From contig JAMHVM010000125.1 in assembly GCA_035911475.1 (NCBI GenBank), positions 18,504-82,503 on the forward strand: a stretch of DNA of 64,000 bases, read 5' to 3'. The stretch is from Lysobacterales bacterium (lineage in GTDB: Bacteria; Pseudomonadota; Gammaproteobacteria; Xanthomonadales; UBA2363). The position numbers and the translations under genes were made by a program. This document shows, piece after piece, positions 1-64,000 of this stretch. Positions within the stretch are counted from its first letter, which is position 1, and each line of letters begins with the position of its first letter. The notes beneath the pieces were generated by a model. The model ran no database searches. It saw nothing but the letters and a program-made list of their open reading frames with translations, and was not told where the DNA came from.

Positions 1-88
1 TCCGTCGAGCGCCGAGACAGGAAAGTGCGTGGTCATTCGCGCCCGCCGAACCCACTCGTTCCTCTTTCCTCTCCACTCGTTTCTGGCT

Positions 89-673
89 TCAGGCGGAGCG
101 GGAATCGACTGCCTGGCGCATGCGGGGCTTGCCGGCGTCATCGCGCAGAACGGCCTTGCCCTGCTCGAAGGCCGCGCGACAGTCGGCGGCATCGGCCTCG
201 ATGTCGTCATCCAGCAAGGTGGCCGCCACACCGGGGCCCTCGAAGCGCGGATCGTCACATTCGCCATCGTGTGACCACTGGCTGGAGTCGTCGCCGAATT
301 CGATGCCCGAAGCATCGTAGGGCGCGCCCAGCGCATAGGACGGCAGGTAGACATCGCGGATGGTGATGCGGCCTTCGACGTAGGCATTGCGACAGTCGCT
401 GGCATCGGTGCCCAGCGAGTAGGCCTCATCGGCCATGCCGGTGCCCTTGAAGCGTGGGTCGTCACATTCGCCGTCGTGGGCATAGTCGCCGGAGTCGTCG
501 CCGAAACTGAAATACTTCTCGGCGACCGCGCTGCCTGCGCGCGGTACAGCGTCCTGTGCCGACAAGGGCCATGCCGCGAACAGCGCAAGCAGCAGCGTGG
601 CGGCAAGGCCGGCGATACCTCGGTGCCTTTGCGGTTGCGCTGGCGGGTAGCAGACAGGTTCTGATCGGCTCAT
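89..673 (-). CDS. Secreted hypothetical protein with two Cys/Asp-rich internal repeats (FGDDSxxxxHDGECDDPRFxGxG...DCRxA)
   Basis: ORF 89..712; likely start ATG 673 giving a signal-peptide-like N-terminus (LAATLLLALFAAWPLSA-QD); two near-identical repeats visible in the translation. Confidence 0.75.
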   Translation of the reverse strand: MSRSEPVCYPPAQPQRHRGIAGLAATLLLALFAAWPLSAQDAVPRAGSAVAEKYFSFGDDSGDYAHDGECDDPRFKGTGMADEAYSLGTDASDCRNAYVEGRITIRDVYLPSYALGAPYDASGIEFGDDSSQWSHDGECDDPRFEGPGVAATLLDDDIEADAADCRAAFEQGKAVLRDDAGKPRMRQAVDSRSA

Positions 674-953
674 GGTGCAATCACGATAGAGCAAGGAGGG
701 GAACGACCCCAATCGATTTTTCCGACCGATCGCCGTGCTGGTTCAGCCGGAGGCACGGCCCGAATCCGATGCGTTGTCGGCGGCCGGGCTGGCGATCGCT
801 GAGTCGATGCCGCCGAGCGCGCGATTGCTAGTGGTGACCCCTCGGTTGTCGCGCGGTCGGCTCATGGATCGGTTTCAGTTCCGGAATGACAAGCCCGCCG
901 ATTGTGGCCGGTCGAATGGCCCGATTCCGCGACCGCCATCCTACAATTGGCCC

Positions 954-1538
954 ATGAAACGAATCTGCGTCTATTGCGGGTCCAGTTCCGGCGACCGGCC
1001 GGCCTATGCCGAGTCGGCGCGGGCGCTGGGCAAGCTGCTGGCTGAGCGTGACATCGGGCTGGTCTACGGCGGCGGTCTGGTCGGTCTGATGGGCGTGGTT
1101 GCCGATGCGGCACTGGCGGCCGGTGGCGAGGTCATCGGCATCATTCCCCAGCGCCTGGTCGATGCCGAGGTCGCCCATCGTGGACTGACCACGTTGGAAG
1201 TCGTCGAGTCCATGCACGAGCGCAAGGCGCGCATGGCCGAGCTGTCGGATGCCTTCATCGCCTTGCCGGGTGGTTTCGGGACGCTGGACGAACTGTTCGA
1301 GATCCTGACCTGGGCGCAGCTGGGCCTGCACGGCAAACCCTGCGGCTTGCTCGACGTGGAAAGCTACTTCGCGCCGCTGGTGGCCTGGGTAGACGGCGGC
1401 GTCGCTGCCGGCTTCATCCGGCCGCGTCATCGCGAACTGCTGATGGTCGATACCGACCAGGATCGCCTGATCGATCGCCTGGCCGCGCACGAGCCGATTG
1501 CGGTCAGCAAGTGGGCGGAGATCGCGATACGCGGTTGA
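954..1538 (+). CDS. LOG-family nucleotide phosphoribohydrolase (TIGR00730-like)
   Basis: MKRICVYCGSS start, LVYGGG, MHERK and PGGFGTLDE motifs; start trimmed to ATG 954. Confidence 0.92.
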   Translation: MKRICVYCGSSSGDRPAYAESARALGKLLAERDIGLVYGGGLVGLMGVVADAALAAGGEVIGIIPQRLVDAEVAHRGLTTLEVVESMHERKARMAELSDAFIALPGGFGTLDELFEILTWAQLGLHGKPCGLLDVESYFAPLVAWVDGGVAAGFIRPRHRELLMVDTDQDRLIDRLAAHEPIAVSKWAEIAIRG

Positions 1539-1735
1539 ATCGCGGTCGGTGTGTCGAGTTGCAGCGTCGCCGAGCTGACGGATGATCGCGCCGGGGAGCT
1601 GCGGGATGATTGCGGTGCTGAGCAGCCGCTTCTGTAGAGCCGGGCTTGCCCGGCTGAAACGTCACATTGTCGCGACCGGACGGCGTTCAGCGGGGCAAGC
1701 CCCGCTCTACAGCCCGTCAATCGAAGGCGTCGCGT

Positions 1736-2614
1736 TCAGCGATCCGGCAGCGGAATGAACTCGCCGTTGTCGTGCGGCGGCAAGGCGATGCGGCCGGATT
1801 GCCAGTCGGCCTTGGCCTGTTCGATGCGTTCCTTGCGCGAGTGCACAAAGTTCCACCAGATGAAGCGCTCTCCAACCGGCTCGCCGCCGAACAGCATCAC
1901 CGTGGCGTCGCTGTCGGCGGTCAACGCCGGTTCGCCGCCGGGGTTGAACACCAGCAGCTTGCCGATGCCGTAGGACTGCCCGCCGTGGCTGACTTCGCCG
2001 CGCAGGATGTAGGCGGCGCGCTCGCTGGGTCCGGCCGGCAGCGCCAGCGTCGCACCGGCCTTCAGCTCGGCGTGGACATAGAACAGCGGCGAGTGCGTGG
2101 GCACCGGGCTGTCCAGACCGTAGGCGGTGCCGGCGATCACCCGCAGCCAGACGCCGGTCTCGTCGGCGGTGGGCAGTTGCGTCGCGCTGTAGTTGTCGAA
2201 GGCCGGATCGGCTTCCTCGTCGGCTTCCGGCAATGCCACCCAGGACTGCATCAGCTCAAGGCCCGGTGCGGCAAAGGCGTCCGGCCCTTCAAAGCGTTCG
2301 GAGTGGGAAATGCCGCGACCGGCAGTCATCCAGTTCATCTCGCCGGGGCGGATCACCTGGGTCACGCCCAGGCTGTCGCGATGGGTGATCTCGCCGCCGA
2401 GCAGGTAGCTGACCGTGGACAGGCCGATGTGCGGATGCGGGCGCACGTCGTCCGGGCGCGGCGCGCCTTGGCTGAGCAGCACCGGACCGGCATGGTCCAG
2501 GAAGATGAAGGGGCCGATCATGCGCCGGTCCTTGTACGGCAGGATCCGCCGGACTTCGAGGCCGGCACCCAGTTCGTGGCGGCGTGGGTCGATCACCCGT
2601 TCCAACGTGGTCAT
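1736..2614 (-). CDS. Pirin family protein
   Basis: GPFIFLDH, VRPHPHIGLSTVSYL and AGRGISHSE cupin metal-binding motifs; start trimmed to ATG 2614 (MTTLERV). Confidence 0.92.
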   Translation of the reverse strand: MTTLERVIDPRRHELGAGLEVRRILPYKDRRMIGPFIFLDHAGPVLLSQGAPRPDDVRPHPHIGLSTVSYLLGGEITHRDSLGVTQVIRPGEMNWMTAGRGISHSERFEGPDAFAAPGLELMQSWVALPEADEEADPAFDNYSATQLPTADETGVWLRVIAGTAYGLDSPVPTHSPLFYVHAELKAGATLALPAGPSERAAYILRGEVSHGGQSYGIGKLLVFNPGGEPALTADSDATVMLFGGEPVGERFIWWNFVHSRKERIEQAKADWQSGRIALPPHDNGEFIPLPDR

Positions 2615-3096
2615 GGTTGTCGCTCCTTGCTGATTCGCGGATACGTTCGCCTTGTGCAAGGCGAACGTGAGCCCCTCACTGTACACGTCGCCGCTCGCAG
2701 ACCCGGGGCACGTCGTGGACGAGCGGGCCGGCACAACGGCTCGCAGCACGGCGCTGATGCCTCGGCCATCAGCCATCGCGGGGCGAGATCGGCAAGGTGT
2801 GGACGCCTGGGCGGACGATGCCGGTCGAAAGCGAATCGGGTCGGGCGCTTCGGACGCCCGGCGAACCGGGTGAACCTCGCGATCATCGGGCAGCGTCAGG
2901 GACTGGAAGGGCGCCGGCATGGGCAGCCGAGGCGGGGGTTCGAGCCCGACATCCGTCCCATCGGCGGGACACTGCATTTCGCATCCGCAACGTCCCGCAT
3001 CGAGGCCGACAGCGCCGATCCAAGTGATTGATCAAGCGATCATTTATCGGACATCTCGGACGGCGCGCGAGGGTCCGGAGATGAATGCCCGGCAGC

Positions 3097-3124
3097 GGAA
3101 CTCAACGGGCTTTTAGCACTCAAA
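3097..3124 (+). promoter_or_regulatory. Putative sigmaE (RpoE)-dependent promoter of rpoH
   Basis: GGAACT (3097-3102), 17 nt, TCAAA (3120-3124); matches the GGAACTT-N16-TCAAA consensus; upstream of rpoH as for E. coli rpoH P3. Confidence 0.7.
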
Positions 3125-3139
3125 GGACTCGACTGCTAA
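3113..3139. promoter_or_regulatory. CIRCE element (HrcA operator)
   Basis: TTAGCACTC-N9-GACTGCTAA; one mismatch to TTAGCACTC-N9-GAGTGCTAA; 27 bp upstream of the rpoH start. Confidence 0.88.
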
Positions 3140-3165
3140 ACTCCCGCCCCATGAAAGGAGACCAC

Positions 3166-4029
3166 ATGAACAACGCTCTGGTCACCCGCAACTTCCCGGT
3201 GCCGGCCGCCGTTGGCAGCCTGGACGGCTATATCCATGCCGTGAACCAGGTGCCGATGCTGACCCCCGAGGACGAGCAGGCGCTGGCCCGCCGCTTCACC
3301 GACGACAACGATCTCGACGCCGCGCGTAACCTGGTGCTGTCGCACCTGCGCTTCGTGGTCCACGTCGCCCGTGGCTATCTCGGCTACGGCCTGCCCATGA
3401 ACGACCTGATCCAGGAAGGCAACATCGGCCTGATGAAGGCGGTGAAGCGCTTCGACCCGGATGTCGGCGTGCGCCTGGTGTCGTTCGCGGTGCACTGGAT
3501 CAAGGCCGAGATCCACGAGTTCATCCTCAAGAACTGGCGCATCGTCAAGGTCGCCACCACCAAGGCGCAGCGTAAGCTGTTCTTCAACCTGCGCAAGGCC
3601 AAGAAGCGCCTGGGCTGGTTGAGCGCCGAGGAAGTGAACACCGTGGCGCGCGAGTTGAACGTGTCGCCGGCCGACGTGGTCGAGATGGAGTCGCGCCTCA
3701 ACGGTCGCGACATCGGTTTCGACGCGCCCACCGACAGCGACGACGAGGACGGCGCACCGCCGGCCCCGGTCGCGTATCTGGTCGATCACGGTCTGGACCC
3801 GGAAACGGCGGCCATGAACGACGACCAGGATGACCGCGACCTGGATTCGCTGCACGCCGGTCTGGCCAGGCTCGACGAGCGCAGCAAGGACATCATCGTC
3901 CGTCGCTGGTTGAACGAGCCCAAGGCGACGCTGCAGGAGCTGGCTGACGAATACGGCGTTTCCGCCGAACGCATCCGCCAGATCGAGGCGGTGGCCATGA
4001 AGAAGATGCGCGCGCTGTTCGAAGCCTGA
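3166..4029 (+). CDS. rpoH: RNA polymerase sigma-32 factor
   Basis: [19 protein letters not shown] region 2, RpoH box QRKLFFNLR, region 4 [20 protein letters not shown]; RBS AGGAG before ATG 3166. Confidence 0.97.
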
Positions 4030-4050
4030 GCAACGTGACAAGCTTTCACC

Positions 4051-4084
4051 ACGACGCCCGGCTTGCCCGGGCGTCGTCGTTTTT
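4051..4084 (+). terminator. Rho-independent terminator after rpoH
   Basis: ACGACGCCCGG-CTTGC-CCGGGCGTCGT 11-bp stem followed by a T run. Confidence 0.8.
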
Positions 4085-4146
4085 GCGATTCCGATCAGTC
4101 ACAGGGACCATGCAAAGCGGGCGGTTCGGCGATCAGCGCGTCCCGT

Positions 4147-4971
4147 TCACGATGCCTGCGCGACACGCCATTGCCGCGGCGCCAGACCGGTCACGGCCTT
4201 GAACGCGCGCGACAACGCGGCTTCGCTGCCGTAGCCCACGCCGTCGGCGATGAGTTTCAGTGGCCGGCCCTGGCGCAGCCACTTCTGTGCCAGACCGACC
4301 CGCCATTGCTGCAGGTAGGCGCCGGGCGTGCTGCCGAGGGTGTCGCGGAAGCTGCCGGCGAAGGCGCTGCGCGACATGCCGGCACGGCTGGCCAGCGCTT
4401 CCAGAGACCAGTCCTGCTGTGGCTGCTCGTGCATGGCGATCAGTGCATGGCGAAGGCGGGGGTGCGCCAGGCCGGCCAGCATCCCGGATTGCGTCTGGCC
4501 GTGTTCCATCAGATGCCGCAGCACCTGGATCAGCACCACATCGAACAGCCGGTCGAGCATGACCTGCCGTCCGCAGTTGTGGCCGAAGGCTTCGTCGAAC
4601 AGCAGCGCCAGGATGGTCTCGCTGCCGACCAACTCGTCCAGCGGCAGGCACACGAACGGCGGCAGCGCCGCTGCGATGGGATGGCCGGCGTCGCCATCGA
4701 AGTGCAGCTCGGCGCAGACGAAATCGGCGCCGTGGACCGGATCGGTGACGAAGCGGTGCGACAACGGCCGCGGATACAGCAGCAGGCTGGGGCGATCCAC
4801 TTCGATGGATTCACCGTTGCCATGGATGACCTGGACACGGCCCGAGCGAACCAGGTGCAGATGGCCGTGGCTGCCGGCATCCAGCGTGTTGATGCCGCAC
4901 AGCGCACCGGCATTGAAGACCCGGGCACTGACTGAGAGATGGTCGAGCAGGGCAGCGAGTCGATCGGCCAT
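4147..4971 (-). CDS. AraC family transcriptional regulator (cupin N-terminal domain)
   Basis: C-terminal double HTH (WSLEALASRAGMSRSAF...IADGVGYGSEAALSRAFK); divergent from ohr. Confidence 0.92.
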   Translation of the reverse strand: MADRLAALLDHLSVSARVFNAGALCGINTLDAGSHGHLHLVRSGRVQVIHGNGESIEVDRPSLLLYPRPLSHRFVTDPVHGADFVCAELHFDGDAGHPIAAALPPFVCLPLDELVGSETILALLFDEAFGHNCGRQVMLDRLFDVVLIQVLRHLMEHGQTQSGMLAGLAHPRLRHALIAMHEQPQQDWSLEALASRAGMSRSAFAGSFRDTLGSTPGAYLQQWRVGLAQKWLRQGRPLKLIADGVGYGSEAALSRAFKAVTGLAPRQWRVAQAS

Positions 4972-5089
4972 CGTGGACTCCAGATCAATTATTCAGGACT
5001 ATTTGTAGCACAAAGTCTCTCCGCACGGCGCAAAGTACGTCTCACTGGCCGGTCGACCCGATTGGCCCAGCCCCAACCAGGAGACGACC

Positions 5090-5518
5090 ATGTCCATCGA
5101 AAGAATCCTCTACACAGCCAGCGCCACGGCCACCGGTGGCCGCGAAGGGCGCGCCACGTCTTCCGACGACGTGCTCGATGTACGCCTGTCCACGCCGCGC
5201 GAGCTGGGCGGCGCCGGCGGCCCGGGCACCAATCCCGAGCAGCTGTTCGCGGCCGGCTGGTCGGCTTGCTTTCTCGGCGCGCTGAAGTTCGTTGCCGGCC
5301 AGCAGAAGCGCGTGCTGCCGGCGGAAAGCACGGTCAGCGGCAAGATCGGCATCGGCCGGATCCCGACCGGTTTCGGCCTTCAGGCCGAACTGAGCATCCA
5401 TGTTCCGGGTGTGCCGCGCGAACAGGTGCAGGCGCTGGTCGAGCAGGCGCACCTCGTCTGCCCGTACTCGAATGCGACCCGCGGAAACATCGACGTCAGC
5501 CTGATCGTGGCCGACTGA
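5090..5518 (+). CDS. ohr: Organic hydroperoxide resistance protein (Ohr/OsmC family)
   Basis: [15 protein letters not shown] and [14 protein letters not shown] motifs with both catalytic Cys; RBS AGGAG. Confidence 0.93.
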
Positions 5519-5614
5519 ATCACCCGAAACGATCAACGCCGCAACCGCGACCATCACCACCGATCACCACCGAACCATCCACCCCAGCCACCAAACACCA
5601 CTGGAGAAACCATC

Positions 5615-6544
5615 ATGAACCTGTTCAACCGCACGCTCGCCGGCTCCGTCCTGATGCTGGGCGGCATTGCCGGATCCGCCGTCCACGCCGCCGAGCCGGT
5701 CCTCGCACGCACGGCCAGCACCATCACCACCAGCGATGGCGTGCAGATCTACTACAAGGACTGGGGCCCGAAGAACGGCCCGGTCGTCACCTTCAGCCAC
5801 GGCTGGCCGCTCAGCGCCGACAGCTGGGAGTCGCAGATGATCTTCCTGGCCGACAAGGGTTATCGGGTGATCGCCCATGACCGCCGCGGCCACGGTCGCT
5901 CCAGCCAGCCTTGGGACGGCAACGACATGGATCACTACGCCGACGATCTGGCCGCGGTCATCAACACGCTGGATCTGAAGGACGTGACCCTGGTCGGCTT
6001 CTCGACCGGTGGTGGCGAGGTGGCGCGCTACATTGGCCGGCACGGCACCGCACGGGTGAAGAAGGCGGCGCTGATCAGCGCCGTGCCGCCGCTGATGCTG
6101 CGCACCGACGACAACCCGGGCGGCGTGCCGATCGAGGTCTTCGACGGCCTGCGCAAGGGATCGCTGGAGAACCGGTCACAGTTGTATCTGGACGTGGCTT
6201 CCGGTCCGTTCTACGGCTTCAACCGTCCGGGCGCGAGCGTGTCGCAGGGCCTGATCCAGAGCTGGTGGGCGCAGGGCATGCAGGCCGGCCACAAGAACAC
6301 CTACGACTCGATCGCGGCGTTCTCGGCCACCGATTTCCGCGACGACTTGAAGAAGTTCGATGTGCCCACGCTGGTGGTCCACGGCGATGACGACCAGATC
6401 GTGCCGATCGATATCTCCGGCAAGGCGTCGGCCGAGTTGATTAAGGACGCGAAGCTGATCATCTACCCGGGTGCACCGCATGGTCTGACCGACACCCACA
6501 AGGACCGCTTCAACCAGGACCTGCTGGAGTTCCTGCGCCAGTAA
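5615..6544 (+). CDS. Non-heme chloroperoxidase-type alpha/beta hydrolase with N-terminal signal peptide
   Basis: [22 protein letters not shown] nucleophile elbow, [12 protein letters not shown] catalytic His. Confidence 0.92.
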
Positions 6545-6563
6545 CCAGCCGGCTCCGGATCCG

Positions 6564-6593
6564 CGGCGGGCGACGAATCATCGTCGCCCGCCG
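6564..6593. terminator. Perfect hairpin between convergent genes (terminator or REP-like)
   Basis: CGGCGGGCGACGA-ATCA-TCGTCGCCCGCCG 13-bp stem, 19 bp after the hydrolase stop; no clear T tract. Confidence 0.55.
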
Positions 6594-6919
6594 AACGCGT
6601 ATTGCGATTGCTCGCGGTGCCCTGATCCCGCGCTTGATATTGCCGGGGCCGGCCTCATGCAGCGAACAACCGGCAGGCGAGCTACATGACCTGCGGTTGA
6701 AGATTGCGATCGGAATATGGGTATGCATGTCCAAGGGCTGCCACATTCGGTCGACATCATGCGCGCTGCGGTCGATTCACTGGATACGGGCCGAACTTTG
6801 GACGGTCAAGGCCCGTGGCAGCAGGTAAGCCAGTCCGCCACCACCCATGAAGTGGACGACGGGCCTGCTGACATTCAAACCCGGCACTCCCTCCCTGGCC
6901 GGGTTCTTCTCTCTTCGAG

Positions 6920-8227
6920 TCACTTCGCGCGGTCGCCTGCCCCCGGTGCTTCGGCGGCGTCGCGGCCGATGATGATGCGCGCGTAGCGCCTGTGGCTGAA
7001 GTAGGCGCTGGCCCAGTCCATCAGCACCACCAGGCGGTTGCGGAAGCCGATCAGGAACATGATGTGTACCAGCAGCCAGGCCAGCCAGGCGAAGTAACCG
7101 GTGAGCTTGAAGCCCTTGATCTCGGCCACCGCGGCCTTGCGCCCGATCGTGGCCATGGAACCCTGGTCGTTGTAGCGAAATGCCTGGTCGGATTCGCCGG
7201 CCAACTGGCGACGGATCTGCGCGGCGATGTGCGCGCCCATCTGCTTGGCGGCCGGTGCCACGCCAGGCACCGGTGAACCGTCGGGGTTGCTCACTGCAGC
7301 CAGATCACCGGCTACGAACACATTGTCCTGACCGGGCAGACGCAGATCGTCGGAGACGCGGACGCGGCCGGCACGATCGGTATCGGCGCCGAGCATGGCG
7401 CCCAGCGGCGAGGCGGCGACACCCGCCGCCCACAGCACCGTGCGTGCGGCGATAACCTGACCGCCGGCACGCAGGCCATGGCCGTCGATGTGTTCGGCCG
7501 GTGTGCCCAACAGCACCTCGACACCGATGCGTTCCAGTTGTTTCTTCGCGCTGAGCGAGAGTTTCTCGGCCATGGCCGGGAGCACGCGCGGACCGGCTTC
7601 GACCAGCAGCACGCGGGCCTGGGTCGGATCGCTGCGATGGAACTGTCGCCGCATGGTGTGCCGGGCGATTTCGGCGATGGTGCCGGCCAGTTCGACGCCG
7701 GTCGGTCCGGCGCCAACCACCACGAAGGTGAGCCAGGCCTCGCGCTCGACCGGATCGTCGGCCAGTTCGGCACGCTCGAATGCCGACAGGATGCGTCGAC
7801 GCACGGCCAGGGCATCGTCCAGCGTCTTCAGGCCAGGCGCATGCGGCGCCCAGTCGTCGTGCCCGAAGTAGGCATGGGTGGCGCCGCTGGCAACGACCAG
7901 GAAATCGTAGTGGCCGGAACCGGCATCGGTGTCGATCTGCTGTGTCGCCAGATCGATGCCGGTGACGGTTGCCATCAGCACTTCGACATTGGTCTGCTTC
8001 TGCAGGATGTGTCGCAACGGTGCGGCGATCGACGGCGCCGACAGGCCGGCGGTGGCGACCTGATAGAGCAACGGCTGGAACAGGTGGTGGTTCTGCCGGT
8101 CGATCAAGGTCACCTGCACCGGTGCCTTGCGCAGGCCGCGGGCGACCGCCAGACCGGCGAAGCCGCCGCCGATCACCACCACGCGCGGCGGCGTCGACGG
8201 ATCAGGGATGGTTGGTGTGCTGGTCAT
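6920..8227 (-). CDS. ndh: Type II NADH dehydrogenase (FAD-dependent oxidoreductase)
   Basis: VVIGGGFAG and VVGAGPTGVELAG Rossmann motifs, FQPLLYQVATA, C-terminal AWLLVHIMFLIGFRNR; start trimmed to ATG 8227. Confidence 0.9.
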   Translation of the reverse strand: MTSTPTIPDPSTPPRVVVIGGGFAGLAVARGLRKAPVQVTLIDRQNHHLFQPLLYQVATAGLSAPSIAAPLRHILQKQTNVEVLMATVTGIDLATQQIDTDAGSGHYDFLVVASGATHAYFGHDDWAPHAPGLKTLDDALAVRRRILSAFERAELADDPVEREAWLTFVVVGAGPTGVELAGTIAEIARHTMRRQFHRSDPTQARVLLVEAGPRVLPAMAEKLSLSAKKQLERIGVEVLLGTPAEHIDGHGLRAGGQVIAARTVLWAAGVAASPLGAMLGADTDRAGRVRVSDDLRLPGQDNVFVAGDLAAVSNPDGSPVPGVAPAAKQMGAHIAAQIRRQLAGESDQAFRYNDQGSMATIGRKAAVAEIKGFKLTGYFAWLAWLLVHIMFLIGFRNRLVVLMDWASAYFSHRRYARIIIGRDAAEAPGAGDRAK

Positions 8228-8386
8228 GATCGTGTCGCCGGTCAGGGAACCTCTGAACAACCTCGCGAACGGGCGGCCGATGCTGGCCGCCGGGGCGCAG
8301 GAAGCGGAGTGTATAGGCCATACGCGAGCATTCCGGGCAGCGCCGGACACCGTCAGACGCGTGCGCGGCAGATATCCAGAGGTTGT

Positions 8387-10648
<2,262 letters not shown>

Positions 10649-10706
10649 TGCTCATGGCGGCGGCAGCAGTTGCAGCTAACTGGCCGTCGGTCAAACGGTT
10701 TTGGGC

Positions 10707-10741
10707 TTATCCACACAAGCTGTGGATATCTGTGTGGACAG
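10707..10741. promoter_or_regulatory. Cluster of three DnaA boxes upstream of priA
   Basis: TTATCCACA (10707-15, perfect), TGTGGATAT (10721-29, 1 mismatch), TGTGGACAG (10733-41, 2 mismatches); followed by an AT-richer GATC-containing tract. Confidence 0.7.
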
Positions 10742-10953
10742 TTGCTGGCACGAACTCCGCAAGCGCCCTTGTGAAAGGCACGTTGGACGCCTTGATCAAA
10801 GTTTAACCATACTGAAATGATCATGGATATCAAATACTTGACGCGGTGTCGTCGCTTGCGCAGACGCTGCCTTGCACTACGGTGATGATCCGGCGGCAGG
10901 CCATTCCGCTGCTGTGCAAAAGCGGCGGCAGCGACGGTCCCGGCAACAAGGAC

Positions 10954-11316
10954 TTACCGCGGCAAGCTGAGCTCATCCACCGATTCCGCGGGGAAGTGGT
11001 GATGGTGGCGAAGGACCCGCCGCTGGGCCTGGAAGCGGCTCCCGAATCGATCCACGCCATCCTGACGCAGTGCCGGGGCGTGCTCGCGCAGGTAGTCGGC
11101 CAGCGCCGCCTCGTCGCGCAGCCGGTAGCGCACACACCAGCCGCGATGTCCGGGCGTATGCGGTTCCAGCAGCTCGATCCGCTGCGCGTCGATGAAGCCC
11201 GGCAAGGCCAGGATCTGCCGGATGTGCGCATGCAGCCAGTGCTCGTAGGCCTCGGCGATCGCTTCCTCGACCAGCACGGTCACTTCATATTCGATCACGG
11301 TCACCACCACGCTCAC
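10954..11316 (-). CDS. Small DUF4286-like (dimeric alpha-beta barrel) protein
   Basis: YEVT...WLHAHIRQILALPGFIDA...YRLRDEAALADYLREHAPALRQDG; GTG start overlaps the upstream stop (GTGA). Confidence 0.8.
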   Translation of the reverse strand: MSVVVTVIEYEVTVLVEEAIAEAYEHWLHAHIRQILALPGFIDAQRIELLEPHTPGHRGWCVRYRLRDEAALADYLREHAPALRQDGVDRFGSRFQAQRRVLRHHHHFPAESVDELSLPR

Positions 11317-12368
11317 ATCGCCCACAGGCCGATCAGGAACGCCAGCACGGCGGCGAACGACAGCAGGACCAGATAGACCGTGCCGATGACCGCGTACTTG
11401 ATCAGGGTCATCACCCAGCCCTGGTCATAGACGCGCTTCTGGGTCAGCAGCAGGTTCAACGGTATCCATACCGCCAGGGCGACCATCAGCCAGCCCAGGC
11501 CGGTCGACAGCCAGCCCGGCCCGAGCCAGCCGGCGAGCAGGCTGAGCAGGCAGATCAGGATCAGGGTCAGCGCGATGAAGCTGTGGCTGTGCAGCGCGAC
11601 CAGCAGGTGATGCAGGTACAGCTTGCGCTTGAACAGGTAGGCCAGCTTCAGCAGCAGGGCGAAGATCGGCAGGGTGCAGATCAGCACCTGTGGTGCCACC
11701 GAGAACATGGCGGTGAACAGGGCATTGGGGTCGTTGCCGACGCGCTGGGCGTTGGCCTTGAGCCGCTCGACCGCGGCATCGAAGCCGGGTTTCAGACGCT
11801 CCGGCAACCAGGGCAGCAACTGCGACGGCGCGCGACCACGGTCCTCACCCAGGTTGATCTGGATCGCCTGGTTGCCCGTACTGGGTGCCGTCTCGGCGCC
11901 GGTGTCGCTGGACAACAGCGGCGGGGCCAGGGCATCGGCGATTACCGCCCGACGTGTCTGCTCGGGCAGCCAGGAGACGATGCGTTCGATGCGCGGCTCG
12001 TCTTCCTTTGCCGGCGTCATTTCGGCCAGTTCGCGGCTGATGTCGATGCGCGCGGCCAGCTGCACCACCACGAACAGGATGAAGATCAGGATCAGGAACA
12101 GGCGGACCGGGGTGACATAGCGGATGCGACGCCCGGCGATATACTCGCGGGTGAGGAAGCCCGGTCGCAGCAGCAGCGGCGTCAGCGTCCGCCAGATGCG
12201 GCCGTCGTAGTTGAGGGCGGTATCGAAGAAGTCGGCGATCCAGCCCGAGAGCGGACGCACCAGACCCTTCACCGGTTGTCCGCAGGCATGGCAGTGCGCG
12301 CCGAGCAGCGGTGTGCGGCAGTTGCCGCAGACGGCTTCGTCCTGGCGCGTTGTTGCCTGATCGGTCAT
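11313..12368 (-). CDS. DUF3667 domain membrane protein
   Basis: N-terminal CxNC...CxxCGQ zinc ribbon, LRPGFLTREYIAGRRIRYVTPVRLFL signature, multiple TM segments. Confidence 0.88.
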   Translation of the reverse strand: MTDQATTRQDEAVCGNCRTPLLGAHCHACGQPVKGLVRPLSGWIADFFDTALNYDGRIWRTLTPLLLRPGFLTREYIAGRRIRYVTPVRLFLILIFILFVVVQLAARIDISRELAEMTPAKEDEPRIERIVSWLPEQTRRAVIADALAPPLLSSDTGAETAPSTGNQAIQINLGEDRGRAPSQLLPWLPERLKPGFDAAVERLKANAQRVGNDPNALFTAMFSVAPQVLICTLPIFALLLKLAYLFKRKLYLHHLLVALHSHSFIALTLILICLLSLLAGWLGPGWLSTGLGWLMVALAVWIPLNLLLTQKRVYDQGWVMTLIKYAVIGTVYLVLLSFAAVLAFLIGLWAM

Positions 12369-12445
12369 CGTCCATTCTCCACCGTGCGAGTGTAGCGCCC
12401 CGCGTCGGCTGTCCCGGCGTGCCCCGTCCCTTGACTGCAGCCGTC

Positions 12446-13816
12446 ATGCCCGATTTCCCGCGCATCCGCCATGAACTGCGTGCCACCCTGGTGCTGGCCT
12501 TGCCGCTGGTCGGCGGGCAGTTGTGCGCGGTCGGCCTCAACGTGGTGGAGATCTCGCTCGCCGGCCATGTCGGTGGTCAGACACTGGCTGCGGTGGGACT
12601 GGGCGCGGCAATCTGGTCGGTGGTGATCCTGGTGGCGCTGGGACTGATGCTGGCGGTGCCGCCCTCGGTGGCGCAGCTGGTTGGTGCCGGTCGTCAGCAG
12701 GACATCGCGCCGCTGTTCCGGCAGGCCTTGTGGCTGGCCTTGCTGGTGGGCATCGGCATGGGCGTCGCGATCCAGGCGACACCCTGGTTGCTGGCGCGGG
12801 TCGGCAGCGATTCCGAGGTGGTGCCGGTGACGCTGGCCTTCCTGACCCCGCTGGCCTGGGGCGCGCCCGCGCAGATCCTGTTCTTTTTCGCACGCGGCCT
12901 CAGCGAAGGCCTGGGGCTGACCCGGCCGACGCTGTGGTTCAGTGCGCTGGGCGTGGTGCTGCTGGCGCCGCTGGGCTACGCCCTGATGATGGGTGTGGGT
13001 GGCTTGCCGCGATGGGGCGCGTTCGGGCTGGGGCTGGCCTACGCCATCGTGTTGTGGGTGCAGGCGGTCAGTCTGCTGCTCTATCTGGCCTGGCATCGCA
13101 ACTATCGTCACCTGCACCTGTTTGCTCGCTTCGAATGGCCGCGCTGGCGGCCGATCGCGGCGTTGCTGACGATCGCGCTGCCAATGGGCGTGGCGGTGTG
13201 GATGGAAGGCGGCCTGTTCGTCGCCACCGCAGTGCTGATGAGCAAGCTGGGCGCCACTGCGATGGCCGCGCATCCGGTCGCGATCAACGTCGCTTCGGTG
13301 ACCTTCATGGTGCCCATGGGCATCGCGCTGGCGATCACCATCCGGGTTGGCCAGGCAGTCGGCCGTGATGACGTCAGCGGCGTGCGCTACGCCGGCTTCA
13401 CCGGCATTGGGCTGGTGCTGATCACCCAGATCGTGCTGGCCAGTGTGCTGGCGCTGGCCGCGGCACCCATCGCCGCGCTGTACACCGACGACCGCGTGGT
13501 GATCACCGCCGCCGCGCACTTGTTGCTGTTCGCCGCGGTGTTCCAGTTGTCCGACGGCATCCAGGTCGCCAGCAACGGCGCCCTGCGCGGGCTCAAGGAC
13601 ACCATCATGCCGGCGCTGATCACGGCGACCTCGTACTGGGCCATCGGCATGAGCATCGGCTGGTGGCTGGCCTTCCCGCGCGGCATGGGTGCCAGCGGCC
13701 TGTGGCTCGGGTTGATTGCCGGCCTAAGCGCGGCCGCGATCGGCCTGTTCTCGCGCTTTGTCTGGCGCGCTCGCCGTGCCAACTGGAAGCGGCTGCGGCA
13801 CGGCGCCAGCGTGTAG
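12446..13816 (+). CDS. MATE family efflux transporter (NorM-like)
   Basis: About 12 TM segments, LAAVGLG, WMEGGLF, DGIQVASNGALRGLKDT motifs; start trimmed to ATG 12446. Confidence 0.92.
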   Translation: MPDFPRIRHELRATLVLALPLVGGQLCAVGLNVVEISLAGHVGGQTLAAVGLGAAIWSVVILVALGLMLAVPPSVAQLVGAGRQQDIAPLFRQALWLALLVGIGMGVAIQATPWLLARVGSDSEVVPVTLAFLTPLAWGAPAQILFFFARGLSEGLGLTRPTLWFSALGVVLLAPLGYALMMGVGGLPRWGAFGLGLAYAIVLWVQAVSLLLYLAWHRNYRHLHLFARFEWPRWRPIAALLTIALPMGVAVWMEGGLFVATAVLMSKLGATAMAAHPVAINVASVTFMVPMGIALAITIRVGQAVGRDDVSGVRYAGFTGIGLVLITQIVLASVLALAAAPIAALYTDDRVVITAAAHLLLFAAVFQLSDGIQVASNGALRGLKDTIMPALITATSYWAIGMSIGWWLAFPRGMGASGLWLGLIAGLSAAAIGLFSRFVWRARRANWKRLRHGASV

Positions 13817-13884
13817 TCATCCTGGGGCCGCCTGGAGTGGCGGTTGCCGAGTCGGCCTTGGGACGGACGAGGCCGCGCCCGGGT

Positions 13885-16647
13885 TCAGGGTCCGCCGGTG
13901 GTGCCGGCGAGCAACTGCAGGTCGCCGATCACCTGTTCCAGCGTGCCGGGATCGCTGGCGGTGTCCTGAAGCGTGTCGCGGACACCTTCGAGCAATGCTT
14001 GCGCAGCCTGGTGGTCGCCCGCGCGCAGCAGCAGGCGGCCACGCAATGCGTCGACGCGTTCGGCCTGGCCCGAACGAGCCTGACTGGCAGCCATGGCTTC
14101 GGTGGAGAGGTTCTGGAGCAAGGCCAGTGCTTCCTGGTATTGGCCCAGTTCGCCGAGAAATTCGGCGCGGAAGAACCGGAAGCTCTGCGCCGCGGCGTTG
14201 TCCGCGCCATGAAGTCGGGTCAGCCCGGTTTCGGCGGCGGCGACGTTGGCCAGGCCCGACTCCCGGTCACCGCACTCGAACTGTTTGGCGCCGAGATTGC
14301 CTTGTTCGATGAAGGTGCCCTGTTGCTCGTCGCCACGCGTGCGTCGAATCCGCTCGTAGGCGCTGGCTCCGGCTTGCAGCGCCGGCTCGCACTGCTTGAG
14401 CAGGTGGTGGACGCGCGACAGCGAGCTCAGTGCGGTGATGGTCTGGAAGTTGTCCGGGCCCAGCCGTCGTTCCAGGTCTTCGACGCTGTCGCGGGAAAAC
14501 ACCAGCGCTTCGTCCAGTCGTTCCTGCGCGATCAGGCTGCGCGCGAGCATGGCGTACAGCTGACCACGACGCCGTTCGCGGATCGAGGGCGAGTAACCCG
14601 TGTCGTCCAGCAACTGCCGAAGCAGGGCTTCGCCACCGCGCGGGTCGCCGGTACGGATTCGCGACTCGGAAACCATGATGTCTACGAACAGACGCAGGCT
14701 CTCGTCGATGGCCGTGGCGTCCAGCATCAGCTCGCGCGCGCTTTCGTACAGCGGTAGCGCCTGCGCGTACTGGAATTGCTGGCCATGCCAGGTGGCGCGT
14801 CCGACCAATGCCAGCAGCGCGGTCTCGGCGTTGCTGCGTCGCAGTTCCTCCGCATGGGAATCGGACTGGTCGAGCAGGTTCTGCGCATCGTCGTAGCGGT
14901 TCATCCAGGCCAGAATCACCGCGCGCAGGTACTGGTTGCGCAAGGTGCGTGCGTCGCCGTTGCCAACCGCGTGCCGGTAGTGCTCGGCGGCCTGCGTGTA
15001 CGCCGCCAGCGCACCGTCATTGTTGTTGAGGGCGCGGAAGGCATCCGCCAGCGACGCGTAGACGCCGGCGCGCAACAGCGGGTCGTCGGCGAAGCGGTCC
15101 TGCAGGCCGGTCATGGCCTGATTCAGCAGCACGGTCAATCCCGGATCGTGGCTGATGTCGGAACGCTCGGGGTTGGTCTGAGCGATGACATCGTCGCTGA
15201 GAAAACGCAGGATCGCGGCCGCGCGGCGCGACTCCTGTTCGGCCTGGTCACGGGCCTGATCGGCCTGCCAGTACAGCCAGGCGCTGGAGACGCAGGCGAG
15301 CAGCAGTGTGGCCATGGTCGTGATCAGCCAGGGGCGCCGTTCGCGCATGCGCTCTAGCCGGCGTTGCAGGTGCGCCGTGCTCTGGGCGGTGGCGGCCGCG
15401 CGCTGGTGATCGCTATGCCGTTGCTCGAGCTGGCGCAGTTGGCTGACCAGCTCGGCGACGCTGGCGTAGCGCTGTGCCGGATCGCCGTCGGTGGCGCGGG
15501 CGATGTCACGCACCAGAAGCTCGTCGTCGATGTCGCGCTCCCAGCCCGGCGCCATCGGCCGGCGGAAGTCGCCAACCAGGAACTGGTAGAGCAGCACGCC
15601 GAGCGCGTAGACATCGCTCTGCACGGTCGGTGGCTGGCCGGCAACCAGTTCCGGAGCGAGGTACAGCGGTGTGCCTACATCTCCGCTGGTCTCCATGGCC
15701 GTGGTCAGGGTCATGCCCAGGCTGGTGATACCCAGGTCGGCCAGTCGCCCCGGTTCCAGCAGGCGGCTGCTGCCGAAGTCGGTGAGTGCCACGCGCCAGC
15801 CGTCGACCGGGCCCGGCTGTATCAGCACGTTGGCCGGCTTGATGTCCTTGTGCAGGACGCCGATCCCGTGTGCGGCGGCGACGGCATCGGCGATGCGGTT
15901 GAACAGGCCCAGACGCTGCTCGCGCGACCAGCTGGCAACGCCAGCCTCCTGCAGCGCCCAGTCGAGCAGGCTGGGGCCGCCGTATTCGCATTCGACGAAG
16001 TAAGGTTCCTCGGCGAAATTCCAGTCCAGCAGACGGATGTAGTGCTCGCTGCCGGGCAGGGCGTCGCTGAGCAGACGCGACACCGTCACTTCGCGCTTCA
16101 GGGCGTACAGACGATCGGCATCCAGGGCGAACTTGAACACCCGCGCCTGCCTTGTCTTGCCGTGGTGGGCGAGCCAGACCTCGCTGTTGAGGGTCTTGTC
16201 CAGTGCCCGATCCAGCACGAACTGGCTGCGTCCGGGTACCGGCTGGCCTACATCGAGGTTCAGCGAGCTGAGCGGCGTCTGCCGGCCGACACTAACTCGC
16301 TCCAGCGCACCGGTGAAGCGATAGCCGACCCGAGGCAGAGTAATGATGCGGTGCTCGCCGACGCTGCCAAAGGCCCTGCGTAGCTTGCCGATCGCCGTGG
16401 CGAGCACGTGTTCAACGGTGACCCGTCCGGCCCAGACCTCGTCGAGCAATTCCTGCTTGGTGACGACCTCGCCCGCGTGGCGCAGCAGCATGGTCAGGAC
16501 CTGCAGCGGCTTGCGCTCCAGCACCACCGGCTTGCCGCTTTCGCTCAGCGTGAAGCGGGCCTCGTCGAACTCGAAGCCGTCGAAGCGCCAGCGATACAGG
16601 CCTTGGTCGTCCCTGCTGCCCGCAGCTTCCGGGCCACCCCACTGCAT
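13885..16647 (-). CDS. OmpR/ToxR-type winged-helix DNA-binding domain fused to Ser/Thr kinase, one TM helix and periplasmic TPR-like repeats
   Basis: N-terminal WRFDGFEFDE...LERKPLQVLTMLL...VTKQELLDEVW...ITLPRVGYRF (wHTH); HKDIKPANV, LTDFG, GTPLYLAPE, SDVYALG (kinase); TM WLITTMATLLLACVSSAWLYW; helical repeats after. Confidence 0.9.
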   Translation of the reverse strand: MQWGGPEAAGSRDDQGLYRWRFDGFEFDEARFTLSESGKPVVLERKPLQVLTMLLRHAGEVVTKQELLDEVWAGRVTVEHVLATAIGKLRRAFGSVGEHRIITLPRVGYRFTGALERVSVGRQTPLSSLNLDVGQPVPGRSQFVLDRALDKTLNSEVWLAHHGKTRQARVFKFALDADRLYALKREVTVSRLLSDALPGSEHYIRLLDWNFAEEPYFVECEYGGPSLLDWALQEAGVASWSREQRLGLFNRIADAVAAAHGIGVLHKDIKPANVLIQPGPVDGWRVALTDFGSSRLLEPGRLADLGITSLGMTLTTAMETSGDVGTPLYLAPELVAGQPPTVQSDVYALGVLLYQFLVGDFRRPMAPGWERDIDDELLVRDIARATDGDPAQRYASVAELVSQLRQLEQRHSDHQRAAATAQSTAHLQRRLERMRERRPWLITTMATLLLACVSSAWLYWQADQARDQAEQESRRAAAILRFLSDDVIAQTNPERSDISHDPGLTVLLNQAMTGLQDRFADDPLLRAGVYASLADAFRALNNNDGALAAYTQAAEHYRHAVGNGDARTLRNQYLRAVILAWMNRYDDAQNLLDQSDSHAEELRRSNAETALLALVGRATWHGQQFQYAQALPLYESARELMLDATAIDESLRLFVDIMVSESRIRTGDPRGGEALLRQLLDDTGYSPSIRERRRGQLYAMLARSLIAQERLDEALVFSRDSVEDLERRLGPDNFQTITALSSLSRVHHLLKQCEPALQAGASAYERIRRTRGDEQQGTFIEQGNLGAKQFECGDRESGLANVAAAETGLTRLHGADNAAAQSFRFFRAEFLGELGQYQEALALLQNLSTEAMAASQARSGQAERVDALRGRLLLRAGDHQAAQALLEGVRDTLQDTASDPGTLEQVIGDLQLLAGTTGGP

Positions 16648-16869
16648 CCGTTCTCTCCCGACGGTGTGGCGGCAAGCTTAGTGGTGAGTGCCGCGCAATG
16701 TGCGCCAATACACACTTGTTTACAGGCGAGGTCCGCAATTGCATGAATCAACTGCAGGTTTTCGATTTGAAGAGTTCTTGAAAACCGCGTGAGGACTGCG
16801 CTGCCCCGATGCCGGATGCTGCATCGGGTTGTTGAACGTGATCGTCGATGCAGCGACGACGGAGGGGAG

Positions 16870-17100
16870 ATGGACAGGGGATACCAGGCGCATGCGCGCA
16901 GCCACGGCGACAACGAGTTCGTCTGGCTGGACAGGATCGCAGCCGGTGGCGGTGGCGGCGGTGATAGCAGTGTCGGTGTCGATGCCGCGCACGACTCGTC
17001 GCCGAAAGCCGATCCGGCCATCGTCCGAGCCGGGTGTGCGATTCGATCATCGCGCCCGCACCTGGCCGAGCCGGTGCGGCCCGGTGCGGCGAGCGCCTGA
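16870..17100 (+). CDS. Small Gly/Ser-rich hypothetical protein (76 aa)
   Basis: Strong RBS GGAGGGGAG immediately before ATG 16870; divergent from the wHTH-kinase; no recognisable family. Confidence 0.4.
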   Translation: MDRGYQAHARSHGDNEFVWLDRIAAGGGGGGDSSVGVDAAHDSSPKADPAIVRAGCAIRSSRPHLAEPVRPGAASA

Positions 17101-17105
17101 CCGTC

Positions 17106-17429
17106 GTGCGCTGGCTTCGTGGCACCGTGGTGCGGGTGGCTCTGCCGAACGAGCCCGGCTTGATCCACACCGATGGCCGCATGGTGTCGTACGCGCTGGA
17201 CAGCCGTTGTGCCGACAACGACCCGCTGCGCCAGGACATGGCCGTCGAGTTCACCGTGCTCGCGGACGGATCGGCTGTCGGCGTCCACAGCCTGGTCGCT
17301 GACAGTCCGATCGGCCTCGCGATTGCGGCGTCGTCGGCAGCCAGCGTCGTCGATCGGGGGCGGGGCGGCGACGATTCCGGTGAAGAGACGGCGTCTGGTC
17401 CCGACTGGCATCCAGTACGGCGCCCGTGA
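17106..17429 (+). CDS. Hypothetical protein with a cold-shock/OB-fold-like N-terminal domain
   Basis: GTG 5 nt after the previous stop; RGTVVRV...GLIHTDGRMVSY...LRQDMAVEFTV...AVGVHSL resembles the cold-shock strand pattern. Confidence 0.45.
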   Translation: MRWLRGTVVRVALPNEPGLIHTDGRMVSYALDSRCADNDPLRQDMAVEFTVLADGSAVGVHSLVADSPIGLAIAASSAASVVDRGRGGDDSGEETASGPDWHPVRRP

Positions 17430-17500
17430 CCTGTGGCGCTTGGCAGGCCGCTGACCGCCGCCTATCCTGAACGCCTCTGTTTTCCACCCTTGGACGATTC

Positions 17501-19363
17501 ATGAGCGAAAAACGCCCCGGCCTGATTCGCCGGACGCTGGTTGGCGGCTGGCGGGTACTGGATTTCACCCGTCGCTTCATCCTGACCGTGCTGTTCCTGA
17601 TCGCGATCATCTGGCTGATCTCGGCCGCGCTGCGGCCCGGCCTGCAGCTTTCCGAGCGCACCACGCTGGTGCTGCAACCGGTGGGCGTGCTGGTCGAGCA
17701 GTACACGATGTCGCCATCGGACCGGGTGATGGCCTCGTTGACCGCCGACGATGTGCCCGAGGTGCAGCTGCGCGACCTGTTGCGCGCGCTGGAGGCCGCC
17801 GGGTCCGACAGCCGCATCGAGCGGGTGGTGCTGCGGCTGGACCAGTTCGCCGGCGGCGGCCTGGCCAGCCTGCGCGATGTCGCCACTGCCATCGACCGTC
17901 TGCGCGCCGGCGGCAAGGAAGTGATCGCCTTCGGTGACGCCTACAGCCAGGGCGGCTATTACCTGGCCAGTCGCACCGGCCGCGTCTACATGGATCCGAT
18001 GGGCGCGGCGCTGCTCGAAGGTTTCGGTCGCTATCGCTTCTACTACGCCGAAACCCTGGCCAGGCTGGGCGTGAAGGCGCATCTGTTCCGGGTCGGCGAA
18101 TACAAGTCGGCCGGTGAGCCCTACATCCGCAGCGATGCCTCGCCGGAAGCGCGCGAGGCCGACCTCTACTGGATGGGTGATCTCTGGCAACGCTTCCTCG
18201 CCGACATCGCCCAGGCACGCCAGGTCACGCCGGCACAGCTTCAGCAGTCGATCGACGAACTGCCGACGCGGCTGCGGGCTGCCGGCAGCGACCTGGCGCA
18301 GCTGACCCTGGACATGGGCCTGGTCGATCAGCTGATGCCGTGGCACGAACTCGAGCGCGACCTGCTCGCGCGCGGCGTCGCCAACGACGAGGAGACCTCG
18401 TTCCGGCAGATCGGCATGGACGATTTCCTCACCGTGATCGACCGCGAACGCGGCCCAGTCACCAGCACGGCGCCGGTCGCGGTGATCGTGGCCCAGGGCG
18501 AGATCGTGCCCGGATCGATGGGTCGCGGCGTGATCGCCGGCGAGGCGGTGTCGGACCTGCTGCGTCAGGCCCGCCAGGACGACGACATCAAGGCCGTGGT
18601 GCTGCGCGTGGATTCGCCCGGCGGCCAAGTCTTCCCGTCCGAACAGGTCCGCCGCGAAAGCATGCTGCTGCGCCAGGCCGGCAAGAGCGTGGTGATCTCG
18701 ATGGGTGATGTCGCGGCGTCCGGCGGCTATCTGATCAGCACCGACGCCGATCGCATCATTGCCGACCCGAGCACGATCACCGGTTCGATCGGCGTGTTCG
18801 GGCTGTGGATGGATGCCAGCGAAGGCGTCGGCAAGCTCGGCCTGGGCACCGACGGCGTCGCCACCACCTGGCTGGCCGGCGCCTTCGACCCGACCCGACC
18901 GTTCGACGAGCGCCTGGGTCAACTGCTGCAGGCCAGCGTCGACAAGGTCTATCAGGACTTCATCGCCCAGGTCGCGACGGCCAGAAGGACCACGCCGGAA
19001 GTCATCGACGTGGTCGCGCGTGGCCGCGTCTGGAGCGGCGCGCAGGCGCTGGAGCGCGGGCTGGTCGATTCGCTCGGCGGTCTCGAAGAAGCGCTGACGC
19101 AGGCGCGCGAGCTGGCCGGTCTCCCGGCCGATGCGCGCTTCGCCTACATCGACCCGCCATCGACGTTCATGGATCGACTGCTGACCGGCTTCGGCGATTC
19201 GGCCATGATCCGCCTCGGTGTGCGTAACGGCTGGTTGCTGCCTTCGGGCTGGGTGCCGCCGCAGGCGGTCGATGAACTCACCCGTATGCAGCGGCTGTTC
19301 AACAACCCGGCACCGCCGCAACAACGCGTCTACATGCACTGCGAGTGCGGGCCGGGCTCATGA
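17501..19363 (+). CDS. sppA: Signal peptide peptidase SppA (protease IV, 67K type)
   Basis: N-terminal TM, tandem S49 domains, YKSAGE Lys, VDSPGG, AASGGYLIS Ser, TGSIGVFG. Confidence 0.95.
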   Translation: MSEKRPGLIRRTLVGGWRVLDFTRRFILTVLFLIAIIWLISAALRPGLQLSERTTLVLQPVGVLVEQYTMSPSDRVMASLTADDVPEVQLRDLLRALEAAGSDSRIERVVLRLDQFAGGGLASLRDVATAIDRLRAGGKEVIAFGDAYSQGGYYLASRTGRVYMDPMGAALLEGFGRYRFYYAETLARLGVKAHLFRVGEYKSAGEPYIRSDASPEAREADLYWMGDLWQRFLADIAQARQVTPAQLQQSIDELPTRLRAAGSDLAQLTLDMGLVDQLMPWHELERDLLARGVANDEETSFRQIGMDDFLTVIDRERGPVTSTAPVAVIVAQGEIVPGSMGRGVIAGEAVSDLLRQARQDDDIKAVVLRVDSPGGQVFPSEQVRRESMLLRQAGKSVVISMGDVAASGGYLISTDADRIIADPSTITGSIGVFGLWMDASEGVGKLGLGTDGVATTWLAGAFDPTRPFDERLGQLLQASVDKVYQDFIAQVATARRTTPEVIDVVARGRVWSGAQALERGLVDSLGGLEEALTQARELAGLPADARFAYIDPPSTFMDRLLTGFGDSAMIRLGVRNGWLLPSGWVPPQAVDELTRMQRLFNNPAPPQQRVYMHCECGPGS

Positions 19364-19383
19364 GTATCGGAGCGTCCTGAACC

Positions 19384-20163
19384 ATGAGCCAGTCCGGCCG
19401 CTGGCGACTGGATGGCCGCGTGGCGCTGGTCACGGGCGCCAGTCGCGGCATCGGCCTGGCCTGTGCCCGCGAGCTGGCCGGACTCGGTGCCGAACTGCTG
19501 CTGGTCGCGCGCGACGCCGATCGCCTGGAGTCGGCACGCGCGGAGATCGAGGACGACTTTCCCGGCAGCGACCCGCGCGCCTTCGCCGCCGATCTGGCCG
19601 ATGCCGAGCAGCGCCTGGACGTGGTCGACTGGCTGCGTGATCTGGGTGTCATGCCGCACATCCTGGTGAACAACATTGGCGACAACGTCAGCAAGCCAGC
19701 GGTCGAGTACAGCGACGATGAGCTGCGCTGGCTGATCGAAACCAATGTGCTCAGCTGTTTCGGCATGAGCCGGTTGCTGCATCCGCTGCTGCGCGAACAC
19801 GGCGATGCCGGCATCGTCAATATCGCATCGGTGTCCGGCATGACGCATGTCCGCACTGGAGCACCGTATGGCATGACCAAGGCCGCGGTGGCGCAACTGA
19901 CCAAGAACCTGGCCTGCGAATGGGCAGCCGACGGCATCCGCGTCAATGCCGTTGCGCCGTGGTACATCCGCACCGATCGCACCAGCGGCAAGCTGGCCGA
20001 TCCGGCCTACTACGAGGAAGTGCTGGAGCGCACGCCGATGCGTCGCGTCGGTGAACCGGAGGAGGTGGCAGCGGCGGTGGCCTTCCTGTGTCTGCCGGCG
20101 GCCAGCTACATCACCGGCGAATGTATTGCCGTCGATGGCGGTTTTCTGCGCTACGGCTTCTGA
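19384..20163 (+). CDS. SDR oxidoreductase (tropinone reductase-like)
   Basis: [13 protein letters not shown] (YxxxK), [17 protein letters not shown]. Confidence 0.92.
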
Positions 20164-20263
20164 GTTGCCGCGCTGAATCTGTGCCCGGCGTCGACGTATC
20201 GCTCAATCGCCTGGATCCGACCACGTCGTTGTGATCGTGGTCGGATCGACGGATTCTGCGCGC

Positions 20264-23167
20264 TCAGAAGTCGAGTTGCGCGCGCACGTACCAGTAACGG
20301 CCGGGCAGGTCGTAGTTGGACGCGTCGTAGCCGTTGAGCGAACAGCTCAGACAGGTCGGCGCATCCTTGTCGAACAGGTTGTTGACGCCGCCGGTGAGAC
20401 TCAGACCCTTCCATTGATCGGTACGCCAGGTGAGTTGCGCATCGTGGTAGGTGGTCGCGCCGAGCTTGTTCAATCCGTTCTGCTGATCGCGACAGACCGG
20501 GAAGTTCACGGCGATATCGCCACAGGATTCGGTCAAGGTGTCGATGTGCCGAATCGTCCAGCCGGCCGACCACGGACCAGTCTGCCAACCCAGGAGGAGG
20601 TTGGAGGTCCACTCGGGAATCGCGCTGTCGTTGACCTCGATGCCGACCTGACGCGGCTCTACATTGCCGGCAGCATCGGTGGCGGTGTAGTCCTTGACGT
20701 AGGTGGTCAACCATGCCGCCGACAGCTGACCCCATGACCATTCCGGACTAAGCCAGTTGACCTTGAGGTCGTAGCCACTGGTCTTGATCCGGCCCAGGTT
20801 GGTCAGCCGGTTCTGGAAATTGTTGATGCCACCGGTACTGGCACGGCCGATGCCATCGCAGAATGCCGGATCCAGCGTTTCCACACAGCGGTTCAGCTGT
20901 GTTTGCGCATCGATGGCCTGGATGGCACCTTCCAGATCGTGCCGGTAGTAGCCCAGTTCGAGGTCAATTCGCTCCGACCAGCCCAGCCCCTCGGCCCAGA
21001 GCGGGCTGTAGACGATGCCGGTGCTGATGCTGTCGACCCGCTCCGGGTCCAGGTCCGGGTTGCCGCCGGTGACCACCGAAATCTGCGGATTGGGTTGTTC
21101 GAAACTGGGTGGCACGCCTAGCGCGGCGCAATTGGCGATGGTGGTTGGATCGCTTGGTTGCGAGCAGGGATCGTTGATCTGGGCATCGAAACGCGACGCC
21201 GAGCCGAACAGTTCGCCGATGGAGGGTGCCCGGAAACCCTCCGCCCAGGTGCCCCTGAGCAGGAACTCGTCGTTGAACTGCCATCGCAAACCGCCCTTCA
21301 GTGTGGTCTCGCCGCCGAACGTGGAATAGTCCGAGTAGCGACCGGCCAGGCTCAGGTCCAGACGCTTGAAACCGGGCCTCTCCGCCAACAGCGGCACGTT
21401 GAACTCCAGGAAGTACTCGTTGACGTCGTACTCGCCGCTGGTCGGCGAGGACGGCACACCGTTGGAGTCGCCGGCCACGATCAGCGCGTCGGGCATGTAG
21501 AAGCCGTCGAGCTTGCGGTGTTCGAAGCCGGTGGCGAAAGCGACTGGCCCCGATGGCAGGTCGAACAGGTCACCGGAGAGGTTGGCCGACCAGAGACTGA
21601 GGTTGTTGTCGCTGCGATCGGTCAGGATCGGCTGGATGTAAGCCAGCATTTCCGGCGTCAACGTACCCGGGCCACCGAAGATGTTGACCGGCACGCACTG
21701 CGGGTCTGCCTGGCAGGCATCGAGTGGTCCCAGACCCATGGCGATGCGGCGGATGTTGTAGCTGCCATAGGTGGTCTGTCGCGCTTCGTTCTGGCTGCGT
21801 GCGAAGTTCACATCCCAGAACCAGTAGCGCGTGCCGACGTTGAAATCGCCCTCCAGGCCGGCCGCCGCATACCAGGTGTCGACGTCCTGCTCAAAGATGC
21901 GCGGGCCTCCTTCGACCGGCCGGCGACCGATCAGGATCAGGTTGGCTCCGGCACCTGAGGAAATCAGGTCGATGCCGAACGGGTTGTAGGGGTTGCTCGC
22001 GGAGATGAAGATGTTGTCCGCGAGCGGATTGCCGGTACCGGCATCGGGTCCCAGGAAGATCGGCTCCGGCGCGGCCTGGTTGATCGATTGGCGGTTGTTG
22101 TACAGAAAGCGGAAATAGCCGCTGATGTTGTCGGTGAAGGCGAAACGCGTCTGTGCGTAGATCCCCTTTCGCTTGTTGGGTGTCAGCAGGAAATTGTTTG
22201 GCGAGAAGTTGTAGCGGTTGTCGGTGGTGAACGGTATGAAGTCGTCCGGGTACTGCGGGTTATTGGGAAAGCTGCTGCCGTTGGGCGTGGTGATGTTGCA
22301 GAACGGTACCGGCGGCGTATCGGGATTGCCGTCCAGATCGGTCAGTGGGCAGACCCCGCTGGCGCTGGGCGGCAGGAAAATGAAGCGGCCGTTGGGCGTG
22401 CCCGAACTGCCGCCGGCCAGGCCGGTGCCGGGAATGGGAAAGCGCGAGATCTCCCGGTCGGCGGAGCTGATCCGCTTCTGGTCGAACCAGCTGGCACTGA
22501 GAAAGAAACTGTAACGCTCGCCGGTGGCGCCGAACGAGGCTTCCACCGAACTGGTCTCGCCGTCGCCTTCGTCGTACTCGCCGTACTGCATGCTGACGCT
22601 GCCGCCGTCGACATCCTTCTTGGTAATGATATTGACCACGCCTGCGATGGCGTCGGAACCATAGATCGACGAGGCGCCGTCCTCCAGCACTTCGATGCGA
22701 TCGATGATGCTCATCGGAATCGTGTTGAGATCGGTGGCGGCAGAAACGCCGGAAGCCGAAGCTTCGTTGACCCAGCGAAGGCCGTCGACCAGCACCAGTA
22801 CACGTTTGGCGCCGAGGTGACGCAGATCGACCGTGGTCGAGCCGGCGCCGACGCCGCCGCCATCGGGTGGGAATCCGAAGTTGCCGCTGGAGTTGAAGCG
22901 GGTGTTGAGCGCGGAGCCGCTGCCGGTCAGCCGCTGGATCACGTCGCCAACCGAGGTGAGTCCCGAAGCACGAAGATCCTCGGCAGTCAGGGTAAGGACC
23001 GGTGTCTGGCCTTCGATCTCAGCCTTTTTGATACGAGAACCGGTGACCTCGACGCGTTCAAGCACCGTTTCGTCGGTCTGGGCGAGAACGGGAAAACTTG
23101 CTGCGATTGTGGCAGCCGATGCTGCCGCGACGACCAGCGACAGCCGGCGATCGACGATATGACGCAT
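20264..23167 (-). CDS. TonB-dependent outer membrane receptor
   Basis: Signal peptide, TonB box [11 protein letters not shown], plug [29 protein letters not shown]-terminal GVNNLFD...[13 protein letters not shown]; start ATG 23167 with RBS AGGAG. Confidence 0.95.
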
Positions 23168-23310
23168 GACATTCTCCTCGCAAAAGGGCACGCAACACGA
23201 TGCCGCCGGGTGGCCATCGGGGCAGCTTTTTTACGCTGCTTGCCGCTACGCGGTCGGTGCGGCGGTTATCGCTCAGCGATCACGCGACTGCAATAAAGAG
23301 AATGTGAAAG

Positions 23311-23326
23311 TGCGAATCCGATCACA
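23311..23326. promoter_or_regulatory. Candidate CRP/Clp binding site upstream of the TonB-dependent receptor
   Basis: TGCGA-N6-TCACA (one mismatch to TGTGA-N6-TCACA), about 145 bp upstream of the start, in an AT-richer tract. Confidence 0.45.
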
Positions 23327-23464
23327 GATGTCGTAAGCAACAACAGGGCGGTGTGGTGCTGCCATCCGAGGCTGCAACGGCCGGCGGCTGCGGTGCGCGC
23401 TGGCCAAGAACTCGAGAGGCGGGTGGACGGCCGCGATACCGGCGCGCCCACCGATTCCATGGCG

Positions 23465-24238
23465 CTACTTGGTGGTGTAGCCGCCGTTGGCCAGGATGGT
23501 CTGGCCGGTCATCCACCATCCATCGGTGACCAGATGACGGATCAGCGGCACGATGTCCTCGATGTCGGTGAGGCCGGTCTTGCTGAAGGGCGACAGCGCC
23601 GCCGCGCTCTTGTGATAGGCGACGGCATCGGCACCTTCCTGGCCGTAGAAGAAGGGCGTGTCCATCGGTCCCGGCCCGACGGCGGTCACCGAAATGCCGC
23701 GGGCACCGAACTCCTTGGCGGCAGCGCGGGTGAAGTGTTCCACCGGCGCCTTGGCGCCCGCGTACGAGGCATAGAAGGGTGTGAAAGCGCCCAGCAGCGA
23801 GGTCACCACGGTCAGTACCTTGCCGTTGTCGGCCAGCTTCTTGCCGGCTTCCTGCAGGAAGAAGAAGGCGGCCTTGCTGTTGATCGCGAACATGGTGTCG
23901 TATTCGGCCTCGCTGATCTCCGCGATCGGCTTCTTCAGCACCATGCCGACGGTGTTGATGGCGATGTCGATGTTGCCGAATGCGGCCAGGGTGTCGTCGA
24001 ACAGTCGTGTCACATTGGCCGGAACGGTGAGGTCGCCCTGCACGGCAATCGCCTTGGCGCCAGCCGCTTTGACTGCGGCGACGGTGGCTTCGGCATCGGC
24101 GCGGGAGGCGTCGCTGTTGTAGTGCACGGCGACGGCCCGGGCGCCACGTTCGGCGAAGTCACGGGCGATCAGCCCGCCCAGGTTCTTGGCGCCGCCGGCG
24201 ATGAGGACGACCTTGTCGGTCAGGGAATGGTCGGTCAT
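23465..24238 (-). CDS. SDR family oxidoreductase
   Basis: AGGAKNLGG cofactor loop, YAGAK (YxxxK), GPGPMDTPFF; start ATG 24238. Confidence 0.92.
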   Translation of the reverse strand: MTDHSLTDKVVLIAGGAKNLGGLIARDFAERGARAVAVHYNSDASRADAEATVAAVKAAGAKAIAVQGDLTVPANVTRLFDDTLAAFGNIDIAINTVGMVLKKPIAEISEAEYDTMFAINSKAAFFFLQEAGKKLADNGKVLTVVTSLLGAFTPFYASYAGAKAPVEHFTRAAAKEFGARGISVTAVGPGPMDTPFFYGQEGADAVAYHKSAAALSPFSKTGLTDIEDIVPLIRHLVTDGWWMTGQTILANGGYTTK

Positions 24239-24486
24239 GAGGTGTTCTCGCGGGTTGGGTGGTTGAGAAGGGCCGCTGTTGCCATCCGGCACCAGGGTGC
24301 TGCCGGGTGGTGGTGGCGAATGGCAACAGCGTGTTCTTGTGGATATTTTCGGCCGGGCCGGAGCGGCGCCTGAACCGGCATGCCGCGCGTGGGAAAAGCG
24401 GCGCGCAACGGTTGACCTGCGGCGGCTCGCCACCGTCTCGGGCGTTCCCGTAAGCTTCCGGCAAAGGCTGGGATGGCGCTGTCGAA

Positions 24487-25416
24487 ATGTCCGGGTTCCT
24501 GTCAGATCCTGCGGCCGCTGGCCGCGCAACCGGCACCTCGGGCGCTGTTGGCGCAGCGGCCACGCAGGCTCGGCGCGTACTGGTCGATGGCGGCTGGCCG
24601 GGACTGGCGCTGCGTCTGTGCCGGGAGGACATCCGCCGCGGCAGCGATTGGAGCATCCACCCCCAGGGACATGTGCTGGTGGTCCATCTGGCCGGTGTCA
24701 TGCAGTCCTTGCACACGTGCATCGAAGGCGTCGGCACCCGCAACCGGGTCGCCCGTCCGGGCGAGGTCTGGCTGGTGCCCCCGGGACAGCGCTACCAGGG
24801 CCAGGCTAGTGGTCGGCAGATCGCATACGTCGAACTGGAGCTGGCGCCGGACGCGACGGTGGACCTGCCGGGCAGCGAACGCTGCGGCCGGCTGGATGCG
24901 CTGCCGCCTCGCCTCGGTCGGCGTGATGATTTCCTCGCCGCCTCGGTCCGGCAGCTGGCCCGGCTGCTGCGTGCTGGCGACGACCTGTCGTTGCTGCTCG
25001 CCGACAGTCTGCAGGGAACGCTGCGTCAGCACCTGTGGCGCAGCTATCGCGACGGAGTCGCAGGGTTTGGTCATGGCACGGCCGGTGCCGGCGCGTTTGA
25101 TCGCGCGCTGAGCCGGCGCCTGGTCGATTACATCCAGGACCATCTGGATCAGCGCATCGTCCTGGCCGAACTGGCGGCGATCGCCGGGATGACGGTGCAT
25201 CGTCTGCTGGCCGGCTTCCGCGACAGCTTCGGCACCAGTCCGGCGCAATACATCCTGGATCGGCGGGTCGAGCGGGCCTGCCGGCTGCTGGCCTCGCCCC
25301 ATCAAGGCATCGCCGACGTCGCCCTGGCGACGGGGTTCTCCAGCCACAGCCATTTCACCGCCGCCTTTCGCCGGCGCACAGGGCTGACCCCGCAGCAGTT
25401 CCGGATCCGACGCTGA
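24487..25416 (+). CDS. AraC family transcriptional regulator
   Basis: C-terminal HTH LAELAAIAGM...IADVALATGFSSHSHFTAAFRRRTGLTP; divergent from the SDR; true start may be further downstream. Confidence 0.88.
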   Translation: MSGFLSDPAAAGRATGTSGAVGAAATQARRVLVDGGWPGLALRLCREDIRRGSDWSIHPQGHVLVVHLAGVMQSLHTCIEGVGTRNRVARPGEVWLVPPGQRYQGQASGRQIAYVELELAPDATVDLPGSERCGRLDALPPRLGRRDDFLAASVRQLARLLRAGDDLSLLLADSLQGTLRQHLWRSYRDGVAGFGHGTAGAGAFDRALSRRLVDYIQDHLDQRIVLAELAAIAGMTVHRLLAGFRDSFGTSPAQYILDRRVERACRLLASPHQGIADVALATGFSSHSHFTAAFRRRTGLTPQQFRIRR

Positions 25417-25534
25417 CCAACCGGCGACCAGCGGTCAGCGGCCCGCGCAGATCGGCAAGCACGTTATCTGCGAGGCGGAACCGGGACCCATCGGCTGCTT
25501 CAAGACAGTTGCATCAAAATGTCTTACAAACGTA

Positions 25535-25563
25535 TTGCATTCGAGTTTTGATTGTCGTAAACT
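25535..25563 (+). promoter_or_regulatory. Putative sigma70 promoter of the RHH-pspA-yqiJ-flotillin operon
   Basis: TTGCAT-N17-TAAACT in an AT-rich tract; nearby TGTCTTACA / CGTATTGCA / TGTCGTAAA could be RHH operator half-sites. Confidence 0.5.
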
Positions 25564-25592
25564 CCCCGTCGATCCGCGAACGGCGAACCCTC

Positions 25593-26129
25593 ATGGCCAA
25601 GCAAACCGTCACCCTGCGACTGGACGAAGACGACCTCACCTACCTGGCGCGCACGCAGGTGCCCGGCGCCGGCAACCTCAGCGAGAAGATCCGCGCGCTG
25701 CTGGCCCAGGCGCGTGCCCAGCAGGAAGGCCTGCGCGACGACAGCGCCGCCTACGCCTTCGCGCGGCAACTGCTGGAGGCGCCTGATCGCAGCATTCGCC
25801 AGGCCGAGATCCAGACCCGCATGCGCTCGGAACTGGTGGCACGTACGTTGGCCTGGCTGCCCGATGCGATCGCCTATGTGCTTGCTGGCGCCGGCCAGTT
25901 CGACAGCGGCGGCACCGAAACCGACCGGCGCCAACAGGCGCTGCGCGATTTCGAAGCCGGCCTTGGCGAGCGTGTGCTTGCGCTCACCGATTCCGTGCTG
26001 CAGCTTGCCCAGGCCGGATTTCCCGGCTGTTATTCACCGCAGTCTCTCGCGACCCGTGCACAATCCACGCTCGGCCTGGCCGCGCGAGCCGCAATCGCAT
26101 CCGATTCCGAATCCCTTCCTGAGGAGTAA
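25593..26129 (+). CDS. Protein with N-terminal ribbon-helix-helix (CopG-like) DNA-binding domain
   Basis: MAKQTVTLRLDEDDLTYLA...NLSEKIRALL beta-alpha-alpha pattern; first gene of the operon. Confidence 0.7.
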   Translation: MAKQTVTLRLDEDDLTYLARTQVPGAGNLSEKIRALLAQARAQQEGLRDDSAAYAFARQLLEAPDRSIRQAEIQTRMRSELVARTLAWLPDAIAYVLAGAGQFDSGGTETDRRQQALRDFEAGLGERVLALTDSVLQLAQAGFPGCYSPQSLATRAQSTLGLAARAAIASDSESLPEE

Positions 26130-26133
26130 CGCC

Positions 26134-26814
26134 ATGAGCGAATCATTGACCAGCCGCGTCGGCCGCCTGATCGCCGGCAGTTTCCACGCCCTCGTCGATG
26201 CGGTTGAGAACGCCGCGCCGGAAGCGGTGATGGAGCAGGCCATCCGCGAGATCGACAGCGCCATCACCGATGTCCGCGCCGATCTCGGCACGGTAGAAGC
26301 GCAGCGGCATCTCACCGCGCGCCGGCTGGCCGACGACAGCGCCCGGCAGGAGCAGCTGGGCGAACAGGCCCGGCTGGCGCTGGACCAGGGCCGCGACGAC
26401 CTTGCCAGTGCCGCCGTCGAGCGGCAGATCGATCTGGAAGCGCAGTTGCCGGTACTGGAGTCGCGTCTGGCCGAACTGGCCGACGAGAAGAACCGGCTGG
26501 AGGGCTACATCACCGCGCTGCAGGCCAAGAAGCGGGAGATGCGCGATGCGCTGGCCGAGTACCGCAAGGCCAGCGAGCAGGCGGCATCGGGCACCGGCAG
26601 CGCCACCGGCAGCAGTCGCGCCGGTGAGCATGTGCAGGATCGCGCCGGTCGCGCCAGCGATGCCTTCGACCGCATCTTTCAGCGCAAGACCGGCTTGAAG
26701 GGCACCAGTGGCGCGTCCGACGGCAACGCCGCGCAATTGGCGGAGCTGGAGGAGCTGGCGCGCCGGAACCGGATCGCCGAGCGGCTGGCGCAGCTCAAGG
26801 CCGACAAGTCCTGA
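26134..26814 (+). CDS. PspA/IM30 (Vipp1) family protein
   Basis: VENAAPEAVMEQAIREID N-terminus, long coiled coil, C-terminal LAELEE...IAERLAQLK; RBS GAGGAG. Confidence 0.9.
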   Translation: MSESLTSRVGRLIAGSFHALVDAVENAAPEAVMEQAIREIDSAITDVRADLGTVEAQRHLTARRLADDSARQEQLGEQARLALDQGRDDLASAAVERQIDLEAQLPVLESRLAELADEKNRLEGYITALQAKKREMRDALAEYRKASEQAASGTGSATGSSRAGEHVQDRAGRASDAFDRIFQRKTGLKGTSGASDGNAAQLAELEELARRNRIAERLAQLKADKS

Positions 26815-26865
26815 CCGATCGGCACGCCGATTCGTCGAGAGCCCGATCTGCCAGGAGGTCAAGCG

Positions 26866-27111
26866 ATGAAGGAGACCAATCGAGGCGAGCCGCCGGCCGT
26901 GCCAGGTAGCGAAATGGCGCTGGGACTGGGACTGGGGGTCGCGATCGGAGCCGGTCTGGGTACCGCACTCGGCAATCTCGCGCTTGGTGTAGGCATTGGC
27001 ATTGCCGTTGGTGCCGGCTTCGGCGCTGCGTTGCGGGCCAAAGCACGCGCACGCTCAGGAGCTAGCGACCCGGTCAATACCGATCCCGATCGGCATTCCG
27101 GGAATGATTGA
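26866..27111 (+). CDS. Small glycine-zipper membrane protein
   Basis: RBS AGGAGG; GLGLGVAIGAGLGTALGNLALGVGIGIAVGAGFGAAL hydrophobic hairpin. Confidence 0.7.
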   Translation: MKETNRGEPPAVPGSEMALGLGLGVAIGAGLGTALGNLALGVGIGIAVGAGFGAALRAKARARSGASDPVNTDPDRHSGND

Positions 27112-27138
27112 ACCGTTGCTGCGGAGGAGCCAACCCTG

Positions 27139-27843
27139 ATGAGCTGGATGACGCTTGCTGGCAACGCGCCGTTCGTGATCGCGCTGCTGGTGATGTTCGG
27201 CCTGGCGATCGTGGAGCTGATCGCGCTGGTGACCGGTTTCAGCCTCAACGACATCGTCGACGAGTACGTGATCTCGCACAGCGGCATCGAGACCGTCGGC
27301 GATGCTGCCACCGGCATGGAGGCTACCGGCAGCGCCGATGCCCAGGGTGTGGTCGCACGCTTCTTGGCCTGGCTGTATGTCGGCAAGGTGCCGGTGCTGA
27401 TGATGCTGATCGTGTTCCTGACCGTGTTCGGTCTGTTCGGCCTGATCGGCCAGGGCATCGTTCGCAGTTTCACGGGTGGCTACGCCGTCCCGGCGATCCT
27501 GGCCGCGCCGGCGGTTGTGGTCTTGTGCCTGCCGCTGGTGCGCTGGTTTACCGGCGGGCTGGCGCGGATCCTGCCGCGCGACGAAACCAGCGCGGTCAGT
27601 GCCGAGACCTTTGTCGGTCACACGGCCCGGATCACCGGCGGTGAAGCGCGCGCCGGCCTGCCGGCGCAGGCGCGCATCACCGACCGCTTCGGCACCGACC
27701 ACTACGTGCTGGTCGAGCCGGATTCGGCGGATGAGCGCTTCCTCACCGGCGACATCGTGCTGCTGGTGCGGCGTTCGGCCGGTGGTCGCTTTGTCGCCAT
27801 CGCCAACCCCAACCAGGCGCTGGTCGACGAGCCACCGCCCTGA
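27139..27843 (+). CDS. YqiJ-like inner membrane protein with C-terminal NfeD-type OB fold
   Basis: NAPFVIALLVM, WLYVGKVPVLMML, PRDETSAVS, AQARITDRFGTDHYVLVEP; immediately precedes a flotillin. Confidence 0.85.
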   Translation: MSWMTLAGNAPFVIALLVMFGLAIVELIALVTGFSLNDIVDEYVISHSGIETVGDAATGMEATGSADAQGVVARFLAWLYVGKVPVLMMLIVFLTVFGLFGLIGQGIVRSFTGGYAVPAILAAPAVVVLCLPLVRWFTGGLARILPRDETSAVSAETFVGHTARITGGEARAGLPAQARITDRFGTDHYVLVEPDSADERFLTGDIVLLVRRSAGGRFVAIANPNQALVDEPPP

Positions 27844-27931
27844 TCGGGCTGGCCCGCGTCCGCCGAGACCGGCGTTTATCCTGTTTTCCCTGAAACACCT
27901 GCCTGTTCCCTGAAATCCGGAGACCTGTCGA

Positions 27932-29614
27932 ATGGACTTCAACATCCCCTACGCATCGATCATCGTTCCAGCCGTGGTCATCCTGATCGCGCTGTTCACG
28001 CTGGGCCTGATCTTTGCCCGGCTGTACCACCGCGCCAGCAAGGAAGTCGCCTTCGTGCGCACCGGACTGGGTGGCGAAAAGGTGGTGCGCGATGGCGGCG
28101 CGCTGGTGCTGCCGGTGTTGCACGAGATCATTCCGGTCAACATGAACACGCTCAAGCTGGAAGTGCTGCGGGCCCGAGATGCCGCGCTGATCACGCGTGA
28201 CCGCATGCGCGTGGACGTGCAGGCCGAGTTCTATGTCCGCGTGAAACCGGATGCGCAGGCGATCTCGACCGCGGCGCAGACCCTGGGTCGGCGCACCATG
28301 GAGCCACAGGCACTGAAGGAACTGGTAGAGGGCAAGTTCGTCGACGCGCTGCGCGCGGTCGCTGCCGGCATGAGCATGGAAGAGCTGCACGAGAACCGTG
28401 TCGACTTCGCCCAGAAGGTGCAGGTCGCGGTCGCCGAGGACCTGCACAAGAACGGCCTGGAGCTGGAATCGGTGTCGCTGACGGGTCTGGACCAGACCGC
28501 CGCCGACTTCTTCAATCCGCAGAACGCCTTCGACGCCCAGGGCCTGACCAAGCTGACCCAGGAGATCGAGCGTCGGCGCAAGGAGCGCAACGACATCGAG
28601 CGCGACACCAAGATCCAGATCGAGCTGAAGAATCTGGAGACCGAACGGCAGTCGCTGGAGATCGCCCGCGACGGCGAATACGCGCGGCTGCTGCAGGATC
28701 AGGAAGTGAAGGTGCGCGCGGCGGAAGCCTCGGCGCTGATTGCCCAGCAGGAAGCCGAACGTCATCGCGAGGCCGAGCAGGCCAAGATCGGCGCCGACCG
28801 CGCCATTGCCGAGGCCAACATCGAGAAGCGGCGCCTGGTCGAGCAGCGCGAGATCGAGCGCGAGCGGGCGGTGCGCATCGCCGACCAGGAACGCGAGATC
28901 GCGGTGTCGCAGAAGTCGCAGGAGGAATCGGCGGCCAAGGCGATCGCCGACGAAGCCCTGGCCAAGGCGGTTGCCGCCGAGGAAGAGGTCAAGAAGGTGC
29001 GCGAGACGGCGGTCGCCGAGCGTTCCAAGGCGGTGCGCCTGGTGCAGGCGCGCGAGCAGGCCGAGCAGGACGCCATCGCGATCACGGTCGCGGCCGACGC
29101 CGAGAAGAAGGCGGCCGATGACCGCGCCGAAGCCATCCGCATTGCCGCCACTGCCGACGCCGATGCCATCCGTATCCGCGCGCTGGCCGACGAGGAGCGC
29201 TACCGGGTCGAGGCCGACGGTCAGCGGGCGATCAACGAGGCACGCAACGCGCTCAACGACGCCCAGATCAGCCTGGAAACCAAGCTGGAGCTGCTGCGCC
29301 GCCTGCCGCAGATCATCGAGGAGTCGGTCAAGCCGATGCAGCGCATCGACGGCATCAAGATCGTCGATGTGCGCGGCATGGGTGCGGTGGCCGGTGGCGG
29401 CGCCGGGTCCAGCAGCGACAGCGGATCCGGTGGTGGCAATCTCGCCAGTTCGGTGGTCGATCACGCCCTGCGCTATCGCGCGCAGCGGCCGCTGGTCGAT
29501 GCCCTGCTCAAGGAGGTCGGTCTGGATCTGGGTGACCTGGGCGGTCTGGTCAATCCGCCGGATACACCATCCGGGGAAACCGATTCCGACAGTACCCACG
29601 CCAGCTCCTCCTGA
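27932..29614 (+). CDS. Flotillin/SPFH domain protein (YqiK-like)
   Basis: N-terminal TM, AFVRTGLGGEKVV, LITRDRMRVDVQAEFYVRV, NGLELESVSLT, long AEA/ERE coiled coil, IDGIKIVDV. Confidence 0.92.
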   Translation: MDFNIPYASIIVPAVVILIALFTLGLIFARLYHRASKEVAFVRTGLGGEKVVRDGGALVLPVLHEIIPVNMNTLKLEVLRARDAALITRDRMRVDVQAEFYVRVKPDAQAISTAAQTLGRRTMEPQALKELVEGKFVDALRAVAAGMSMEELHENRVDFAQKVQVAVAEDLHKNGLELESVSLTGLDQTAADFFNPQNAFDAQGLTKLTQEIERRRKERNDIERDTKIQIELKNLETERQSLEIARDGEYARLLQDQEVKVRAAEASALIAQQEAERHREAEQAKIGADRAIAEANIEKRRLVEQREIERERAVRIADQEREIAVSQKSQEESAAKAIADEALAKAVAAEEEVKKVRETAVAERSKAVRLVQAREQAEQDAIAITVAADAEKKAADDRAEAIRIAATADADAIRIRALADEERYRVEADGQRAINEARNALNDAQISLETKLELLRRLPQIIEESVKPMQRIDGIKIVDVRGMGAVAGGGAGSSSDSGSGGGNLASSVVDHALRYRAQRPLVDALLKEVGLDLGDLGGLVNPPDTPSGETDSDSTHASSS

Positions 29615-29736
29615 TCCCGAACACGGGTCATTGCCGCGCACGGGAGAAGGTTGCAGCCATTCCCCGTCGCCAAGCCGGTTGAATGGTTTATCCCGCGCGC
29701 GGGAGACCGTGGTTGGAGCCATCACGATCCTGAGCA

Positions 29737-29890
29737 CCCCTTCTCCCAGCTTGCCGGGAGAAGGGGCCCGAAGGGCAGATGAGGGGGGCCGTTCCAGCTC
29801 GCGATGACGTTCGGTGAAGGCTGAGGCCAGCGTGCGCCAGCCCCTCACCCGGCGCTTCGCGCCACCCTCTCCCCGCAGGCGGGGAGAGGG
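29737..29890. repeat. Palindromic MITE/REP-like element with terminal hairpins in inverted orientation
   Basis: Left CCCCTTCTCCC-N8-GGGAGAAGGGG + CCCGAAGGGCAGATGAGGGG; right CCCCTCACCCGGCGCTTCGCGCCA + CCCTCTCCCCGCAGGCGGGGAGAGGG; the two halves are imperfect inverted copies; lies between convergent genes. Confidence 0.75.
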
Positions 29891-29917
29891 GAAAGGCCAG
29901 CTGCTCGCGGACGCGCG

Positions 29918-32314
29918 CTACAGGTTCTGGTCCAGCCAGCGGATGCGTTGCCGCAACCAGTCCTTGAGGTAGGCGACCTCACCGGCATGCGAGCCGGCGA
30001 TCACCGCGTTGGGCCAGCCGTAGGTCTCCAGGTGGCCCCAGATGGCGAAGTTCTCGTCGGCGGCATCGCCCATCAGGGCCACCTCGTCATCGATCCAGGT
30101 TTCCACCGCGTCAATGAGCGCAGGCCGCGACGCGTCCCAGTGCGCGCGCACTGCCGCCGCGAACACCGGATCCTGGAACAGGCGCCAGTACCAGAGGCCA
30201 CCGCGGATGTGGAAGCCGCGCGGGTCGGAATTGGTGCTGTAGTTGATGTTGCCGGCGGCGATGTCGAAGTCCCACAAGGGGCCGCGCTTGAGCAGTCCGC
30301 CGCGGTCCTTGTACATCCAGATGCTGCTCCAGTCGCGCGCGTCCTGGTTCTTCATCAGTTCGTTGGCCAGGTAGTACTGCGCGTAGCTTTCCGGGTCCAG
30401 CCAGGCGCTGTAGCCGCTGACCGGATCAGCGTAGTCCGGGCCGTACAGGACGTTCTCGGCGTCCTGCACGTAGGTGCTGATGTAGTCGTACTGCGCCGGC
30501 ACGATGTCGCCATCGCCCGGCGTGTCGATGCACACCGGCACGCCGCGCGTGGTCTCGAAGAACACCTCCGGCTCGCAGTCGCGCCAGTTGTCGATCTCCA
30601 TCAGGTAGCCGCCGGTGATGCTCACCGGATCGGTGTCGCCCGGTTCCAGTTCGACGATGTCCACGCGATTACCGCCGATGCGGATGTGCTCGGCGAGCTG
30701 GTAGACGCCGCGCGGCTGGCCGTTGAGCACCAGCTCGACCTGCACCGAGCGCGGATTCCAGGCCATGTCCAGGCGCCAGCCGAACTCCATCGCGATCTGG
30801 GTGCGCAGCAGGCTCTTGTCGGTGTGGTTGGCCAGCAGCACCCAGTGCCGGTTGCCGGGCATGCCCAGCAGCGACGCGCTGGTGTCCAGGCGCAGCCGAT
30901 AGGGTTGCTTGGGCATGTTCCAGGTGCTGTTGCCGCGGCCGCGGATGCCCATGCTGCCGCTGTAGTTGTGCGCCGGGTTGGGTGAGGTGATCTCGATGTC
31001 GGCATCGATGTAGGTCTCGCGATCGACGATCGGCGCACCCCCCGCCGTGGTGATCACCACGATCGGCAGGCTGCTGGACAGCGGCTGCGGTGGAACATCG
31101 GCCGCTTCGAAGTCGTCGGCGAACAGGGTGTCGAAGGGTTCGCCCGGATCCTGATCGGCGGCAACCGTGCGCACCAGCCGGACGCGCGCCATGGATTCCT
31201 TGTCGACACCGAACACGTTGCCTTCGCTGAAGAAGGCGCCCCAGACGGCACGCGGTTCGCCAGCGTGATTGGTCGAGGACCAGTAGACGCCGGGATCGGT
31301 GTTGGCGAACACCGGATCGATCGCCGGCCAGGCGCGATCGCGGCGCAGCAGGCTGGCCAGTTCCTTGATGTTGGGCAGGCGCCAGTCGTCGTGGCCCAGC
31401 CAGTTGGCGTTGTTGCGGTCGCGCACCGCCAGCAGCGCGTCGCGCCACTCGCTGGATTGCGCGTCGCCGCTGCAGGTGGCGTCGTCGTCCTGGCCCAGCG
31501 AGCAGCGACTCCACATCAGACCGGTCTGCGGATCGGTCACGGTGCCGTTGCCATGATCGATCAATGTCACCGGCTTTTCGCCGCCCCGCACCAATCGCGC
31601 GGCGGCCGCACCATGACGCTTGTCGATGGCGTGCACGTAGCCATGCCGATAGTTCACCACCCAGGCAGCGCCTGCCTGCTGGGTTGGCGACTCGTCCGTC
31701 CAGTAATAGCCGGATGTCGTGCCGGGAAAGTTCAGCGCATCAATCGCCGGCAGCCCGGCGCCGAAATGAACCAGGTCGAGCAGTTCCCGTGCCGACGGCA
31801 GGCGCCAGTCGGCATGCCCACACAGCGCCGTGCCGGCGACGTTCGCGTCGACCGCATCACGTCGCGCGCCACGCCAGCTTCGGTCATGCCCGGCGACCAC
31901 CTGCCAGATCAGGCCGGTGACATTGTCCTTCGTGCATGCCCAGTCGCCAGGCCCGCTGCCCAGGGTCGCGCCGGCCGGCAGTTCGCTGCCGTCGTTGGCG
32001 ATCTTGGTGAAGTCGAAACCCGCCGCACCCTGACCGATCTTGACCAGCAGTCCGTCGGCATCGGCGCGATCGCGACCGCTGGCACCGTCCTGACCGGGCC
32101 AGCCCGGATCGTTGCAGAACGCCGGCGGCGCGCTTTCCAGGTCGTAGCAGCTCAGCTGGCCGCTGTCGTTGATGCGCTCCGGCAGTTCTTGTGCGAGCGC
32201 CGGTGTCAAGAACAGGGCAAGCAGAACCGCCATTGCCCGACCGCGTGACCGGTATCCGGCAGCATCGTGACGGCGCAGGAAGGGACGGATGTGAGAGCCA
32301 TTGTGCAACTGCAT
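29918..32314 (-). CDS. Secreted protein: two DUF1566 (Lcl-type) domains + internal DTLFADDFE motif + CotH-family kinase domain
   Basis: KDNVTGLIW...DWRLPSAREL and TDPQTGLMW...DWRLPNIKEL (DUF1566); IRGRGNSTW, WVLLANHTDKSLLR, NELMKNQDA, GPLWDFDIAAG (CotH). Start uncertain (32314 or 32233). Confidence 0.85.
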   Translation of the reverse strand: MQLHNGSHIRPFLRRHDAAGYRSRGRAMAVLLALFLTPALAQELPERINDSGQLSCYDLESAPPAFCNDPGWPGQDGASGRDRADADGLLVKIGQGAAGFDFTKIANDGSELPAGATLGSGPGDWACTKDNVTGLIWQVVAGHDRSWRGARRDAVDANVAGTALCGHADWRLPSARELLDLVHFGAGLPAIDALNFPGTTSGYYWTDESPTQQAGAAWVVNYRHGYVHAIDKRHGAAAARLVRGGEKPVTLIDHGNGTVTDPQTGLMWSRCSLGQDDDATCSGDAQSSEWRDALLAVRDRNNANWLGHDDWRLPNIKELASLLRRDRAWPAIDPVFANTDPGVYWSSTNHAGEPRAVWGAFFSEGNVFGVDKESMARVRLVRTVAADQDPGEPFDTLFADDFEAADVPPQPLSSSLPIVVITTAGGAPIVDRETYIDADIEITSPNPAHNYSGSMGIRGRGNSTWNMPKQPYRLRLDTSASLLGMPGNRHWVLLANHTDKSLLRTQIAMEFGWRLDMAWNPRSVQVELVLNGQPRGVYQLAEHIRIGGNRVDIVELEPGDTDPVSITGGYLMEIDNWRDCEPEVFFETTRGVPVCIDTPGDGDIVPAQYDYISTYVQDAENVLYGPDYADPVSGYSAWLDPESYAQYYLANELMKNQDARDWSSIWMYKDRGGLLKRGPLWDFDIAAGNINYSTNSDPRGFHIRGGLWYWRLFQDPVFAAAVRAHWDASRPALIDAVETWIDDEVALMGDAADENFAIWGHLETYGWPNAVIAGSHAGEVAYLKDWLRQRIRWLDQNL

Positions 32315-32450
32315 GAAGGGAGATCCGACGAGGGGTGTAGTGGGTGTTACGCGAAATCCGTTTTGATGCTGCCCTGCCTGCAGTGGGCACGGCATGGCTC
32401 CAGCATAGGGCAAGGTCGGCCTGCGGCATCGGCCATGCCGGCCCTGAGGG

Positions 32451-33221
32451 CTATGTCATCGCGCTCAGGATCACCGGCAATATCTCCCCGGCACGGCCGC
32501 GCAGGCAGCGGTCGAAATGCGTGCTGCATGGCGTCGCGGTCGGATTGATCTCGACCACGAATGCGCCTTGACGTCGCGCCAGCAGCGGCAGTTCGGCGGC
32601 TGGCCAGACCTGCGCCGAGGTGCCGATGCTGAGCACCACCTCCGCTGATTTCGCAGCCTCCGTGGCTGCAGCCAGCACCGCTGGCGGCAGCTCTTCGCCG
32701 AACCAGACCACGCCCGGACGCAGTGGCCGGCCGGCGTCGTCGTGTGCCGGTTCGTCGCCGGGCGGGTCGGGCCAGTCATGTTGTTGCGCGGGATCGCCGT
32801 CGAAGGCATGCAGGCGATGGATGGAACCGTGCAGCTCCAGCACATCGCGGCTGCCGGCGCGCTGATGCAGGCCGTCCACGTTCTGGGTGACCAGGGTGAG
32901 TGCGCGGACCCGGTCGGCCAGCTGTGCCAGGGCGTGGTGTCCCGGATTGGGTTCGGCCGCGAGCACACCTGCGCGACGCCAGGCATACCAGCGCCAGACC
33001 AGGCCGGGATCGCGCAGGAAGGCCTCCGGCGTGGCCAGATCCTCGGCGCGGTAGCGTGCCCACAAGCCGGTCTGCGCATCGCGGAAGGTGGCGATGCCGC
33101 TTTCGGCGGAGATGCCGGCGCCGGTGAGCACCATCACCGAAGCGGCATCGCGCAGCCGTCGGGCCAGATCGATGATCGTGGCATCGGCCCCGGCCAGCGG
33201 CATGGAGGTGTTCGCGGGCAT
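32451..33221 (-). CDS. cobB: NAD-dependent protein deacylase (class III sirtuin) lacking zinc-ribbon cysteines
   Basis: GAGISAESGIATFR, TQNVDGLH, LHGS, LRPGVVWFGE, GTS; YxxR (WYAWR) desuccinylase motif. Confidence 0.92.
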   Translation of the reverse strand: MPANTSMPLAGADATIIDLARRLRDAASVMVLTGAGISAESGIATFRDAQTGLWARYRAEDLATPEAFLRDPGLVWRWYAWRRAGVLAAEPNPGHHALAQLADRVRALTLVTQNVDGLHQRAGSRDVLELHGSIHRLHAFDGDPAQQHDWPDPPGDEPAHDDAGRPLRPGVVWFGEELPPAVLAAATEAAKSAEVVLSIGTSAQVWPAAELPLLARRQGAFVVEINPTATPCSTHFDRCLRGRAGEILPVILSAMT

Positions 33222-33315
33222 GTGGACTCCGGATGGTCGTCAACGATGATAGCGGCACGATCGCTGCTGCCCGACGGCGTATGCTGCGCGGATCGACCTC
33301 TTCGGAGTTGCTGAC

Positions 33316-35022
<1,707 letters not shown>

Positions 35023-35071
35023 GCGACTTTGTGGTAATTTTTATGAAACTGTCGCCGCCAAGAATGTGTCG

Positions 35072-36205
35072 ATGAAGATCGGTTTGACCCTTGTGTTCGC
35101 GTTCGTGCTGGCCCTGATGGTCGGCGCTGCGTCGGCGTCACCACCGGATGATCTGGATCCGGCAGTGCGAGAATCGTTGGCGGCATGGGAACGCGACTAC
35201 CAACAGACGCTGAAGCATCGTGTGGAGCAGCTCGTTGTCCGCGACGACTCGCGCTCGCTGCTGGCGGCAGCGGAGCTGACCGTCGAGGTGCCGCTCGGCG
35301 TGATGCCGGTTGACGCCGAACAGCGTGCCCGCGACCAGGCAGCCGCGGATGCCTTGCTGGCCCGGTCGATCGCCAGCGAACCGGTGGAACTGCTGGCTCT
35401 TTGGCGAGCCGCCAGCCGATGTCAGGTCACCGACGTTGCCTGCGACAGGACGGCGCTGTGGCAGCGTCTGGCCGAACGCGATCCCGACAACGCCATGGTC
35501 TGGTTGACCCTGGCCGCGGATGCCAGGCGTCGCGGGGACGTGGCACAGGCTGACCGGCTCCTTCTGAAGGCGTCATCGATGCCGCGCAACGACGCCTACG
35601 ATGTCCGCTTTGGCCGCTTGCTGCTCGATGCGCACGACGGATTCCTTCTGCCCAAAATCACCCCGGACGTGGCCTCGGCATTGGCGAGTGTGCTCGGCAG
35701 TGGTCAGAATGCTGCCGGGGAATTGCCCTTCGACATCATTAACCTGCTGATGATCGGGCGCTGGTCCGCGCATGCATTCCCGGCCCTGAGCGACATCAGC
35801 GTGTTCTGCTCGATGCAGCAGGCGGAAGAGCTGGCAGCGACGCGGCGCGATGCCTGTCGGGCATCGCTGGAGACCATGACCGGGACGGCCACCACCGTTC
35901 TTGTCCGCAAGGCGGCGCTGTCGTTCATGGCTCGACTCACGCAAGACCAACCCGACGGCGACAGATGGCTGGAAGCACTTCGGCAGGCCGAGTGGCGCAT
36001 CGAGCACTACTACAGCCTGTCGTCAGCGAACCCGTCCGGCGAGTTGGCGCCCGGGCATTTCCGCCGGGTGCTGCGCGATGGCGAACTGGCCGCCCTGGAT
36101 CATGCCCTGGGTGTTGCCGGGATGGATGTTGCGCCAGCACCGGACGACTGGATTTCACCATCGGTCGCTGCGCTCGAGCTGCTCGATGGCAAGGCAGCCC
36201 GGTAG
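35072..36205 (+). CDS. Secreted helical hypothetical protein with several Cys
   Basis: Signal peptide MKIGLTLVFAFVLALMVGAASA-SP; coding-like codon usage; no family recognised. Confidence 0.75.
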   Translation: MKIGLTLVFAFVLALMVGAASASPPDDLDPAVRESLAAWERDYQQTLKHRVEQLVVRDDSRSLLAAAELTVEVPLGVMPVDAEQRARDQAAADALLARSIASEPVELLALWRAASRCQVTDVACDRTALWQRLAERDPDNAMVWLTLAADARRRGDVAQADRLLLKASSMPRNDAYDVRFGRLLLDAHDGFLLPKITPDVASALASVLGSGQNAAGELPFDIINLLMIGRWSAHAFPALSDISVFCSMQQAEELAATRRDACRASLETMTGTATTVLVRKAALSFMARLTQDQPDGDRWLEALRQAEWRIEHYYSLSSANPSGELAPGHFRRVLRDGELAALDHALGVAGMDVAPAPDDWISPSVAALELLDGKAAR

Positions 36206-36346
36206 TCGGGCTGCTGGCGTTGCGGACGCTGGCGTGCGCCGGAGTTGATCTGGCAAAGCGACCGCAGGGGACGACCTTGCCGGTTCGGATGAAAGCCCCA
36301 CCATCTGGCCGGCACCGTCGAACCTGTGCCGGCCGGATCGTCTGCC

Positions 36347-39202
36347 TCACTCGAAGCCGTTGGCGAAGATCGCCTCGCTGAGCGCCACACCGCCCTGGAA
36401 CAGGATGGCGCCGCTGGCGGCACGCAGATCGCCCAGCGCGTTGTCGGTGAGCTGCCCGGTCCAGGTGGAGCCGTCGCGTGTCACCGGGAAATTGCGCCAG
36501 GCGTAGCTGTACGGCTGATCCGGGGTCAGCGGCGCATAGACCCGGAACACCAGGCCGTTGTCGGGCACCTCGCCGTGCCAGGTCAGATGCAGCAGCGCCT
36601 GCTGGCAGTCGTTGATGTCCAGCCGGATCAGGCCGAACGGGTAGTCATTGCCGGGATCGACCGGGAACTGCTGGATGTCCAGCGTGTGGGTATTCTCCAT
36701 GCGCTGGCAGGCACCGGATTGCGCTTCCAGCTCGGCGGTGAGATAGGCATCGCCACCGCGGGCGGCATCGCCGGCGCCACGCAGCGAGGCGACATGTTCC
36801 TGCACGGTATCGGGGATGCCGTCGCTGTTGCCGTCACCGCCGTTGGGTGCACCGGCCTCGATGCTGTTGGGCACACCGTCGGCGTCCTCGTCCGGGACCT
36901 GGTCGATCTCGTAGACACCGTTGCGGGTGCCGGCGTACAGGCGTGGCACCGCGCCGGAACGATCCAGGTCCAGCGCCAGTGCGGCACTGCTGGGCAGGCC
37001 GATGCTGTACGAGGTCCAGGTGGCGCCACCGTCGATGGTGCGATAGACGCCACCCGGGTTGGTCTCCGAGCCGGTCGAGCCGGCATAGACGACATCGGCA
37101 TCGGTCGGGTCGACCAGCACCACGCGGATGTCGGCGTCGGGGGCGATACCGTCGCTGGCTTCGACCCAGCTCGAACCGGCGTCGGTCGACTTGTAGATGC
37201 GAGCGTCGAACATGTCGCGATTCACCGCCGCGTACAAAGTCGAGGGTTGCGACTTCGCCAGTGCCAGCGCCAGCACGCTGCGGTGCGGGCTGTCGGGATT
37301 GCCAGGTTGCAGCGCCGGCAGGCCGTTGCTGCTGTGCAACCAGGTGGCGCCGGCATCCGTGCTCTTGAACACGCCATTGACCACACCCTGCGAGGTTAGT
37401 GGTTCGGGGATGTCGCCGCCGCTCCCGGGTACGGTGCTGAACGTGCCCACGTACAAGATGTTCGGGTTGGCCGGGTCGATCACGATCTGGGAAGCCTGCA
37501 CGCTGTGGGCGTGGTTGTTGGTCAGGCTCCACGTCGGAATCGGCAGACCGGTATCGGCAGCGCTCCAGCTGACGCCGGCGTCGCTGCTCTTGTAGATGCG
37601 CGCGGCGCGCACGGTCGGTACACCGGTGACGAAGTCGTAGGTGATCCGGCCGCTGCCGCTGAGATACAGGGTCTGCAGGGGACCGGTGCCGCCGGGCGCG
37701 CCGCCGGACGAGGGATCGCCGACCACGCTGCGGGCGGTCGAGAAGTAGCTTTGGGAATACGGTCCCGTGGGGCCGTTGGTGACGTAGGTGGGAATGCCGT
37801 TGTCGACGGTACTCCAGGTGGTGCCGCCATCCGTGCTCTTGAAGACACCGGCGTTGCCGTCACGCACGTCGCCGTCCAGCGCAAACAGCGGTTGTCCATA
37901 GCCGGAGGCGTAGAGCGTGGTGGTGAACGGGTTGCCGGACGTGTTGGGGTCCACGAACAGGCTGCGCAGCCCGCTGGCCTCCAGCGTCGGCGAGGCGGTG
38001 AACCAGCTGTTGCCGCGGTCGACGGAACGGAACAGGCCATCGCTGGGCGTGTTGAAGGCGTCACCGTAGCCGGCGTAGAGCCACTGTGGCTGCGACGGAT
38101 GCACGGCAACCGCGCGGATGGCGGCCTGGCGCAGGCCGTCATTGCGGCGCAGCCAGGTGGCGCCGCCATCGGGGCTCACGAAGAATCCGGTGAAGGTGGC
38201 ACCGGCATACAGGGCGATCGGATTCGCCGGGTCGAAGGCCAGCGCATACACGCCGTTGCTGTAGCCGCCGGCCACCGGCTGGATGCCGGCACCGATCTCC
38301 GTGTAGTTCAAGCCGCCGTCGGTCGTCCGGGCCAGGCCGTGCTGCGTTCCCAGCCACCACTGGTTGGGATCATCGGGGTGCGCGACCACGCGCAGGATGT
38401 TGCCGGTTCGCGCCAGTCCGGTCAGCGCCATGGTGTCGAAGGTGCTGCCACCGTCGGTGCTGCGCAGGAACTGGCTGCTGCTGACTGCGAGCAGGATGTT
38501 GCCGGGTGCGGCGGTGAACGCAGCGCTGCGATAGCCGAATCCGGACAGCCAGAACGACGGCAAACCGGTCAGCGTGGACGTCGACCAGGTCAGGCCACCG
38601 TCGGTGCTGCGCACGACCTGGCCACCGGTGGTCTCGTCCGCGCCGAGCGCCAGCAGACGGCCGGCCACGTGTGGATCGGCATGCAGCTGGTAGATGTAGT
38701 CCGGCAAGCCGACGGCCGGCAACGCGGTCCAGTTCAACCCGCTGTCGACGCTGCGGTACAGTGATCCTGCCGAGCTCAGCCACAGCGCGCCCGGCACATG
38801 CGGATCGAAGCCGACATCGTAGATGTCGCCCGGAGCCGGCAGGCCAGCATTGATCAGCTGCCAGCTGGCGCCGGCATCGGTGCTGCGATAGAGGTTCGAC
38901 ACGTTGCTGACCAGCAGATGGTCGCTGTCGTTGGGGTCCATGCGCAGGATGACGAAACCTGGCGAGTGCGGGGCGATGGTCAGCGGAGTCCAGGCCAGGC
39001 CGCCATTGGTCGACTTGTAGACGCGGTTCGAGGCTACCGCGTAGACGGTGCCGGGATTGGCCAGGTCCAGCACCACGTCCTGCACATCGCCGCCGGTGGG
39101 TCCGGCCGAGGTCCAGGTGCCGGCACCGGCCAGTCCTTCGGACGGACGCAGCGTCAGGGCGAACAAGGCAACAAGCAGCAAGGTCGAGAAGGTGCGTTTC
39201 AA
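36347..39202 (-). CDS. Secreted BNR/Asp-box beta-propeller protein with C-terminal choice-of-anchor-U-like domain and EAIFANGFE tail
   Basis: Signal peptide; many S/T-x-D-G-G-x-T/S-W Asp boxes; DGNSDGIPDTVQEHVASL...YPFGLIRLDI...LTDNALGD; ends EAIFANGFE. Confidence 0.88.
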   Translation of the reverse strand: MKRTFSTLLLVALFALTLRPSEGLAGAGTWTSAGPTGGDVQDVVLDLANPGTVYAVASNRVYKSTNGGLAWTPLTIAPHSPGFVILRMDPNDSDHLLVSNVSNLYRSTDAGASWQLINAGLPAPGDIYDVGFDPHVPGALWLSSAGSLYRSVDSGLNWTALPAVGLPDYIYQLHADPHVAGRLLALGADETTGGQVVRSTDGGLTWSTSTLTGLPSFWLSGFGYRSAAFTAAPGNILLAVSSSQFLRSTDGGSTFDTMALTGLARTGNILRVVAHPDDPNQWWLGTQHGLARTTDGGLNYTEIGAGIQPVAGGYSNGVYALAFDPANPIALYAGATFTGFFVSPDGGATWLRRNDGLRQAAIRAVAVHPSQPQWLYAGYGDAFNTPSDGLFRSVDRGNSWFTASPTLEASGLRSLFVDPNTSGNPFTTTLYASGYGQPLFALDGDVRDGNAGVFKSTDGGTTWSTVDNGIPTYVTNGPTGPYSQSYFSTARSVVGDPSSGGAPGGTGPLQTLYLSGSGRITYDFVTGVPTVRAARIYKSSDAGVSWSAADTGLPIPTWSLTNNHAHSVQASQIVIDPANPNILYVGTFSTVPGSGGDIPEPLTSQGVVNGVFKSTDAGATWLHSSNGLPALQPGNPDSPHRSVLALALAKSQPSTLYAAVNRDMFDARIYKSTDAGSSWVEASDGIAPDADIRVVLVDPTDADVVYAGSTGSETNPGGVYRTIDGGATWTSYSIGLPSSAALALDLDRSGAVPRLYAGTRNGVYEIDQVPDEDADGVPNSIEAGAPNGGDGNSDGIPDTVQEHVASLRGAGDAARGGDAYLTAELEAQSGACQRMENTHTLDIQQFPVDPGNDYPFGLIRLDINDCQQALLHLTWHGEVPDNGLVFRVYAPLTPDQPYSYAWRNFPVTRDGSTWTGQLTDNALGDLRAASGAILFQGGVALSEAIFANGFE

Positions 39203-39672
39203 GCGGGATGCTCCTGGAAAAGGTTGCTTCGACAGTCGCTTGGCGTTGGTCCCGAAGCATCGTAGGGGACCACAGGCCAGCCGTGTCGCAAAGGCGCCCG
39301 GAGTTCAGGACGCGGGCAGCGTCCAGTGAACATTCGGGCTACGCATTGGGAAACGGCAAAACCGGCCGAAATCTGCCGTCCGATGACAGGCCTCGTGCCG
39401 GAATACGTTACTCGATGGAAAGGGCCGGATTCCGGCGGGCGAATCCATCAGGATCCGCTTCCGCATGCCGCCCCTGCCAACGCGGTCGAAGAGATCAATT
39501 TCCCGCAATCATTGGCTCAGGTCGATAGACGACCGTTGCCGCCGCCCTTTTCCCGATCCATGCCGGGATCTGACGGAGGGGCGCCGAACCGGATCACTCG
39601 GATGAATGGATCCGGCCGGCGTCTTGTCGCATCAGCGGATTGATGTGGTCTCGCTGACGCTTTCCGGCACCG

Positions 39673-40467
39673 CTACTGACGACGAATCGCGACCAACGCG
39701 ACCAGCGCCAGCAACACACTCAGGATCAGGATGCTGCTCAAGGAGCCCGATGGGACCGGCACGTACGGACGCGGATCCGGGCCGCCAGGGCCTCCGATAG
39801 GGGTGCCGCTGCCCAGGGTGATGTTGTCGAAGCCGACTTGGTTGACGGTGCCGCCGAAGTCGACCGAGCGGGCAACACCGCTGAAGGTGACGCCGATCGG
39901 CACGAGCGGGCTGAACTGTCCGGTCGGGTCGGGTGCACCATTGGCCGGAGTCAATGGCAGGTTCAACGACGCCAGCAAGTTGCCGGTACCGTCCAGGCCA
40001 TCGAACACACGCACGATTCCGGGATTGCTGATGGCCGAATAGAAGAAGGAAAAACCAACTTCAAATCCGGCCGGAACATTCATCGTGGCGGCGCCACCTT
40101 GGCCGGGGTCCAGGAAGAACAGGATGGTGTCGGGGCTGGGTTCGCCGCCGAAGTTGCCTGTGCCACCGGCATCTGCGTCGATGATGGCCAGCGAATTCGA
40201 CGAGAAGGAAACACCGAAGTTGGTTCCAGGGCCACTGCCGTTGCCGCCGTTGCCGCCGTTGTAGAACTCCAGCACGGCCTCCTGGTTTCCCAGACCTTCG
40301 AAGTCGAGCAGGATCGTGCCACCGCCGCGGGCAGATGACGGCGGTTTCGGGACGGCCGTGGCCACCGCGTCGTGGTCGTGGATTCCCGTCTGTGCCAGCA
40401 CCGGTGTGCAAGGCAACAGCAGGGCGCCTGCCAGCGCCAGGGCGCGGACGCCATTCAAGGTGTTCAT
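39673..40467 (-). CDS. Secreted surface protein with IPTL-CTERM/PEP-CTERM-like C-terminal anchor
   Basis: Signal peptide; ILLDFEGL...GFDNITLG beta-rich domain; C-terminus VPVPSGSLSSILILSVLLALVALVAIRRQ (motif + TM helix + basic residues); RBS GGAGG. Confidence 0.85.
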   Translation of the reverse strand: MNTLNGVRALALAGALLLPCTPVLAQTGIHDHDAVATAVPKPPSSARGGGTILLDFEGLGNQEAVLEFYNGGNGGNGSGPGTNFGVSFSSNSLAIIDADAGGTGNFGGEPSPDTILFFLDPGQGGAATMNVPAGFEVGFSFFYSAISNPGIVRVFDGLDGTGNLLASLNLPLTPANGAPDPTGQFSPLVPIGVTFSGVARSVDFGGTVNQVGFDNITLGSGTPIGGPGGPDPRPYVPVPSGSLSSILILSVLLALVALVAIRRQ

Positions 40468-40672
40468 GAGTTTTCCTCCCAAGGATTGTGTTACAACGAC
40501 AAGGGTCGAGTTTGCTCGTTCGACCCATAACTTCACTCTAAACGAAAAAAGCAGCGAATTTCGGTCACGGCCGGTCGAAGAGGCGCCAAAAGGGCGACAA
40601 CCGGCTCGGTTAGTCGTAGAAAAACGGGCGGCCCTGCCTGACGGAGCCGGAAGGTTGTCGGCGCAGCCGCGT

Positions 40673-41359
40673 TCAGGGCCGCTGGATCGACACCGGGCGC
40701 GCGACGGCCGGCGACCAGACCGCGGCGCCGACATGGTCGGGTCCGAGATCCAGTTCGGCGCAAGCCCAGTTCGTGGCCGGCGCTGCCGGGCCTTCCAGAT
40801 GGGCCAGATGCAACAGCCCGGTATCGTCGGGCTGGAAGCAGGGCTTGCCCAGCCCGTAGCCCAATCCGCGGCCGATGGCCTTGAACAGGGCTTCTTTCAT
40901 GGTCCACAGACGCAGGAAGGCATGATCCAGATCGTCCTGGGCGCGCAGCCAGTCGATTTCCGCTTGCGGAAAATGCCGTTGCGCGATGGCCAGTGCCTTC
41001 GGGCGTGGCCGGCGGATCTCCAGGTCGACGCCGATGTCGGCGCCCTCGACCAGGCCGAACAGCTGCCAGTCGCCGCTGTCGCTGGGATTGAAGCCCCAGT
41101 GCCCGAACGGTGCCGGCAGGTAGGGCTTGCCGTTCGGACCGCGGCGCATGGCGCCATGGTCGATGCCCGGCAATTCGCGATCCAGATGATCGCGGACCAA
41201 GGCGTTGCCGATGCGCTTGCGCGCCCGGTTGCGCTCCACCAGCCCGAGCGTCGCATCCGGTGGCGGCAAGGGGCACAGCCAGATGCGGATCGGCGCGGTT
41301 TCGTTCGGTGTCATGTCGACGGCGGTGCTCACGGGTGTGTTGTCTTCCAGCTTGATCAC
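40673..41359 (-). CDS. 4'-phosphopantetheinyl transferase (Sfp/HetI type)
   Basis: GPNGKPYL, IGVDLE, FLRLWTMKEALFKAIGRGL. Confidence 0.9.
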   Translation of the reverse strand: MIKLEDNTPVSTAVDMTPNETAPIRIWLCPLPPPDATLGLVERNRARKRIGNALVRDHLDRELPGIDHGAMRRGPNGKPYLPAPFGHWGFNPSDSGDWQLFGLVEGADIGVDLEIRRPRPKALAIAQRHFPQAEIDWLRAQDDLDHAFLRLWTMKEALFKAIGRGLGYGLGKPCFQPDDTGLLHLAHLEGPAAPATNWACAELDLGPDHVGAAVWSPAVARPVSIQRP

Positions 41360-42531
41360 AGGCGATAGAGAAGGTCGTGGTCGAAGCCGGAAACGATCGC
41401 CGGATCCAGTTGCCGCGTCAGCGCCATGACCTGGAAACGCTCACCCATTGAGCCGGGCAGCATCAGCTGCTTGATCGCGTTCATCGCCGCCATGCGCTGT
41501 GGCAGTGGCAGCGCCTGCGCGTCGGCCAGGAAGCCGGCCATGTCGTTGCCGATCAGGAACTGTGCCTGCGAGGTGTAGCCGGCCACCTCCAGGCCACAGG
41601 CATCGGCGGCCTCTGCCAGCGCGGTGAAGTCGACGAAGGCGGTGATGTCCTGCAGGCCGGGCCACCACAACGGATCACCGTGGGCACGATGACGGTAGTG
41701 GCAGACCAGGGTGCCGTCGCGGCGCTCGGGCAGGTAGTACTCGTGGCGCGGGTAGCCGTAGTCCACGAACAGGCACAGGCCTTGTTGCAGGTTGGCGCTG
41801 ACATCGGCCAGCCAGGGGGCCAGTTGCGCGTGCAGCTCCGAGCGGTACGGCAGCGGCAAGGCATTGGCGCGATCGCCGAAACGTTGCTTCATCAGCCTGG
41901 TGAGTTCGGGTGTCGCTGGTCGGCGGTCGCGAACCAGGCCGTGCCGCTGATCCATGCCGACGGTCTCCTCGAACCAGCCATCGACCGCTAGCTCGAAGCG
42001 CGTGGCCGGCAGCGCATCGATGACCTCGTTGGCGATGATGGCGCCGCGCCAGGGTTCGGCCGGTGGCGTATCCAGCCAGGTCACGCGATCGAGCAGATCC
42101 GGACAATGTGTGCCGATGGCATCGCGCTGGCGTTCGCGCAGGTCCGCGCTGATGTCCAGGATGGCGTAGCGCGCGGGTAGCGCATCGACGGTGGCAAGCG
42201 CCTTGAGCAGATCAACGGCGAGGGCACCGCTGCCACCGCCGATCTCCAGCAGCTGCCAGTCGGTCAGCGGTGACATCGCCTGACGCAGGCAATGCGCCAG
42301 GGCATGTGCGAACGCTGGCCCGAGCTCCGGCGCCGTGACGAAGTCGCCGGCCGCGCCGAACTTGCGGCTGCCGGCGCTGTAGTAGCCCAGTCCCGGTGCG
42401 TAAAGCGCCAGCTCCATGAACCGGGCAAAGGGCAACGGACCTTCGGCGGCAATGCGGTCCCGGATGTGTGCCGCGACATGCTCGCCGTGGGCACGGGCCT
42501 CGGCATCAGGCTCCGGCAGCGATGGGCTCAT
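41356..42531 (-). CDS. SAM-dependent methyltransferase, MidA/NDUFAF7 family
   Basis: FMELALYAPGLGYY, GDFVTAPE, LEIGGGSG, ANEVIDALP, DYGY, QDITAFVDF; start ATG 42531. Confidence 0.92.
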   Translation of the reverse strand: MSPSLPEPDAEARAHGEHVAAHIRDRIAAEGPLPFARFMELALYAPGLGYYSAGSRKFGAAGDFVTAPELGPAFAHALAHCLRQAMSPLTDWQLLEIGGGSGALAVDLLKALATVDALPARYAILDISADLRERQRDAIGTHCPDLLDRVTWLDTPPAEPWRGAIIANEVIDALPATRFELAVDGWFEETVGMDQRHGLVRDRRPATPELTRLMKQRFGDRANALPLPYRSELHAQLAPWLADVSANLQQGLCLFVDYGYPRHEYYLPERRDGTLVCHYRHRAHGDPLWWPGLQDITAFVDFTALAEAADACGLEVAGYTSQAQFLIGNDMAGFLADAQALPLPQRMAAMNAIKQLMLPGSMGERFQVMALTRQLDPAIVSGFDHDLLYRL

Positions 42532-42821
42532 CGCGAAACGCGCCCGGATGGCTGGCCTGATTCCCGCGCAAGCGGCTGGCGACGCTGCTCGTGTTCGCGC
42601 CGCCAAGTGGATGGCAGCAGCAGGCAGTGCAGGGCGTTCGATGCGCGGTGCGAAGACATCGCGATAGCGTAACCGACCCGCCGACCACAGACCCGGCGGC
42701 TGGCTGCCTGTGGCCATCCGGGCAAGGGCAGGTCGATCATCGCACCCGCCCGGTAGAACCCGACCGCGCCCGCTGGGGTATGCTCGCCGCCGATCCGTTC
42801 ACCGACCTCCGGGGAGTCCGC

Positions 42822-44309
42822 ATGCGCGCCGATGCACCGCTGCTGATCACGTTTGCCGCCTACCTGTTGCTGATGGTCGGCATCGGCTTCTGGGCCTGGC
42901 GCTCCACCCGCACCTTCGACGACTACATCCTCGGTGGGCGATCCTTGAACAGCTACGTGACCGCGTTGGCTGCGGGTGCCTCCGACATGAGCGGCTGGTT
43001 GTTGATGGGCCTGCCGGGCGCCATCTACCTGTCCGGTCTCTCCGAGGCCTGGATCATGGTCGGACTCATTATCGGCGCCTGGGCCAACTGGCGCTTTGTC
43101 GCCGGGCCCCTGCGCGTGTACACCGAGCGCACCAACAACGCGCTGACCCTGCCGGACTATTTCACCCATCGCTTCGAGGACCGGCAGAAGCTGCTGCGCA
43201 TCTTCTCGGCACTGGTGATCCTGGTGTTCTTCGCCATCTACTGCGCCTCGGGCATCGTCGCTGGCGCGCGCCTGTTCGAAAGCGTGTTCGGGCTGCCCTA
43301 CGGCCAGGCGCTGTGGTGGGGCGCCGCGGTGACCATCGTCTACACCTTCGTCGGCGGTTTCCTGGCGGTGAGCTGGACCGACATGGTCCAGGCCACGCTG
43401 ATGATCTTCGCCCTGCTGCTGGTACCGATCGTGGTGGTGATCAGCAACGGCGGCATCACGCCCAGCCTGGAACTGATCGAGCAGGTTGATCCGAGCCGGC
43501 TGGCGATCTTCAGCGGTGGCGGCGCGATCGCGATGATCTCTATCCTGGCCTGGGGTCTGGGCTACTTTGGCCAGCCGCACATTCTGGCCCGGTTCATGGC
43601 CGCCGAAAGCGTGCGCACCATTCCGGCCGCGCGGCGCATCGCCATGACCTGGATGACGCTGTGCCTGGTCGGCGCGGTCGCCACCGGTTTCTTCGGCATC
43701 GCCTACTTCGCCGCCCATCCAGGCCAGGCCGCCGGTGTCACCGGCAACGCCGAGCGGGTGTTCATCGAGCTGTCGACCCGGCTGTTCAACCCGTGGATTG
43801 CCGGCATCCTGCTGTCGGCGATCCTGGCTGCCGTCATGAGCACGCTGTCGGCGCAACTGCTGGTCTGTGCCAGCGCGCTGACCGAAGACTTCTATCGCGG
43901 TTTCGTGCGGACCCGCGCCGGGCAGCGCGAGCTGGTCTGGGTCGGACGCGGAATGGTGTTGCTGGTGGCGTTGCTGGCGCTGTGGCTGGCGCGTGATCCG
44001 GATAGTCGGGTACTTGGCCTGGTGGCCTACGCCTGGGCCGGTTTCGGCGCGGCGTTCGGGCCGGTGGTGATCGGCTCGCTGACCTGGAAGCGCATGACCC
44101 GCGATGGTGCCCTGGCCGGCATGATCGTCGGCGCGGTTGTCGTGGTTCTGTGGAAGCAGACCGGCAGCGCCCTGTACGAAATGGTGCCGGGATTCATCGC
44201 TGCCAGCATCGCGATTGTTGTTGTCAGCCTGCTCGGCCGGCCACCATCGCAGGCCATCCAGGCCCGGCACGAACAGGTGCGCCTGTCCCTGCGCGAGAAC
44301 GGCTACTGA
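42822..44309 (+). CDS. putP: Sodium/proline symporter
   Basis: DYILGGRSL, ASDMSGWLLMGLPG, GYFGQPHILARFMA, AAVMST, AWAGFGAAFGP; start ATG 42822 with RBS GGGGAG. Confidence 0.95.
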   Translation: MRADAPLLITFAAYLLLMVGIGFWAWRSTRTFDDYILGGRSLNSYVTALAAGASDMSGWLLMGLPGAIYLSGLSEAWIMVGLIIGAWANWRFVAGPLRVYTERTNNALTLPDYFTHRFEDRQKLLRIFSALVILVFFAIYCASGIVAGARLFESVFGLPYGQALWWGAAVTIVYTFVGGFLAVSWTDMVQATLMIFALLLVPIVVVISNGGITPSLELIEQVDPSRLAIFSGGGAIAMISILAWGLGYFGQPHILARFMAAESVRTIPAARRIAMTWMTLCLVGAVATGFFGIAYFAAHPGQAAGVTGNAERVFIELSTRLFNPWIAGILLSAILAAVMSTLSAQLLVCASALTEDFYRGFVRTRAGQRELVWVGRGMVLLVALLALWLARDPDSRVLGLVAYAWAGFGAAFGPVVIGSLTWKRMTRDGALAGMIVGAVVVVLWKQTGSALYEMVPGFIAASIAIVVVSLLGRPPSQAIQARHEQVRLSLRENGY

Positions 44310-44348
44310 TTGCGGTTGTCACACCCAGACCATCGCAAGTCACACGCG

Positions 44349-45009
44349 ATGTCCGGCGCCGAGCATGCCTATCGGCGCGCGCTGGAGCTGCGTCCGCACT
44401 ACGCTTCGGCGCAGCAGTGGCTGGGTTGCCTGTACTGCATCCAGGGCCATTTCGAGTAGGCGCTCGCGCAGATCGACATCGCCCAGAATCTGTAACCGGC
44501 GGCGTCGCATTACGGCGCGATCCGCGGCATGTTCCTGGCCTATGAGGGACGCCACGACGAGGCCATCGACCAGCTCCTGCGGACCTTGACGATCGCGCCG
44601 CAGCTGTCCATGGCCCGGACCTATCTGGTCATGGCCTACCGGCGCCGTGGCGACCTCGATCTGGCGGGAGAGCACGCGCGCGAGGTCACCTCGCCGGCGC
44701 CGGGAAGCCACGGCTACTTCGGTCAGACCCTGGCGCTGTCCGGGCGTCGCGACGAAGCCAGGCCGAGGTCGAACGCCTGATCGAATCGTCGCGGAAGCGC
44801 AACTTGTCGACTTATGGCATCGCCTCGATCTACGGGCCCTCGGCCAGACCGGGAACGCACTGACTTGTCTGGAGCGCGCCTTCGACGAAGGCACGCGACC
44901 GGTCGACTGGCTGCCCTGGGACCGCGCCTTCGACAGCGTCCGCAATGATCCGCGCTACGCGCGATTGACGGTGATGCTGCCTGTTCTCGACAGCCCTCCC
45001 AGGCACTAG
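44349..45009 (+). pseudogene. Decayed fragment of the TPR C-terminus of a TolB/TPR-type regulator
   Basis: Continuous TPR-like reading (AYRRALELRPHYASAQQWLG...AEVERL...YGIASIY..LGQTGNALTCLERAF...FDSVRNDPRY) broken by in-frame TAG 44457, TAA 44493 and frameshifts near 44762 and 44836; N-terminal part absent. Confidence 0.75.
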
Positions 45010-45067
45010 CCAAACAGCGTTGGCCGACAACGTTGCGGATGACCGGTGACGTTATCGTTCGGCGCGC

Positions 45068-45514
45068 TCAGGGACAGGGGTTGAAGGTGAAGTAGAGATC
45101 GGCCAGAACGTGCTGCATGCGAATCTTGCCGGTATCCAGGTTCTTGGCCAGGAAAACCACCGTCTGGTTGTTGGGAATCACGCCGCATTGGATTCGTCGA
45201 ACCGGATGGAATGGTGCTCCTTGGTTGAACCCGAACATCGAGCTGGGATCTACGGTCACGGTGAACAACCTGCGCCAAACCTGATTTACGCCACCGGTCC
45301 CGTTGGGCTCATTGAAGAGACTGATCTCGACCTTGCTGCCCGGTTTCCAGCCCGATCCGGTCGGCAGATAACCCTGTACCCGGTTCTGATGGGTGACACT
45401 GACGAAAAAGTTCGAATCGCTGTCATCGTAGTTCGTGCGCTTCACCGGACAACCGGCCAGCGTGATCATCATTGGCAGGCAGATCAGGGCGGGCAGGATG
45501 CGTTTGACGTTCAT
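45068..45514 (-). CDS. Hypothetical lipoprotein
   Basis: RBS AGGAGG, lipobox LAG-C after a hydrophobic stretch; visibly lower GC than flanking genes. Confidence 0.8.
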   Translation of the reverse strand: MNVKRILPALICLPMMITLAGCPVKRTNYDDSDSNFFVSVTHQNRVQGYLPTGSGWKPGSKVEISLFNEPNGTGGVNQVWRRLFTVTVDPSSMFGFNQGAPFHPVRRIQCGVIPNNQTVVFLAKNLDTGKIRMQHVLADLYFTFNPCP

Positions 45515-45589
45515 GATTTCCTCCTTGGTCAAGGTCGGACACAGGGACTTCCAGGCTGAAAGCGAGCAGGCTTATCGACAGCGCGGCCT

Positions 45590-48169
45590 TCACTCGAAGC
45601 CGTCGGCGAACAGCACGTCGCCGATGTGGAACAGACGAACCGATTGGATCAGCGAGGTGGAGCCACTGATGAATCCGCTGCTGGCCTGGCCCCGGGCGCG
45701 CACCAGGACATTGCCGTTGCGCGGCAAGCTCAGACCGGTCAGTTCCCAGCCGCCATCGATGCGGGAGGCGATGCCAAGCGAGGTCCAGTTGCCGCCATCG
45801 TCCAGCGACTGTTCAAACCAGACGTGTTGCAGTTGCGGGCCGGGACCGGCGCGCAGCCAGCGCAGGCTGGTGTGGTCAGCTGCGAGATGCAGTGACTGCA
45901 GCGTCGCTTCGGGTGTTCCGAATCGCGCCATGCGAGTACGTGTCCGGCCATCGATCTCGGTGAACTCGCCGCCGATCAACACCTTGCCGTCGGGCTGCAC
46001 CGTCAGGCCCAGAACGATGCCGCCAGCATGCGCGTCGAAGCCGGTATCGGCGCTGCCATCGGGATTCAAGCGGGCCAGGGCTATGCGCATCTGTCCGCCG
46101 ATTTGATTGAACCCGCCGGAGACCAGTACCTTGCTGTCCGATTGCATGGCCAGGCTGACCACCGTTTCGTTGGGATTGGGATCGAATGCGGTGTCTACCG
46201 AGCCGTTTGGATTCAACCGGGCAATCTGGTTGCGAATTTGCTCACCGATCAGCGTGAACTGGCCACCAATTAATATTTTTCCGTCCGGCTGCGAGGCCAG
46301 GGCACTGACCAGCCCATTGGCCCTGGCGGTGAACCCGGTATCCAGACTGCCGTTCGCGTTCAGTCGTGCGATGTGGTTTTGCTCATACTCGCCGAGCAGG
46401 GCGAAGTGGCCAGCGATCAGCACCTTGCCGTCCGGTTGCAGAGCGACGCCATAGACGATGGTGTCGGCAATGACCGCGAAGTCGGCGTTGACGGTGAACC
46501 CGGTATCGATCGTTCCGTTCGGATTCAATCGTGCGACGTAGCTGCGTGATTGGCCACCGATCTGCGTGAACGCACCGCTAACCAGTATCTTGCCGTCTGG
46601 CTGCACCGCCAGGCCGGTGACCAGCGCATTGGGCGAGGGACCGAAACCAGTGTCGAGACTGCCATCCGGGTTCAGCCGGGCCAGGTTCATACGCGTCTGC
46701 ACGCCGACGTGCGTGAACTCTCCGGCAACCAGGATCTTGCCATCCGACAGAATCGCCAACGCGTACACATAGCCGTTGATATTGGGATTGAATCCGCCGT
46801 CGAGGCTGCCGTCCGGATTCAGCCGTGCCAGTCGGTGGCGCGCTTGCCCATCGATCTGAGTGAAGCGACCGCCGACCAGCACCTTGCCGTCGGGCTGCAT
46901 GGCGAAGCTCGTCACCAGGTCGTTCGCGCCCGAATTGAAATCGACATCAAGACCGCCATCGGGATGGAATCGTGCGACGCGACCGCGTACATGGCCGCCG
47001 ACGTGGGTGAAGAACCCGCCCGCCATCAGGCGCCCATCGGGTTGTTGCGCGAGCGCATAGATGTCCCAGCCGCCACCGGTCACCGTCGGCGGGACAAAAC
47101 TGGAATCGACACTGCCATCCAGGCGCAGCCGGGCGATGCGGCCGCGAGACACCCCGCCGATCAGGGTGAACCCACCGGCGACCACGATCCGTCCATCGGG
47201 CTGCACATGGATTGCCAGCACCCAGTGATCGGCGCCGGGATTGAATTCGGAATCGAGACTGCCGTCGGCATCAAGCCGCGCGATGCGGTCACGCATCTGC
47301 CCCGCGACGTTGGTGAAATCACCGCCGATCACGATGCGCTGGTCGGTCTGCGCTGCCACGCTGAGCACGCGGCCATTGGTGACCGGGTTGAAGCCGGTGT
47401 CGAGACTGCCGTTGGCGTTGAGCCTGGCGATACCGGCGCGCGGTTGCCCAGCCACGGCGGTGAACAGGCCGTGGATCAACAGGCGCCCGTCGGCCTGCGC
47501 GATCAAGTTGTACACCCAGTCGTTGGCATCCGGATTGAAGGCGGGATCGAGGCTGCCGTCGGGGTTGAGACGGGCAAGCCGATGGCGGGTCTGACCGGCG
47601 ACGCTGGTGAACAGGCCGCTGAACACGACGCGGCCATCGGCTTGCAGGACCAGGCTATGGACCTGATCGTTGATGCTGGGGTTGAAACCGGTGTCGAGGC
47701 CGCCGTTGGCCTGCAGCCGGGCGATGCGGTTGCGGGTGGCGCCGGCCACCGAGGTGAAGCTGCCGCCGATGACGATCCGGCCGTCAGTCTGCACGGCGAT
47801 GGCGATCACGGCGCCGTCGTCGATCACCGCGTTGAAGCCGGTGTCGAGGCTGCCGTCGGCGTGCAGGCGCACCAGTCCACGTCGGGCCACGCCGGCGATC
47901 TGGGTGAAGTAGCCACCGACCAGCAGCTTGCCGTCGGGCTGCACGGCCAGCGTGCGCACGCCGTCGTTGGCGTTGGGGTTGAAGCCGTCGGCGGCACTTT
48001 GCGCGAACGCGTCGGCCAGCGGCGCGATCGCTGCGAGCAGGATCGCCAGCCACCTGCCGACAGAGCTTCGAGCGTAGGCAAGTCCCGACAACGACCGGAT
48101 GGAAGATGCCGGTCGCTTGCTGGTGCTGGTGCTGGTGCTGGTCATGGCGGTGGCTGCGATTGTCCGCAT
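45590..48169 (-). CDS. Secreted delta-60 repeat protein (14 repeats) with C-terminal domain and DVLFADGFE tail
   Basis: 14 copies of DTGF..N..V..LA.Q.DGK.L.GG.FT...G..R..IARL..DGSL; signal-peptide-like segment WLAILLAAIAPLADAFA-Q; the ORF extension to 48490 overlaps the upstream gene and is rejected. Confidence 0.9.
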   Translation of the reverse strand: MRTIAATAMTSTSTSTSKRPASSIRSLSGLAYARSSVGRWLAILLAAIAPLADAFAQSAADGFNPNANDGVRTLAVQPDGKLLVGGYFTQIAGVARRGLVRLHADGSLDTGFNAVIDDGAVIAIAVQTDGRIVIGGSFTSVAGATRNRIARLQANGGLDTGFNPSINDQVHSLVLQADGRVVFSGLFTSVAGQTRHRLARLNPDGSLDPAFNPDANDWVYNLIAQADGRLLIHGLFTAVAGQPRAGIARLNANGSLDTGFNPVTNGRVLSVAAQTDQRIVIGGDFTNVAGQMRDRIARLDADGSLDSEFNPGADHWVLAIHVQPDGRIVVAGGFTLIGGVSRGRIARLRLDGSVDSSFVPPTVTGGGWDIYALAQQPDGRLMAGGFFTHVGGHVRGRVARFHPDGGLDVDFNSGANDLVTSFAMQPDGKVLVGGRFTQIDGQARHRLARLNPDGSLDGGFNPNINGYVYALAILSDGKILVAGEFTHVGVQTRMNLARLNPDGSLDTGFGPSPNALVTGLAVQPDGKILVSGAFTQIGGQSRSYVARLNPNGTIDTGFTVNADFAVIADTIVYGVALQPDGKVLIAGHFALLGEYEQNHIARLNANGSLDTGFTARANGLVSALASQPDGKILIGGQFTLIGEQIRNQIARLNPNGSVDTAFDPNPNETVVSLAMQSDSKVLVSGGFNQIGGQMRIALARLNPDGSADTGFDAHAGGIVLGLTVQPDGKVLIGGEFTEIDGRTRTRMARFGTPEATLQSLHLAADHTSLRWLRAGPGPQLQHVWFEQSLDDGGNWTSLGIASRIDGGWELTGLSLPRNGNVLVRARGQASSGFISGSTSLIQSVRLFHIGDVLFADGFE

Positions 48170-48180
48170 GGGTTCAGTAC

Positions 48181-50730
48181 TCACTCGAAGCCGTCGGCGA
48201 ACAGCCGGTCGTTGCCATGCACCAGCAGTGTGCTGGCGGCCGCGCCGCCGGAGCCGTTGAACAAACCCGCCGCGGTGGTGCCGTGTGCGCGCAGCCAGTG
48301 CATCTGTCCAGCCGGTGGCGGTGCCACCGCGGTGGCCCGCCAGCCGTCGTCGCTGCGCGCGAAATCGGTTACGGTCTGAAACGACACACCGTCGACGGAA
48401 CGCTGCAGTACCGGGGTGGCGGTCAACTCCGGGCCGGAGCCGCCTCGGCGCCAGCGAACGCTTGCGCCATCCATGGTCAACGACTGCCACGCTGCTTCGG
48501 GGCCGGCGAGCCGCGCAAGGCCGTCCAGTAGATAACCGTCGACAACAACAAAGTAGCCGCCAACGACGATCCGGCCGTCAGTCTGCAGCGCGACGGTGAT
48601 GATCGGTTGATCGATGGGAAGGTTCAGGGCGGGATCGACATCGCCATCCGCGGAGAGCCGGACCAGACGGGTCCGCGGTGTTTCGTTGATCTCGGTGAAT
48701 GCCCCGACGACAACGATCTGCCCGTCGGCGCGCAGCGCGATGCTCATCGGCGGGCCGTTTGCGGTCGGCGCGAAGCTTGCGTCGAGACTTCCGTCCGGCA
48801 GCAGTCGCGCCAGGCGCTGACGCGCTTCACCGGCAACGCTCTGGAAGTCTCCGCCAATCACGATCCGGCCATCGACCTGGACGGCCACGGCGTTGACCTG
48901 CGAATCCGGATCGGCCGAAAAGCCTTCGTCCAGCGAACCGTCCGGCAGCAGGCGCGCGATCAGGCTGCGCGGTTGTCCGGCGATGCTGCTGAACCAGCCG
49001 ACCACCAGGATGCGGCCGTCGGGCTGGATCGCGAAGCCGGTGACGATGTTGTTGGCCTGCGCCGGGAAGCTGGAATCCACCGTGCCATCGTCATTCAGGC
49101 GGGCCAGCCGCTCGTGCGCTTGTCCTGACAGGGTGTTGAAGGCACCGCCGATCAGGATCCGGCCATCGGCCTGCACTGCCAGCGCGCGCACCACGCTGTT
49201 GGGCGCGGGATCGAAGCTCATGTCGAGCGCGCCATCGGGCAACAGGCGGGCGAGATACCTGCGGTCGACAGCGCCGATACGGGTGAAATCGCCGCCGACC
49301 AGGATGCGGCCGAGGGCATCGATGGCGAGCGCCTGGACGTGGCCGTTGGCGTTCGGTGCGAAGTCGGCATCGAGCCTGCCGTCGCCACGCAGGCGGGCAA
49401 TGGCGCCGCGCGGCTCTCCGCTGATCTGGGTGAACTCGCCACCGACCACGAGCTTGCCGTCCGCTTGCACGACGGTGGTGAGCACGGCGCCATTGCCGGC
49501 TGCCCGGAACAGGGTGTTGTCGAGCGTTCCATCGGCATTGAACCGCAGCAACCGGTTGTGGATGGTCAGCGGGTTGAAGCTGGAGGCCAGCACCCGACCG
49601 TCCGATTGCAGGCGCAAAGCCTGCACCGATGAACCCTCGGCCAGGAACGGTACGACAAAGGCATCCGCCAGCGTGCCGTCCAGCTGCAATCGCGCCACCC
49701 GGTTGCGTGGCTGGCCATCGATCATGGTGAATGCACCGCCGGCCAGGATTCGCCCGTCCGGTTGCAAGACCAGGTTGTGCACTCTGTCGTTCGCGCCGGG
49801 ATCGAACGCGCTGTCGAGACTGCCATCGGGGTGCAGGCGCGCCAGCCGGCCGCGCGGCTGGATGCCGATGGCGGTGAAAGCGCCGCCGATCACGATGCTT
49901 TCGTCCCCCTGCACCGCCAGTGCATGCACGTTGCCGTTGGGCTGAGGATTGAAGCTGGTATCGAGGCTGCCGTCGGGATGCAGGCGCGCCAGATGATTGC
50001 GTGGCTGGCCGCCGACACCGTGGAAATTGCCGCCGATCAGGATGCGGCCGTCGTTCTGGACCACCAGGGTTTCGACCGCAACCGTGCCGGCGGTGACGAT
50101 GATGCCGGGATCGAAGCTGGTGTCGATGCTGCCATCGGCATGGAGGCGCGCCAGGCCGACGCCGAGCTGGCCCTGGGTGTTGGAGCCGCCAGCGACCAGC
50201 AGGCGGCCATCGGGCAGCACGACGATGGCACGCACCGTCTGCAGACGATGTTGGCCGGGCACGAAGTCGGGATCGACGCTGCCATCAGGCAACAGGCGAA
50301 CCAGTCGATGCAGTGTCGCCTGACCGGCGAAGCTGGTGAAGAATCCACCGACCACGATGCGCCCGTCCGGTTGCACGGCCAGGGCGCGGATCTGGGCGCC
50401 GCTGCCGGCGGCGCCGGCGCCGGCATCGAAGCTCGTATCGACACTGCCATTGACATGCAGTCGGGCGATGCGGTTGCTGCTCTGGCCGGCGATGGTGGTG
50501 AAGGTGCCGGCGACCAGCAGCTTGCCGTCGGCCTGCTCGGCCAGCGCCCAGGTCACGCCGTTCGGTGCCGGGTTGAAGCCGGTGTCGACGATCTGGGCGG
50601 TTGTGGTCGTCACGGCGCCGAGGCAGCCGACCATCAACGCCAGCAGACCCAGGCATGTCTGCCACGCGCGCGCAGGAATCCATCCGTTGATCGACGGCAA
50701 GAAACGCCGTTCCGGGCAAGCGGTGTTCAC
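48181..50730 (-). CDS. Secreted delta-60 repeat protein (14 repeats), paralog of the downstream gene, DRLFADGFE tail
   Basis: 14 delta-60 repeats counted in the translation; RBS GGAGG before GTG 50730; same C-terminal QSL...RW.R.G.GP.L domain. Confidence 0.9.
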   Translation of the reverse strand: MNTACPERRFLPSINGWIPARAWQTCLGLLALMVGCLGAVTTTTAQIVDTGFNPAPNGVTWALAEQADGKLLVAGTFTTIAGQSSNRIARLHVNGSVDTSFDAGAGAAGSGAQIRALAVQPDGRIVVGGFFTSFAGQATLHRLVRLLPDGSVDPDFVPGQHRLQTVRAIVVLPDGRLLVAGGSNTQGQLGVGLARLHADGSIDTSFDPGIIVTAGTVAVETLVVQNDGRILIGGNFHGVGGQPRNHLARLHPDGSLDTSFNPQPNGNVHALAVQGDESIVIGGAFTAIGIQPRGRLARLHPDGSLDSAFDPGANDRVHNLVLQPDGRILAGGAFTMIDGQPRNRVARLQLDGTLADAFVVPFLAEGSSVQALRLQSDGRVLASSFNPLTIHNRLLRFNADGTLDNTLFRAAGNGAVLTTVVQADGKLVVGGEFTQISGEPRGAIARLRGDGRLDADFAPNANGHVQALAIDALGRILVGGDFTRIGAVDRRYLARLLPDGALDMSFDPAPNSVVRALAVQADGRILIGGAFNTLSGQAHERLARLNDDGTVDSSFPAQANNIVTGFAIQPDGRILVVGWFSSIAGQPRSLIARLLPDGSLDEGFSADPDSQVNAVAVQVDGRIVIGGDFQSVAGEARQRLARLLPDGSLDASFAPTANGPPMSIALRADGQIVVVGAFTEINETPRTRLVRLSADGDVDPALNLPIDQPIITVALQTDGRIVVGGYFVVVDGYLLDGLARLAGPEAAWQSLTMDGASVRWRRGGSGPELTATPVLQRSVDGVSFQTVTDFARSDDGWRATAVAPPPAGQMHWLRAHGTTAAGLFNGSGGAAASTLLVHGNDRLFADGFE

Positions 50731-50760
50731 GATTGCACCTCCGTTGCTGTCTGGCATGGC

Positions 50761-51195
50761 TCAGTCGCCCTCGGGATCGGGCGTGCAGGTGTCGGCGATG
50801 CGACGCCCGGTCATGGTTGAAGGAATTTCCTCACCGGCAGCCGTGATCAGGACCTTTCCGATGAAGCCATCGGCAGTGAAGGTCATCTCGGATTTCGCGG
50901 AGCCTTCGTCGCAGTCGCTTTCCCAGGTCACGGTATTGCCGCGGGTGACCGGCTCGGAGAACGAGCAACTGTCGTCGTCGTTCATCTGTTCGCGGATCAG
51001 TGCGATGAAATCGACGACGTGCTCCGGTGTCAGGCAGTCGGTCTGGCTCATCGTCAACGGCGAAGGTGCGCCGGGCATCGCCATTTCCATGGTCATCTCG
51101 TACAGGCCCGGTTTCAGCGAGAACTGCGCCAAGGCCGGCGCGGCGAGTGCCCCTGCAGCAACGGCAACGGCAATGCGGAGGAACCAGCAGGCCAT
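50761..51195 (-). CDS. DUF3617-like secreted protein
   Basis: Signal peptide, LKPGLYEMT, C-L-T-P, CSF...VTWESDC, MTGRRIADTC; RBS AGGAG. Confidence 0.8.
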   Translation of the reverse strand: MACWFLRIAVAVAAGALAAPALAQFSLKPGLYEMTMEMAMPGAPSPLTMSQTDCLTPEHVVDFIALIREQMNDDDSCSFSEPVTRGNTVTWESDCDEGSAKSEMTFTADGFIGKVLITAAGEEIPSTMTGRRIADTCTPDPEGD

Positions 51196-51251
51196 GGCAA
51201 TGCTCCTGATGCGGGATGGATGAACGGGAGACCTGCAATGCAGGCGTGGAA

Positions 51252-52352
51252 TCACTGACCGGCGACCTTGCCCATGATGAAACTGGGTATCGTCATCGAG
51301 GTCTGCAGCGAGCCGCCCGGCCCGGTGCGCACCACGCCGACACCACTGGGAATGACACCGGCCTCGACCATCGGTGTGCCGCCGTTGTTGGCGATCTGAA
51401 GTTGTCCGCCGTTCTCGCCTTCGGTGAGCGCGGCAACGGTTTCTATTGTGTCGGCGCTGATGATGTTGACGACACCCTTTCCGGCTGAGCTCACGGACAC
51501 GGTGGCCCGCGGCATGCCCCCACTGTCCTTGACGAGTACGGCGGCGCCTTCCGAATTGCCTTGAATCTCGACGCCGCCGTCGTGGCCAGAGCTGTTGGCG
51601 TAGACGGCACCATCGCCAAGCCTGTCGATTCCGATGGCTGCCAGTTGCTTGCCCTCTGCGTTGTTGAAACGCAGGGCCGTGGTTCGGCCGTCGCTGGCAC
51701 CCAGTTCGACCGACGTCGTGCCGTCGTCGTGCGAGAACGTCAGGCTGGGTTCGCCGCCGGGACTAGCCGTCAGCATGAAGGCGTTGTTCTCGGGAGACAT
51801 GTTGCCCACCAGGAAGGCGCCATTGTCTGCAGCCGCCACCGCGACCTGTGGCCCGCCGTGTCTTCCCAGGGACAGGCCACCGCCATCGAATCCTTCGATT
51901 TCCACCACCGGCGTGCCGCCGCGCAGCAATTGGATCCGTCCACCGTCCGCAGGCGCGCCTATGGCGACAACCGCTTGTCCGCCGCTGAGGATCTGCAGAC
52001 CGCGCGCCTGGTCACCTTCGTCGTCGTTCACCCGCAAGATCACGGTGCCCTGCTTGTCCACCACCTCGAACGGCGCTTTGATTCGCGTCGTCTCCGCCGC
52101 CTTGTCTTCTTGCTCATCCTCGGCAGGCTCTTCCTCCGGCTCTTCGGGTTGCCACACGCTCAGACGCAGCTCGCGTTCGCCGCCCTGACAGTGCATGGCG
52201 CCGGCATCACGGATGCGCATCACGCGATCCTCGTCAACGCAGACGTCAACGAAATCGTCGTCAGCCGTTGCTGCGCCAGTTCCGAGCAGGGAGAGCGCGA
52301 CGGTCGCCGCGAACGCCCAGGGGCTAATCGAAAGTAGTTGTCGGCTGTGCAT
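51252..52352 (-). CDS. Secreted hypothetical protein with tandem Gly-rich beta-strand repeats
   Basis: Signal peptide; small Cys-pair domain (VCVDEDRVMRI...HCQGGERELRL); acidic linker; about 10 repeats of about 17-20 aa (e.g. GQAVVAIGAPADGGRIQL, GKQLAAIGIDRLGDGAVYA). Confidence 0.75.
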   Translation of the reverse strand: MHSRQLLSISPWAFAATVALSLLGTGAATADDDFVDVCVDEDRVMRIRDAGAMHCQGGERELRLSVWQPEEPEEEPAEDEQEDKAAETTRIKAPFEVVDKQGTVILRVNDDEGDQARGLQILSGGQAVVAIGAPADGGRIQLLRGGTPVVEIEGFDGGGLSLGRHGGPQVAVAAADNGAFLVGNMSPENNAFMLTASPGGEPSLTFSHDDGTTSVELGASDGRTTALRFNNAEGKQLAAIGIDRLGDGAVYANSSGHDGGVEIQGNSEGAAVLVKDSGGMPRATVSVSSAGKGVVNIISADTIETVAALTEGENGGQLQIANNGGTPMVEAGVIPSGVGVVRTGPGGSLQTSMTIPSFIMGKVAGQ

Positions 52353-52396
52353 GTCGTGCTCCGATGGCTGTTCAGGGCGTGGCCAATGAAAAGGGG

Positions 52397-53605
52397 TCAT
52401 AGGCAGGCGCGCACCAGTTCCACGCGACGGTTGCGTGCGCGGCCTTCGATGCTGTCGTTGCTTTCGACCGGTCGGCTTTCACCGAAGCCGACGGGGGTCA
52501 GCCGCTCCGCGGCGATGCCGTGTCCGGAGATCAGCGCGCGCTGGACGGCAGCAGCGCGTCGGGTGGACAGGTCCTGGTTGTAGGCGTCGTCGCCGACATC
52601 GTCGGTGTGGCCTTCGATGGTCAGTCGCCAGTCGGGGTGACGCGCGAGCACCTCGGCGATGGCGCGAAGCGCGGGCGCCGACTGCGGTGTCAGCGTGTCG
52701 CGGTTGAAGTCGAAGTAGATGCCCGGCACCTCGACCCGGCAGTCGTTGCCCAGCGAGGTTTCCAGTGCCTGTTCGGCAGCCGGAAAATCGATGCGCACGA
52801 TCTGGCGGACAGCGACCGGCGCTGCATCGGCGCCGCCGCCATCGGGCCCGACGCGCAGCCGCAGGGTGAGCGGGTGCCGTGGATGATTGAGCAGCAGGTG
52901 CTCGGTGAAACGGGACTCGTTGCCGGAGCGGATCGTGCCGGTGGCGCGGGTGACCGGCAGCTCGACGCGCTCGCCGTTGACGATGACCGGAAACCACATT
53001 GTGCCCGAACCGTCCCGTTCCAGCTCGCCGCGATGCCGCGCCAGGCTGCGGAAGTTCTGCAGTGCGTAGCGGGCACGACCGGTGGACAGCAATTCCTGCA
53101 TCACCGCCCGCGACGGGCCCAGCGACGTCGTGCCTTTCACCTCCAGGGGATCGTCGGTGTGGAAGCCCAGCAGCTGGTCGCGACTGCCGTCGAGATCTTC
53201 CTGGCGGATGTGCCGTGGAATGTCGAGCGCCAGCGCTTCGCCGAACTGGTCGCTGGCGTCGGCGCGGGCGCGGGTGTCCAGGCCCTGGTCGTCGACTGCG
53301 GTGACATCGACGACCATCTCGTAGTCGCCCTGGGCGATCTTGCCGAGCGCGCTCGCCGGGGTGTCGCGCGGCGTGTGCACGGCCAGCACGAAGGTGAGGC
53401 CAGTCACCAGTGGAATGTCGCCGGCTTCGATCCGCCGCGGCGTCGTCTCGGCTGCACCCGAACCGGGGCCGCGCGCCAGGGCGGTTGTTGTCACCGCCGC
53501 CTTGGCCTGGTCCATCCCGAGGGGCGCGAAAACCGTTCCGGCCGCGTTTGAGCCGCTCAGGAGTGCCAGCAGCACGACGGGCAACCAGAAAATGCGACTG
53601 GCCAT
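52397..53605 (-). CDS. OmpA-family peptidoglycan-binding domain protein with unrecognised N-terminal domain
   Basis: Signal peptide; C-terminal IYFDFNRD...IEGHTD...NQDLSTRRAAAV...GFGESRPV...GRARNRRVE. Confidence 0.88.
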   Translation of the reverse strand: MASRIFWLPVVLLALLSGSNAAGTVFAPLGMDQAKAAVTTTALARGPGSGAAETTPRRIEAGDIPLVTGLTFVLAVHTPRDTPASALGKIAQGDYEMVVDVTAVDDQGLDTRARADASDQFGEALALDIPRHIRQEDLDGSRDQLLGFHTDDPLEVKGTTSLGPSRAVMQELLSTGRARYALQNFRSLARHRGELERDGSGTMWFPVIVNGERVELPVTRATGTIRSGNESRFTEHLLLNHPRHPLTLRLRVGPDGGGADAAPVAVRQIVRIDFPAAEQALETSLGNDCRVEVPGIYFDFNRDTLTPQSAPALRAIAEVLARHPDWRLTIEGHTDDVGDDAYNQDLSTRRAAAVQRALISGHGIAAERLTPVGFGESRPVESNDSIEGRARNRRVELVRACL

Positions 53606-53688
53606 GGGTCCTCCGAAACGGCGTGCGGAAGCGACGCGGTTGGTCGGTGGACCATGCCGTTGCGTCGTTGCGGCTGTCCTGTGATGCC

Positions 53689-53715
53689 CCTGAAATTCCA
53701 CTGAAACCTCCTGAA
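53689..53715 (-). promoter_or_regulatory. Triple TTCAG direct repeat (10-11 bp period) upstream of the OmpA gene
   Basis: Minus strand reads TTCAGG-AGGT-TTCAGT-GGAAT-TTCAGG, 84 bp upstream of ATG 53605. Confidence 0.45.
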
Positions 53716-54146
53716 TCCCGGTATTTCATGCGCTTGCGCGGACACCACAGCCAGGCGTGATTACGGACCCAGTGGGGTCGCCCGATGCCGGCACGCACGG
53801 GTCGTCGCTGATCTGCGCACCGCGTCGGTGTCACGGTGAGCTGGATCGAAGCGCCGTCGCCTGCGCTGCCGTGATCGGCGACCGGTGCGTCGACGCCGCG
53901 GTCAATGCGAAGAAAGCCAGCGCCGCCTTCGACGTCATCGTCCGATCTCGCGATCACAGCTCCCAGCGACCAACCCGCCGCCGTGCGATCGCCGGATCGA
54001 GCCTGTCCTTCGCCTGCTAACACGCGGTAGCGGCGGCAATCCCGACATGTCATGGATGGATTCGCCGAGCGCCGGCGGTATTTGTCGACAACGCCACCGC
54101 TTGCGCGATGGCCGTCGTATGATCCGGACTCATTCCGGCGCCCGAC

Positions 54147-63023: not shown

Positions 63024-64000
63024 ATGAATACCTTTGCCCTGTTGCGCCGTTGCCTGCCGATGCTGCTTGTCACGTCCTGGACGATGGCCTTGCCCGCGAC
63101 AGCGCAGGAAGCGCTGGCCGAGGGGGTCGGCAACAACGACAAGGCCGCGGCCGAGCGCGAGGCGCTGGGGCCGGACCTGGACGCGATCCGCCGCTTCGTC
63201 GAGGTCTATCGGGTCATCAAGGCCGCCCATGTCGAGCCCGTGGCCGACGACGTCCTGATCGAATCGGCGATCCGCGGCATGCTCGGTGGGCTGGACGCGC
63301 ACAGTGGTTATCTGGACGTGCGCGCGCTGGAGGTGCTCACCGATGACACCCTGGGTGCCTACGACGGCCTCGGCGTGGAGCTGATCTCCGGTGCCGGCGT
63401 CCTGCAGGTGATCGGTGCCATGCCGGATTCACCGGCCGAGCGCGCGGGTCTCAAGGTCGGGGATTTCATCACCCATGTCGACGAGCTGGAAGTCGACGAG
63501 TCCACCATGCCGCAGTCACTGGCCAAGTTGCGCGGCCGGCCGGGCACCCGCGTGCACCTGACGGTGGTGCGCGACGACGCGCCGGCACCGATGGAGATGG
63601 ACCTGGTGCGTGCGCGCATTCGGCTCAGCACGGTGCGTTCGGAATGGCTGGAGCCCGGTCTGGCGATCATCCATGTGGCGCAATGCCAGCCGGCCACGGC
63701 CGGCGAGATCCATCGGCAGCTCAACCGCCTGCGCCGCGAGCACGGCGCCGATCTGCGCGGCGTGGTACTCGACCTGCGCGGCAATCCGGGTGGTGCGCTG
63801 GAATCGGCCGTGGCCATCAGCGACATGTTCCTGGCCCAGGGCCGCATCGTCAGCCTCAAGGGTCGTGCCGAAGTCGTCGATCGCGCCTACGATGCGCGGC
63901 CGGGCAGCGACTGGGAAAGCCTGCCGATGGCGGTGCTGATCGACGGTGAAACCGCCTCGGCCGCGGAGATCATCGCCGCCGCGCTGCAAAGCCACGGCCG
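63024..64000 (+). CDS. S41 family carboxyl-terminal processing protease (CtpA-like), truncated by the window end
   Basis: Read directly (not in the ORF track): MNTFALLRRCLPMLL..., AIRGMLGGLDAHSGYL, PDZ (GLGVE...DSPAERAGLKVGDFITHVD), LDLRGNPGG, TASAAEII. Confidence 0.9.
   Translation, partial: MNTFALLRRCLPMLLVTSWTMALPATAQEALAEGVGNNDKAAAEREALGPDLDAIRRFVEVYRVIKAAHVEPVADDVLIESAIRGMLGGLDAHSGYLDVRALEVLTDDTLGAYDGLGVELISGAGVLQVIGAMPDSPAERAGLKVGDFITHVDELEVDESTMPQSLAKLRGRPGTRVHLTVVRDDAPAPMEMDLVRARIRLSTVRSEWLEPGLAIIHVAQCQPATAGEIHRQLNRLRREHGADLRGVVLDLRGNPGGALESAVAISDMFLAQGRIVSLKGRAEVVDRAYDARPGSDWESLPMAVLIDGETASAAEIIAAALQSHG

What the first reader, a model, noticed from the sequence alone, without database searches (positions are those of the whole stretch)
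13885..16647. One-component winged-helix / Ser-Thr kinase / TM / TPR regulator
Seen: an OmpR/ToxR-type wHTH fused directly to a Hanks kinase (HKD, DFG, APE intact; Gly-rich loop degenerate, LDKTLNSEVW), then one TM and periplasmic TPRs. Its post-TM region resembles that of the kinase at 54783..57728 (AEQESRRAAAILRFLSD vs AENQARRAQAVQAFLTD). Inference: where the second locus uses a separate ECF sigma as output, this protein carries its own DNA-binding output, giving a membrane-tethered, phosphorylation-switched transcription factor. I know of no characterised example of this architecture.
Basis: partly seen in the sequence, partly recalled or inferred. Interest (0 to 1): 0.62.

Follow-up and report, generated by a model that had tools for sequence, protein, structure and literature searches.

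The report
Membrane transcription factor with built-in kinase
One 920-residue membrane protein joins a DNA-binding domain, a eukaryote-type protein kinase and an outside repeat sensor. It belongs to a large, unstudied bacterial family, and its probable DNA docking site lies just upstream of its own gene, so the whole signalling route can be tested directly.

Summary
ORF 13885..16647 (-) encodes wHTH (Trans_reg_C), a Hanks kinase, one TM helix and a TPR solenoid.

All catalytic residues (K172, E186, H-K-D268, N273, DFG290, APE333) are essentially invariant in 105 relatives. Only the Gly-rich loop is degenerate.

The architecture is not rare:
- at least 460 clusters at 50% identity carry the wHTH-kinase junction;
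- the genome holds 5 such fusions among its 43 Hanks-kinase loci;
- 27 of its 30 ECF43-type sigma genes lie beside non-fused kinase loci, and none lies near a fusion.

New here is a probable operator at 16767..16796 (-), GTCCTCA-N7-TTCAAGAACTCTTCAA, with three TCA cores 11 bp apart.
- It is unique in the 4.74-Mb genome.
- It is conserved upstream of orthologues sharing 41-81% identity.
- A blind pattern search of 301 genomes found it once in each of six genomes, always just upstream of such a gene.
- Across 106 loci, repeat type tracks recognition-helix type.

Best reading: a ToxR/CadC-like membrane-anchored transcription factor whose embedded kinase links periplasmic sensing to DNA binding. 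The kinase step is inferred, not shown. I found no characterised member. The closest studied system is PknS-EcfK.

The parts
13885..16647 (-). Whole gene: wHTH - Hanks kinase - TM - TPR protein (920 aa, P0001)
   Evidence: ORF and translation. Pfam domains. AF2 model with mean pLDDT 84.3.
16312..16590 (-). OmpR/ToxR-type winged helix-turn-helix, residues 20-112
   Evidence: Trans_reg_C E 6.5e-15. Partial NCBIfam hits to HilA/EilA, CadC and PhoB DNA-binding regions. Invariant W72, T77, K88, L89, R90, G108, Y109, R110.
16372..16419 (-). Recognition helix, residues 77-92 (TVEHVLATAIGKLRRA)
   Evidence: The helix type co-varies with the upstream repeat type across 106 loci.
16231..16311 (-). Conserved wHTH-to-kinase linker, residues 113-139
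   Evidence: R117, P138 and R140 are invariant. A related linker precedes the same kinase subtype in cyclase-fused relatives.
15433..16230 (-). Hanks-type kinase domain, residues 140-405 (non-RD, HKD)
   Evidence: Pfam Pkinase. PDB sequence matches to Stk1, StkP and PknA. Foldseek TM-scores of 0.66-0.75 to Stk1, PknA, PknI, PknB and PknF. Catalytic residues are conserved in 104-105 of 105 relatives.
16174..16203 (-). Degenerate Gly-rich loop, LDKTLNSEVW, residues 149-158
   Evidence: The three canonical glycine positions hold D150, T152 and S155. Most of the family reads x-S/T-x-x-S-E-V-W, and only about six members keep GxGxxG.
15649..15780 (-). Long activation segment, DFG290 to APE333, with conserved T308, T313 and T326
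   Evidence: Disordered in the AF2 model, residues 293-325. T308 in 98/105, T313 in 96/105 and T326 in 104/105 relatives.
15265..15333 (-). Single transmembrane helix, residues 439-461
   Evidence: It is the only strongly hydrophobic 19-mer, and an Arg-rich stretch lies on its N-terminal side. It forms one continuous helix, 440-491, in the model.
13888..15264 (-). Periplasmic helical stalk and TPR solenoid, residues 462-920 (presumed sensor)
   Evidence: TPR_12, TPR_19 and TPR_10 hits. All-helical with high pLDDT. C753 and C792 are conserved in 53 of 55 relatives.
16767..16796 (-). Probable operator: GTCCTCACGCGGTTTTCAAGAACTCTTCAA, three (C/T)TCA cores exactly 11 bp apart, 120-149 bp upstream of the ATG, on the kinase coding strand
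   Evidence: Exact coordinates. Unique in the genome. Conserved in orthologues and relatives of 41-81% identity. A blind pattern search found it in 6 of 301 genomes, each time upstream of a wHTH-kinase gene.
16709..16726 (-). Second conserved upstream block, CCTGTAAACAAGTGTGTA (promoter or 5' leader element, function unknown)
   Evidence: Conserved in the 81% and 77% orthologues only.
17106..17429 (+). Divergent small gene (107 aa): OB/cold-shock-like beta-barrel followed by a helix; candidate co-regulated neighbour
   Evidence: Syntenic in L034 and L035. No Pfam hit. Its N-terminal domain is homologous to divergent neighbours of distant family members. AF2 model and weak Foldseek hits to cold-shock and OB domains.
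54783..57728 (-). Paralogous kinase-TM-TPR protein without wHTH (comparison locus)
   Evidence: Full Pkinase match. 30% identity over 439 aa to P0001.
54147..54680 (+). ECF43-type sigma factor gene next to the second kinase (convergent orientation)
   Evidence: PF07638 E 9.8e-35. It reads NTTA where EcfP has STTA in place of the usual DAED motif (translation; motif as described in PMC8999054).

Best explanation
The gene encodes a membrane-anchored, one-polypeptide signalling pathway.

Topology: the N-terminal OmpR/ToxR-type winged helix and the Hanks kinase domain face the cytoplasm. A single helix crosses the membrane. A stalk plus TPR solenoid sits in the periplasm as the sensor.

DNA binding: the winged helix binds three 11-bp-phased direct repeats, (C/T)TCA cores at 16767..16796, that lie 120-149 bp upstream of its own start codon and point the same way as the gene. 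Head-to-tail repeats need two or three protomers side by side, so DNA binding should depend on oligomerisation in the membrane, as with ToxR and CadC. The most conserved consequence would be control of its own promoter. The divergent neighbour (here the small OB-fold gene at 17106..17429) may also be controlled.

Kinase: the kinase domain is probably catalytically competent, because every catalytic residue is conserved. It is non-RD and has an atypical nucleotide lid. I infer that periplasmic input changes kinase-domain pairing and trans-autophosphorylation. Candidate targets are the long conserved activation segment (T308, T313, T326), the linker or the wHTH. That in turn would set the arrangement or affinity of the fused DNA-binding heads. 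This is the fused counterpart of the PknS-EcfK and PknT-EcfP pathways, where a homologous kinase phosphorylates a separate ECF43 sigma factor.

Shown here: the architecture, the conservation, and the coupling between operator and gene. Inferred: DNA binding itself, kinase activity, and the direction of control.
For: Architecture and topology.

Kinase:
- The fold is complete.
- In 105 relatives of 34-100% identity, K172, E186, H266, D268, K270, N273, D290, G292, T326, P332, E333 and R393 are conserved in 104-105.

Operator:
- Of 102 upstream regions, 22 have a tandem repeat (>=8 of 9 matches) at period 10 and 24 at period 11. Every other period from 5 to 20 gives 1-8. In a 25-locus subset, shuffles gave about 1 per period.
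- 77 of 106 loci fall into one of six repeat classes, each with its own recognition-helix type. For the five two-unit repeat patterns, every hit is on the gene's coding strand, with none on the opposite strand and none in coding controls.
- In the window's helix clade, the only 6-mers shared by all seven upstream regions are TCCTCA and TTCAAG, at fixed spacing.
- The site is unique in the 4.74-Mb genome.
- A blind search of 301 genomes of the same order found the composite pattern once in each of six genomes, with zero hits for the reversed control. In all six it lies about 90-200 bp upstream of, and co-oriented with, a wHTH-kinase gene.

Output swap:
- 27 of 30 ECF43-type sigma genes lie within 3 kb of a non-fused kinase locus, and none lies near the five fusions.
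- The same kinase subtype is fused to a class III cyclase domain in a Phycisphaerales MAG.

Precedent for a kinase acting directly on its transcription output: PknS phosphorylates EcfK (PMC13147305) and PknT phosphorylates EcfP (PMC8999054).
Against:
- The Gly-rich loop has lost all three canonical glycines here and in most of the family, so ATP binding or turnover may be weak or unusual.
- The operator-to-helix correlation is partly confounded by shared ancestry within clades.
- No sigma-70-like promoter was detected near the site, so which promoter is controlled is unknown.
- The strict site occurs only once in the genome. Any wider regulon is therefore unsupported.
- Only one PP2C_2-family phosphatase hit is in the genome, and it is unlinked.
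- Three of the four paralogues in the same genome show no comparable tandem repeat; C169 carries a GGTAACG/GATAACG-type one and C140 only a diverged variant.
Confidence: 0.6

Rival explanations
1. Scaffold or pseudokinase reading. The protein is still a membrane-tethered transcription factor, but the kinase domain no longer transfers phosphate. It acts only as a ligand-controlled dimerisation and spacer module that brings the winged helices into register on the repeats.
For: The Gly-rich loop is degenerate here (D150, T152, S155) and in about 95% of the family. The Pfam match misses the first 44 profile positions. The swappable N-terminal outputs, wHTH or class III cyclase, both work as dimers, which is established knowledge for both families. 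There is only one PP2C_2 hit in the genome.
Against: The beta3 Lys, alphaC Glu, catalytic Asp and Asn, DFG Asp and APE Glu are all kept in 104-105 of 105 members over 34-100% identity. That is hard to explain without selection for catalysis. Conserved Thr residues lie in the activation segment.
Confidence: 0.2
2. DNA-activated kinase reading (YabT-like). The winged helix recruits the kinase to a specific DNA site, and DNA binding switches the kinase on towards other substrates. Transcription control is secondary or absent.
For: B. subtilis YabT is a transmembrane Hanks kinase that needs a DNA-binding motif for activation (PMC3708118, listed). The catalytic residues here are conserved.
Against: The DNA-binding module is a sequence-specific OmpR-type wHTH with a clade-specific tandem operator. 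That operator always lies in the promoter region of, and is co-oriented with, the protein's own gene. This geometry is typical of transcription activators, not of a general DNA sensor. There is only one site per genome.
Confidence: 0.08
3. Release by proteolysis. The protein is an inactive membrane precursor. A signal triggers cleavage near the membrane, which frees a soluble wHTH-kinase fragment that then binds the operator.
For: Cleavage-dependent activation has been reported for CadC (PMC11484849, title and abstract listed). An SppA-type S49 peptidase gene (17501..19363) is syntenic in the close orthologue L034.
Against: No cleavage motif or dedicated site-2 protease is evident. SppA synteny could be checked only in the one close orthologue whose contig reaches that side, and other clades show different neighbours. 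The juxtamembrane helix is continuous with the TM helix in the model.
Confidence: 0.07
4. The conserved repeats are not this protein's site. They would belong to another regulator, or to the promoter of the neighbouring gene, and travel with the locus by synteny alone.
For: No binding was tested. Close orthologues share further conserved blocks, at 16709..16726 and at TAAGCTT.
Against: Neighbouring genes differ between clades, yet the repeat array stays next to the wHTH-kinase gene and co-oriented with it. Repeat type changes together with recognition-helix type. The 10-11 bp period is the hallmark of OmpR-family sites. All 6 blind pattern hits lie upstream of such genes.
Confidence: 0.05

Closest known systems
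ToxR / CadC / TcpP-type transmembrane transcription regulators (membrane-integrated one-component systems)
   Same: An N-terminal cytoplasmic OmpR-type wHTH, one TM helix and a periplasmic sensor domain. The target site lies close to the regulator's own locus. Direct-repeat operators imply oligomer-dependent binding. The best partial NCBIfam wHTH hits are to HilA/EilA and CadC.
   Different: A complete Hanks kinase domain of about 270 residues sits between the wHTH and the membrane. ToxR-family members have only a short linker and no phosphotransfer chemistry. The sensor here is a TPR solenoid of about 400 residues.
PknS-EcfK (Xanthomonas citri) and PknT-EcfP (Vibrio parahaemolyticus): transmembrane Hanks kinases that phosphorylate ECF43 sigma factors
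   Same: PknS has the same cytoplasmic kinase - TM - periplasmic TPR layout (PMC13147305). The window's own ECF-linked kinase, which has that layout, is 30% identical to P0001 from the kinase through the post-TM stalk. In both systems the kinase acts directly on a dedicated transcription output.
   Different: Here the output is a wHTH fused to the kinase N-terminus instead of a separate sigma factor. The kinase is non-RD and has a degenerate Gly-loop. No ECF sigma gene is nearby.
OmpR/PhoB-family response regulators and their pho-box or F/C-box operators
   Same: The Trans_reg_C fold, and tandem direct repeats spaced one helical turn apart.
   Different: There is no receiver domain and no histidine kinase partner. 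The protein is membrane-tethered.
YabT of Bacillus subtilis (transmembrane Hanks kinase with a DNA-binding motif)
   Same: A Hanks kinase, DNA binding and a membrane anchor in one polypeptide (PMC3708118).
   Different: YabT has no wHTH, no extracellular sensor and no sequence-specific operator. In YabT, DNA activates the kinase rather than being a regulated target.
EmbR / AfsR (SARP-type wHTH regulators phosphorylated by Hanks kinases PknH / AfsK)
   Same: An OmpR-like wHTH output under Ser/Thr-kinase control, with direct-repeat operators.
   Different: Those kinases and regulators are separate proteins. Those regulators carry BTAD, FHA or NB-ARC modules (from my own knowledge), and none of these was detected here.

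Membership tests
Hanks-type (eukaryote-like) Ser/Thr protein kinases | Bilobal kinase fold | tested here: met
   Foldseek matches the full kinase domains of Stk1, PknA, PknI, PknB and PknF over about 290 columns, TM-score 0.66-0.75. Pfam Pkinase E 2.8e-20.
Hanks-type (eukaryote-like) Ser/Thr protein kinases | Catalytic residues: beta3 Lys, alphaC Glu, HxD Asp, Asn, DFG Asp, APE Glu | tested here: met
   K172, E186, D268, N273, D290 and E333 are present and conserved in 104-105 of 105 relatives. The kinase is non-RD, reading HKD.
Hanks-type (eukaryote-like) Ser/Thr protein kinases | Gly-rich loop GxGxxGxV | tested here: not met
   The loop reads L-D-K-T-L-N-S-E-V-W. All three glycine positions are replaced, as in most of the family.
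Hanks-type (eukaryote-like) Ser/Thr protein kinases | Phosphotransfer activity | not testable with these tools
   This needs an in vitro autophosphorylation assay.
ToxR/CadC-like transmembrane transcription regulators | N-terminal cytoplasmic OmpR-type wHTH | tested here: met
   Trans_reg_C, residues 38-111, E 6.5e-15. A positively charged stretch lies before the TM helix.
ToxR/CadC-like transmembrane transcription regulators | Single TM helix followed by a periplasmic sensor domain | tested here: met
   One hydrophobic segment, 439-461. C-terminal TPR solenoid. The topology is inferred, not measured.
ToxR/CadC-like transmembrane transcription regulators | wHTH joined to the membrane by a short linker only, with signalling free of phosphorylation | tested here: not met
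   A full kinase domain, residues 140-405, lies between the wHTH and the TM helix.
ToxR/CadC-like transmembrane transcription regulators | Sequence-specific binding to promoter repeats | tested here: inconclusive
   The comparative evidence for a cognate operator is strong, but no binding assay was done.
ECF43-associated receptor kinases (PknS/PknT type) | Homologous kinase-TM-extracytoplasmic sensor module | tested here: met
   30% identity over 439 aa to the window's ECF-linked kinase, E 4e-27. PknS has the same layout.
ECF43-associated receptor kinases (PknS/PknT type) | Adjacent ECF43-type sigma factor gene as substrate | tested here: not met
   The nearest PF07638 gene is 37 kb away. None lies near any of the five fusions, whereas 27 of 30 lie near non-fused kinase loci.
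OmpR/PhoB response regulators | N-terminal receiver domain with a phospho-Asp site | tested here: not met
   There is no Response_reg hit. The wHTH starts at about residue 20.
SARP / AfsR / EmbR regulators | BTAD domain following the wHTH | tested here: not met
   No BTAD, FHA or NB-ARC hit at E <= 0.01.

The most novel reading that the evidence does not exclude
The HKD-type kinase of this family may be a general transmembrane transducer for dimer-dependent outputs fused to its N-terminus. The output is a winged helix here and a class III nucleotide cyclase in Planctomycetota relatives. In the wHTH version the kinase's main substrate would be its own polypeptide, either the activation segment or the DNA-binding head. 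That would make a bacterial receptor kinase that is itself the transcription factor: a third basic design of transmembrane gene control, beside two-component systems and ToxR-like receptors, with a readable helix-to-operator code across hundreds of lineages.
Probability: 0.3. Interest if true: 0.8.

Novelty: new variant of a known kind. Interest (0 to 1): 0.62.

Why it matters
If this reading is right, it is a compact signalling design that nobody has studied: sensor, kinase and transcription factor in one membrane protein.

It is widespread. At least 460 clusters at 50% identity carry the junction. The family is found mainly in Lysobacterales-type Gammaproteobacteria and also in some Betaproteobacteria (Derxia, Rubrivivax) and in many unassigned metagenome contigs.

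Each lineage carries its probable operator right beside the gene, and the operator changes with the recognition helix. That gives a ready-made set of orthogonal sensor/promoter pairs and a natural data set for a wHTH recognition code.

It also offers a clean test of what a Hanks kinase contributes when its transcriptional output is covalently attached, and of whether a kinase without a Gly-rich loop is active.

In this genome it completes a striking picture: about 43 receptor kinases, each with a dedicated output, which is either an ECF43 sigma or a fused wHTH.

Tried and rejected
- Literature: five searches for the architecture found no paper describing a wHTH + Hanks kinase + TM + TPR protein. 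A sixth search found the PknS/EcfK and PknT/EcfP work.
- Shared motif among the five paralogues of this genome: none is obvious. C169 has its own GGTAACG/GATAACG repeat. C140 has a diverged GTCCTCA...GTTCG-N5-GTTCG. C143 and C120 show inverted repeats instead.
- Regulon search: the strict site occurs once in the genome. Three looser matches (C58, C103, C142) were not followed up.
- Promoter and terminator scan of 16600-17200: nothing found.
- Rfam scan of the intergenic region: nothing found.
- Pfam on the small divergent gene: no family.
- One conserved partner gene for the whole family: rejected. Divergent neighbours vary: TIG, LamG, OmpA-like, beta-helix, lipoproteins and an OB-domain membrane protein.
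- Pseudokinase by the usual K/D/D criteria: rejected, because all three are present.
Full report
**1. The observation**

The minus-strand ORF 13885..16647 is real and encodes 920 residues.

Pfam finds three kinds of domain:
- Trans_reg_C at 38-111, E 6.5e-15.
- Pkinase at 183-362, E 2.8e-20. The match starts only at profile position 45.
- Several TPR families between 529 and 896.

The best partial NCBIfam hits for the N-terminus are HilA/EilA, CadC and PhoB DNA-binding regions. There is one strongly hydrophobic segment, 439-461, preceded by RRLERMRERR. This fits an N-in topology with the TPR part in the periplasm.

The AlphaFold2 model has mean pLDDT 84.3. It shows a wHTH, a bilobal kinase with a disordered activation segment (293-325), a juxtamembrane helix running into a long TM/stalk helix (440-491), and an all-helical solenoid.

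Foldseek aligns about 290 columns to the full kinase domains of Stk1, PknA, PknI, PknB and PknF, with TM-scores of 0.66-0.75. HKD, DFG and APE are present, and the Gly-loop reads LDKTLNSEVW.

The likeness to the kinase at 54783..57728 is part of a continuous 30% identity over 439 residues, running from the kinase through the TM helix into the stalk (E 4e-27).

**2. Is the kinase alive?**

In 56 relatives, and then in 105 relatives of 34-100% identity, these residues are conserved in 104-105 sequences:
- the beta3 lysine (K172) and the alphaC glutamate (E186);
- H266, D268, K270 and N273;
- D290 and G292;
- T326, P332, E333 and R393.

K267 makes the whole family non-RD.

The Gly-rich loop is the exception. 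Most members read x-S/T-x-x-S-E-V-W, and only about six keep GxGxxG. In this protein all three glycine positions are replaced (D150, T152, S155).

By the usual Lys/Asp/Asp criteria this is not a pseudokinase. The missing nucleotide lid still makes activity an open question. Conserved threonines (T308, T313, T326) sit in an unusually long activation segment.

**3. How common is it?**

A word-indexed search returned more than 4,000 full-length relatives with the same Pfam set. Named sources include Luteimonas, Pseudoxanthomonas, Arenimonas, Dokdonella, Stenotrophomonas and Abyssibacter, and the names are only generic.

An exhaustive search used residues 1-210, which span the wHTH-kinase junction. 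It found 460 representatives of 50%-identity clusters at E <= 1e-30, almost all aligned in one piece across the junction.

Genome records add Rhodanobacter, Steroidobacteraceae, Rudaea, Derxia and Rubrivivax.

The window's own genome has five full-length fusions.

**4. The operator**

I treated that as a lead and tested it independently.

*Period of the repeats.* Upstream regions of paralogues and relatives showed tandem direct repeats. Of 102 upstream regions, 22 have a repeat with >=8 of 9 matches at period 10 and 24 at period 11. Every other period from 5 to 20 gives 1-8. In a 25-locus subset, shuffles gave about 1 per period.

*Clade specificity.* The repeat unit differs between clades and tracks the recognition helix:

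| Repeat | Loci | Recognition helix |
|---|---|---|
| TTCAAG-N5-TTCAA | 7 of 7 | TV(E/D)HVLATA(I/V)GKLR |
| GGAAGGATT repeats | 6 of 6 | VT(E/D)GVL(A/T)K(C/S)V.KLR |
| TCTAAAGAAC repeats | 37 of 37 | VV(D/E)(G/A)SL(A/T)TA(V/I)SKLR |
| TAACG-N6-TAACG | 16 | mostly TV(D/E)(N/K)VL(A/P)NA..KLR |

For the five two-unit repeat patterns, every hit is on the coding strand of the kinase gene, with none on the opposite strand and none in coding-region controls.

*This window.* The site is GTCCTCACGCGGTTTTCAAGAACTCTTCAA at 16767..16796 (-), with three TCA cores exactly 11 bp apart.
- It is conserved in the 81% and 77% orthologues inside otherwise diverging intergenic DNA.
- It is also conserved in relatives of only 41-48% identity. 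There, TCCTCA and TTCAAG are the only hexamers shared by all seven upstream regions, against none in 300 shuffles.
- The strict pattern occurs once in the 4.74-Mb genome.

*Blind test.* I searched 301 genomes of the same order for TCCTCA-N7-TTCAAGnAnnnTTCAA. It occurs once in each of six genomes, and the reversed control gives zero hits. In all six it lies about 90-200 bp upstream of, and co-oriented with, a wHTH-kinase gene. The four new ones are 61-63% identical to P0001 over residues 14-418.

I regard the coupling of site and gene as established. Binding of the site by the wHTH is strongly implied but not shown.

**5. What is regulated?**

The constant feature is that the array lies close to the kinase gene and points the same way. 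The median distance from site to start codon is 13-127 bp, depending on the clade. Autoregulation is therefore the most conserved inference.

The divergent neighbour varies between clades: secreted TIG-domain, LamG, OmpA-like and beta-helix proteins, and lipoproteins.

Here the neighbour is a 107-aa protein at 17106..17429:
- It has no Pfam family.
- It is syntenic in the close orthologues.
- Its roughly 62-residue N-terminal domain is homologous to the N-terminus of 270-300-aa proteins, which carry several hydrophobic C-terminal stretches (by eye) and sit divergent from distant family members.
- It models as a five-stranded beta-barrel plus a helix, with weak similarity to cold-shock and OB domains.

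No sigma-70 consensus promoter was detected. That is compatible with an activator-dependent promoter but proves nothing. By eye, the last repeat (TTCAAA), a 17-nt spacer and ATTCAT could form a weak promoter facing the kinase gene. This is speculation.

**6. Context in the genome**

The genome has 43 Hanks-kinase loci and 30 PF07638 sigma genes. 27 of the 30 sigma genes lie within 3 kb of a kinase-domain hit. None lies near any of the five wHTH fusions.

The characterised relatives of the sigma-linked type are:
- X. citri PknS, with a kinase - TM - periplasmic TPR layout, which directly phosphorylates the ECF43 sigma EcfK (PMC13147305);
- V. parahaemolyticus PknT-EcfP (PMC8999054).

The window's sigma factor reads NTTA where EcfP has STTA (translation; motif as described).

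The same kinase subtype (HKD, GWERDIDDELL, conserved pre-kinase linker, 45-47% identity from residue 134) also follows a class III cyclase domain in a Phycisphaerales MAG, and a cyclase-like region in a deltaproteobacterial MAG. Both have a canonical GEGGFG loop. The N-terminal output is therefore modular. Both kinds of output work as dimers, which is general knowledge of those families.

**7. Mechanism**

*Most likely (about 0.6).* A ToxR/CadC-like membrane-tethered activator binds a three-unit, 11-bp-phased operator as an oligomer. Periplasmic TPR input is passed on through pairing and trans-autophosphorylation of the embedded kinase.

*Rivals.*
- The kinase is a catalytically silent dimerisation scaffold (0.2).
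- The protein is a DNA-activated kinase like YabT (0.08).
- It is activated by proteolytic release (0.07).
- The repeats belong to another factor (0.05).

**8. Novelty**

I found no paper describing this architecture. Databases name it only generically.

Three earlier notes of this scan reached similar readings on homologues in other genomes. I re-derived the operator evidence independently.

I class it as a new variant of known kinds: a ToxR-like receptor combined with an ECF43-type receptor kinase. It is well defined, widespread and directly testable, but its chemistry is untested.

Noticed in passing
whole genome G000 (window = C125:18504-82503); window 54147-57728: The genome holds 43 Hanks-kinase loci and 30 PF07638 (ECF43-type) sigma genes. 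27 of the 30 sigma genes lie within 3 kb of a kinase-domain hit. That is a very large set of sigma/receptor-kinase pairs for a 4.7-Mb genome. There is only one PP2C_2 phosphatase hit (C88). The window's sigma (54147..54680) reads NTTA where EcfP has STTA.
   Followed up: partly
window 17106-17429 (+): A small divergent gene (107 aa) with no Pfam family. It models as an OB/cold-shock-like five-stranded barrel plus a helix. Its N-terminal domain recurs as the N-terminus of 270-300-aa proteins, with several hydrophobic C-terminal stretches by eye, encoded divergently from distant wHTH-kinase genes (L063, L066, L070, L071, L073, L075, L077, L100). It may be a recurrent partner or target.
   Followed up: partly
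L032:4332-9080 (Phycisphaerales MAG); L030:4923-8861 (deltaproteobacterial MAG): The same HKD kinase subtype, with the same pre-kinase linker, follows a class III nucleotide cyclase domain (PF00211, E 2.9e-8 in L032). It precedes TM + WD40 in L032 and TM + TPR in L030. These versions keep a canonical GEGGFG loop.
   Followed up: partly
window 14272-14274 and 14389-14391 (codons of C792 and C753): Two cysteines in the periplasmic TPR domain are conserved in 53 of 55 relatives. They may form a disulfide, which recalls the periplasmic disulfide of CadC. I could not measure their distance in the model.
   Followed up: no
window 16709-16726 and 16674-16680 (-): Two further upstream blocks, CCTGTAAACAAGTGTGTA and TAAGCTT, are conserved only among the close orthologues (81% and 77%). 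They could be a promoter, a leader or a second factor's site.
   Followed up: no
G000:C140 about 6860-6900 (L002 upstream): The paralogue with a nearly identical recognition helix (TVEHVLATAISKLRKA) has a diverged array, GTCCTCA-N8-GTTCGCGCCTGTTCG. This may be a case of operator drift after duplication.
   Followed up: no
G000:C143 (L004) and C120 (L005) upstream regions: Two other paralogues have inverted repeats upstream instead of a tandem array: TTATACGCAAT...ATTGCGTATAA and GATCGCAAA...TTTGCGATC. These are probably operators of the divergent neighbouring regulators.
   Followed up: no
window 10954-19363: The gene order DUF4286 / DUF3667 / MatE / wHTH-kinase / small gene / SppA (S49 peptidase) is covered between them by the two close orthologue contigs: L035 for the DUF4286-DUF3667-MatE side, L034 for the small-gene-SppA side.
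   Followed up: partly
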